In this document: in pieces, positions 1-64,000 of the stretch | Numbering within the stretch: the stretch's first letter is position 1 | How the letters are laid out: every line of letters begins with the position of its first letter | Source of the DNA: Eledone cirrhosa | Taxonomy: Eukaryota | Direction of reading: 5' to 3' | Length of the DNA stretch: 64,000 nucleotides | Assembly: GCA_964016885.1 (NCBI GenBank) | Contig: OZ024740.1 | Location: forward strand, 379,874,001 to 379,938,000 | Made by a program: the position numbers and the translations under genes | Notes under the pieces: model-generated | The model's database searches: none | The model's input: the letters and a program-made list of their open reading frames with translations, nothing else | Told to the model about the DNA's origin: nothing

Positions 1-45
1 ATGTACACATACTTTTTAAAAATACATCATTATCAGTCAAATCAG

Positions 46-406
46 TCAAATGTCACTAAAAGCCAGGTGGTCGTTAACAACTTCTATAAGATTAGAGTCA
101 TGCTCACACATTGGATCACCTCTCATCAATGGCATTGGGTGTCTGAGATAATCGTGGAGATAACTGATGAAGTCACAAATGAAGTGATGGTCATCCAGTG
201 TGAATAACTTCCTATATCCATTGATATATGTGATGGCTTCCGATTCATAGGTGCATTTTATGAGGAATTCCATGCATCCGATTTTCAGTGATTCAATGGG
301 CATTTTATCAGAGATGATAAGGTATTTGACCACGTTTTGCTTTGTAAGTAAATTGGAGAGAATCACTGCAGTCAAAGTCATTTCTTTGCATGGGTTTTTG
401 TCCATT
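46..406 (-). CDS. Coding exon with SPOP/Tdpoz-like BACK domain (119 aa from ATG at 405); terminal exon of a BTB-family gene or a BACK-only protein
   Basis: LSNLLTKQNVVKYLIISDKMPIESLKIGCMEFL...INGYRKL...HFICDFISYL aligns by eye to the SPOP BACK region ([31 protein letters not shown]...SGWKSM...HLVAEAYRSL). A strong splice acceptor (tcattttaactttttag) precedes 406, and TGA is at 48-46. Confidence 0.6.
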
Positions 407-691
407 CTAAAAAGTTAAAATGATAAAGTATTACTACTATATAACTTACATCAAGTATTACTACTATATAACTTACACCATTGAAATGCACAAGTTTCAG
501 CAATTCACTATTATGCACTAATCATCTCAAATGCATTCATGATTTACTAGCTTTGTCATTAAGCCAGTTGCCTCAACTAGATTGCAATTATACTCAAAAG
601 AACTTTAAAATGTCAATCACTTGTCAGTAATTCACTATGATCATTTAATTATTAGATAGTTGTTGCTTGCATTGCCTTAAAAAATAGTAGA

Positions 692-1750
692 CTAGATAGA
701 AAAATGCGTACAGCAAAAAAAAGTAATATTGTTGGAATATAAACCTTTAAAAATACAGGACAAGAAACTAAAATAAAACTTTAAAAGAATAGGACAAGAA
801 ACTAAGATAAAACTTTAAAGAATTGGACAAGAAATAAAAAATTTTACAATAATATTAGTGGCAACATTTTTTTATTCGTTTCCTGTGCTATGCCCCAGTA
901 TCTTCTTGATTAGTGCATAATAATTGTCATGCTCTCATTGTGCGTTGCCCCTGAGCGGTTGGTTCTGGTTGGGGTTGGTTGGCTGAGCAGTTCTGCTCCG
1001 TCAGAATGACCATTGCAAGAAGAATTGGCCGATGCAGCTGCAGGTCTCCTCCAAGAATGCACTTCTGGTCCCGCAACACCAGACGAAGATGGAGAAGACG
1101 ACCGGAACAAGATGTCGACTCTGACCACCGACTATGGCACCTCCCTCAACCACCGGTCCTCCCTCCCTCTGTCCCGTCATCCCTCCAGTCCTCCTGCTCC
1201 CCCTTCCTGTACCAGAAAGCTGTGGCACGCATTCATCTGGACTGCCGGACTTGAACTCAAGGACAAGATGCAAGGAGAAGATGGACGGGTTGGTCAAGAT
1301 CAAGGATGAGCGGGACGACAAGACCGTCCGCTGCTGCTCAAGATCTGTGCTCATGGGCCCATGGGTCCATTCACATTATGCATGACACATGAGGCGTGTC
1401 GCCGAATGATGAAATAGGGGTATGGTTATGGCCCAATTGGTGTTCAAACCAGGATCAAATGATCCCCTCAGTCTGACGACGACCTCTGAATGTGGAACCC
1501 AGAGCCTATGAATGTGGAACTCGATTTTTTACCAATAAAAATTTTGCCACTAATATTATTGTAAACATTTTTATTTCTTGTCCAATTCTTTAAAGTTTTA
1601 TCTTAGTTTCTTGTCTTATTCTTTTAAAGTTTTATCTTAGTTTCTTGTCCTATCCTTTTAAAGTTTTATTTTAGTTTCTTGTCCTGTATTTTTAAAGGTT
1701 TATATTCCAACAATATTACTTTTTTTTGCTGTACGCATTTTTCTATCTGG
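692..1750 (+). mobile_element. Penelope-like 3' fragment with inverted terminal arms (692-876 / 1534-1750) around a GC-rich degenerate GIY-YIG C-terminus
   Basis: The ~185-215 bp arms are near-identical inverted repeats containing tandem ~33-bp subunits (ggacaagaaactaagataaaactttaaaagaat). The interior reads ...TRKLWHAFIWTAGLELKDK, resembling the RKxxEAxxI...LN end of PLE endonucleases. A disrupted hammerhead start (CTGACGA...CTCTG/CAGAG) lies at ~1473. A foldback/MITE is the alternative call. Confidence 0.5.
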
Positions 1751-1804
1751 TGTATATGATATATGATAAAGAACACAAGAGCGTCTACAACATCAACAGA
1801 TTTT

Positions 1805-1857
1805 TATTGGCTTACAATGTTTCTTCCTTACGTAACCGTAGGATTCTTCAGAGCTAT
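1805..1857 (-). ncRNA. Type I hammerhead ribozyme motif (Penelope pLTR type, slightly degenerate)
   Basis: Minus strand reads GCT-CTGAAGA-A-TCCTACG-GTTA-CGTAAGGA-A-GAAA-CATTG-TA-AGC, followed by AATAAA. Confidence 0.65.
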
Positions 1858-2131
1858 AAAAGGGGTTTGATTGGTGTTATGGACTCTACCAACCAAACAT
1901 TCAAGAACAAAGAGTTTAGAGAGTAAAGAGCAAAAACAGGGGACGATAAGTCTAATTTTGGTGCGGGAGGGTGGGGTGTTGGTCCTTATTTACTAGCTGT
2001 GGTCATATTCATTCCCGGGAGTCGAGTGGTTGGTGGAGCCATAGATGGGGTGGCGTCGATAGTAGGGTGCAGAGGGTGTGCAGAGGCTACACACACACAA
2101 AGGGCATACAATATATATAACGGAGGAGAAA

Positions 2132-2182
<51 letters not shown>

Positions 2183-4041
2183 CATATGCATGCATAATTA
2201 TATGTACAATTGCATAAAATTCAGGTAGAGTAGATTGTATTTAGAAATCAATATTCTTTTATCCGATACCTGGTAATTACATTTAGTGTCACAGTCTTTG
2301 TAAAAACTATCAATCCTTGGTGCTTAGTTAGTACTTCAGTACTGTCTCTCCACCCAACCCCTATCTGTTAGTGATACTAATGTTGAAAATCATTAACAGC
2401 ATTCGGCATCATGCCATCTGCACCATTTGCAACAGGTAAGTCAAGAAAACTAATACATACTTCAAAAATCGACAAAGACAAATTCATATGTGACTGACAA
2501 AAACAAAAACAAGAATATACGTTTTCCAGGGGTGTAGCTTATCTATTATGAGAAACTAATGTAGTTTCACATAGTCACAGTAACTGCAACAAAATCACAT
2601 ATGTCATTATCGACGTTAGGTATTAGTCATGCATCATGAGATTCGTAGCATCATGTCAGCATATCCAATACAGAATTAATGAAGTTTATACTTTTTTGTG
2701 GTAAAATGAGTCATTCACATTTCGCAAAATGAAACGAAGAGAAAGCAAAACGCACTGCAGGAAGTTCAGTGCAACCTAACAAAGGTAGTGAATTGCAAAC
2801 CAATATTTAATTTAGATTTGTTGTCGATAAATAACCAGTGCCTAAATAGTAAAGACTATGAATGGGTGTGTTACAAAATCTTTAATTGTTTCATGAATAA
2901 TTGAATAAACCGCAAAAATTACTTATTTCAAAAAGAAGACACACTTTCCTTAACCACCGCCTAAATTAAATGATCTCTCATGAACTACGTATGCTAAGAA
3001 TAATTCACGAGAGCGGTTAAAATTATTTCAGTTTCGTGGTGTTGTTGAAATTATATCCAACCCCATTGTACTGTAGATTTCAACTCAGAACCAAGAAAAG
3101 TTCAGTTAGATCAAACATTCTAAACACATTTGGAAAGTCCAATACTCTTTCCGTTTAAAGGTATTTTATTTTTTATAACGCGATTTTTTAAATATTTCAC
3201 TTATATATTGCAATATACAATATTATTTCTATATAATATAAATATATTGCTGACTTTGGCTCGTATTTAGCCTTTTAAAGGCCGTCGAGTCATCTTATTA
3301 ATTGCCTGTGTCCTTACTCTTTTGGCTAGGAGGCAGTAGAAGAATCACATATACTATGTAAGATCCAGAAAACAGAAAGGAAATCACGAGAGCTGATTTT
3401 AAAGCTATATTAAACAGCAAAGATTTTCTGCCTAGCTGCACTACAGTAAATGATTGACAAACATATTGTGAGGTACTGTCAGAAGACAAATTGCAAGTGC
3501 AATAATTAAGACGTTTTGGAGTACCAAAAATCAAAATAGTCATTTGCGCCAAAATCAATATCCTGGATATTCAATAGGAATTTCGTCCTTGTGAATATCC
3601 TTGATATACACTAGGACTTTCGTCCTGCGGTAGTTGCTAAGTTTATGTTGTCGGCCATATATCTTCCACCAATCATAAGCCGAATCAATTTATCGGTGTC
3701 ATCTCTCGAGTCGTAAATTGATGCCTATTTGAATGGGTGTCGAATATCACCTAATGTCTGTAGCAAATTACCTTAGCCTGTCTTTCTGTAAATACATACT
3801 GAAGGTTAACACTGCAGTAAGCAGTAGGGATAAGCTTTGTTGGGTCTTATTAACCAGAAATGTTGCACACAACTGGATTATCTGCCTTTTCATATATTTA
3901 TGATGCTTTCCTAACTGAAAGCTGAAACCATTTTTAACTAAAATAGACACGGTCATTGATTATTCCAAAAATTCAAGGAGCATTTCTTACCGTCTTCAGA
4001 AAACGTGAAGTATTAGGCTTCCGCAAAATTCGAAACTCTCT

Positions 4042-4105
<64 letters not shown>

Positions 4106-4139
4106 CCAATAATAATAATAATAACATTTTTAGCACGCA

Positions 4140-5900
4140 ATGGAGAGGTCTGAGACACGGTACGAATATAAACCTAAGGCAGAACTGGAGAATGCAAAAA
4201 TGAAGGTAAACATCATGAGAGATATATTTTAGGGTGATAGTCAATCTTTGTTGTGGCTTGTTATTTGCATGGTCCTCCATACACAAAGGCTCAGACAAGG
4301 AACACCTTAAAAGGTGGGAAAAAGCTCTTTATGGACGAGTTGAAGGTTTTTAGTAAGTGTGAGAGTGAGATAAATAGATTGGTTTCAACAGTACTTTTAT
4401 TTACCCTCCGATGGCATAAAGACGATGAAAAAGGACAATGTTTTAGTTACATTTGTTAATTTATGTATTGAATTTGTGGCTAATATAATTCTATTGTATT
4501 GAACTTGTAACACCCAGTTGCAAACAAGGCTTACTAAAATAACATAATTTCTTAATACACTCACAAACTAACAATGTGAGCGCATTTGTCGAAGTCAACC
4601 TGTACGTATTTATGCGAAATTATACAGTACCTATTTATAAACAGTTCTCGTGAAAAAGTGGTACATAAGTTCACATGATCAGACAGGATTACTTCAAATG
4701 ATATTAATAGGTAACAATTACCGACGTGTAGTTTGAGAAGAACAAGTTATATAAAAATGAGAACTGAGATAACAGGCGTCATAGAATTAACGTGAGAAGA
4801 TTAAACATTGATACATATAATATACAAATAATTACATATAATAAACAAATAGTCAAACAATCTTCACATAGGAGGAAAACAACCACCAGCGTTAATTGAG
4901 GTGCTCCATTGTTCTGATTGAGGAACCTCTGCAATTATTTCATGTACTGTTCCATTCTGGAATATACAGAATATTCTGTGAGATGTTCTTGTTTCAAGGT
5001 AGGTGAGTAAAAGTCCGCTTTTTGCGGGCCACTGGCAAATAAGGTTTCCTAAGCATAATAAGAGAACCTTATAGTTTAACGAGTTGTTTTCTATAGGTTG
5101 TTTCTAACTGTTTCCCAATCAATATTTTTTTGGATTGTTCTAATGCATTCGATTTATGTGATTGACCAGTCTGTGGATGGTCTTGTGAATGGCTGTTAAA
5201 TCCAACTCAAAGGGAGGAGAGAGATTCCTTCACAGGGAGGATGAGTTTCCTTTCATAAGATAAGGGATCCTCCCCGAGGGAAATGGGCTTTGCTTTTTAG
5301 TTGCTTTTAGGATATGATTCTTTTCAGTCTTTCTTTGCTTTATCACAAAGGTCTACCGGTACTACTCACTTGGCCTCTATCTGATGCTTATCGTCATAAA
5401 TGGATTAGGGTAACTGGTGAGTGGGAGGGGACTTCAGTGTCGCCCAATTCACTCTGTTGTTGTAGCTACAGGTTACTTTCGCTCTCCATCTCTTCCTTCT
5501 TACCACTTTCGGGTTTGGCTGGGGAAGAGAGTTTCACGGTCTCTTTGATAACTCCTGAATATAGTACGAGTTCAGTTTCTCTTAAGTCTCCTGAGCTGCG
5601 CTCGATGCGCCGCATGTGCGGCAAATTATGAGTTATTGCTTTCCTGTTTTTAAACCATCTGGGTAAGAACCCTCACTGCCACATATGTAGAGCTGGACTT
5701 TCTTCCTCATTGGTCAAGTTGAGGGCTTTCCTCTCGGCAAATACTATAGTGTACAATTTTGATATTGTTTTGTGCTCATGTGGATTCATGAGGACTTTTA
5801 TGTTCATAGTGACTCCAACCGAACCCATATCACCTAAACGTACATTTACAGTGATCAACAGTCTATATTACTCCATGAAAGTGATTACTATCTAATGGTT
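4140..5900 (-). pseudogene. Highly degenerate Penelope-like RT remnant
   Basis: Only weak motif echoes in broken frames (NLTNEEE, VHENNCRG, LCMED...KYISHDVY). No intact ORF. Confidence 0.25.
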
Positions 5901-5989
5901 GATCCCTGGAGAGCGATTAGAGTACAATCAATAGCATTTAGAAAAGAAGTAGCGTTAGAAAAGATATAAAGGAAGGAGTTGCTGTTTTC

Positions 5990-6240
5990 GTTCTCCTTCG
6001 AGTTGTTCTTGTTGTTGGTGTTGTTGTTGGTACAGTTGGTGTTGTTGTCACTGTTGAAGCTGGTGTTAGTGTTGTTGTTTCACTTGCTTCCTTTTTGTTG
6101 TTGCTTTTGATGCTGTTTTTGTTTATGTTGTTGTTGGTGGTGTTGTTAATATCGTTGTTGGTGTTGTTATTGTTGTTGTTGTTGTTGTTGTTGTTGTCTA
6201 TTATCCATATTGGTGCTGCTGGTGAGGACAGTGGTTTTCC
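5990..6240. repeat. (GTT)n-rich low-complexity tract
   Basis: Imperfect GTT/GCT/GGT triplet repeats. Confidence 0.9.
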
Positions 6241-6513
6241 TCTCAACATTTAAGCTGTTGTCCCACGATAGCAGACTCAACGATGTGTGCGTGGCTCGGC
6301 CATGTGTTTTGAAGAAAAGAAATTTAAAAATATAAAGTTCAAATATTTGGGCCCAAAGACCCAAATATTATGGGCCGCCTTTGCGCAGGTCAATGAATGG
6401 AACCTCATATACAGTTCGTGAGAGAAATATTCAACAAATTCCACTTTGAAACAACTCAAAATAACCAACCTTCCGGAGCCAATGTGAACACGTCTGTCGC
6501 AAACGAACAACAA

Positions 6514-6696
6514 AATAATTGTTTCTATTTTAGGCCAGCAATTACCCAGTACATTACTGGTACTTTATTTTATCGACCCCGTAAGGATGAAAGGCAAAGT
6601 TACCCTCGGCGGGATTTGAACTCAGATCATAAAGGGACGTAACTCTATGCTTCAAAGCATGGTGTCCGACTCTCTACCGATATTGCCAAACCACCG
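6514..6696 (-). mobile_element. tRNA-derived SINE, family A
   Basis: A-box (TGGCAATATCGG) and B-box (GAGTTCAAATCCC), plus the conserved core GCCTTTCATCCTTACGGGGTCGATAAAATAAAGTACCAGT shared by more than 10 copies in the window. Confidence 0.9.
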
Positions 6697-7137
6697 ACAC
6701 CAAAGCAATAATAATTAGATAGTATGTCAGGTTTTGACACTACCAAAAACGCGTACCGAGAAAATACTATTGTACATCTAGTACTAACAGCATGAACCCA
6801 ATATTTGCAATAAAATGTAAAAGTAATATAGCCCAACGAACAAGATCAAAGCCAACCGGCTAATGGGTCATGTCGTCACAGACACAGACAACACATACAC
6901 AAGCACATACATAAATACATGCGCATACACAAATTAATGAGCAAATACATGAACATACAAACATATACTCACATACACATATATACATATGTGCAACTTA
7001 AATGGCGAGGATTGTTTGAAAAACAGAAATGAAAATTGGAAGTGATATTTGAAAGTTGAAGCGGATGTTTTATTGAGTAGAGCTATGTTCAAATATGTTC
7101 CAACTGTGACAACATTATTCAGTATATCATTATAATC

Positions 7138-7192
<55 letters not shown>

Positions 7193-7244
7193 GAATAATC
7201 GAGTATCGAAAAATCGGCGCACGAGTTCACGATAAACAAAATTC

Positions 7245-7796
<552 letters not shown>

Positions 7797-7906
7797 GAAA
7801 GATTTGAATGGATACAGTTTAGTTGAAAGGAATTTATTGACACGTGTTTCTATAACAGTTACATAACCTAAAACAGCTGCTATCTACAAACTTTTAGTTA
7901 TGCAGA

Positions 7907-7952
7907 CATTCAATATTTCAATGTTATTATTTACTGTCATTTCATCAGAATA
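7907..7952 (-). ncRNA. Degenerate minimal hammerhead motif
   Basis: Minus strand reads ATT-CTGATGA-AATG-(14 nt)-CATT-GAAA-TATT-GAAT. Stem I and the cleavage triplet are imperfect. Confidence 0.45.
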
Positions 7953-8512
7953 ATATTACTGAGGACCTATTTAGTTTTTATAGAGAATATTAGGAGGGAG
8001 GGGTGAAGTTGTTAGAAGAATAGTTGAAGGAGTGGTTTTTCGATAGCAGTGAGAATTCTTGGTGGCAGTGAGTAATTAGATTCCCATCTGTTGTTTTGAC
8101 ATTTTTTATAGAATATATTATTGGTTATTTTTCTAAATCTATAGAAGGATTAGAGATAGTAAAGATATGCGTGGTTGGTTTTGTGTTTGCACTTAATTAA
8201 CATTCAGACTTAAATTTTTCTTTCAAGTGTACGTATCCTTTCACCCACGCATTCACACACAAATATATTTGCACACCTCTACAAAATACATATACTCACA
8301 ATTCACATATTCATACTTACATATATATACACATGTATACACATATATATACACACATGTATTCATGTACATACATACGCGCTCATGTGTATACATTTTC
8401 ATACTCAACTTATCTTTATATACACACGTATAGACACACACATATATACATACATACTCTTGTCCATGTGTACACACATACACATACATACACATCCATA
8501 TACATATGCATA

Positions 8513-8611
<99 letters not shown>

Positions 8612-8938
8612 CACTTTAATACATGAATACACTTACATCTAACTATACACATCAAACATATATATATATTTACTTATTTATATACATTTTCACATATATA
8701 TACATACTTATGGACGTTTTTAGACACATTCATTATCGCATATTTGTACCTATTCTCATCAGCATATCTTTCCATTATTAGTGTGGTAATTTAAGGTTAT
8801 TAATATATGTTGAGAAGAGATTGTTTTTATATTTTTCTAACTAGATTAAGGTTTATATAGTTGGGGGATGTCCCTCTTTTATGTAATATTCGGCTTGTAG
8901 TGGGAAAAAAGGGTTTTAGTTCTGTGACGGCAGAATAA

Positions 8939-8970
<32 letters not shown>

Positions 8971-9176
8971 CCGACATCCAGAGTTGACATTGCACTCAGT
9001 GCTCCTTTGAGATCCCCTACATGGACACACTAGAAGAGGAAGACCAAGGTTAACGTATGTTGATGCCCTAAGAACAGACACTGGTCTGTTGGAGACGCAG
9101 GACATGGCAGCGATAATGAGGGACAGAGACCGCTGGAGAGAACTCGTCCATGGATCTCAGGAATTTTACCCGCCTT

Positions 9177-9178
<2 letters not shown>
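8971..9178 (+). mobile_element. 3' end of RTE-type LINE (5'-truncated), in (TA)n
   Basis: Translates as ...GHTRRGRPRLTYVDALRTDTGL...[12 protein letters not shown]...*, a typical RTE C-terminus. A second copy is at 14936-15031. Confidence 0.8.
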
Positions 9179-9265
<87 letters not shown>

Positions 9266-9527
9266 TATACATATATATATACCAGTAGAGTTGATTTGAG
9301 GTACCATTGGGTTGCTATTTCTCTTAGATCGAATGACCATATCGAAACTTCATCGTGGGAACGTCAGTGGAAAATTTGTTTCTAACAGTGAAGCGGTAAA
9401 GTAAAGGGGTCTTAACTCTTGATGGATTCGTAAGGGCACAATCCTAACACTCGAATGACTGGAAATTTTAAACATGTGGGAGCCCAGCACTCTCCAGATT
9501 GGAACAAAGCGGGTTTCTTAGAGATTT

Positions 9528-9572
<45 letters not shown>

Positions 9573-9651
9573 AAAGAAAGAGGGTGAAAGAGAGAGTGAG
9601 AGACAGAAAGATAGAGAGATTGAGAGATAGAGGAGAAAAGTGTGTAATGGA

Positions 9652-9804
9652 CTGTTACTTTATTTATTGACCTCGAAAGGATGAAAAGCAAAGTCGACTT
9701 CAGCGGGATTTGAACTCAGAGCGGAACAAATAACTTAGTGAGCTGGAACAAATACCGAGGCGTTTTTAATCCGACGTTCTAACAACTTTGCCCATTCGCC
9801 ACCT
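9652..9804 (-). mobile_element. SINE, family A-related (diverged)
   Basis: GAGTTCAAATCCCGCTGAAGTCGACTTTGCTTTTCATCCTTTCGAGGTCAATAAA on the minus strand. Confidence 0.8.
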
Positions 9805-11272
9805 TAACAGAGCATTAAGGTGCAGATTCCATTTTCTGCCCGTCACCGCTGTGTCATTGATCACCGGACTACCGTTTTCCTCCGTCATGACAGGCTGAAG
9901 TAATGGCTGATACATCTTGTCCGTAGGGTGTAGCAAAGATATGTTGTCCAACCAAGGGTTTGACCATGCCCTCCTCTCCCTCATTATTCTATTTCACTTT
10001 TAGGAATACTAAATAAAATTTGCAACGTAAAAGCATGAAAGTAATACAAATAAAAAAAGAGAAAAAACGTTTATCACTAAATTAAAGCTAAAAGCGACAG
10101 GAATATTCAATGATTATCCTTTCTCATTCTGTTATATAATTCACTTAAAAGATGAATTATCTCAAAAGACAAAATAAGTTTTAATATCTATCGTTTTCAT
10201 TGCGTGAATTTATGGATAAGATCCCTTCAGAAAGCGAAGAATTTATGTGGTTAATATAGCAGACAAATCATTTATAAATCCCATCAAGAAATGGTCAGAC
10301 ACATTTGATAATACAGTTTTGGACACACTAGGTATGAGAAAAATGAATTAATCAAGACCGATAATTATCGGTCGTCCCAATCAAAGTTGATCTGTAATTA
10401 GAGAGAAAACACACCGTCATTGAATATTTCAGCTCAAATCGGCTCAAATTGGATTCTAACTAACCATTCTATGGTTCATAGCAATATTTGTCTTGAGAAC
10501 GAACCCGCCCTTTGAAAGACTTCTTGGACTGTCTATGGAATGAGATTTGTGTTGCTCTTGTTACTGTTTTAGTTGTGATTGAATACTATGTCTGTTTTGA
10601 ATGAGCAAACTTATAATCACTGATCATCATATTTCTTTTGTTGGTTTCGCTATAGCATATTTAACACAGACTTGTTCAACGTTACCGTTCGTTTTCGAGA
10701 TTGTAGGGTACGAAGCGATTTGAAAGAAACATGATTGCTGTTTTTAACAGGGGTGAACGACCATAAACACTTCCACGATGGCTCGGACATGACATTAAAT
10801 AGAGTGCTGGGTGACTTTCATGATATCCAGATAACACACTAATAAATGATTAGATAAATAAATATATAGATATAATCGATAAAAGTCATTTACTTCATAA
10901 ATAATCTGAGATAAAGATATTTGGATTTTCTCGCAATATAGTATAATATATAAATTAAAGACACATAAAAGTTATTTTTAGTATTAAATGATTGCGTATA
11001 AATGTTTGAATTAAGAAGCAGAAGCGAAATACTATTGTAGATGCAAGTCTACATACACACACAAACACATATATAGGTATGGGTGTGCGCGCGCGCGCGT
11101 ATGTGTTTGTGTGCGTGTGTGCATGCATGCGTGCGTTTGTGCATGCGTGCGCATGCTTTTACGTGATTCTTTAAAAAATCAATGATGACTATTCGGACCG
11201 CTATTTTGATAAATTTAAGGTAATATTTGCATCACACGCATGCACACACATACACACACAGATACACGTATG

Positions 11273-11303
<31 letters not shown>

Positions 11304-11487
11304 ACACACATATATATATATAAGCACACATGCGCCACAAACACTTTAAAAAGGCTAAAACAATAAATCCCCAGAGCAAATTCCTTGTAGTATTTAGTTA
11401 CATTCTTCTAAGTTTGGATTTCCATTCTCATTGATCGACAAAAGTATTACGTCTATAATTATCTCCTTTCTCTTCTTCGCTAAACAC

Positions 11488-12230
11488 CTAGGGGAGATGG
11501 AGCAATCAGTGTCACTTGTAGCTCCCAAGAAAACTCTCACAACCCAGTAATTTAGCTATCTAAAAAAACACCTAGTCATCGCGGGTTGACAAAGTACCAG
11601 ATTGGTACGAATAAGACCACTGAAACCTAAACTGTAATATGTTGAGGAAAACAAAAAAAGAGCCATACCGTATCATCCTTCGCGCGAATTAACAAGGAGT
11701 CCGAATGCACCAAAAAAGGAGTCCGAATACAGGTCCTTCCTTGATGAAGTCACTACAGCGATATATTTAGTTAAGACTGCGTCATATATCCTGATGGGAG
11801 ACTTCAATGCACATGTTGACACTGACCACTTGACATGGAAAGGAGTGATTGGCGACTTCGATCTAAATATGAATGGAGAGGCCTTACTAGACTACTGTTC
11901 TAGCTATGGACTCTCTATTACGAAGACCTTCTTCCAGCACAGAGGCCTCCACACATATACACGATATAAGGGGAATAAAGGACAGAGATCAATAATTGAT
12001 TTTGTTATTGTCTCTAATCTCTGCGATTCTATGCTGGAAGTTCATGTTAAGAGAGGGGCTCAGATGTTAACTGATTATCAAGTTATCTGCAACTTGAGCC
12101 TACCTAAAACCAAAGAACCCCACAAAACTGCGCAGGGCCAGGGCGACATACAGGATAAAGTGGGAAGAGTTGGTAGATAAGGAAGTCAGGACCAGGTAAG
12201 CTGATACTGTTGCATCCAAATTCAGAGAAC
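11488..12230 (+). mobile_element. Internally deleted RTE LINE fragment (5' UTR fused to AP-endonuclease region)
   Basis: ORF 11794-12180 has GDFNAHV...SIIDFVIV...TDY APE motifs and is collinear with 34560-35965. Confidence 0.9.
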
Positions 12231-12352
12231 GAAGCATAATTATTTGGAACAGAATTTTACTTTAGACAACGCAGATTATTGTGTATGTGTGTGTAAAATG
12301 GAATTATGTTCTATGAGTGTTTAAAGATTCATACATATATATATATATATAT

Positions 12353-12409
<57 letters not shown>

Positions 12410-12692
12410 TAAAGATAGATAGAAATAAGAGAGAGGGGGGAGAGAGAGAAAGAGTGAGAGGATCACATACAAGCCATTAAATATGGAACTTTATAAAAGT
12501 ATAGATGCATTATTTATAAACTGATTTATTTTTATCTTTCGATCATCTTGCGCCAGTCACAAACATGTTTTTGGGAAATGAACTAAATATTACGATTGAA
12601 GAAAAAAACATCCAGTTTCTTGTAAAAATAAACAAACCCATGATTTATATAAATGTGTGTGTGTACGCCTGACCGAAGGGAGCCTTCGATAT

Positions 12693-12796
<104 letters not shown>

Positions 12797-12928
12797 GACG
12801 TTATATTTAATTTGTTGGGATACAACAAGCTAAAAATATGTTTATAACTGATATAAAGCACTCAACAAATTATTGGAGTAAATATACAATATATTAACAA
12901 ATGGAAACTATATTTATAAAACCATATT

Positions 12929-12994
12929 TATTTTATTATACATATTTCAAGGGCCACCAAGGCAAATTATGGTGCGCTTTCATCAGATAAAATA
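12929..12994 (-). ncRNA. Type I hammerhead ribozyme motif
   Basis: Minus strand reads TATTTTAT-CTGATGA-AAGCGCACCA-(10 nt)-TGGTGGCCCTT-GAAA-TATGTA-TA-ATAAAATA. Stem I is a perfect 8 bp, and stem III is quasi-palindromic (ATATGTAT). Confidence 0.75.
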
Positions 12995-13072
12995 CAATAC
13001 AGATTAGTTTTATAAATAAATATTGACATATCCTGAAAAAAGGCAACCTTAACGGTTGGAGCTTCCTGGATA

Positions 13073-13146
13073 GTTCAAGACCCCGACCCAGTCCAGATAT
13101 AGCCGTCGAAACGGGTTGAGCTCTGCCGTCGGATCCTGAACATTTT

Positions 13147-13192
<46 letters not shown>

Positions 13193-13349
13193 GTTCAAGA
13201 CCCCGACGGCAGAGCTCAACCCGTTTCGACGGCTATATCTGGACTGGGGTCAGGGTCTTGAACATGTTCCTACTACCCACACTACTACCCTAAGTATTGA
13301 GTACTCTTGTGCGTAATGGTCCAGCTGGTTCCTTACCACACCTCCTTCG

Positions 13350-13351
<2 letters not shown>
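13073..13351. mobile_element. Mini Penelope-like insertion with rearranged, inverted pLTR ends around (TA)n
   Basis: Matches 21968-22105 in alternating orientations. 13073-13150 is an inverted copy of 13190-13263. Confidence 0.88.
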
Positions 13352-13383
<32 letters not shown>

Positions 13384-13385
<2 letters not shown>

Positions 13386-13637
13386 TATCGTAATCACGAA
13401 TGACGATGGTTTTGTGCCTAGAAGGTTCCGAGGCACAAGCCTGGCCAATATGTGTTTGTGGAAAACCATCAGTCCCCCCTTGCATGCCAGTTTTCCCATT
13501 CCACGCCACCAAATGTTGTCCAAGAGAAAGGCTGTGGCCAATACAGCTTGGCACCAGTGACGCACCAACTTATTTCGACAACTGAGTGAACGTTGCTCAA
13601 GAGCACAACGCACTAACCACAAAGCCACGCGCCCTCA
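13384..13637 (-). mobile_element. tRNA-derived SINE, family B (internal deletion in head)
   Basis: Minus strand starts GAGGGCGCGTGGCTTTGTGGTTAG (A-box), then TGTGCTCTTGAGCAA, which is shared with 16541-16811. Confidence 0.65.
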
Positions 13638-13909
13638 CACACACATATCTCTATATATAGATATATTTGCGTGAAAGTCAACATTTATGTATTTATAAAT
13701 GATATTTTAATGATAAAGATATTACTAAACACAGTTACAAACTAGCATTGTCAATATTACCTCCATTCACGGGTCTTTCTTATATTACCATCATTTCAAC
13801 CCAGTCAATTCACCCAATCTGCACCCGCCTCACTTTCTTACTCTACACAATATTTATCACATGTTCTCCCACATGCTCGGCCACATGTTTGGAATTAATA
13901 TATATATAC

Positions 13910-14005
<96 letters not shown>

Positions 14006-14626
14006 TGTGTGTGTGTGTGTGTGTGTGTGTGTTTCATTTGCCCACGCAATTTTCAGACTGCAGAAATAGTACGGGCAGGTCCTGCAAATTCGGCAGCAGC
14101 AGTAGCAGCAGCAGCACCAGTAGTAGTAGTAGTAGCAGCAGCAACAGGAGCAGTAGTAGTAGTAGTAGTACAATATTACTCCTAGTATTTTATAAATAGA
14201 TTTCATCTTTCGGTTATGTGGTTGCACTAAATTATAGTATATTATTATCATTGTTATTTTGTGGCTTGTAGCTTGTAGCTTGTTACTTGTTGAATTCAAT
14301 CGTCCATCGTGCTAGCTGCTGTTGTATCTTGGTTGATCGTATTCTATTGAGAGGAAGCAATGGTTCTACACATTTTATGTATTTATTATTGTGTGCGTGC
14401 TTGCAGTAATGTGCGTGTGTGTCCAGGGAAGTAGGTGGGATAGATTACGATAGCAGGAAAGAGAAAATAATGACAAAAATTAAATAAAAATAGAAGAAAA
14501 AAAAACAGAATGCAGAAGTGTAAATGAAATACAATATATACTTCATAATTAAAACGCAGAAATATTACACACACACGAACACACGCCTATAACCCCCACC
14601 CCCACCCCCACACCCATATACCCCCC

Positions 14627-14672
<46 letters not shown>

Positions 14673-14726
14673 ATATATATATATATATATATAATTTACA
14701 CAATATATATATATACATACAATATA

Positions 14727-14798
<72 letters not shown>

Positions 14799-14825
14799 CA
14801 CACACACTCACACACACATACACAA

Positions 14826-14907
<82 letters not shown>

Positions 14908-14935
14908 CTATCTATATATATATCTATCTATCTAT

Positions 14936-15031
14936 CTAAGGCGGGTAAAATTCCCGAGATCCATGGACGAGTTCTCTGCAGCGGTCTCTGTCCCTCATTA
15001 TCGCTGCCATATCCTGCATCTCCAACAGACC
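14936..15031 (-). mobile_element. 3' end of RTE-type LINE with (TAGA)n tail
   Basis: Reverse-complement near-identity to 9083-9178. Confidence 0.85.
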
Positions 15032-15421
15032 ATATATATATATGAAAAGGAGGGAACCACAATTTGAAGCAAAGTACTCAATATATCAAGTGAGTTAGAT
15101 ATATTTACATTTGTTAAATTAATGGATTTTATAAGGATAGTTCGGATTCCAAGGAAATATGACTAGTCCCGTAGGAGTTGTTAGTTTAGTAAATCTCAAC
15201 ACAAAAAAACACGAATATTTACAAACAAAAAACATCAGATGTTGAAAAGGATTTTAATTGGCGGAGAAATATAAAGACACTTAAACCAATATGATCATAA
15301 AAGAGAAGAAGAAAGATTAGAAAGAGAGAGAAGAGAGGGGGTCGAGGGGAGAGGGGGGAGAGAGGATAATGAGAGAGGATAGTGAGAGAGGATAGTGAGA
15401 GAGGGAGAGATAAATAGATAG

Positions 15422-15459
<38 letters not shown>

Positions 15460-15689
15460 GGAGAAAGAAATGATGGAAAAGTTAACATGAAATACACAAC
15501 AATATGAGATTAAAGGAAAAGTGAAAATAAAGGGAAGAAATTCAGGTTGACGTTGGCGGATATGTGTAGGTGTATGTATGTGTGTATATGTGTGTGTCTG
15601 TAATGTCTATGATGCGTGTATGCCAGAGGGTGTAAGTGCGTGGGTGGCGTGTGTATCACTGTCTATATGATTGTGAAGTGAGTATGGCA

Positions 15690-16340
15690 GAATCGATATA
15701 GGACAATGGTGATTCAATCAGGTGGTGAACAATTTGCATACAGTGGAGACTCCTGTATGTTTCTCCCCTGCCATAGACAATTGGTACACAATAGTGTAAT
15801 TCATTTATATCATCATCAAGTATTATCTGCTCATAGGCTGAATTTCGTATATGTGCCGCCATAATGCTATCATTGGTTAATTACAGATATGTACATGATG
15901 GAGCAATAATCACTCCATGTAACGAACACTACAATTCATCATGTCCAACACTAACCAATTTGTTAATCCTCCGTTCTAGACTGGTACTCTATTTATCAAC
16001 CACATTCGGGCTTCAATTCTCTATAGACCGCCAACAATCTCACCAAAAACCGAAATAAGGAACTCTGTTGTGATAGACGAGCTTTGCAAAAAATATATAT
16101 ACATTTCACAAATTATTGAGAATCTAGTCAGACCCTGACTTTGCCACGAATATGTATAAATGGTGGAATAAGACAAGCAGAGTTGAATGTACAATCTATT
16201 TTACGTTGTCGATGACCGCTTATGGAATTGGGTGATGCTGAAGAATATAATTTCCAATTATAAATAATAGTAGCACCGGAGATTTGACTAATGCATTGCT
16301 TTGGCGTATGATAAAGCTTAAAACGCGACACTGTGCGACG
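15690..16340 (-). pseudogene. Degenerate Penelope-like RT remnant
   Basis: Weak motif echoes: KLYHTPKQ (LYxLPKxH), AYEQIILDDDI (YxDD), GETYRSL. Confidence 0.3.
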
Positions 16341-16540
16341 ATACTAACTGGGTTTAAGTGTCATTGGCAGAGTTAACTCATTTGCAAGCATTCGGATCAG
16401 AGTATCAAATGCTTTCTGTTGAGCCAAAACCTTTTTTCTACAGATATTGAGTTTCTGGCTGGGTATCGGCTGTATTATTTCTGCCAATCTGTGAAGGCTG
16501 CAAGAAAAAATAAATTACTCTTATCTCTTGATTACTTATC

Positions 16541-16811
16541 TAAAGTCTGTCACAAGCTCGAAGGCTTATCAGACCATTGTTTATCCCGCTTTCCGTGGCG
16601 TGAAGCAACTGAGAGTACACAACTCACCCCTGGACAGGATGCCAGTCCATCACAAGTTTAAACCCCCAACTGATACTCATTTTTTCCAGCTGATTATACT
16701 TGAGCAACGTGAAATGAAGTGTTTTGCTCAAGAACACAACACACAACTCAACCCAGTATTCGAACCCACGACATTATGTTTTTAAACCCAACACCCTTAC
16801 TAGTAGGCCAC
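16541..16811 (-). mobile_element. tRNA-derived SINE with V-domain-like core
   Basis: Minus strand has A-box GTGGCCTACTAGTAAGG, B-box GGGTTCGAATAC and core GATGGACTGGCATCCTGTCCAGGGGTG. Confidence 0.7.
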
Positions 16812-16882
16812 AAAGTAAACATTATTCGGTTGTCGCAGAAACCTGAGCACTAAGTAAATGACTTCACTATCTTTTAAATCAT

Positions 16883-17185
16883 AGGCGGCGTATTTGCAGA
16901 GTTGTTAGAACGTCAGATAGAATGTTTGGCAATATTCGTTTCGGCTATCTTCTCTCTGATTCAAATCTCATTTTACCTATCATTCATCCGAGGTCGATAA
17001 AAAGTACCAGTCTAGTAATGGGGATGATCTTTCTCTATATTCTTCTCCAGACGAAATCTGCTATATTCAGACCTGGAGAAGAGATGGGCTCCGCCAGGTT
17101 TTAAAAGAAATTGCCCTAGATACGCTGTATATCAATGTGGCGTCCCTACAACTCTCTCACGGGTTACGGGTTCATATAAGCATCT
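16883..17185 (+). mobile_element. Old SINE: family-A head plus a distinct GC-rich tail
   Basis: The tail GGAGAAGAGATGGGCTCCGCCAGG...GGCGTCCCTACAACTC recurs at 29035-29125 (+) and 41960-42068 (-). Confidence 0.65.
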
Positions 17186-18646
17186 TGTAAATTCCCTCTA
17201 AGTGACAACAGAATAACGTTTAAACTGAATGAATAATTGTCCTTCCCGGACAAGATAGCTACTTCCGAAAGCCAAGATAGTTACATGTCTCCATATCGAA
17301 CTACACTAATGGTCTATTCGACAACACGAGACATAGTGGGGTATAATGTTCAGCTCCAGTTTTCCATTATTAATTATCAATTTCCGGCAAAGTGAATTTC
17401 TGTTATTCAAAAGTCCATGTATAAACATGAGGAAGAATACGAATAATAATCCAGAGTAAAATCTAAATTCTGGCAATTAAGGAAACTAAAAATTATTTTT
17501 ACAAATTTTCATTCCCAGACATCACGCTTCACTGATAGATTTCAAAAAAATAAATGCGACAGTGGTAAAATTTAGTTTATCAGCTGTTTAATGAAGTTCT
17601 GAAAACTGAACTTCATTAAATGGCTGATATACTAATCAACAGCTTAAATTCAATTTGAAAAACAGACCATTCGGTCACCAAGTATACAGTCTCGTAGAAA
17701 TAAATTTACGCGTGACTGACGATCAATATGAAAGCAAATTCTAATAGTTGCATCAACAAAAAAGTTTTATTTAATTGAGTGTTTATATTTTTTTGCAAAG
17801 CGATAATTTCCCACCAATCTGAAAAAAAAGAAAAACAACAAATCAATAGAAGGTAAAAAAACAACTTTTTTTTACGATATATTCTAAATTCTAATTACAA
17901 TGCCAGTAAAGAAGTAAACATCCTCTGAAAATTATCAATAATTTAATGCATGAACACCTTTTGTCAGATGAATAACTTCAGAGTATTCATCCTCTTTTAT
18001 TTATAATGTTTTTGTAAATGACCAAGGCATATGTATAAAAAAATCAACTTATTCTCCTAACCTTCTCGAACGCCTTTTCTCTTCGCATTCATGAAAAAGA
18101 AAACTATTCATAATCTTCTTATTCTTATACCTCTCCTACCTCTTTTATATTGTCTCATTATGTTTATCAGCACCAGATATTCCATATCTACCTACTCAGT
18201 ATATTTTCCCTCAATAAATTATTCAATGTAAGCATTCTAACTTCAATTAAGAAATTTCCACACTACCCAATTTGATTTCACATCATATCAAATCCTACCA
18301 AATAAATGAATGAATTTATAACCTCAACAAGTTATACTACACCTGTCCCAAGCATATGTGCAAAATCATGAAGACAGTCGCATCTGACGAATCCTATTAC
18401 AACAGAAGCTGCGATATCACACACACCGCACACATACACACGCACGTACATACATACACAATCACGCACACGCATACATACCTGTAAATGGATTGAAAGT
18501 GTGTAAGTCCATCTTACCATTTTGTATCATCTATATACCACCCCATCTCTTATTCATTTGTCACTGTGCTTTTGTTTTGTTTTAATTGCATCTGTTGCCA
18601 ATTTTGATATCTATTTCTCTATCTGGTCATATATCTTCTTTATCAA

Positions 18647-21003
<2,357 letters not shown>

Positions 21004-21916
21004 GGGGTAACCCTGCTTACAAAGGTAGACGTAACTTTTTATCTTTTCCTCTATATTTCATCCCCCCCCCCATCTCTTCCTAGTCCTTCCACCCCAGATC
21101 TCCTTCCTTGTCTTTCTTTCCCCTTTTCGCCTACCCCGATGCAGCCCATCGGTCCTCTGTAGCCTCAGTACCTCCACCCCCTAATTTAAAGATAGAATTG
21201 GCCGATTACGCTTTTTATAGCAGATGTGTTAGACCCCAGTAAATTGTTTCCTTTCTGGTTGCTGCTCCATTTCTGTGGTTTCTAAATTTCGTAGTGGTAT
21301 TTTTGTATTAGTATTCTTGTATTTGTATTTCTGTATTAGTATTCTGAATTAATATTTCGTATTAGTATTTTTGTAGTAGTATTTTAGTATTTTTATTCTC
21401 AACTTATTAGCCTGTCATTGTAAGATAGCATTGGCTGATTGCTAACTAACTATGTTAGACCCCCTGTAAAGCCGCTTTATAAAATTCTTTCACTACAATC
21501 TCATATTTAGTATTTTTTTCTCCACCTATTAAACTTTAGCTTAGCAATACCAATGAGATATTTGGATATTGTGGGAACGGAGTAGTAGCCAGAAATTGTT
21601 TTTTTATATATTTTTTTAATATATTTATTTCCTTATTTTTATAATGTTTTTTCTGTTTACTTCCTTTCGATTTACCTATTCTTTCACCCCCCCCCTCTCC
21701 AGTACACTTTTTTCGACCTTCTATACACTATCCTTAGAATCTGCTGTATAGATTTCACTTTCAACGCTTGACTAGGTTTCCCCCACTGCCTCTTTGTTCT
21801 ACCGGCAAGTTCAGCTACCCCTACGTCTCACCAAATGCCATGATAGAATCATCTGTCTTTACAACAAATTTTTTACCAATCCTTTTGACAATTACTATCT
21901 TCCAATATAAGGAATT

Positions 21917-22012
21917 ACCCCCTGAGATGTTCGGCTATTTATTCACCAGGCTAAAAATTCTTATTTACTCCAGAATTAGCCGTCGAAACGGCTTGAGCTC
22001 TGCCGTCGGGGT
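21917..22012 (+). ncRNA. Extended type I hammerhead, mutated core copy (CTGAGAT)
   Basis: ACCCC-CTGAGAT-GTTCGGCTA...TAGCCGTC-GAAA-CGGC-TTGAGCTCT-GCCG-TC-GGGGT. Homologous to the intact copies at 52059 and 52756. Confidence 0.8.
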
Positions 22013-22337
22013 CATACTTGTTCCTATTAACCAATCTACTGCCCCAAGTATTGAGTACGTTGGTGCGTTATGGTCCATCTGGTTCCTTACCACATTTCCT
22101 TCGTTATATATATATATATATGTATATATATGTGTGTGTGTGTATTTCCTTTTCTCACTAGTCAGGACTTTCGTTGCTACAGATCACGCGGCTAAATTAG
22201 CGGTCGCTATTTTCAATTTGCAAGCCCTTTTAAACTGTATGTTATTACTCTGAGGTTTATTACTTGTCGAGTGCTTGCCTCCACTACTGAAGGCATTCGT
22301 TCGCTTGGCTGCTGATCGAACTTCGAATATGCTGTAC

Positions 22338-22371
<34 letters not shown>

Positions 22372-22374
<3 letters not shown>

Positions 22375-22581
22375 GAAGGAAGTGTGGTAAGGAACCAGAT
22401 GGACCATAACGCACTAGAGTACTCAATACTAGTACAGAGTACTCAATATTAGACTGGGTAATAAGAAAATGTTCAAGACCCCGACAGCAGGGCTCAAGCC
22501 GTTTCGACGGCTATTTCTGGACTAAAATAATAGCCGTCGAAATGGCTTGAGCTCTGCCGTCGGGGTCTTGAACATATTCCT
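22372..22581. mobile_element. Mini Penelope-like insertion: inverted pLTR ends in (TA)n
   Basis: The minus arm has the long end (TTCGTT) and the plus arm the short end (TTCCT). Confidence 0.9.
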
Positions 22582-22686
22582 ATATATATATATATACATA
22601 TGGCCATCTATCTTTATCAATCTCTCTCTCTCTCCCTCTCTCTCTCTCTCTCTTTCTCTCTCTGTTTCCATCTGTCTCACTCTCTC

Positions 22687-22759
<73 letters not shown>

Positions 22760-22770
<11 letters not shown>

Positions 22771-23672
22771 AAACTTAGGATGTCTGTGTGTGTGTGTGTG
22801 TGCGTGTGAGTTTGAATCCCTAAAACTCGAGAAGCACTCAACCGACTGTTTTCAAACTTTACACATGTAATACTTATGTTTCAGGGAGTGTTCTGAGCAA
22901 AAAGAATTTCAAATTTTCAATGTCCTATGGACCGCATTAGGCGATTTAGCGATCTTTCTCTATAATTCATAGTCTTTCTCTTTTTAAATAGATACATACA
23001 TATAACGTCGCGCCCTTATTATATCTGTCTGTATGTCTGATGTCTGCACTACGTCACTTTCCTGAGGATGTCTGTGTGTGTGTGTGTGAGTTTGAATCCC
23101 TAAAACTCGAGAAGTACCCAACCGACTTTTTTCAAACTTTACATGTGTATTACTTATGTTTCAGGGAGTGTTATGCACATAAAAGATTCAACTTTTTGAT
23201 CCCCAAGGGCTCGCATTAGGTGAAAAACTGTGTTTTTTCAGATTTTTAGGGGTCTTTTGAGGCGTTACGTCAGACTTATTTCCTTGAAATTGTAACTATG
23301 TATTAGTCAGTCTCTTCTTCATACCGTGAGCAAAGAAAATCCAACTTTTTTATGTCCTAGCGCTCGCATTAGGTGAAAAATTTCATTTTTTCAGCTTTTT
23401 AGGGCTTTTTTGAGGCGTTACGTCTAGCCGATTTTCCAGAAATTTCAAGGCATATTATGCACATAAAAAAGATTCATTTTTTTGTCCCCTAGGTGAAAAC
23501 CTGCATTTTTCCTGCTTCACCGAGGAAAATCTTAAAGATTATCCAGCCATCAGAGTATTCGGTTTATTTTCTTTACATAATGTCCAGGCATGCAGTTTTT
23601 CCACGATTAGGTCTGTTGGCGGCCCGCGTTCCAAAATACCGTATCCCGTGCAACGCCGGGTACCACTGCTAG
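22760..23672 (+). mobile_element. Non-autonomous Helitron/Helentron-like element with internal tandem duplications
   Basis: The 5' end is TATATATATAAAA plus a (TG) microsatellite. The 3' GC hairpin CCCGTGCAACGCCGGG is followed by CTAG|T. Block 22777-22915 is duplicated at 23065-23197, with further degenerate ~130-bp repeats. Confidence 0.8.
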
Positions 23673-23723
23673 TATATAATAAAATGTTGCACTTTGCTTG
23701 AAGCATTGTGTATAATATATAAC

Positions 23724-24210
23724 TATATAACGTTGAAAGTGATAGAAGACTAAACAATGCAAAATGGACTGTAAGATGAGGTAACGAAAAGTAAGTTACC
23801 TGGTAATCTTTTTTTTTGTTGTTCTTTTTATTGTTTTGTTTTTGTTTTTTGTTGTTATTTTTTCTATCCGATATTTAGGGACTTAACAGTCCCTTTTTCA
23901 GGGTTTAAGCAACTTTCCAATTTCCTTTCTTTTGGATTAAATTTTGACTTTCTAAGTCGTTTTCAAGCGTTTTTTGATAGTTATTTCGCTCTTCACGACT
24001 TAGAACAAAAGTGAAATCAAAATCTAATCCTAAAGAGAGGAAATTAAAAAGTTCCTTAAACCCTGAAGAAGGGACTTTTAGGTGCCGAAATATTGAACAG
24101 AAAAAAAGAATAACAACAAAAAACAAAACAAAGATTACCAGTAACTTACTTTTCGTTACCTCATCTTACAGTCAATTTTGCATTGTTTAACCTTCTATCT
24201 CTATCGACTT
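23724..24210. mobile_element. Inverted pair of Penelope-type pLTRs (23724-23916 / 24048-24210), each with a minimal hammerhead
   Basis: The inverted arms end in TA repeats. Hammerhead motifs lie at 23866-23905 (-) and 24059-24098 (+). Confidence 0.75.
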
Positions 24211-24212
24211 TA

Positions 24213-24243
<31 letters not shown>

Positions 24244-24841
24244 TCTTACTTGATATATATATATATTTGGGATGATCATTTTGATTTTCACTTCAGCTTT
24301 ACTCCAGGGTAAGATGTTATTTGAGGGAGATTTGGCTGTTATTTTTTGCAGGTCGAGCGATCGTGTAAAGGTTTTCAAGTTAGCACTAAAACAGTTGGTC
24401 TCGATATTGCAATCATTCTAAATATGACGTAAGATAGAGATCAGTAGCAATTGATGATTGACCAAACGCCTAAAATACCACCCCGGCAAATAGTTTAGAG
24501 GAAGATGAAGATGATAAATCTAGCGTGATAAATAGTCAGCCAAGAAAAATCTATTATTGCCTGAGTTTATAAGAATATTTTATCACAGGCAACATTTCGG
24601 GAAGTTATATTATCTCCACGTTTGAAAGGAGACTTTTTGAGAAATGTTCTCAGCTCCTGTAAAATGAAATACCAGTAATTAAAAAAAATTAAAACGTTCC
24701 ACCTGGTTCTTAGATAATTTTCTACTGTGCTATTTCGGCTCTACCTCAAACAGGTTATTGGCCGTTAAATAACCTTTAATACAAACATGAGATATATACA
24801 AGAAATCATATTTCTGCAGTATATATCTATTTGGTATATTA

Positions 24842-24936
24842 GAACATGGTATATGTCAGGTCACCAGTTGGTGCTACTGGTAACATGTATCCCAGTACAA
24901 CCTGTCTCATGGTCGGGTCGTTGGCGACTAAACTGG
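24842..24936 (+). ncRNA. Candidate HDV-like ribozyme
   Basis: P1 GAACATG/CATGGTC, J1/2 hairpin ACCAGT/ACTGGT, P2 CCAGT/ACTGG, L3 CC with GG (P1.1), P4 GTCG-TTGG-CGAC and J4/2 CTAA. P3 is imperfect. Confidence 0.55.
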
Positions 24937-25580
24937 CAACCCCACCAAGATTTCTTGGTGAGGAGGGTGACTTTGGACATCCTGCAGGACTAAAAGCAAA
25001 ACCTGTCAAAGGGCATCCAAAACCAGCACGGCCCGCCGAAAGGCGCTGCAGTGCCGGAAAAGTCACATTCCCTGACGTTACTTCCTGCTACTAATATGCT
25101 GGTAAGCTAGTACAACGTATCTCCAGACGGAGAGAGTGGGTCCGTAGCTTTGGTTAGCGACTACTCTAGTGCTTGCAGCACGAACAATTAGGGTGAGGGT
25201 ATAAATGCCAGGTTGGTATCTGGCGCCGGGTAACCCACCACACGGAGGAGAAAGCACCTTCTTCAAGACTTGGCTGTCAAATTCTTTCACATGTGTGTAG
25301 TAGTGGCGCCCACACACATTATTAGCTATTTGAAAAGAGGATGGATTTCGCAACTAACTGCACCAGGGTTCCTGCTCCTCAGGGAACCACACTATATGGT
25401 ATACCTGTTGATATAGGTCCAGCCCCTGCTTTCCCGGGTCCTGTTTCTGATCATAATGATCTCTAGGGATACGGGAATCAGTAGACGGGACCCGGGGGAA
25501 GCGATGGGGGACGGGGAATTCTGGGGCATGAGAGTGAGATCCGTCATCTCGACAGTAGTCGAAGAATGATGATGATGATG
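24847..25580 (+). mobile_element. Non-autonomous RTE derivative (structured 5' UTR joined to RTE 3' end), with TSD
   Basis: Perfect 11-bp TSD ATATTAGAACA (24836-24846 / 25581-25591) and a (GAT)n tail. The 3' part translates MISRDTGISRRDPGEAMGDGEFWGMRVRSVISTVVEE*, like RTE C-termini. Confidence 0.8.
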
Positions 25581-26096
25581 ATATTAGAACAAGATTATAT
25601 CTTTCATGCACTGAAAGGACAACTTTCGTTCATTCTACAATCAATCACTTTGTTACTCACAACCAAGCTCGCTAGTTAACTGATTCGCCAGTTCATTCTG
25701 ACCAATTGATTCATACCTTAGCCGATAGCTTTCTTGGCTTAGTGCCAAAACTGCATACCTTCTTACCAACTTATCAAAGCAATGTATTATATTCGCTGGT
25801 TGACATCCCAGACTTTCATAGTCCTCCTGTTGTTCGAACATATTTCATGATAAAATACTATTTGATTTTATGACTAAATAGAGAAAGGAATCTCGCTGTA
25901 CTGCATGTTGGTGTGTGTGAATGTGTGTTTACTAGCTGCAACAGTTAACTTTTGAGACTATTGCCAGAAACTGGTGAGAAAACGAAACAATATATCTGGT
26001 TAAAGAAAAACGATGAATGATGCGTCTAATACAATGAGGAGATGGAATACAGCAGCACTCTAAGCATATCTGTATACTCCATGGGTATATATATAT

Positions 26097-26208
26097 AACG
26101 AAGGAAGTGTGGTAAGGAACCAGGTGGACCATAACGCGCCAGAGTACAGTTCAGAACTAGTTGTCGAAACGGCCGGAGCTCAGCCGTCGGGGTCCTGACT
26201 CTTTTCCT
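26097..26208. mobile_element. Mini Penelope-like insertion: inverted pLTR ends in (TA)n
   Basis: The minus arm has the long end and the plus arm the short end. Same family as 18867-22105. Confidence 0.88.
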
Positions 26209-26699
26209 ATATATATATAATAGTAATAATAATAAATGTGAAGACTAAAATCCGAAGATTTGTATAATTACTTGAGTGTCATTTTGTAATACTATCGTAT
26301 TAAAAAAGTCCCCGGATTTAAGTTTGGATAATGATCGCTGGGATGCACAGTTTTAGCATATGGAGTATATGCAGTTTTATCAGCACAAACTATATATACA
26401 CACACACACACGCACACACACGCACGCACACACACACGCGCGCGCGCGCACACACACATATATATATGTATGTATGTATGTATGTTCTGGTTTTAAAATT
26501 TCACAAATTTTTGCCAATAGAGAGAGAGTCGATTTCTAACATAGACACAAGACTCTATTATGGGAGATCAACTAGGTAGATATGTATGCATGTCTGCATG
26601 CATGCATGTGTAGATATGGATGTTATTGTATGTGTGGATGTGGATGTTTTGAGTTGTATGTTTGCATGCTTAGTATCTGTACATGTGTATATACAGTTA

Positions 26700-27088
26700 T
26701 TAGATGCAAAATTTTTGGAATGTTTTACATATTTTTACTGTTCCATTAATGGATTGTATTTGTAATTTCCTAACTAGTTCTGTTCTTTCTGTTCCTGTGA
26801 AGCCCAGCTTTTCAAAATTTGTATTGAGGCAGTTACTAATATATCCCAGTGCCCCAATAATCACAGGCATAAATCTGAAGGTATAGTCAGGGTTGAGTAT
26901 CTGCAAATTTCTCATAGGTTCTGCATAAATATCCTCCCTTTCGCTAATCTTTGATATTATATTGGCATCTGCTGGGCAGCTAACTTCCACGACTGTGCAT
27001 GCCTTCTTTTTCCCTGTCCCATATCAAAATATCTGGTCTGTTATGCCTGCATTTTATTGGAGCTTTTACGAGAACATTCCACCAATGT
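26700..27088 (-). pseudogene. 3' end of an RLE-type non-LTR retrotransposon (R4/Dong/NeSL-like restriction-like endonuclease)
   Basis: WWNV...CRHNRPDILIWD..., frameshift, VEVSCPAD.N...K...Y...PVIIGALG, giving the PD-(D/E) RLE signature. Confidence 0.85.
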
Positions 27089-27205
27089 ATATATGTATAT
27101 ATATAGAGAGAGTGCTGCTGAGAAAAAGAAAGAAAGAAAGATAAAGAGAGAGAGATAGAGATAGATAGATAGATAGAGAGAGAGAGGGGGAGAGAGAGAG
27201 ATAGA

Positions 27206-27273
<68 letters not shown>

Positions 27274-28829
27274 CGTGTGCACCGTAGTGTTGATAGTGAA
27301 CTAGAGAGAATTAGGCTCAATTTTCGCATGTATTACTCTATTGGAAATGAACATCACACAATCCAATTTTCTAACACTTCTGATGGTTATTTCTAATCAT
27401 GGGAGACCAAACATTCATCTGACTTTATACACTAATATATAGCTTTGAGAAATGATGTGGCTGAAAACCATAATTTAGAGGGACTTAACAGATATAATCA
27501 CAAGAATATTAGTAGGTATAAACATTTTAATAATCATTTAATCATTTAATATTATCATCTTTGGCGAATGTCGGCATAGCTGGGCTGTTAAAAACTGTAT
27601 TTCACGACGTCGTCATTTTGTGAAGAACATTGTGTGAGTGAAAGGAAGGACTTTTCATTTTCTTCGTTGATAGATTTAACTGGCCAACCGGCTGCATCTT
27701 GGCTATTCTTTCTTTTTTGGCACCCATTTGAGCCAGCCCAGTTTAAGGATAATTTCTTCTTTTTCACCCAGCACTATCTACGTAAAAGATCATGCGTGCT
27801 GCAATTCCTCCTCTGTATAAAAATAACAACAACAAAAAGAAATGTTTAACAATAATTTTAGTATCATCTGTATTATTGAGCTGATTTTGTTTAAGAAGTA
27901 CTTTATGTTGTCATCCTTTCTACACACATTACAATGCCGCTTTTCTGTCAAAATTCCTGATGCAAACATTAATTTCCTTGGATACCTTTCTGATCAGCTT
28001 CTGTTTCACACACTCATACAAACAACAATAATAACAATAGCAATAATAAACAATCAGATCCTCTGACATTATCAAATTTTGATTTTGTAGTGATATTTTT
28101 TATTTACCTCTCAAAATAAATAACGATGTTTTAAATGTCAACAAAATTCTTAATAATATGAAGAATGTTCATGGATACATTACATAACTGTTTGGATTTC
28201 ATTAAATGAAAATTAAGGTTGTCCATAATACAAATATTATCATATTTCTGGATATTGTTTAATTTTTAGTCAGTTTCCGTCCATTGTTCTGTTTAATCTT
28301 CATTTATTTGCTCATTTGATTACAAAAACAACAACACAATAATTAAAACCAAATAAAGAAAAATAAACAGCCTTTCATTTCTTTTTTCCACCACTTTCCT
28401 TTTCCCTTGCGGTGTCTATATTTTAGTTTTGTTTTCAATTTTGCTATCCATATTAACAACTGCTTTCTACATTTTCCATTTTTTGTCGTTTATATCCACT
28501 ATTATCATTAAAATAAATACCAATCATACATGAAGACGATTTAACCAACTACTTTACTCCGCTTCCCTAATTTGTTTCCACGAGAAAAAATATCCATTAC
28601 AGTCGCCCTTGATCTAATTCCATAAAATATCAGGCTGCAAATTGAAAGATTTGCAATTTTGCCTCTTACAATGTGCTGCATACATTACAATATATTTTAC
28701 ATTTAAATGGTCCAGTCAAGCAAGCTGTAAATAGAATCTATAAGTAATCACAGTTCACTGAAACCTTGACTAGAGTTTCTTTAGTTAGCAGATTTAGATT
28801 CAACTTTTCCCGTGAGTATATATTGGATG

Positions 28830-29135
28830 TAAGGTGGTGAATTGGCAGAGTCTTTAGAACGGTGGATACAGTGGTTTGCAGTATTCGTTCCGACTCTCTA
28901 AGTTCAAATCCCGCCGAGGTCAACTTTGCCTTTCATCGACAAAAAAAAGTACGAGTCAAGTATTAAGGTTGATTCTTCCTCTATATCTCTTTCTCATTTT
29001 CAATTTCACACTTTCGATCTATGGAAGAAATCTACTGTAGGAGAGGAATGGGCTCCGCCAGGATTAAAATGCCCAAGTATGTTAATACGGCGCCCCTACG
29101 ACTCCGCCAGGAGTTACGGGACCATACCCATATAT
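28830..29135 (+). mobile_element. Old SINE: family-A head plus GC-rich tail
   Basis: AAGTTCAAATCCCGCCGAGGTCAACTTTGCCTTTCATC, then the tail shared with 17070-17170. Confidence 0.7.
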
Positions 29136-31393
29136 TGGATGAAGACGAACTCCCTTTAATCAATTGCAGAATTAACTTAATTTTAAATAATGTTATATCT
29201 TCTGACTGATTTGACCATATTTTCCCTTGTATATATTTTTCTCGATAAAACTTACTGGTATTGAGCTATGTCCCTTTATATTTTGAATACGGGAGTTGAC
29301 TTTGTTATTTAAAATTCTGAAATACCAATAAATTACTGGTCCCAATTTAATCGACCGTTCCTTTCCACAAAGTTTGTTTCCGTGCCTTTAGATTGTCTTT
29401 CATTTACTGTTGATATAACAAATTACCAGTGAAGTACTGCTGTCGGTTTAATAGACTAACTTCTCTTCTCAAAGTTTTAGCATTTATATGTTAAAAATTA
29501 TTGTTAGAGGCTCATTCATTAAATGTTATTATCACAGAAAATTACGAAAACCTTTAAATAACGTGGAATAAAGATATCTGAATGTTTTAATTAAACATAA
29601 TCACTAAACTTCAAGAAGTCTTGAGGTTCTCTGCGCGAGTTAAAAGATCCTTACCAGAAACATCAAACGTTTTTCTTTCGAATTTCAGAAACATATGTAT
29701 ATTCCGTTAATTTTATTTTCCATTCTTTTAGTATTATTTCTTACTCTCCCCTTTATTCATTGTAACTGCTACTTCATATTCTGGTCTTGCTGACAATACA
29801 ACTGCTTTTTAACAGTCCCTCATATATACTGTTTATTCTATGGATGTTGTGTGAAACCAACGATATTAAAATCCTTCATAATATACAATTTATCTTTATT
29901 GCCATATAACAACAATTTACGATCATCTAATTTTAGAATGGTGCCACCGATTACCACAACACGCTCATATCTTCTAGAGAGATAGTTAGTGTAATAATGA
30001 AAAAGAGAGAAGGAATGGAAAAGATAATCCGTAATGATTCTTAGTGATAAATATAATGAGAAAAATACAGGGTGATAAACAAGACACAGACAGATGGTGA
30101 ATAAATGTTATTTATTGACTCTTTGCACAGTTATAAAATCCGCATGTAACAACCTCAAAATAAAGAGATAAAAATATCAACTTTAATTATCTTTCACTTC
30201 GAAATATATCATCTCTGTACAAACTCTTACTACTCTTATGTTTTCTCTTTTCATTTATCTCGTAAATCTTATCGGACCACGCACAAGGCCTAAATTTTAA
30301 CAGGGGCTGGATATGAATTGTAATTTTTGATTTTAGAGTATGACATTTTAGATGGTTACATTTGCATATTTATTTAGATTTATTAGGGCGATATTTTAGC
30401 AGAATCGTTAGAGCGTTGGAAAAAATGAAAATAATTTGCATCGCAGTTAATAGATATCATTGAAAGATATTGTTAATTATATTAGCCAGTACTACAATGT
30501 GCTAGATATCGGTATAAGACAATCATATGCTTAAAGAATTTCATATATGGAATTAGCGATGGTTTACCATATTGCAAGAAAGAGAATTATTTAATGTAGC
30601 TTCATGCATTGAAGTCTGGAAAGCGCTTCAGTACATTAAAACTGTAGTAGCTAAAAAGGGAAATAAATTACTTTGCTGATATCAGTAAATGTACCCAAAT
30701 CACTTGTTCTATCCATTGTTCTATCGTTGGTCATTGATATTATATACTGTATGTAATGATATTAACACATAAGTGAATGTACCGAGAATTGCATGCTAGA
30801 ATTGAAAACAATAATCTATTCGTACGAGAAAACATGGAAACTTATATGTGACTTCATGATCTGCTAGAAATAGCAACCAAACCTCTCTCAATCAAGGAAG
30901 GGCACTTTGGAGATTGTAGCCCTGGATATATCAATAGGCCGAATGGTCATAGTTTGAACACCTTTGATCATAAATACTTTTGACCAAGGCTGACCAGGGG
31001 TTAAGTAAAAACAAATATTTACTCTGTTGAGAGCATTCAAATGAATTTGCGTTTTCTTTGATGCCTAAATTTCCAGACAGAAGTATTTATATATACGTGC
31101 TCTGGCACTACAAACAAAATAGCCAAGACGTCACAAGGGGCTCTCTATGTTGTCACTAGACTTATAAAAAATAACAGTGAATTCTGTCCCAAATTACACC
31201 ATACTGTATGAAAGAATGAAGGTCACAATGGATATTGAACTTCTAGTTACACAATAGCTGAGAAAGGAACGTAGTATTTATGATCATAACACGAGTCTGT
31301 TCAGTCAGTGCTATTGTGGGACTATAAAAGAACAAAACCAAGAACAAAGAAGAATACTTTAGTTAGTTTATCATTATTTGTCATCATCTCAGT

Positions 31394-31617
31394 GCAGTGG
31401 ACTGGCCGAGTCATTAGAGCGTCGAACAAATGCTTAGCAGTATTAGTTACGGTTCTTTACATTCTCAGTTCTATTTTCGCTGATATCGATTTTGTCTTAC
31501 ATCTTTCCATGGTCGATAGAATAATGAACTGGTGAAGGAATGTGTTCGAGTTTATAGATTTTAATCCCACACCCTCCCCCAAAATTGCTGGTCTTTTGCA
31601 AAATTAGAAACCATTAT
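31394..31617 (+). mobile_element. Diverged family-A SINE
   Basis: Degenerate head and core (CATCTTTCCATGGTCGATAGAATAATG), ending TTAGAAACCATTAT. Confidence 0.6.
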
Positions 31618-33467
31618 TTGTCATCAACCTGAAGGTGTTCATTCACAATCGAAGTAATTATTAAGAGAGCAAAGTATAGTTCGGTCTTTCACACGGTCTA
31701 TAAGTTCTCTCGTGTCCTAAAGTGCAAGATGGAACTTTTGAGGTCATTACCAAGAATCCACCAACATTATAGTATTTCTCTATTCCTTACTGCTACTCCA
31801 TGATGGATTTTTCTCAATTATAATCAGTATATTAAGACGCTCCTATTCCCTACCAATATTTTTTGCAATTCAACTCAGCATCCGCATATTCTCACATACT
31901 TACAAACACCAGAATGTGCACACCCATATATACATGCACACATATACACACAAGAAAGCTCCACCCCACAACTAAGCTTCTGAAGCACGCCGACTTTTAA
32001 TACCTCATTTACCCTACCACTTAATTGTAGTTATTTTTGCAGCCACTCAAGACAACTAAGATAATTAGTTCTGGTTTTATCCCCCAAATAACTGGTACTG
32101 GTGTTGCTTCTGGGGAAGCCCGTTGTTATTACCAAAGTATGTAATACTTTTGTTTCCACAGCTAAGATATTGAGTCTTGCGACATTTCTAAAATGGTCGA
32201 ATATCTAGATCTTGTTAACCACAGGTCTTTGTCGAAGATGCTTGTCTATGCTCGACTCCCTGTGCCCTTTATATATCTAATGTAAGGGCATTTGCTCCTT
32301 TTAATTAGAAAGCTATGTGCCAGCTAATGGAAACCATGCGGCACACCTCGATCTCTTCGTTTCTTCGGAGACTCCAATCCTCTTTTCCCAGTTTTATAAC
32401 TCTCTTGATCATTCTCAATACAGACATTGATCAGCAACAATGCAATCAATCTAAGAGCTTGGAGCTCCATATACATAAAAAATTCACATACTAGTGATCA
32501 AATGTTTGCTTGTCACTTAAGAAACTTCTTTTACCAAAGCTGTAATTAGTTGGGCTAACTCAATGACTTACTTCAAATGAGTCCTCTCTTGTATTGATTA
32601 ATTTCTTTTAATGTTCAGTTGAAATGCAAGTGACTCCAGTTATAGAAACTAATATGTAATTATCTTAAATGGTTTTAATGTTTAATATTTCGTCAATGTA
32701 TTACCAATTCCCCTAGGAAAGGACGTTATTTTGAAGTCTGCTTAAAAACACGGCCGTGGTGCAATAACAATGAGCCTATGATTCAATGAGGAGTTCAATA
32801 AGTTGTTGCTCAGTATTTGATTTTTTTTCTATTAGCTTAAGCTGGGTCTTTTACTAGTCAGCAGAAGAGTGAAATTATTACAGATCGTTAAAATGTTCGA
32901 GACATTAGGATTGTATATCAGTTTCATTCATTTAATGTTCAGCCATATTTTCTGAGCCAAAAAAAAAAAAAGGATTCAGGTAAGCGACATGTTCGATAGC
33001 TCACACAATTCAAGCTGCAAGATTGAAAAATAAATTTGGATTTGGATTTTAATGATAAACCATTCAATGTAATTATTCTCAGTAGCCCGTTTAAAGTAAC
33101 TATATATACTTACGTGAATTAAATATGCATTACTTTCGGAAGACAATAATTGATAACAATACCATCACACACCCTTTAAATTATCCTCTAGTATCTTAGT
33201 TAATACAAATAAGAATATCTGCAACAGTTACAACAACAGCAACAACTCTGCCTACTATCATATCCTACATTCCCATATCACCCATATCATCAAGTAGGTA
33301 ATATTTGTTCAGCAACTTTTAATTGCATGTGAATAATTAATTTTTGTTTAATTTGATGTTCAACTTGCATTGAATAAGGAATTCAAACTGATTTATTTCT
33401 CTCCGGATAAATGAATGACTTCAAAACGCTACAGTAATGATCTAGCCAAATCATTTTAGAGAGCATT

Positions 33468-33653
33468 CGTGGATTGGCAGTATCAGTAGAGGGTCGGACG
33501 CCATGCTTTCCAGCATAGTTACGTCCCTTTACGATCTGAGTTCAAATCCCGCCGAGGTTGACTTTGCCTTTCATCCTTACGGGGTCGATAAAAACAAAGT
33601 ACCAGTAATGCACTGGGTAATTGTTGGCCTTGTGCCTAAAGTAGAAACAATTA
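33468..33653 (+). mobile_element. SINE family A
   Basis: Full head, core and tail GGCCTTGTGCCTAAAGTAGAAACAATTA. Confidence 0.92.
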
Positions 33654-34755
33654 TATACCGACGACTGTCAAGTTAGATAGCTGAATGTTAAATCGTACAG
33701 CTGAAGCAATTATGTATTCTTAACAAATACATATGATATAATTAGATATTTTACAGCAGATAGCAATACTCAGTATTGCTTTCTGTTGACTATACACAAG
33801 TCCTTAACTTTATAGCGGAATTTTACTTGCCTTACGTCGTAAATGCCCCTTCTAGTTGAAATTAACAATATAAATGAAATGAAATGAGTTCAATTGAGAA
33901 CAGGAATATCATTACAGATTTAGTTTGTTAAGAGCTAGAATTGTAGCCTACACCATCCAAAGTGAAAATAATGTCTGGATGCTTTATTGAACAAGATCCG
34001 GAATTAGTTTATATATTTTATTCATGTTTTCTACTACTGCATTGCCTTCATAATTCCTTTTCATGGACATTTTAGATCCAACTTTTTCTCTCTTTTCTGT
34101 CTAACTTTATCACATCTGCTTCTAAAACACGACTGCATTAAATGCGTTAATAATAACTTATATATTAAATGAGATATATATTAACCATTCGCTTGAAAGG
34201 AAATAGAATATTTTGTATTTAGATTTTAATGATGACCATATTATTTACATTTGAACATATAGTTGTCCCAGCGCAGCTAATTACACTGATAATTGGTCAC
34301 TATAATTATCGGCGTTGGGACCACTATATTTTCAAATGTAAACAATATTTTTTTTCTTAGAAGCAAATGATTAATATATATCTCCTAATTGATCACTATT
34401 CTGGTAATTGATCTTTATTCTCTGTAGAGCTGTTCTGATAGAGAACGGGTCGCAGATGGCGGATAGTAATACGGCCACCAGATATGATGGTTATTTGTGA
34501 TATGAGCCGACAGCTGCCAGACGAATAAGCAACAGCAGGCCAAACAGTGGTAAACTACTAGGGAAAATAGAGCAATGGGTGACACATATAGCTCCCAAGA
34601 AAATTCTCACATCTCTGTGATTTAGCTATGACGAGGCGAGTAAAATCCGCCTCTAAAAATGCCTAGTCCTCGCGTGTGTTAAAAAGTGCCGGCTTGGTGA
34701 CTGGCGCGAATAAGACCACCAAAACAGAAATATGGTGAGAGGTATGAAAAAAACT

Positions 34756-34947
34756 AATTATTTCTACTTTTGGCACAAGGCCAGCAATTACCCATAGCAT
34801 TACTGGTACTTTATTTTATGGACCCCGTAAGGATGAAAGGCAAAGTTAACCTCGGCGGGATTTGAACTCAAAATGGCAAGGGTCGTAACTCTATGCGTCA
34901 AAGCATGGTGTCCGACTCTCTACCGATACTGCTAATGCCCCGCCCCT
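34756..34947 (-). mobile_element. SINE family A nested in the RTE 5' UTR
   Basis: Full family-A consensus on the minus strand, absent from the homologous UTR at 11560-11680. Confidence 0.92.
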
Positions 34948-35102
34948 AAAAAAGAATAATAAAACATCATCCTTCACGTGGGTAACAAGGAACGCGTTCA
35001 GGCCTTAGGTAGAGGGGCCTGTTCGAAAAATATATTGTAGTTTTCATTTCATACAAAAAGAAAACTTGCGATGGGCCCGCGACCTGCCCTGGGAGGCATG
35101 GG

Positions 35103-37877
35103 ATGGACACACAAAGATTGCGAGTCTCGGGACCCCCAAAAGGGTTCAGAAGGGAACACACATTGACAATTGAAACTTGGAACATCACAAACCTTACAAG
35201 TAAGGAGCAGGAACTAGTGGAGGAGGCTACATGCGTCAAGCTAGTTATAGTTAGGATTTTTTCAACAAAGTTCCTTGGCTCTGGTACAATAGGTTTGAAT
35301 GGAGGAAACTCCACTATTCAGGTGTCTCCAGAAGTTATTCTACAGGCGGGAGTGGAGATACACTCAAGCCTCCGGTTGTCAGAATGTGTTATGGACTGGA
35401 TCCCATTAAGATGGAGGATTTGTCTCTTGAAGCCTACTCTGTGGGTGGTGCAAGTTTATTCACCAAACAAGGCAACCCTTAATACAGGTCTTTCCTTGAT
35501 GAAGTCACTGCAGCAATAGATGGGAGACTTCAATGCAAATCTTGGCACTGACCACCTGACATGGAAAGGAGTGCCTGGAAGGAACGGCGATCCCCATCTC
35601 AATACGAATGAAGTGGCCGTATAAGACTTCTGTTCTAGCAATGGGCTCTTTATTATTAACACGTTCTTCTAGCACAGACACATCCTTAAATATACATGGT
35701 TTAAGAAAATCAGGGAGAGAGATCAATAATTGAATTTGTTACTGTCTGATCTCTTCGATTCTGTGCTGGATGTTCGTGTTAAGAGAGAGCCTCAGCTGTC
35801 AACTGATCATCATCTAGTTATCCACAACTTGAAACTACCTAAAGCTAAAGAAACTCACAATAAAATGACAGGTCCAGGTCGATCTACAGGATAAAGTGGG
35901 AACCGTTGGTGGATAAGGAAGTCAGGACGAGGTATGCAAATACTGTTGCATCGAAATTCAGAGAACACCCTGAGCAAACGGTGGACGTTTAAACGGAGTG
36001 GAAATTGTTCATCTCGGCAATTTCTGCTTCAGATGTTAAATGCTGCGGGCGAAAGAGGCTTCGTGTGGGGCCGGATGACGCCTTCGTTCACTCAAAAGGG
36101 CAAAGATGCTATCCTAGAAAAAAAATACAGGCTTACAAAGCTTGGCTCGGAAATAAGTCCTCTGTATTGCACATGCGGTGGAAGCAGGTACGAAGAATCC
36201 CAACAGAGACAGTAAAGGCGGTTAAAGTTAACACATGGGAAGACAGTGGGGTTAAGCTGGAATCCGACTTCATATCAACAAATAAAGTGTTCTGGTAAAC
36301 CATCCGCTTACTTTGTAAAAAGAAACCCTCCTCCACACCTGTTATAAGGAATGTGCCTGGGGTTCTATTCTCTACAAAGAGGTGAATCCTCGCGAGTTGG
36401 AGAGAATACTTTGCTGATCTAAACCAGATCACAACAGCATCCTCTGATGAATATGGGGTGCATATGCGAGCGATGACTAATCTATCGGAGGCTGAGGTTA
36501 CAAGAGCAATTAAAGTATTCAAATGTGGCAAGGCCATTGCAGAGGATGACATTCGAGCCGAAATGTTAAAAACTTTAAATAGAGAAGGTATTCTCTGGCC
36601 AACTCGAGTCGGTCGGGGGGCCTGGATCTCTGAAAAGACACCTAAACAATGGCAATCAGGAGTGATAATTCCAATTTTCAAAAGTTGGGACAAGAGGGAT
36701 TGCTCCAATTATAGAGGTATGTCCTTGTTAAGCCTCTCCGGTAACGTCTATGCTAAGTGTCTGGAAAGAGTTCTAGGGATACTGTTGAGTCCAAGCTAAC
36801 TGATGAACAGTGCGGTTTTAGCCCTGGACGCAGCACAGCCAACCAAATATTCACACTACGGGAGAATTCGTGGAGTACTGCCAAGAGGTGTATTCCTGCT
36901 TTGTAGACCTCGAAAAGGCATACGACTGCGGAAGGTTCTGCAGGTGTATAGGAATGCGAGTCAGCTTTTTGTTGTCCTGATGTCTCTAGCTGAATATCCG
37001 AGTATTTGTGTTCGGATAAATGGTGCTAAAGCAAAAGCATATGGTAGTCGAACTCCACCAAGGGTTTCACACCCAGTTCATTATTTTCACGAACAGGATT
37101 GACATACGGAGCCGGGTTGTAAATGGTGTCACAAAGCAGGTGTAGAATCAGTCAGCTGGAATTTGCAGACGACATGTTATTGCTTAACTCGAGGGAAGGT
37201 GATCTCCGACTTGTACCTGATAGGTTTAATGGTTGGAATGAAAATTAGTGCTGCGAAAGCTCAGACATTGTGCACTCTACAGGGTAATGGAGTTTCCACT
37301 GAGGTAGGTGGAAACGTTCAAGTATCTCGGAGCCGTGTTCACGAGCCATACAAGGCGAGAGGCTGAATTAAGTGCAAGTCTTGCAGGAGCTGGTGCAGTA
37401 ATGCGCCAGCTTCCGCATACGGTAATCAGAAGAAGGGAGGTAGGTGTAATAGCCAAACTCGCTATTTTCAATTCGGTAGTCGTGTCAACCGTTATCTATG
37501 GTTATGAATATTTGATAATGACCGAAAGAATAAGAAATGGGGTTCCTCCAAAGACCCTTTGGAGTAACGTTACTCGATAATAGAGTGCGCAGCTCGGAGA
37601 TCAGAGAATCGCTCCTGATAGAGTCACTACTTTTCCGAATTGAGAGTACACAGCTCCGATACTATGGACATGTGGTTGAACTGTCTCAGGAGAGTATCGC
37701 TGAACAGATTTTACGTGCAAAACCAACCGGCAGGAGACAAAGTGGTAGAGTCCGAGCAAAATGATTGGATAACATCCATGAGCTCGGCTGGTCTCGATTG
37801 GATATCCAGCCGGATCAGTTGGAAACGGTTGCTTCTGACAGGACCCACTGGAAGGAGTGCTTGAAGACTCTTCCCCC
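35103..37877 (+). pseudogene. APE endonuclease-reverse transcriptase ORF of RTE LINE, with multiple stops and frameshifts
   Basis: TWNI, GDFN, TDHHLV, NYRGMSLLS, EQCGFSPGRST, FADD, FKYLG and LRYYGHV...GRR motifs. Confidence 0.92.
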
Positions 37878-39049
37878 AAGAAGAAGAAGAAGAAGAAGAA
37901 GAAGAAGAAGAAGAAGAAGAAGAAGAAGAAGAATTGACCACTATAAATAATAGTTTAAAAATCGGGTAAAGTGGACAGTTACGCCTGCAATGAACCTAAC
38001 CTCGCATCTCTCTGATCCTGGGCGACTGCTTTAACTATTATGCTAAAGGGATTTGCCGGGTTTTATTTCCAAAAGTTTTAAGCCTGTAGCTCGAATGAGA
38101 ACAACTGGTCGGAGTATTGAAAATTTCAAATTAAAAAATGTATTGGTCCAAAAGCGGATTAGTTTGTTTTGATCTTAGAAATAAAAAAAATAAAACACTT
38201 TTTTTTTTGTTACACATCTTTAAACAATTTGTTGTGGATACTACAATGAACTATCGTTTCACATCTTATTGCACACAGTGTTTTACTTATCAGAAAACCT
38301 TTATCAATGAGAATTCATAGGTCGCTGTTGATTGTAGTTTCTTGCATATTCTACTCATACACGACGCTATCATAAAAGAAATAGGTTTGTCAGGAATTAC
38401 ATAGGTTGTATGTTTTAACAGAATCTTAGATTCACAAATACAAATTCTTCTGTCCAGTGTAGCGTTAACGTTTGTAATGTTTTACACAGCAGGTCTGAAG
38501 ATATATCATTAGGAAAATAGATCTGAACATCTGACAGCTGCAGTTGATAAGAATCTCTGACCTCAACTATTTTTACATAAGCTGATGGCTAGGATGCAGC
38601 ATAATGAATAGTTATTAAATTGCCTCAGCATGACCACAACATTCTGAGTGGGACCAGCAACAGAATAAGAAAGCATTCTGTACACTCAAGTATAATTCTG
38701 TTCTGTGCATGTAATAAATAATCAGTTCTTTGACTATACATGCTTAGAATATATTTTAACGATTCATAATATGCAATAAACTTTACGAGAAATTGCGTAA
38801 TACGACGTCTGCAACATCATGAAAACAGTCGCCCACCATACCAAGAATTGGTGCAAGTTGAGTGCTGAAAGAATCTGAATATGGTTTTAAAGAACTCATT
38901 TGAAATTGAATTCATGTCTTGTATCGTTTCTGACTAGTGGGTGGGGTTGATTGTAGGAGTAATGATTTGCGATTTTTTTAGTTAGTCGATAGCATCGGTT
39001 TGGTGTAGATATGTTTATGTTCAAGTTAAAGCAATTCATGCTCGTAGTC

Positions 39050-39112
<63 letters not shown>

Positions 39113-39273
39113 TCTCTCTCTCTCTCTCGCTCTCTCCCTCTCTCTCTCCCTCTCTCCCCCCCTCTCTCTCCCTCTCTCCCCCCCTCTCTCTCTCTCTCTT
39201 TATATATATATATATATATATATATAATAGAAAAAACAAGTAAGTTTCGTTTACACATGAAAAATATTTATTG

Positions 39274-39379
39274 CGTATCAAGCTGTTACGCGCATTTCGC
39301 AGAGGATTGGCTCAAGGTGACCCATAGGAGTTATGGACCCCGACTCCAGTATCGATCTGCTCCTCAGACTGGTGATACG
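39274..39379 (-). ncRNA. Type I hammerhead with canonical core and ~50-nt insertion in stem II
   Basis: Minus strand reads CGTATCA-CCA-GT-CTGAGGA-GCAGA-(52 nt)-TCTGC-GAAA-TGCGCG-TA-AC-AGCT-TGATACG, followed by AATAAA. It sits within a ~155-bp island between (TA)n arrays. Confidence 0.8.
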
Positions 39380-39381
39380 AC

Positions 39382-39539
<158 letters not shown>

Positions 39540-40179
39540 GGAATAAATGAAACGAAATTTCATTTCTCACTCTTAGTACGGCTTTTACTTAAATATAAGT
39601 ATGTATACGTACATACATATATGTATACAGACGTACAGTAGTATGTATATGTATATATACATACATGCACACATATATATATATGTACGTATTGATTCAC
39701 CGAACATTTATTATAATGCTCGGTGTGTTTGTAAACAAACATCCCGAATTAAGCCGTAGTGTCTAGCAACCAGCCGTACTAAGAGTGAGAAATGAAATTT
39801 CGTTTCATTTTTTCCTTTTATCGTTTTCGGTACCCCGGCTGATTAACTCACTCGATATGCAAATTAGGCTGGTCAGCCGTTAATATGTATAAGGAAAGTA
39901 TATACTTTCAGACGTTCAACCATCTGGCAGGAAGGTATACGATGCTGACGATAGCTAATAAGCTTGAAACTAGTACAGCGTTCCTTTGTCAGTGTTGAAC
40001 AAATGAGCAACGATGGTTGCTAGACACTGTACGGCTTAATTCGGGATGTTTGTTTACAAACACACCGAGCATTATAATAAATGTTCGGTGAATCCATACG
40101 TACATATATATATGTGTGCATGTATGTATATATATATATACATACTACTGTACGTCTGTATACATATATGTATGTACGT

Positions 40180-40185
<6 letters not shown>
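39540..40185. mobile_element. Penelope-type pLTR insertion with interleaved inverted repeats A-B-A'-HHR-B'
   Basis: A is 39540-39584 / 39773-39815 and B is 39598-39772 / 40014-40185, flanked by (TA)n. Confidence 0.8.
39939..39981 (+). ncRNA. Minimal type I hammerhead with palindromic stem III
   Basis: ACGATG-CTGACGA-TAGCT-AATA-AGCTT-GAAA-CTAG-TA-CAGCGT, with an ACTAGT palindrome and distal stem I AGGAA/TTCCT. Confidence 0.8.
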
Positions 40186-40252
<67 letters not shown>

Positions 40253-41954
40253 CATCTATAAAAGTATGTATGTAAGTATGTATGAATGTATGTATGTATG
40301 AAAGTAAGTGTGTGTCTGTGTGTGTGTATTAGCTAAGTACATAAAACGTTAGGACCGAAACCAAATATTACATATTTAATTTCGCGTCGTAGTACCTCTA
40401 TTATTTCATGAAAATGTATCACTAAAACAAAGAAACCATTTCAATTCTTAACCTCCCACTGATCTGGTGGAGTGCTTTTGACACATCATGACACCAGCTG
40501 ATAGCTTTTGGTGGTGTTCTGTGTAACTAGATATTTTTCTCAATATTTCTGATTAACTCTTTATAAATATCTTCTAAATTCTATATTGTGTTATATCATT
40601 TCGGGAGTATTATGCATGTCAGATTCATATAATTACAGCAAGAGTTTCTATTAATTCTTTTAAATTTTAATTCATAGAGAGCATGGAATGAATGAGAAAT
40701 TGTAACGTTGATTGATAGTATTGTAATTAATATTCATTTTATCAATTATATTTTCTAAAAAATAAAACATTCAATGTGTAAATTGATTCAACTGTGTCAA
40801 AGACAAGCACAAATGTGAACAAATATTGAAATAAGTGAAGTAAATTAATAGGCAGCTATATTATGTCATGTAACTTTGAGGATTCAGCGTCTTATTTCTT
40901 AAATATCTGGTGTTAATTTCCCCCTTTCAGATCATCAAACGGACATGACTTAATTTTTAAAGCGTTTAAAATGTAAACGTGGATAAAAAAAAATGTTGAA
41001 GTTATTTCAGATACAACAGAAAAAAAAAAACTATAACAGATTTGTAGTTTCTTTGACATCTAGGACCATGAATACCTCTGTTAAGCTGATATTTGCGCAC
41101 CAGATCTGCTAGAAATAACAGCCAAACTTTCTTTAAATCTCACCCTATAATATATAAACATTAGGATAATATAATAATGTAGTGCTATATACACTATGAC
41201 TCATAAAAAGAGATGGTGATAGCTAGAACGGTTTTGTTTAAGTCTGTTCAACAAAGACATTAATGATAACAAGAAGAACAAAACTGTGCTTATCTATAAT
41301 TTTGTTGTGTTAATGGATGAGATTAATCTCCATCCTGCATAAGGATGCAAGCCCAATCGCTGATAAATATTAATGTTAATGGACTGGATTCGTTACAAGG
41401 CAACATACCATTCCTCTATTTCGCAGTGCACTTGACTTTACTGTAATGAATCATACAATCCACGGTGGCATTTTATAACTAGTTAAATCAGCAAAGGTGC
41501 CTCAACGTGATCGCTCGATCTACAAGAAATAGAAGCGAAATTCCCCTAAAACTACTCTTAACTATATTAAAAAAAGAGGAATTGAACAATATAATTCTAG
41601 ATGCAATATGTCTGAAAAACCAACGTGGGATTTTCACGATTAGAATCCCTCAGTCATATGTTTGGTTGATTAGATATCTAGGACTAAACAACAGCGTGGA
41701 GCATAAAGGACTTCGTCAATCTCTTTGGTTGTTGTTTAGATCGAGATCTCTGATCGATTAGATGTGCGATCAAAAAGTATTCCGTCGTCACTATTCGACT
41801 TTTCTTTTTTCTTTTCAGATATTGTATCTGGATCTCATTATCAATGCGTTTCTTTGCTAATGTGATAGAGAGTGATTTGTCAGAGATTTTACTATTATGT
41901 CGAGCAGTTTGAGAACCCATGTAGAATCATCCTTGTTGGTTGCCTCTTACACTC

Positions 41955-42230
41955 TCGACTCGGAATTCCACAGTGACCTACGTGATGCAGTCGTAGGAGT
42001 GCCGTAGTGATATACTGCATGTCTTTGGTACTTTAAATCTGGTGGATCCAATCCCCTCTCCTGGTCAGAGAAAGAGAAAGAGATAATAAGAGAGATAGAG
42101 GAAGAATCCACTCCAGCACTGAGCTCACCTTTTTGTTGATCTCGATGGAACTTGATCTCAGAGAGCAGAAAGCCGGGACGAATACAGCAAAGTATTGTAG
42201 CCCATGTTCTAATGACTACCAATTTGCCTC
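41955..42230 (-). mobile_element. Old SINE with GC-rich tail (third copy)
   Basis: Minus strand reads CCAGGAGAGGGGATTGGATCCACCAG...TACGGCACTCCTACGACT, preceded by a degenerate tRNA-like head. Confidence 0.55.
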
Positions 42231-42802
42231 ATACACTAAGACTATTACAAGAAGCAAATATGTATAGAAGACAAAAATGAGATCAAGCCAAGAAATGTGT
42301 GGATGGATAATATGAAAAATGATTGAGATGTATCTCATATGTAGTAACAATGTAAAAGAGAATGAATGTCTAGATTAGTCCACACTCTAGATAAAGCCAA
42401 AAATTAAGTTAAAATTCAAGTTCAGCGTTAACAAGTTCCTATTGTATTTCATTGAATGACTAGACAGATCAATGAACATAACTCTTCAACAAATGGTATA
42501 CAAGAAACTAATAAAATGGAATTTCATTAGGACACCTAAAGGGAGAGAACAAAAAGCCTACAAAAAGCCTACAAATCAAATATATACCGCAGACCTTTGG
42601 GCTTTAACTTTGGGCTACACTTCAGGTTTACATTGTCACTATTTATATTGTCAGGTTTATATTTGTAACTTTGAGGCAAATGAATTAATAGATTTCACAA
42701 TTATACTGTATTTTGAAAACAATCATATGCAAGACCACGTCAGCATTATTACAAAGAAGAAATAGGATGTTGAATCATATACGATCTCTCTATTTATCTT
42801 AA

Positions 42803-42984
42803 GGGCGGTGGTTTGGCAGCATCGGAAGAGCGCCAGACACCATGCTTTGTAGCATAGTTATGGCCTTTTGCGTTTTGAGTTCAAATCCGCCGAGGTTAAC
42901 TTTGCCTTTCATCCTTACGAGGTCGATAAAATAAAGTACCAATGATGAACTGGGTAATCGCTGGCCTTGTGCCAAAAGTAGAAA
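42803..42984 (+). mobile_element. SINE family A with 17-bp TSD
   Basis: TSD CTCTATTTATCTTAAGG at 42788-42804 / 42985-43001. Confidence 0.95.
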
Positions 42985-44393
42985 CTCTATTTATCTTAAG
43001 GATGTTGTACATGTCATGTAAAAGGTCGGTCACACGGGACAAAGATAGAAAAGGGAGAAAAAAGAAAGAGAGCGATGGTAGCGATGTTGGGGGTGTCAGC
43101 AGCGGCGAACCTTTTTAAATCCCTTACTGTAAAGGGGTGGTACGAGTATGCGTGTGAATTGGTGTCTGTAAGAGCACGTGCGTGCGCGTCAGATAGCAAA
43201 GGGAGAGAACAAAAAGATGAGTTACTTTTACGAAAAATATTGTTTATCCTTAAATTGTAGTGAGTAACATATTCTATTTTGTTAGAGTCAGTCATTTATT
43301 AAATGTGTGTGTGTATAACGTATATAACGTATATAACGTATATATAAAACATTTAACACGTCATATCGGTGGTTGTTTCTAATTAAGTCATGGAATTTCC
43401 ACGGGGTCAGCTAGTTGCTATACGTTTCGTAAAGGACCTAATTAAAACATGATTGCTGAGCTGGCTCACAAAGAGCTTTTCTCGACGACGTTCAACTATT
43501 CTGAAGAAGTCATTGTATAATGGTCAGCTCTTCTTAATGCGAAACATTTTATTGTTAATAAAGGCTTCCTACCATTTCATTGTTTGTTTTGTTTGTTTGT
43601 TTAAACTGCAACAGCTAGACTAACATGCGGGTGTTAACATTGAAATTTCAGTCACCATTAGAGCTTTATTCACCAGCTGTGGTTTTAGTCTGTGTTATAC
43701 ATGCATTAAATGAAGTGGAAGTTTACAATTTCTAATAATTTAAATTTTCTTTTAAACACAATATAGTGGTTTTTAAGTGTTTCTGACGATTGTCTGTAAT
43801 AAAGCAGCCGATAAAAGCTTAATGAGATGTATTGTCTGAGTCGTAGGTTGGAATTTCCACAAAAAGTTTGCTGCGTCAAACGTTTTGAATCAGTAAAAAT
43901 TGATTATCAGTGAATGAAAAAAAAAGTGTCTGTTACCGGTGAATTTTGTATGCGTCTACAGAGAATGGTTGGGGGTCGTTTTCATAGATACAATGTAAAA
44001 AGCATAAAGGTCCTTTAATTCTTGATGGAGTCAAAGGAGTCGCGCCCTGACACACTGCGTGTCTTGGGAAATTTAAACCTGGCGCAGCCCATGACCCTGC
44101 AAGATATACAATAGTTTACTTTAACTGGATTCAAAACTTAATCCTGTTATTTACATTCGGAATAACCTGTAGCCCTTTTACGAATCTATCAATTTACCGT
44201 CCTTCTTCCTTTTTAGAAGGACGGATTAGACCAAGCATTTGCTCGAAGAATGAAAGACACTGAACCATTATTCTAGCTTGCAACATATATAGCCCCGATC
44301 TCATTGCCAGCTACCTAGTACACTAGAGAAAACATTGATACTAGAGCTTATATAGACTTGACTGCAGATAGACATTACATCAATGATATTGAT

Positions 44394-44510
44394 ATGAAAA
44401 CCACAAGCACCTCTAGCCTTACTATGCGTCGAAACTTCTTGCCAACAAAAGAAATCGTTTCAGTCATTGTCGTTCCCGTTTCTATTTTCTGTGTTAGTTG
44501 TTTTGTTATG
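44394..44510 (+). CDS. Probable first coding exon (exon 44217-44510) encoding an N-terminal signal anchor or signal peptide
   Basis: Acceptor ccttcttcctttttag|44217 and donor ATG|GTAAGT at 44511. MKTTSTSSLTMRRNFLPTKEIVSVIVVPVSIFCVSCFVM has basic residues followed by a hydrophobic helix, with an in-frame stop upstream. Confidence 0.5.
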
Positions 44511-45063
44511 GTAAGTATCATGGTATAGAGGGGGATTTCGTTAAATAGAGTTTATGGTCTGATTTCTATTCTTTGGTCAAACTGTTCAATCATATAAACG
44601 AAGCCCATGGGAAAGCATAAATCCCGAATTCCCCAAAACTAACGCATTAAGCGTAGCTAAGATAGTACAAATTGTAATAAGGAATTCTAGACGTAGTTTA
44701 GTTGCAACAGCTTTCTACAGTTCTAATGCAGAATTACGAATTAAGCTTGGTGAAAATAAGTATTTTCTACCGGATATTAATATACAGAAATGGCGAATGG
44801 AATATTATAGTTGTTACAACAGCAACAGCAACAACGACAATTTCCTGCGTTTAGCTACTAGGGCCAATTACATCGTCATCTATACTTGTAATTACATGAA
44901 ACTTTAAAACTTATAAGGTTACGAGAGTGGAGTGTAGATGAACAAGACAGTCGCGTTATACAAAATAATATTTAAAAACTGTGTGAAAATAAGGACATAT
45001 AATAATAAATAACCATGGAGAAGGTAATAAATAAACAAGGCAGTATTGTTCTTAAGTTGTTCA

Positions 45064-45167
45064 TAAATCGTTTCTACTTTTGGCACAAGACCAGCAATTA
45101 TCCCAGTGCATTACTGGTACTTTATTTTATCGACCCCATAATGATGAAAGGCAAAGTTAACCTCGGC
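45064..45167 (-). mobile_element. 5'-truncated SINE family A
   Basis: Core and tail only. Confidence 0.88.
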
Positions 45168-45559
45168 AAATAAAACACATTTAGGGCTTCCACTAACATA
45201 CGTTGAGAATTAGGAGCTTAGGTAGAGTTAGAGCACTATACGTTGCTGGTTGCCATTTATTAGTGCACCCAACAATTTCCGTATGCGCTTTTTTTGTTTG
45301 TTTGTTTTTGGTGCATTGGCAGAATTGTTTGAAAGTCGGATACAATGCCATTTCGGTATTCCTTCTTGCTCTTTACATTCTGTGTTAAAGTCCCACCAAT
45401 GTCACTTTTGTCTTTCATTTTTCGGGATTGATTAAATAAGATACCAGTCAATTACAGGGGTTGATTTAATCGACTTTGGCTTTGTGTATAAATTAGAAGT
45501 TGTGCCTTTCCGTGGACCGAATTAAAAAGTTTCCCACGTATTCTGGATATTCTTCCTTT

Positions 45560-46620
45560 AACTCGTGATAATAATCAAGTATTGTTTTTAATGAAAGTGT
45601 ATAGCTTGAAGTATTTTTGTATTCCTGCCCTATTTGGTATTTGCTTAATAAAAGGTCTCTGCAATATTCTTTGCACCACATCATTTTTATTTTCCCTGAG
45701 AGTGGTTTGTCCGTTTCTAGAAGGATTGTAATATTTCCTGTTATTTTCACCTCCATCATCTGTTTTACGTGGTTTTAAGTGACACTCGTATTTAATTTCC
45801 CTACTCTTTCGGTACTTTCTGTCCTCTCCGTCGTGTGAAGATGTTAAAGATGTATTTTTAGTTGTGGGGAAAGGAGGGCACTTGCTCATCGAACTATGGG
45901 AACAAACGCGCAACGGACACTTTGGACCCTCGCGGAGTCAGTGCTGTTTATCTTTATTGCTGTTTCACACCATTATTTTCTATTTTCTCACTGTCACTGT
46001 TGGTTATAGCCGCGGGAAGGAGTTCTTCGGCTTACTTGTTAGTTTATAGTATTGAGGGTGGGCTGAGTTTTCTAGCAATTCTGGAGCTTAGTCAGACAAC
46101 AATTTATTCTGGTCCATGTTCTCGGTGTCTCTAATAGAGTATTTTTTCTTCTGTCTTTGCTGTTTCTGTAGGCAGAAAGCCCTCTAGTAGATTTTATTGC
46201 CACAATTATGATGGCTGAGCTATCTGTCCTATATCGTTAGTCTAAATGGTCATATTTCTGCGTCGGTGATTAAGTTTAGCTTGGATGTGAGCTTGAGGTT
46301 TTGAAGAGTTATAGATGTTTGCAATTACATATGCCCCACGCCCACTTCCTGAACACGTCATATGCTATTACCTCGGCAATTACAACCCATCGATATTGCG
46401 CTTCAAATGCAACGACATGCCAGGGCTTAATACCTCTGATAATACACCTTGTGTTGAGTTGATCTATATACTGTGTGTAAAGCTTACCACTTTAGTTTGC
46501 CGCTGGACATTGTCTTTGGTCCCGAAAAGCATGCGTGCATTTAGTCTCAGTCAATGGACAAAATGATGTCTCCTCCATCAGTTGAAGCTTATTTTAATTC
46601 CTTTTCGAATGTGAGCCATA
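45560..46620 (-). pseudogene. Degenerate Penelope-like thumb/GIY-YIG remnant (different family)
   Basis: LRVCSH...KC...EDRKYRKSREIKYECHLKP resembles the PLE endonuclease C-terminus (VSxH..C..RK..E..YI....P.LN). Broken frames lie upstream. Confidence 0.45.
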
Positions 46621-46940
46621 AATATGTTAACTTTGTTCCTTCCAGATACCCCCACTCAAAATACCAGTTTTCGGTAAGATAAAGGAGTTACTCTAGTACA
46701 TGTATCCATACTGAATTATGAATAAGCGAAAGGTTTAAAAATGTTCCAAAAATAAATATTCCATTCAACCCGTATTCGTATTCGTATTCTGTTCACCTTA
46801 AGTGATGCAGAGTGGACAGGAAAATGTTCGGAATTTTTCATTTGGTAAAATATTCCAAATTATTTTCCTTTTATAGGTACGAGGTAATATTGGGAGAGCG
46901 AAGCGAACACGGTCGCCCAGGCTGAATACAAATACAAAAA

Positions 46941-47305
46941 TAATAATTGTTTCTACTTTTTGGCACAAGTCCAGCAATTACCCAGTACATTACTGGTACT
47001 TTATTTTATCGACCCCGTAAGGATGAAAGGCAAAGTTAACCTCGGCGGGATTTGAACTCAAACCGTAAAGGGACGTAACTATGCTAGAAAGCACGGCGTC
47101 CAACCCTCTGCTGATACTGCCAATTCACCAAGACCAGCATTTTAGGAGGAGGAGGGGAAAGTGGATTACATCGACTCCATTACTTGACCGGTAGTTTTAT
47201 TTTATCGACCTGCAGCCTGGAAGGATGACAGACATAGCTGACTTCGGCGGGATTTTAACTCAGAACGCAAAGATCTGGAACAAATACCACAAAGCATTTG
47301 TCCGA
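46941..47305 (-). mobile_element. Two adjacent SINEs (family A 46941-47130; related older copy 47135-47305)
   Basis: The family-A core appears twice on the minus strand. Confidence 0.88.
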
Positions 47306-47693
47306 CAATATATTTTATTAATGTTTTGTGAACATTGACATCAAAGAAACTGAAGAACTCTTTTTTCTAGAAATGCAACATGAATCCTGAATTGTAATGA
47401 AAATTTAAATGGAATTTCCCCTTTTCTACTTGCAAAATGTCAATGACAAGAACATCAAATAAATAAAATGTTGCCTTTTAACATGTTTGTCATTTTTTTC
47501 ATTACGTCGTCGCCATAGGTTACTTTTCGTTCCCTTAAACGTACTAGTTCAAGGAGAAATGCTATAACATCAACCAGAAATCTGATTCCAAATATTGAAG
47601 ATATATCAATAATTGTGTAACCTTGTGCTCCTATTTCGTAATTTGTGCAACAATTGCTAAAAACATTAATGAATAAATATTTATATCTTGATT

Positions 47694-47789
47694 TATTATA
47701 CAATAATATTCGACAGTTATTATACAATAATATTCGACAGTTATTATACAATAATATTCGACAGTTATTATACAATAATATTCGACAGC
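47694..47789. repeat. 24-bp minisatellite x4
   Basis: Unit TATTATACAATAATATTCGACAGT. Confidence 0.95.
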
Positions 47790-48488
47790 TATTAAAAAAT
47801 TAGCGAAGAGACCTTCATATTTCCTAATGTTCTTAAATTTATTTATTCTTATTTAGCTATACCTATTCATATATGACTTGATAAGAACATTTGAAGTAGA
47901 ATGTCTCTGAAGTTTCCTTTTGTATCTAACAAATTCACTGATTGTCATTTATTTTTGATAATTACCAACTGCTATCGACAGATATATTTTCCAAATACTC
48001 CCAACTCATTCGTTGGCTTTTTAGCTATATATCTTATTACCATAATTTCCTTCATAACTGTGATCGGTCAATCATATTAATGCACATTTAGACTTTTAAT
48101 GATTCTCTTACTTACTTTTTCAAAGTAAGGTTTTGAGGTTCCACGTGATAAAGTACATTTTAATAAAATGTTTCTTATTTGTTTATATGACTATATTCTC
48201 TTTCGACAATTGTTTCATTTAATTTCTGATTAAAACTAAAGTGTTGGAAAACTTCCGTAAGATATATACATGAGTTACACAACCTTTGGAAAATCGTGAA
48301 AATATAAGTTTGGTAACCACTGTTCCACTCTAACAGTATAAAATAATTTATATTTGTTCAGCAATCCGTTTAGCAACATTTTGACCAATATGTTCACTGA
48401 GGATGTCCAATAACTCCGAATAACGCTGATGGCACAGATTTATCTGTTAACACCAGCGTGCTTTATGTCGGTTAACAAAAACAAACTG

Positions 48489-49316
48489 TCGATCTGTGGA
48501 GTTACTGAAGAATTCACTGCATTCCACTTTTTATAAAATTCAACAATATTTAAGGAGTTATTTCTTCAACAATATATAGGGATCCATGGCCAATGGTTAC
48601 TACTCACTATGTAACTGGAATAACTAACGGGAAATGAGTTTATTCAAATGTTATTTAGCAAAGAGAAATGAATTAATCCCATAGGATTAATAGAATTCAA
48701 ATAGAATTCAAATAGTCCTGCAATATATCCAAAGAAGTTTGTTGAACAGAAAATATAAGGGGGCAAATGTTGATTTTTCTGCTTTTCTCTAACCAACCAC
48801 AAAGCCAACACAGACTCATCGTATCTTTTGAATCTCCGTAGAGACGTCCTTAGGCTACAACAAATAATTAAGAATAGAAAACGGATTAAATTATAATTAA
48901 AAACGTGTTTCCAAACTACTTCGTGCGAGTAGTTTAAGAACACATTGTAAATAGGATCTGTTGGAAATCATTTCTAAATTGCAATTACTTCTTCAATAGA
49001 TTGGGGAAGTCCTTGGAGAAAAACGTAACAGTTGTTATTACTAGGAATGTGATAGATAAATTATCAAAAGTCTAGTATTGGCTGACATGACAAAGTTATT
49101 GATGATAATTTTTTCTACTTTTGGCACAAGGCCAGCAATTACCCAGTGCATTACTGGTACTTTATTTTATTGACCCTGTAAGGATGAAAGGCAAAGTTAA
49201 CCTCGGCGCTATTGGCCATGCATCCCTATATATTGTTGAAGAAATAACTCCTTAAGTATTGTTGAATTTTATAAAAACTGGAATGAAGTGAATACTTCAG
49301 TAACTCCACAGATCGA
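48489..49316. repeat. ~106-bp inverted duplication (48489-48594 / 49211-49316) fused to a truncated SINE (49105-49208, minus)
   Basis: Direct reverse-complement match with few substitutions. Confidence 0.9.
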
Positions 49317-49458
49317 TTGATAATAATGAAAGATAACCATTTATTAATGAAGAAAATATTTAAGTAAGCGAGATTTTAATACTATACAGGTATACACATG
49401 ATAAGAACTATTTCTTTGAACACTGATAACAATATTACAAGTATCAAAGTATAAACAA

Positions 49459-49635
49459 ATAATGATTTCTGATTTAGGCACAAGGCCAACAATTTGGGGG
49501 AAGGGGGAAATCGATTAAATCGACCTCAGTGCATTACTGGTACTTTATTCTATCGACCCCGTAAGGATGAAAAGCAAAATTAAGTCCGACGGGCTTTGAA
49601 CTAAGAGAACTAACTGACTCTACCAATTCACCGTC
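49459..49635 (-). mobile_element. Family-A related SINE
   Basis: Core CATTACTGGTACTTTATTCTATCGACCCCGTAAGGATGAAA. Confidence 0.82.
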
Positions 49636-50419
49636 CTAAGCATCAACAAATAATAGATTTCCGTGGCAATGCAGTGTGCATAATTTTATTGGATTCCTCT
49701 TAGAGGGAGGTAATGGAAATCATTTTTATTTCAAAATTAATATTGTTTTCCTCAGTGATTGCCCGAATGTATAAAATACACAACATGCTTGTTGTGAACA
49801 CACTCATAAGTTTCATAAGATTAAGAAATCTCTAAAAATTAATGTACATAAGGGATAAGGGACAACTATAGAGATCTTTTACTTTTAGTCATCTCTATAT
49901 TCGTTCGTTGTCTTCTCTTTCTTAATTTCCGTAATTTTATTATTAATCTGTGACGAACGTGTCCTTTCTTATCCCCTCAATAATTGTTTCTACTTTTTTT
50001 AAAAAATGAATTTCATTTTAACACTAAATCTTACTTTCTTCTTCTTGCCCTTTTTCCCTTCTTTTTTCTTTTTTTCTTTACCTCCTTTTTTTCAGTCTCA
50101 CAGACTATTGTTGCCATAAAAAGCACTATACTTTCTCCTTTCTATGTGTACCTGTTATGATTTAATTGCTGTAAGTTATTGTTTTGTCTTGTCGTCTACT
50201 CCACAGACAGTGCTTTGGCTTATGTCAGACACTGGAACTCCGGGTGGACAAGCAGTACGTCGGAAGAGGTCGAAACTGCCAAAGTTCATCTCTACAGCTG
50301 AAAACCTTCGTGTTCTGTTTATCGTTTGTCTTTTTATTTTCAAAAACAAATTTCGTTAAGGTTTCCCCTTTAAAAATGTTTTTCGTTCTGCTATGTTTTC
50401 ATTCGTTGTATTTTCATTG

Positions 50420-50609
50420 CGGTGGATTGGCAGTATCGGTAGAGGGTCGGGCGCCATGCTTTGGAGCATAGAGTTACGGTCCTTTATGATCTGAGCTCAA
50501 ATCCCGCCGAGGTTAACTTTGCATTTCATCCTTACGGGGTCGATAAAATAAAGTACCAGTAATGCACTGAGATAATTGCTGGCCTTGTGCCAAAAGTAGA
50601 AACAATTAT
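50420..50609 (+). mobile_element. SINE family A
   Basis: Full consensus with (TATT)n tail. Confidence 0.93.
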
Positions 50610-51392
50610 TTATTTATTTATATTCTCCTTACAACACCAACATACTTTCCGAAACCCGGCCCGGCGACATGCCACTATACTTTCGGGCTACATCTGGGAC
50701 CTCCAAGATAATAATATAACCTACAATCTCAGTTGGAGCGTACTGTCCAGAGCTAACTCTTACACGGGAAGACGCCGTCCGTGTAACTTATGCTCGGAGG
50801 AAACATTACAAATGCTGTTTTCGAAGGACCAACTCCTAAACAAGAAAGACGAACTGGTAACCGCATGCAAACACAGATTGCGTAGGACTTACCTCGCCCT
50901 CAAACCTCATAACGACCCGGGTGGGTAGACAAGGGCTGATACCCCCCACTTGCAAAATAAGTTAGGGGAAACCCCAGCTTACATAGGTAGATGTACCTCT
51001 TTTCTTTTCCTCTATGTTGTCTTCTTCCCCCTGTCTCATCCTATCACTTCCTTCCACCCCCGATCTTCTTCCTCGTCTGTTTTTCCCCTTCCGCCTACCC
51101 CGATGCAGCCCATCGGTCCTCTGTAGCCTCAGCACCCCACCCCTGTAATTTTAAGATAGAATTGGCCGAATACGCTTTACTAACTATTTATAGCAGATGT
51201 GTTAGACCCCTGTAATTTTGCATCATTTTTGTTACTACTCCAATTCTACAATTTCAATATTTCTTATTTAGTATTTTCTATTCTCAACCCATTAACCTGT
51301 AATTGTAAGATAGCATTGGCGGATTACGCTTTACTAACTATTTATAGCAGCTGTGTTAGACCCCTGAAAAGTTTGCATTATATTTTTTCACT

Positions 51393-51581
51393 TGGGTGGT
51401 GGATTGGCAGTATCGGTAGAGAGTCGGACGCCATGCTTTGACGCATAGAGTTACGGCCCTTGCCATTCTGAGTTCAAATCATGCCGAGGTTAACTTTGCC
51501 TTTCATCCTTACGGGGTCAATAAAATAAAGTACCAGTAATACACTGGAATCATTGCTGTCCTTGTGCCAAAAGTAGAAACA
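51393..51581 (+). mobile_element. SINE family A nested in Penelope 3' UTR, 16-bp TSD
   Basis: TSD ATTATATTTTTTCACT at 51377-51392 / 51582-51597. Confidence 0.95.
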
Positions 51582-52058
51582 ATTATATTTTTTCACTACC
51601 CACTTCTACAATTTCTTATTTAGTATTTTCCATTCTCAAATTATTAACCTTTTCTATAGCTTTGGCCGTACAAGCAACACCTACTAATTATAGCAGCTGT
51701 CTCTAGACTCTACTGTTTTTTTTTAAAATTAATTTCTCACTATCTAATTTTATATATTTTCTTTATATTTCTTTCTATTATTTTTTATTGTCCCCTACTC
51801 TCATTTGACTTACCTATTCTATTACTTCCCTCCTCCATTTTCTCCAGAACAATTTTTCGCCTTTTCATACACTATCCATAGAATCTGGTGTATAGATTTC
51901 ACTTTCAACGCTTGACCGGCTCCACTCACTCCCTCATCGTTCTACAGGCAACTTCAGCCACCCCTACCCCCCACCAAATGCCATGACAGACTTATTTGTG
52001 TTTACAACAAATTTTGACCAATCCTCTTGACAACTACAATCTTCCCATATAAGGAAGT

Positions 52059-52154
52059 ACCCCTTGACAAGTTCGGCTATTTATTTACCAGGGTAAAAAT
52101 TCTAATTTAGTCCAGAAATAGCCGTCGAAACGGCTTGAGCTCTGCCGTCGGGGT
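52059..52154 (+). ncRNA. Extended type I hammerhead, U3-A8 core (TTGACAA)
   Basis: ACCCC-TTGACAA-GTTCGGCTATTT...AAATAGCCGTC-GAAA-CGGC-TTGAGCTCT-GCCG-TC|GGGGT. Confidence 0.85.
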
Positions 52155-52166
52155 CATACTTTTTCC

Positions 52167-52214
<48 letters not shown>

Positions 52215-52271
52215 CATACATATATATATATATATGTATGTATGAATGTATATATATATCCCCGCGCGGAC

Positions 52272-52622
52272 ATATATGCGCGGGGACATAGAAATAGTTG
52301 GGCTGGACAACGGATCGCGCGGTTAAACCACTGAGAGTGAAGGACCCCTAGCATTTGTCAGAGCATTCTTCTAGGAGAAGGCAACTCAGGAAACTGGGAT
52401 AACTCCGATATAAAACCTGCGGCTCAATAGTTACCGATGATGTTGATCTTTTCTTCTTTTCGGGTTATAGCTACTGTCGCTCAGAGAGAGGGACTGGCTC
52501 AGTGCACAGTCTTTCCTCACTTTAAAAAATATCTTAACGCACAGGCATTGCACGATAGAATTAATTAATAATTATTAACAATGGTATATCGTGCAATGGC
52601 CATACTCGATAACGAGAGGGCA

Positions 52623-52629
<7 letters not shown>
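52272..52629 (+). mobile_element. Unclassified ~355-bp non-coding interspersed repeat, copy 1
   Basis: High identity to 53566-53923. It has a CTAGGAGAAGGCAACTC...AAAACC motif reminiscent of RTE UTRs, a 3' hairpin CATTGCACGATA/TATCGTGCAATG, and is embedded in (TA)n. Confidence 0.75.
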
Positions 52630-52699
<70 letters not shown>

Positions 52700-52742
52700 T
52701 GTATGTATGTATGTATGTATGTATGTATGTATATATATATAT

Positions 52743-53396
52743 AGGAACCAGTAAGACCCCGACAGCTGAGCTCAAGCCGTTTCGACGGCTAATTCTGGAC
52801 TAAATGAAAATTTATCCTGGTATTTAAATAGCCGATCTTCTCAAGGGGTAATTCCATATATGGTCAAAGTGATTGTCAAAAATCAGTAGTAATTCTGTGG
52901 TTGCAAATTAGTAGGGGAGATGGTGGCTAAACCTGCCAGTAGGAGAAAGAGGGGAGGGGGTGGAGTAGACCCAATCAAGCGTTGGTAGTGCCAGCTACAG
53001 CTGGACATGAGGTCAAAGAAGATACAGGGGAGGGGGAGGGGGAGGTAGTCGGAACGGTAGGTAGAACAATGGGGGGTAGAAAAATATATATAGGAAAGAA
53101 AAAATACTGAGAGTGAAGAAAAGCAAATAAGTGTAAAGAAAAAAGTAAAGTAAATTAAATTCTACGACCTAGGTCTCAGGCTATTGTTAGGCTAGGATAA
53201 AATAAAGAAATAAATAAATAAAGAAATAACGAAATAAGTAAAAGAACTAGGTGGGACGGAATAGGCAAGGACCCTTTTAAGAGGTATAAGTACGTAAAGG
53301 GGTCTTACTGGTTCCTATTACCCACTCTACTACCTCAAGTATTGAGTACTTTGGTGCGTTATGGTCCACCTGGTTCCTTACCACATTTCCTTCGTT
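52743..53396. mobile_element. Penelope insertion: inverted arm (52743-53296, diverged subfamily) plus forward tail (53299-53396)
   Basis: The minus arm is homologous to 21750-22025 and ends at TTCCT. The plus arm runs from GGGGTC to TTCGTT, with (TA)n on both sides. Confidence 0.9.
52756..52849 (-). ncRNA. Extended type I hammerhead, U3-A8 core (TTGAGAA)
   Basis: Minus strand reads ACCCC-TTGAGAA-GATCGGCTA...TAGCCGTC-GAAA-CGGC-TTGAGCTCA-GCTG-TC|GGGGT. Confidence 0.85.
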
Positions 53397-53565
53397 ATAT
53401 ATATATATATATATATTTATATTGGACAGATTGCAGGACAAAAAACAAAACCTGACAAAGGGTGGAAGAACTCATAAGAGTCAACGGCTATCCAAAAGTG
53501 TGTAAATATGTATATACACTTGTAAATATGTATGTATATGTGTATATACATTGTTGCATGTGTAT

Positions 53566-53922
53566 GTATATGCGTGGGGACATAGAAATAGTCGGGCTGG
53601 ACACCCGATCGCGTGGTTAAACCACTGGGAGTGAAGGACTCCTAGTCTTTGTCAGGGTATTCTTCTAGGAGAAGGCAACTCAGGAAACTGGGATAACTCC
53701 GACATAAAACCTCAGTAGTTACCGATGATGTTGATCTTTTCTTCTTTTCGGGTTATAGCTACTGTCGCTCAGAGAGAGAGAGAGATTGGCTCAGTGCACA
53801 GTTTTTCCTCACTTTAAAAAATATCTTCATACACAGGCATTGCACGATAGAATATAATTAATAATTATTAATAATGGTTTATCGTGCAATGGCCATACTC
53901 GATAACCAGGGGGCAGCTAATC

Positions 53923-53923
<1 letters not shown>
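53566..53923 (+). mobile_element. Unclassified ~355-bp non-coding interspersed repeat, copy 2
   Basis: Direct repeat of 52272-52629. Confidence 0.75.
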
Positions 53924-53985
<62 letters not shown>

Positions 53986-54259
53986 GAATGTATGTGTGTG
54001 CGTGTGTGCATGTAGGTATCAATCGATGGATCACCTGTTAGATAGAGATAGATATAGGGATATGAATCAGTGAGCAACACAATCGAAGTAAACAAATAAG
54101 AAGACATCGATTTGGAGGTTTCACTTGAAAGGAATCAATTACATGTAATTGTCTCTTTCCCATTGGGATATAGGGAAAGTCTTTAATCCCTTTTTACTGA
54201 TATAGAGCAGAACATTACTCATGATGCCATTGATGAACATGAAAATGGGTGTGGTGATG

Positions 54260-54505
54260 TTGCTGTGATGGTGACAGTAGTGATGTTGTTGATGATGATG
54301 ATGATAATGATGATGATGATGAGGAGGAGGAGGAGGAGGAAATGGAAGCTAATGTTGATGAAGAAATATGAGGATGGGACAAAGAAGAAGAAGAAGAAGA
54401 AGAAGAAGAAGAAGAAGAAGAAGAAGAAGAAGAAGATGATGATGATGATGACTTGTAATATAATAAGGCCGCATTTTAAAAAGACCATAACAACAACAAC
54501 AACAA
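54260..54505. repeat. Compound trinucleotide tract (GAT)n/(GAG)n/(AAG)n/(CAA)n
   Basis: Direct observation. Confidence 0.92.
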
Positions 54506-54802
54506 GAAAGGCGGCTAAGATGAAAATATGGGGATACTACCATTATCGGAATGACTACGAAGTGGTACGAACAGTGATGACGGAAACGGTGTGACTGATG
54601 ACAATGATGACAATAAACTATGCTGCTGATGATTATGTCATCACGTTTTTTTAAATTTTAAATAAATATTTAGAATGAAAGTAATACGATGTCGCCTCTG
54701 TTATTTTCTTTTTTACTCACACATTCATTTCAAACATACCACTCTCTATTTAGCTAACTGCCCGTCTATTCTTATGCATGTGTCTGTCTGTCTATCTATC
54801 TA

Positions 54803-54958
54803 GTGGTGGTTTGGCAGAATCGGTAGAGCGTCAAACACATTGCGTTCTGAGTTCAAATCCACCGAGGTTAACTTTGCCTTTCATCCTTCCGGGGTCGATA
54901 AAATAAAATACCAGTAATGCACTGGGTTAATCGCTGGCCTTGTGCCAAAAGTAGAAAC
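54803..54958 (+). mobile_element. SINE family A
   Basis: Head with a small deletion, core and tail. Confidence 0.9.
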
Positions 54959-55613
54959 TCTAATAAAGAAATATATCTATTTGTCTACCTTTCTTCCTCT
55001 TTCTTACCATACCCCTCCCCCACGTCTCGCTCTCTCTTTATATCTCTTTATATATATATAGATATATGGGGGGGGGGGGTAGTGTACTTGAACAATTTAT
55101 ATGTAAAATCAATATAAAGTATTATTTCATTATTTTCCCACCTAATAATCCCTTTGATATTGACCATAATGGAATACAAAGCTACAAGACAAGTAATTTA
55201 ACCCACCATTTATTATATCATTTCAATGTTTTGTTAATTCCTCACTCCATACCTACTACACCACCAACCAAGGACGTTTTTATTTTCTTAAATAGAAGAA
55301 AACAGAAACATTCATTCAATTATAAAATAAAGAAAAAATATAGAAGATAAAATGCAAAAGTGGTAAACAAAAAGCCATCGACCCGGCTGAAAAAACTAAA
55401 TGAAACTATAAGCTTGTTTGTTACTTGTCCTCGCAAGTTTCTATTAATCGATGGCTTAAATCATTAGTAGTGGTTACTTTATCTTATACCATACAACACC
55501 AGCTGTTGTCCATATACAATATACTCTTAGAAAAAAATCTAGTTCAGTATGAACTATTTGTCTTGAGTAAAAAATGACCAACACGTTTCAGATGTTTAGC
55601 TCGCATTAAGACC

Positions 55614-55828
55614 AGTGGATTGGCTGATTCGGTAGAGCGTCGGACTACATGCTTTGCCGCATATAGTTACGTCATTTTACGTTCTGAATTTAAATCCTCC
55701 CGATGTTAGCTTTGCCTTTCGTCCTTACAGAGTCGATAAAATAAAATACCAGTAACGCTCTGGGGTCAATTTCATCGACTTTTTCTCCCAAGAAAATTGT
55801 TTGCTTTCTGCAAAATTCTGAAACCATA
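55614..55828 (+). mobile_element. SINE family A (diverged)
   Basis: Head and core are recognisable. Confidence 0.8.
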
Positions 55829-57183
55829 TTTATTAAGTAATTTATTATCTATATAACTCATATAATTTATTTTCCATATAACTCATATACAGTGTATATA
55901 TATATACAGTTCACGAACGCCTATCATCATGAATGATTTTTCTGGGCATAAAATGTCTAGGTTGACGGTCAGTGTCTCGAACAACGAACACGGAAGCCGG
56001 CGACAATGGTTGGCAACAACTTCGACTATCGGTGGGAAAGCGTCACTTGATGTGTAGTTAGTTACTATGGTAATATCTATCTGACTTTCACACACAGTCC
56101 CTTTCCCACCGTATTAAAGGGAATTAATGCTGTAAGAGAAGTGAAATAGCTGCAACTGCCGGTTGGAGCGGCAGCGTTTCTATTCTGTTGTGCTCACTGC
56201 TTGTGACGTATTAAGTCATTGGGTGATACTGGGATACGTCGTTTAGTGAAGCAATGACAAATCGATTGCAAAAAAAAGGTCACGCTATTTAATTTTACCA
56301 TTTAACATTAATCATGTATTCATATTTGTCCCATCTCTCAAAAGGGACAAACTATACTTTCACAATGTATTTACAAGAATAGTAGGACTTGACTAATGCA
56401 GGTAGGGTAAAATACAGTAAGGCAAACAATCAAGATTTCAGTGGGAAATCGGGCTATTTCCTTCATATTAGGTTTTATCAGAAACAAGGATAGTGTACCA
56501 AAAACGCTACCGAAACTGTTCAAGCCAAAAATATGCGCCAGAGAGTAGTGTTCGGCATAATCTGCAGACATCTGGTGAAAAGCAGTTCTGACAATGAAAC
56601 CTTAATAACGTGTGATTCATGTTCACAGAAATAAAATTATAATTTCTTGTTGAGCCTCAAGTCAACCTTGATGGATTAATGGAGTTCCAGATGTGACACT
56701 TCAATCTTTAAAGTGTTTATAAAGGAAACAATATCTTATATATCCTTTTGTTATTCGTGATGGGTATTCATTGACATATTTGGCTGCTATTCTGAGCAGG
56801 TCAAATGATACGAAACATAGAAGTTGAAAATGTAATTGGAGTCTTTCAGGAGGTTTATGGATCTGTCTTATCCTTTGATAATCATGGAGCTTGTGAAACC
56901 GTTAAAATCATAAATTATTGTAAATAAAACTTCTGAAAGACTTCAATTGCATTTCCCACTTCGTTTTTCCTATATATATATATATCCGGGGAGTGTAACT
57001 TGGAGTTACTGTAAGTTCACCCGGTGTGAGCACTCGATGTTTAGGTTCACTTCAGTGTCGAGGTGTAGAGCTAGACAGAGTGTACATATTTATTTATGAC
57101 ACTTTTCCTATTATTTCAAGCGTTAAAAATATATATTTCTTCATAGTACTGTGTAGTTTGCTTTGTTATTTCTGTACACACAC

Positions 57184-57236
<53 letters not shown>

Positions 57237-57395
57237 GAGAGAGTAGTATTTTGTTATGCCTTCGTTGCAGTACTGGTCATAATAATAATAATATTACAAG
57301 AGATGACGTCATGAATAGTCCTGATTTTTTTTTTTTTCGTGTCTGTCATTGCTAACTCTCCTCTAGTTTTCTATTTCTTCTTTAATTTTTCATTC

Positions 57396-57438
57396 TATTT
57401 TCTAATGAAGGACTAGCGTCCGAAACTAAGTGTAAAAT
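57396..57438 (+). ncRNA. Hammerhead motif with G5-to-A core mutation, in a partial tandem pLTR (57120-57175 / 57430-57484)
   Basis: TATTTT-CTAATGA-AGGAC-TAGC-GTCC-GAAAC-TAAGT-GTA-AAAT. The downstream ~55 bp is duplicated 310 bp upstream and ends in (TA)n. Confidence 0.6.
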
Positions 57439-57996
57439 TAATATATTTCTTAGCTGTAGTGTGCAGTTTGCTTTGTTATTTCTGCTTGCCTTTGACTATA
57501 TATATATATATTATATATATATATATACAGTACAACAGTGTATTATCACTCGTTCACTGACAGAATGCTAAACCCTTGGATATTTATACCAAATTTGTAC
57601 TATAATACATATAAAGTCCAATGATTAGATCGACAAATATTTGTCATAATGTCGGAAGAAGAAGAACAAAAATGCATTTGTGTAAAATATTAATTTTTTA
57701 TATTTTTTATTACAAACTTAAAAATAATCAACGATATTACCAAGACAAGGTTGACATGGAACTATTATTACATTTCACGATGCATCACACAGAATACGGC
57801 ATATTTGTTTAATCATTTTCTTTTTTCAAATCTAAACTTCGTGCTTTTCATTTTTTAAAACAATAAAAAAGTTTCAGAAAGAAGAAAGTTTTAGGCAAAA
57901 ATAACATGGACTGTAGAAAACATATTGTCATAGCATATATATTATGTTTTTGTATACATACATATAGATACATACATATTATAAACACACATATAC

Positions 57997-61490
<3,494 letters not shown>

Positions 61491-64000
61491 ACACCTCTCT
61501 CTATATATATATATGTTTGAGTATGTATGTATTTATGTGTATGTTGTGTATGTTGTGTATGTGTGTATGTAACCTGTCAGCTATGTTATAAAACTGAACA
61601 AGTCAGCTTTTAAGAGTCAATTAGAACTGGTATAAAAACATTAGTCAAGTTATATATTTCTGGTGAAAAAATACCCACAATTTATATATATTATATTATT
61701 TGCAAATTCCCCATAAAAAATGAAAGAAATCTGCCTAAAAATTATCCCCTATTAAAATTGGTCAAACTTTATACAATATACATGTAAAAGAAAAAATCCC
61801 CTTGCCGATACACATAAAGAGCAGAAAGGTCTGTTCAAAATTTAAGATAATTATATTGGTAATTACAGTAAATTATTAAAATTTTTATTTTGGTCTTATA
61901 TTAGATTTGTTTAATCAAAATTAGCTTAACTAAATTCTAGAGACCATTTCCGAAATTAGAAATATATTTATGTATGTGTGTACGTATGTATTATATGTAT
62001 ATATATTATATATATGTGTGTGTGTTTGTGTGTGTGTGTGTATCTAAATATAAACACACACCACACACTTATGTATATATTTAGTTTAGGAGATTTAATC
62101 TAAATAGATTTAGATTGCTGCTATCAGACTTAATGTAATATGTAGCTAGGCTGGTTACTCATTTTAAATGTCTCATTTACTTAGCTGACTCCACCCAGTA
62201 GCCATCACAGAACTTGTTGGTGGTTATGCATTAAAATAAACTTTAGTAGAGATTAAAATATATTAACTATTATGAAATTATATCAATCATAAGTATCATT
62301 GCACATCTCAAGAAAAATAGAGGAAACACAGACCCCACAATTTCAGGTCACCTAACAGTGAATAAAACCTATATGTTTTAGAGGTTTCTGCTACACAGAA
62401 ATTAGCTGCCTCAATCCATCTTGTGAGTGTTACATTCTGACATGCTCAGCATAAATAATCTTGAATCACCCTACTCTCATCTAATGCTTGAGGCTAGTTA
62501 TGTTAATATGCTTGACATAAAATGTCTGCAACTTTAAACAATCCATGTCTACATGACAGTATGTATATGTACTGAGGCTTAATGTTAAAAAAATATGAAA
62601 TTTATTTGTGCAAGTAGGGTTCCTAAATATTATTGTACATTATTTAAGCCATTTAAATGTGTCTGTATGTATATTTTTGTTTAGAGATTTCATGTCAATC
62701 TGCCTATATATCTGGAATTTGTGTGTGATGTATGGTGTGAGCATGTGACAACATCCATTTTCATGAAATGACACAAATATGATATCAAGTAGACAAATAG
62801 CTAGTGTGTGAAGTGTGGAGAGATTTATTGTAAAAATAGATATGTGTGTTTATGTATACTTTTTCTCTGCTTATGATTTCACATAAATTATCACATTAAT
62901 AATTAGTTGGCCTGTGAAAAATATTAAGATAGCTAAATAATTTCATTTAGCTATCTCTTTGATGTGTATTCTTGGGACATTTTTATTTTTCATATTTTTT
63001 AAAAATATTTTATAAAACAATCTAATTTAAGATACATTGTCAGCATTAGAAACAAAATTAAAACAAGAAAAAAAAAGACATTGATAAACTTAAGAGATCA
63101 GATAGAAATTAATAAAAAATAGAAGAGATAATCTCTGTAAAAATTGCCATCAGAAATTAAGCAACACTATATACATGCAGTTTGAAAATAACAAAATATT
63201 TTTTTTTGTCTCACAAGGTAAAAAATATTTTTAACCAATAATATTTTTGAAAAACAAACAAAACAACACCATAGCACTGAAATGGTTGCTATAATTAATT
63301 TTCTCATAAACGAACAATTAAGTTCTTCCTGAAACAATGATGAACTCATCAACTTTTCACTAATACTAATAAGTATTAAAATGTTAAGAAATAGATGTGA
63401 AAGTAGTTATTTGTTATGTACACTATTTTGATAAGCTTTCATTGTTTTTATCACTGGAAAACATTGGAATTCTGTCGAACAATTGACAGTATGCTCTTTA
63501 TTCTTTTTAAAATCATTATTGTTATTACTTCCATTATCAATGTTTCATGGTGAGTGCAAGTAGAATAGACGTTAGTTATCAGTGATCTATGCCTGAAATC
63601 CAGTTTTGATTCCTGGATGGAAATGCTTATATTACTTACAATGCTAATATTCTTGGGGAAAAGGTATAAATGTCACAACTTCCCAATTCCCCTCCCACTA
63701 AAAGATCAGGTTTCATGCTTATATGGAAAGCAATTATTTTTGTTAGTGTTTTGTGGAAAAGAGTGGTTTAAACTCTAACACATATGTCAGTATGAAAATA
63801 GAATTGACTTTTATCAAAAATGCTATTATATTTCTTCATATGTTATGTTACATGAATTTTGAAATTTTTTAGATATTATTCCACAAAATATATAGATGCC
63901 TAAAGATTTAGGCTGGATACCCAACGAAAATTTGCTATGGCACTGATCATATATCTTTAATGATATACTGATATAGGGCTAAATTTAAAAGCATTTAAAA

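Follow-up and report, generated by a model that had tools for sequence, protein, structure and literature searches.

Three long-armed hammerhead motifs in a 64,000-nt stretch of the Eledone cirrhosa genome (contig OZ024740.1; the whole stretch is referred to as the window) raise the question of whether the hammerheads of Penelope-like elements (PLEs) act in vivo, and of what the long arm holds. The available text of a 2014 paper (PMC4209133) states that there is no in vivo evidence for a role of the PLE hammerhead, and the part of the 2024 reconstitution available (PMC11167929) reports no reads at the cut site and finds that cleavage is not required in vitro. Here the ends of genomic copies were counted. 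Copies of the motif, which has a U3-A8 core and a long stem II arm, start in excess at the predicted cut site and at one site in loop II, and it is likely, with a probability of roughly 0.75, that the motif is cleaved in vivo and that a capped transcript starts inside the ribozyme. Old insertion ends can thus give single-base evidence, from DNA alone, for cleaved and capped RNA ends, and the same counting is applicable to any high-copy PLE.

Hammerhead motifs in the window

Three complete type I hammerheads were located by a check of the sequence, at the positions of the original prediction. Copy A (subfamily A) spans 52059-52154 on the plus strand, copy C (subfamily C) 52756-52849 on the minus strand and copy B (subfamily B) 21917-22012 on the plus strand. 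Common to all three are stem I ACCCC/GGGGT, a seven-base core, an arm of 54-56 nt closed by G10.1-C11.1 plus a six-pair helix, GAAA, a GC-rich stem III with a nine-base loop containing GAGCTC, and GUC. In copy A, 52059-52063 pairs with 52150-52154 to form stem I, followed by the core TTGACAA at 52064-52070, the stem II arm at 52071-52126 and GAAA from 52127; loop III is palindromic, C17 is at 52149 and the predicted cut lies between 52149 and 52150. Copy C has the core TTGAGAA, with C17 at 52761 and the predicted cut between 52761 and 52760. Both cores are of the expected form TTGA(C/G)AA, and the stem II domain, put at about 55 nt beforehand, measured 56 nt in A, 54 nt in C and 56 nt, from core to GAAA, in B. 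The core of copy B is CTGAGAT, in which the A9 change is private to the window copy; the initiator-like site described below is also altered, and a long tail follows the motif to about 22110. Positions of copy starts are given relative to G12, so that the scissile bond lies directly before +23.

The hammerhead is the minimum-energy fold for copy C and within 0.3 kcal/mol of the minimum for copy A. Three helices surround the core and the structure is open at helix I, as in type I, and the core shows a 3-8 pair, U4 G5 A6, A9, G12 A13 A14, A15.1-U16.1 and an NUH triplet. Single window copies folded no better than shuffled sequences (z = -0.47, -1.05 and +0.55). It had been expected that standard descriptors would miss so large a form, and this was borne out: the 150 listed of the window's 249 Rfam matches include no hammerhead family, and none reached the gathering score in the 8 loci scanned. 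The relaxed core search, as given in the available text of PMC8557442, allowed 7-17 nt.

The host element

The three hammerheads are genuine members of type I and sit in the terminal repeat of an abundant Penelope retroelement of Hydra type. A (TA)n-targeting PLE had been proposed, and its terminal repeat, (TA)n ends and RT-GIY-YIG open reading frame (ORF) were all found. Intact copies (loci L091 and L092) have a 3,547-bp unit with a 719-aa ORF, the ATG of which is 212 nt after G12, i.e. 230 nt from the putative transcription start, with no ATG between. The protein contains RWR, DKT, a CxCx5C linker, a C-terminal GIY-YIG region, CxxC and CxH; the Pfam GIY-YIG match on the window fragment had an E-value of only 0.09. 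A single ORF with RT and C-terminal GIY-YIG, DKT, CxCx5C, CxxC and CxH is as in the Hydra clade, where the position reading RWR here is RWK. The Hydra-type label is a probable one that draws on the match of these protein motifs to the description in the available text of PMC8557442. A first-look search for the endonuclease region gave 63,848 candidates, a figure that includes more distant families.

(TA)n insertion, a pseudo-LTR (pLTR), a tail and an inverted truncated partner are all present. The 3′ ends of copies, at (TA)n, fall at two fixed points, about +41 and +125 from G12, and such a two-point tail is the usual mark of internal priming according to the available text of PMC11167929. Assignment to the non-LTR retrozymes, which are short non-coding tandem units, was rejected since A-C lie within a coding 3.55-kb unit.

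Copy A belongs to a 5′-truncated element at 50632-52169 (plus strand) that ends at (TA)n and consists of the end of the GIY-YIG region (50632-50925), then a 3′ UTR with a SINE-like insert, and the hammerhead. Copy C belongs to a 5′-truncated element at 52741-53298 (minus strand), comprising 3′ UTR and hammerhead and 95% identical to the intact L091 unit; the opposite arm of this insertion is a short long-tailed copy at 53299-53401 (plus strand) that starts exactly at the predicted cut site. The RT and GIY-YIG frame of element B is broken into three pieces at 18872-20964 (plus strand), 86-91% identical to the 719-aa L091 ORF.

Several repeats accompany these elements. The SINE-like sequence in element A (51377-51600) is about 200 nt long and has at least 10 copies in the window, among them those at about 6509-6715, 33469-33657, 34741-34960, 42803-42985, 46936-47130 and 50421-50615. 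The 85-nt tail (22026-22110 and 53318-53401) contains short palindromes. Many more distant PLE families, with 31-59% protein identity to the L091 ORF, were found in unselected stretches (L131, L141, L133, L098, L105, L135, L096, L142, L102 and L129). At G000:C2:356030076-356031890, seven matches of the junction between subfamily C tail and 5′ UTR lie 299 bp apart; this array is a short tandem derivative of the terminal repeat, possibly a young retrozyme.

Core variant, arm length and covariation

U3-A8 had been put forward as a tolerated core variant, and it is already in print, for PLEs of Cercyon (PMC4209133) and for other natural hammerheads (PMC3088659), in the text available of each. As a fold, the motif is a variant with precedent. 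U3-A8 occurs in subfamilies A, C and D. Subfamily B, which is partly defined by C3, has C3 opposite A8 in 38/38 copies and CTGAGAA in 37/38; with C3 opposite A8 instead of a 3-8 pair, it is doubtful whether the subfamily B motif alone would be active, and for the window copy an open core is predicted with a probability of 0.003.

Genome-wide, the U3-A8 pattern with an arm of 48-64 nt gave 17,344 matches, those of an unrelated family (family E) included, vs 1,528 in the reversed control, and the canonical core with a long arm gave 6,173 vs 307. A general hammerhead descriptor applied to 950 kb, made up of 95 evenly spaced 10-kb stretches, returned 67 matches vs 0 in reversed sequence. Arm length in these unselected stretches ranged from 12 to 59 nt, and U3-A8 was found there with arms of 13 and 20 nt as well. 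A constant arm length across families was therefore rejected as an artefact of the 48-64 nt search pattern. So was a link between U3-A8 and the long arm: U3-A8 occurs with short arms and the canonical core with long ones, so the two traits are independent. Many unrelated hammerhead families here have long stem II arms, whichever of the two cores they carry.

Stems had been described as persisting in the diverged subfamily at 52.8 kb. They are present in both A and C, but this is not covariation, because the sequences of the stems are nearly identical. A more distant comparison was provided by subfamily D. The 5′ strand of its stem II was predicted from the 3′ half of short copies and then used as a search pattern, which gave 163 matches vs 0 in the control, a few of them inverted pairs or decayed A/B copies. 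Among 26 aligned copies, picked from about 170, three stem II pairs are changed on both sides between D and A, across the start site, one of the three being built into the search pattern. Pairs with two-sided changes were no more frequent than in shuffles (352/500) and all come from one split, D vs A-C; paired cells and the covariation score exceeded all shuffles (0/500), by a measure that relatedness inflates. The covariation that had been looked for thus appeared in three compensated pairs, but only with subfamily D and not above shuffles in two-sided pairs. Stems I and III are nearly invariant, the distal pairing of the proposed stem I extension GGAA/TTCC is lost in most D copies, and pair 10.2-11.2 is mismatched in 24/26 aligned copies.

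No conserved inner fold of the arm was found: a proposed inner helix is 66% paired across subfamilies, and RNAalifold predicts no inner pairs. The suggestion that the stem II domain binds protein is not supported by this. The companion suggestion of a regulatory module fared better in an unforeseen form, in that copy starts and a cap-like G indicate that the arm most likely holds a transcription start. A palindromic loop III with dimer cleavage is the standard model in the available text of PMC6765202. That the palindrome favours pairing of two copies agrees with the calculated energies, both for whole-plus-half cofolds (see below) and for the stem III piece, for which the self-dimer is at about -27 kcal/mol vs -5 to -6.5 kcal/mol per hairpin in 4/5 copies tested.

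Copy starts at the predicted cut site

Starts of tail-bearing A/B/C copies were counted genome-wide with patterns having three upstream mismatches and equal degeneracy, their base composition unmatched. Counts at the seven positions tried were 32 at +20, 46 at +21, 51 at +22 (patterns for these three positions additionally need an intact CpG), 293 at +23, 54 at +24, 70 at +25 and 38 at +27; all reversed controls gave 0. The first base after GUC is +23, and this position was named before the count, after 3/181 local tail copies had been found to start there. These three are not independent of the genome-wide count, and their small number indicates that cleaved templates are a minority. Among the first 100 listed +23 matches, counted by hand, 13 may owe their Gs to the inverted partner arm and some are tandem duplicates, while 18 (about 13 independent) lie directly after TAT, with no G to borrow. 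Subfamily D gave 120 matches at +23 vs 38 at +21, the sole neighbour tried; a hand count found 23 of the first 100 listed at +23 to be ambiguous because of an inverted partner arm. The +23 spike is likely to be a fossil trace of in vivo cleavage.

Start positions of the short copies

The majority of copies are short, their 5′ ends lying at a wall within loop II. Of the 63 copies sampled from the 95 evenly spaced stretches and the window, 43 have their first base within -23 to -4; the 8 copies that start upstream of this range all lie beyond -115, leaving -115 to -24 empty, and the remaining 12 start downstream of it. All loci together gave 305 copies, of which 141 are truncated; the mode of these is -18 (32 copies), followed by -17 (18) and -19 (12), and 13 start further upstream. 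Genome-wide, 1,452 starts were counted at -18 vs 198 at -20 with a looser pattern. Thirty of 227 copies run on into the 5′ UTR; 5 of these start between -15 and -4, 4 have no ribozyme-side match and the others start at -60 or further upstream. Sequencing depth in one unlabelled run, which is not a copy number, is about 30-fold higher in the 3′ than in the 5′ half of the motif, in agreement with the wall.

Several such copies lie in the window. A short half-ribozyme copy at 13090-13132 (plus strand) starts at -18, as does its inverted partner at 13197-13245, and a copy of the diverged subfamily D at 26148-26194 (plus strand) does likewise. The inverted pair at 7292-7482 starts at -17 on the minus strand and -4 on the plus strand, and that at 22372-22569 at about -21 and -10.

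The wall keeps its position between A/B/C and D, despite the diverged loop of D. Position -18 is the A of TTAGT(C/T), or of TCAGT in one subfamily; in copy A the site TTAGTC is at 52107-52112 (plus strand), with the putative capped start at 52109, and in copy C the corresponding A is at 52801 (minus strand). We take TTAGT at this position to resemble the initiator consensus; a match to the downstream promoter element was weak and was given no weight. The available text of PMC3846280 terms TCACT Inr-like.

In full-length L1 insertions, the mRNA cap leaves its trace as an additional G at the 5′ junction (PMC11702581, text available in part). A first local test for such a base (C 18, G 15, T 20, A 1) was confounded by inverted partners and was redone on (TA)n flanks. 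Of 215 matches in which one base separates ATATAT from A(-18), the first 100 listed were counted by hand, and this base was G in 80, A in 13 and C in 7; the pattern admitted neither T nor junctions lacking an extra base, and a few matches are tandem duplicates. Before the -14 junction, where only A and G were admitted, it was G in 1 and A in 97 of 98. In 170 full copies -19 itself is T in 160, C in 9, A in 1 and G in none. Non-templated G and T are added by R2 at junctions even in the absence of a cap (PMC13000458, in the part available), and since the extra G here is specific to one position, unlike addition of the R2 type, we infer a capped start at A(-18). The stem II arm most likely holds this transcription start. 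That a start in loop II generally accounts for long arms was not supported: among the matches listed, families F and E have no wall there, and the samples of families G-K are too small for a judgement.

Alternative readings of the copy ends

A hard stop at -18 would also be expected if reverse transcriptase were blocked by a protein bound to loop II, in the sense of the binding module suggested beforehand, or by the loop's own structure, and the position of CTAA/TTAG is kept in A and D; R2 shows that an enzyme can add G without a cap. Such a block is improbable. The G:A ratio of 80:13 at -18 (first 100 listed), against 1:97 at -14, is specific to the site, the inner helix is weak and poorly conserved, stronger stems have already been passed by the enzyme, and in other families 5′ ends accumulate upstream of the ribozyme at sites of the TCAGA and TCATA types, in small and partly selected samples. 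It is very improbable that the short copies derive from short non-autonomous masters, or from spliced RNA with TTAG as acceptor, rather than from the start of the full message. TTAG does follow a CTAAT in A and D, and introns are possible in PLE terminal repeats in the available text of PMC4209133 and PMC2377424; splicing would however place 5′ ends after AG, at -16, joined to a common exon, whereas the actual copies include AG and adjoin unrelated flanks. The wall is moreover seen in four subfamilies and in copies that reach the 5′ UTR, two of them reaching the ORF.

The cut-site excess could also be read as a product of pausing, at the G run or the three-way junction, or of microhomology, with the ribozyme an inactive relic conserved by the start site alone. 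The variant core, the 10.2-11.2 mismatch, the C3-A8 opposition in B and the unremarkable z-scores would fit a relic, and a promoter function could conserve the sequence from -18 onwards. We regard this as unlikely. The excess is one base wide at a position predicted in advance, and a stall before stem III would give +22, not +23, so that cleavage fits better. Stem II pairs co-vary across the start site, between strands linked only by RNA pairing, and microhomology had no G available in the 18 junctions after TAT. Cleavage together with a capped start in loop II is the reading retained below.

Proposed mechanism

RNA polymerase II would start at the A of TTAGT, and the 5′ end of the message would then carry the substrate half only, that is the 3′ strand of stem II, GAAA, stem III, GUC and the 3′ strand of stem I. 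As the substrate half alone cannot cut itself and there is no upstream ATG, the cap would be kept and the ORF would be translatable; a start inside the ribozyme would, if true, explain how a self-cutting element yields a translatable message. The read-through 3′ repeat would carry the whole ribozyme. Reverse transcription from the tail sites of the 5′ repeat would run off the capped end to give the copies of about 60 and 140 nt that make up the bulk of insertions, and copies starting at +23 would derive from cleaved RNA. As sources of the +23 ends, cutting of one RNA end by the other, cleavage of read-through RNA in cis and a leftover 3′ piece are all conceivable.

The least certain steps are that the whole 3′ ribozyme might pair with the 5′ half through the palindrome and then cut, and that the 41 nt common to both ends (-18 to +22) might serve as an R-like repeat for template switching or circle formation. 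For copy C, a whole plus a half cofolded at -49.3 kcal/mol vs -33.2 kcal/mol apart, as a hybrid hammerhead; A gave a hybrid with the core partly paired, and the D copy tested gave no hybrid fold. One clear subfamily chimera (L078) is present among the full copies tabulated, too few for crossover mapping. As a tentative model, a split-ribozyme switch may be envisaged in which the 5′ cap half is removed by the whole ribozyme at the 3′ end to leave unit-length RNA with ligatable ends, the 41-nt overlap acts as a ribozyme-bounded R repeat that builds pseudo-LTRs by a template switch or a circle, and the 60-140 nt copies are integrated strong-stop cDNAs. For Poseidon_Ac, the available text of PMC11167929 reports that cleavage is unnecessary for insertion in vitro, which weighs against the favoured reading. 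The putative nested start and the cut-site record make the role of PLE hammerheads directly testable with a short set of RNAs.

Comparison with known systems

In Hydra-clade PLEs (Craig et al., 2021; PMC8557442, available text) type I hammerheads likewise lie at the 3′ end or pLTR of elements with (TA)n targets and the DKT, CxCx5C, CxxC and CxH motifs. The entries in the part of File S2 available all have a canonical CUGANGA core and a loop II of 3-10 nt, whereas the element here has U3-A8, a 54-56 nt arm and a 9-nt palindromic loop III, and its unit is 3.55 kb vs generally under 3 kb in that clade. In a marine-metagenome relative (36% identity; 3 contigs, one sequence) the hammerhead is small and canonical. 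The minimal hammerheads described in the available text of PMC4209133 for Cercyon PLEs and Schistosoma mansoni are alike in U3-A8 within a PLE terminal repeat, in a long helix II and in the dimer model, but they are without helix III and have a helix II of 7-8 bp; in vivo evidence is stated there to be lacking, whereas here copy ends mark the predicted cut site.

Poseidon_Ac of Anolis (Frangieh et al., 2024; PMC11167929, available text) shares the pLTR hammerhead and the two internal RT starts that define the tail; it has a canonical core, no reads at the cut site and no reported start inside the ribozyme. Penelope of Drosophila virilis (PMC2377424 and PMC4209133, available text) also has an internal polymerase II promoter in the pLTR and a helix II bulge, but its transcription begins upstream of an intron whose end is at helix I, which leaves the whole ribozyme at the 5′ end of the RNA, unlike in the message proposed here. 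Long loops have been recorded before: in the accessible parts of PMC8557442 and its File S2, PLE-X1 of Selaginella has a loop II of 29-34 nt, marked as deviating, and Naiad has 'half cores' 35-50 nt apart, but both have a canonical core and belong to other clades, with no mechanism proposed. The plant retrozyme NbRZ1 (PMC12029980, available text) resembles the cycle proposed here in a start within the terminal repeat and a terminally redundant RNA; its transcript includes a complete ribozyme and is trimmed at the 5′ end in cis, unlike the message proposed here. Neither a start inside a PLE hammerhead nor copy ends at the cut site were found in a literature search of open texts, subscription papers being outside its scope. 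U3-A8 is already known; the new evidence lies in the copy ends, with the putative nested start site and the likely record of cleavage.

The proposed cycle may also be set beside that of retroviruses and LTR elements. In these, a start site within the terminal repeat gives a terminally redundant RNA, with an R repeat and strong-stop DNA. The difference here would be that the 3′ boundary is set by a ribozyme and that priming, as proposed, occurs at nicked DNA.

Other long-armed hammerhead families

The genome contains many long-armed hammerhead families undetected by Rfam. Nearly all of the 67 hammerheads in the 950-kb sample have a palindromic stem/loop III, and their density suggests a genome-wide number of type I hammerheads of the order of 100,000 or above. 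Family E (L107:3429, L221 and G000) is a very young, non-coding 593-nt tandem element resembling a retrozyme, with 940 first-look candidates; its hammerhead is unrelated and has a U3-A8 core, an arm of 57-59 nt containing a GCAA-capped hairpin and the same base of stem II, two pairs followed by a bulge. At least 6 more long-armed families have canonical cores (L291-L320, L137 and L237-L260), some of them 484-485 nt tandems, and several carry the motif GAGTCGGG...TGAGCTGATC in the arm; none of the canonical-core long-armed families scanned reached the Rfam gathering score.

In the families at L113, L347 and L313, 5′ ends pile up about 35-70 nt upstream of the cores, at sites of the TCAGA, TCATA and CAGTT types, and these pile-ups are likely to be start sites. 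A degenerate TA/TG/CA microsatellite of about 3.7 kb occupies 57800-61600 of the window and is the source of spurious long open frames and of miRNA noise in the Rfam scan.
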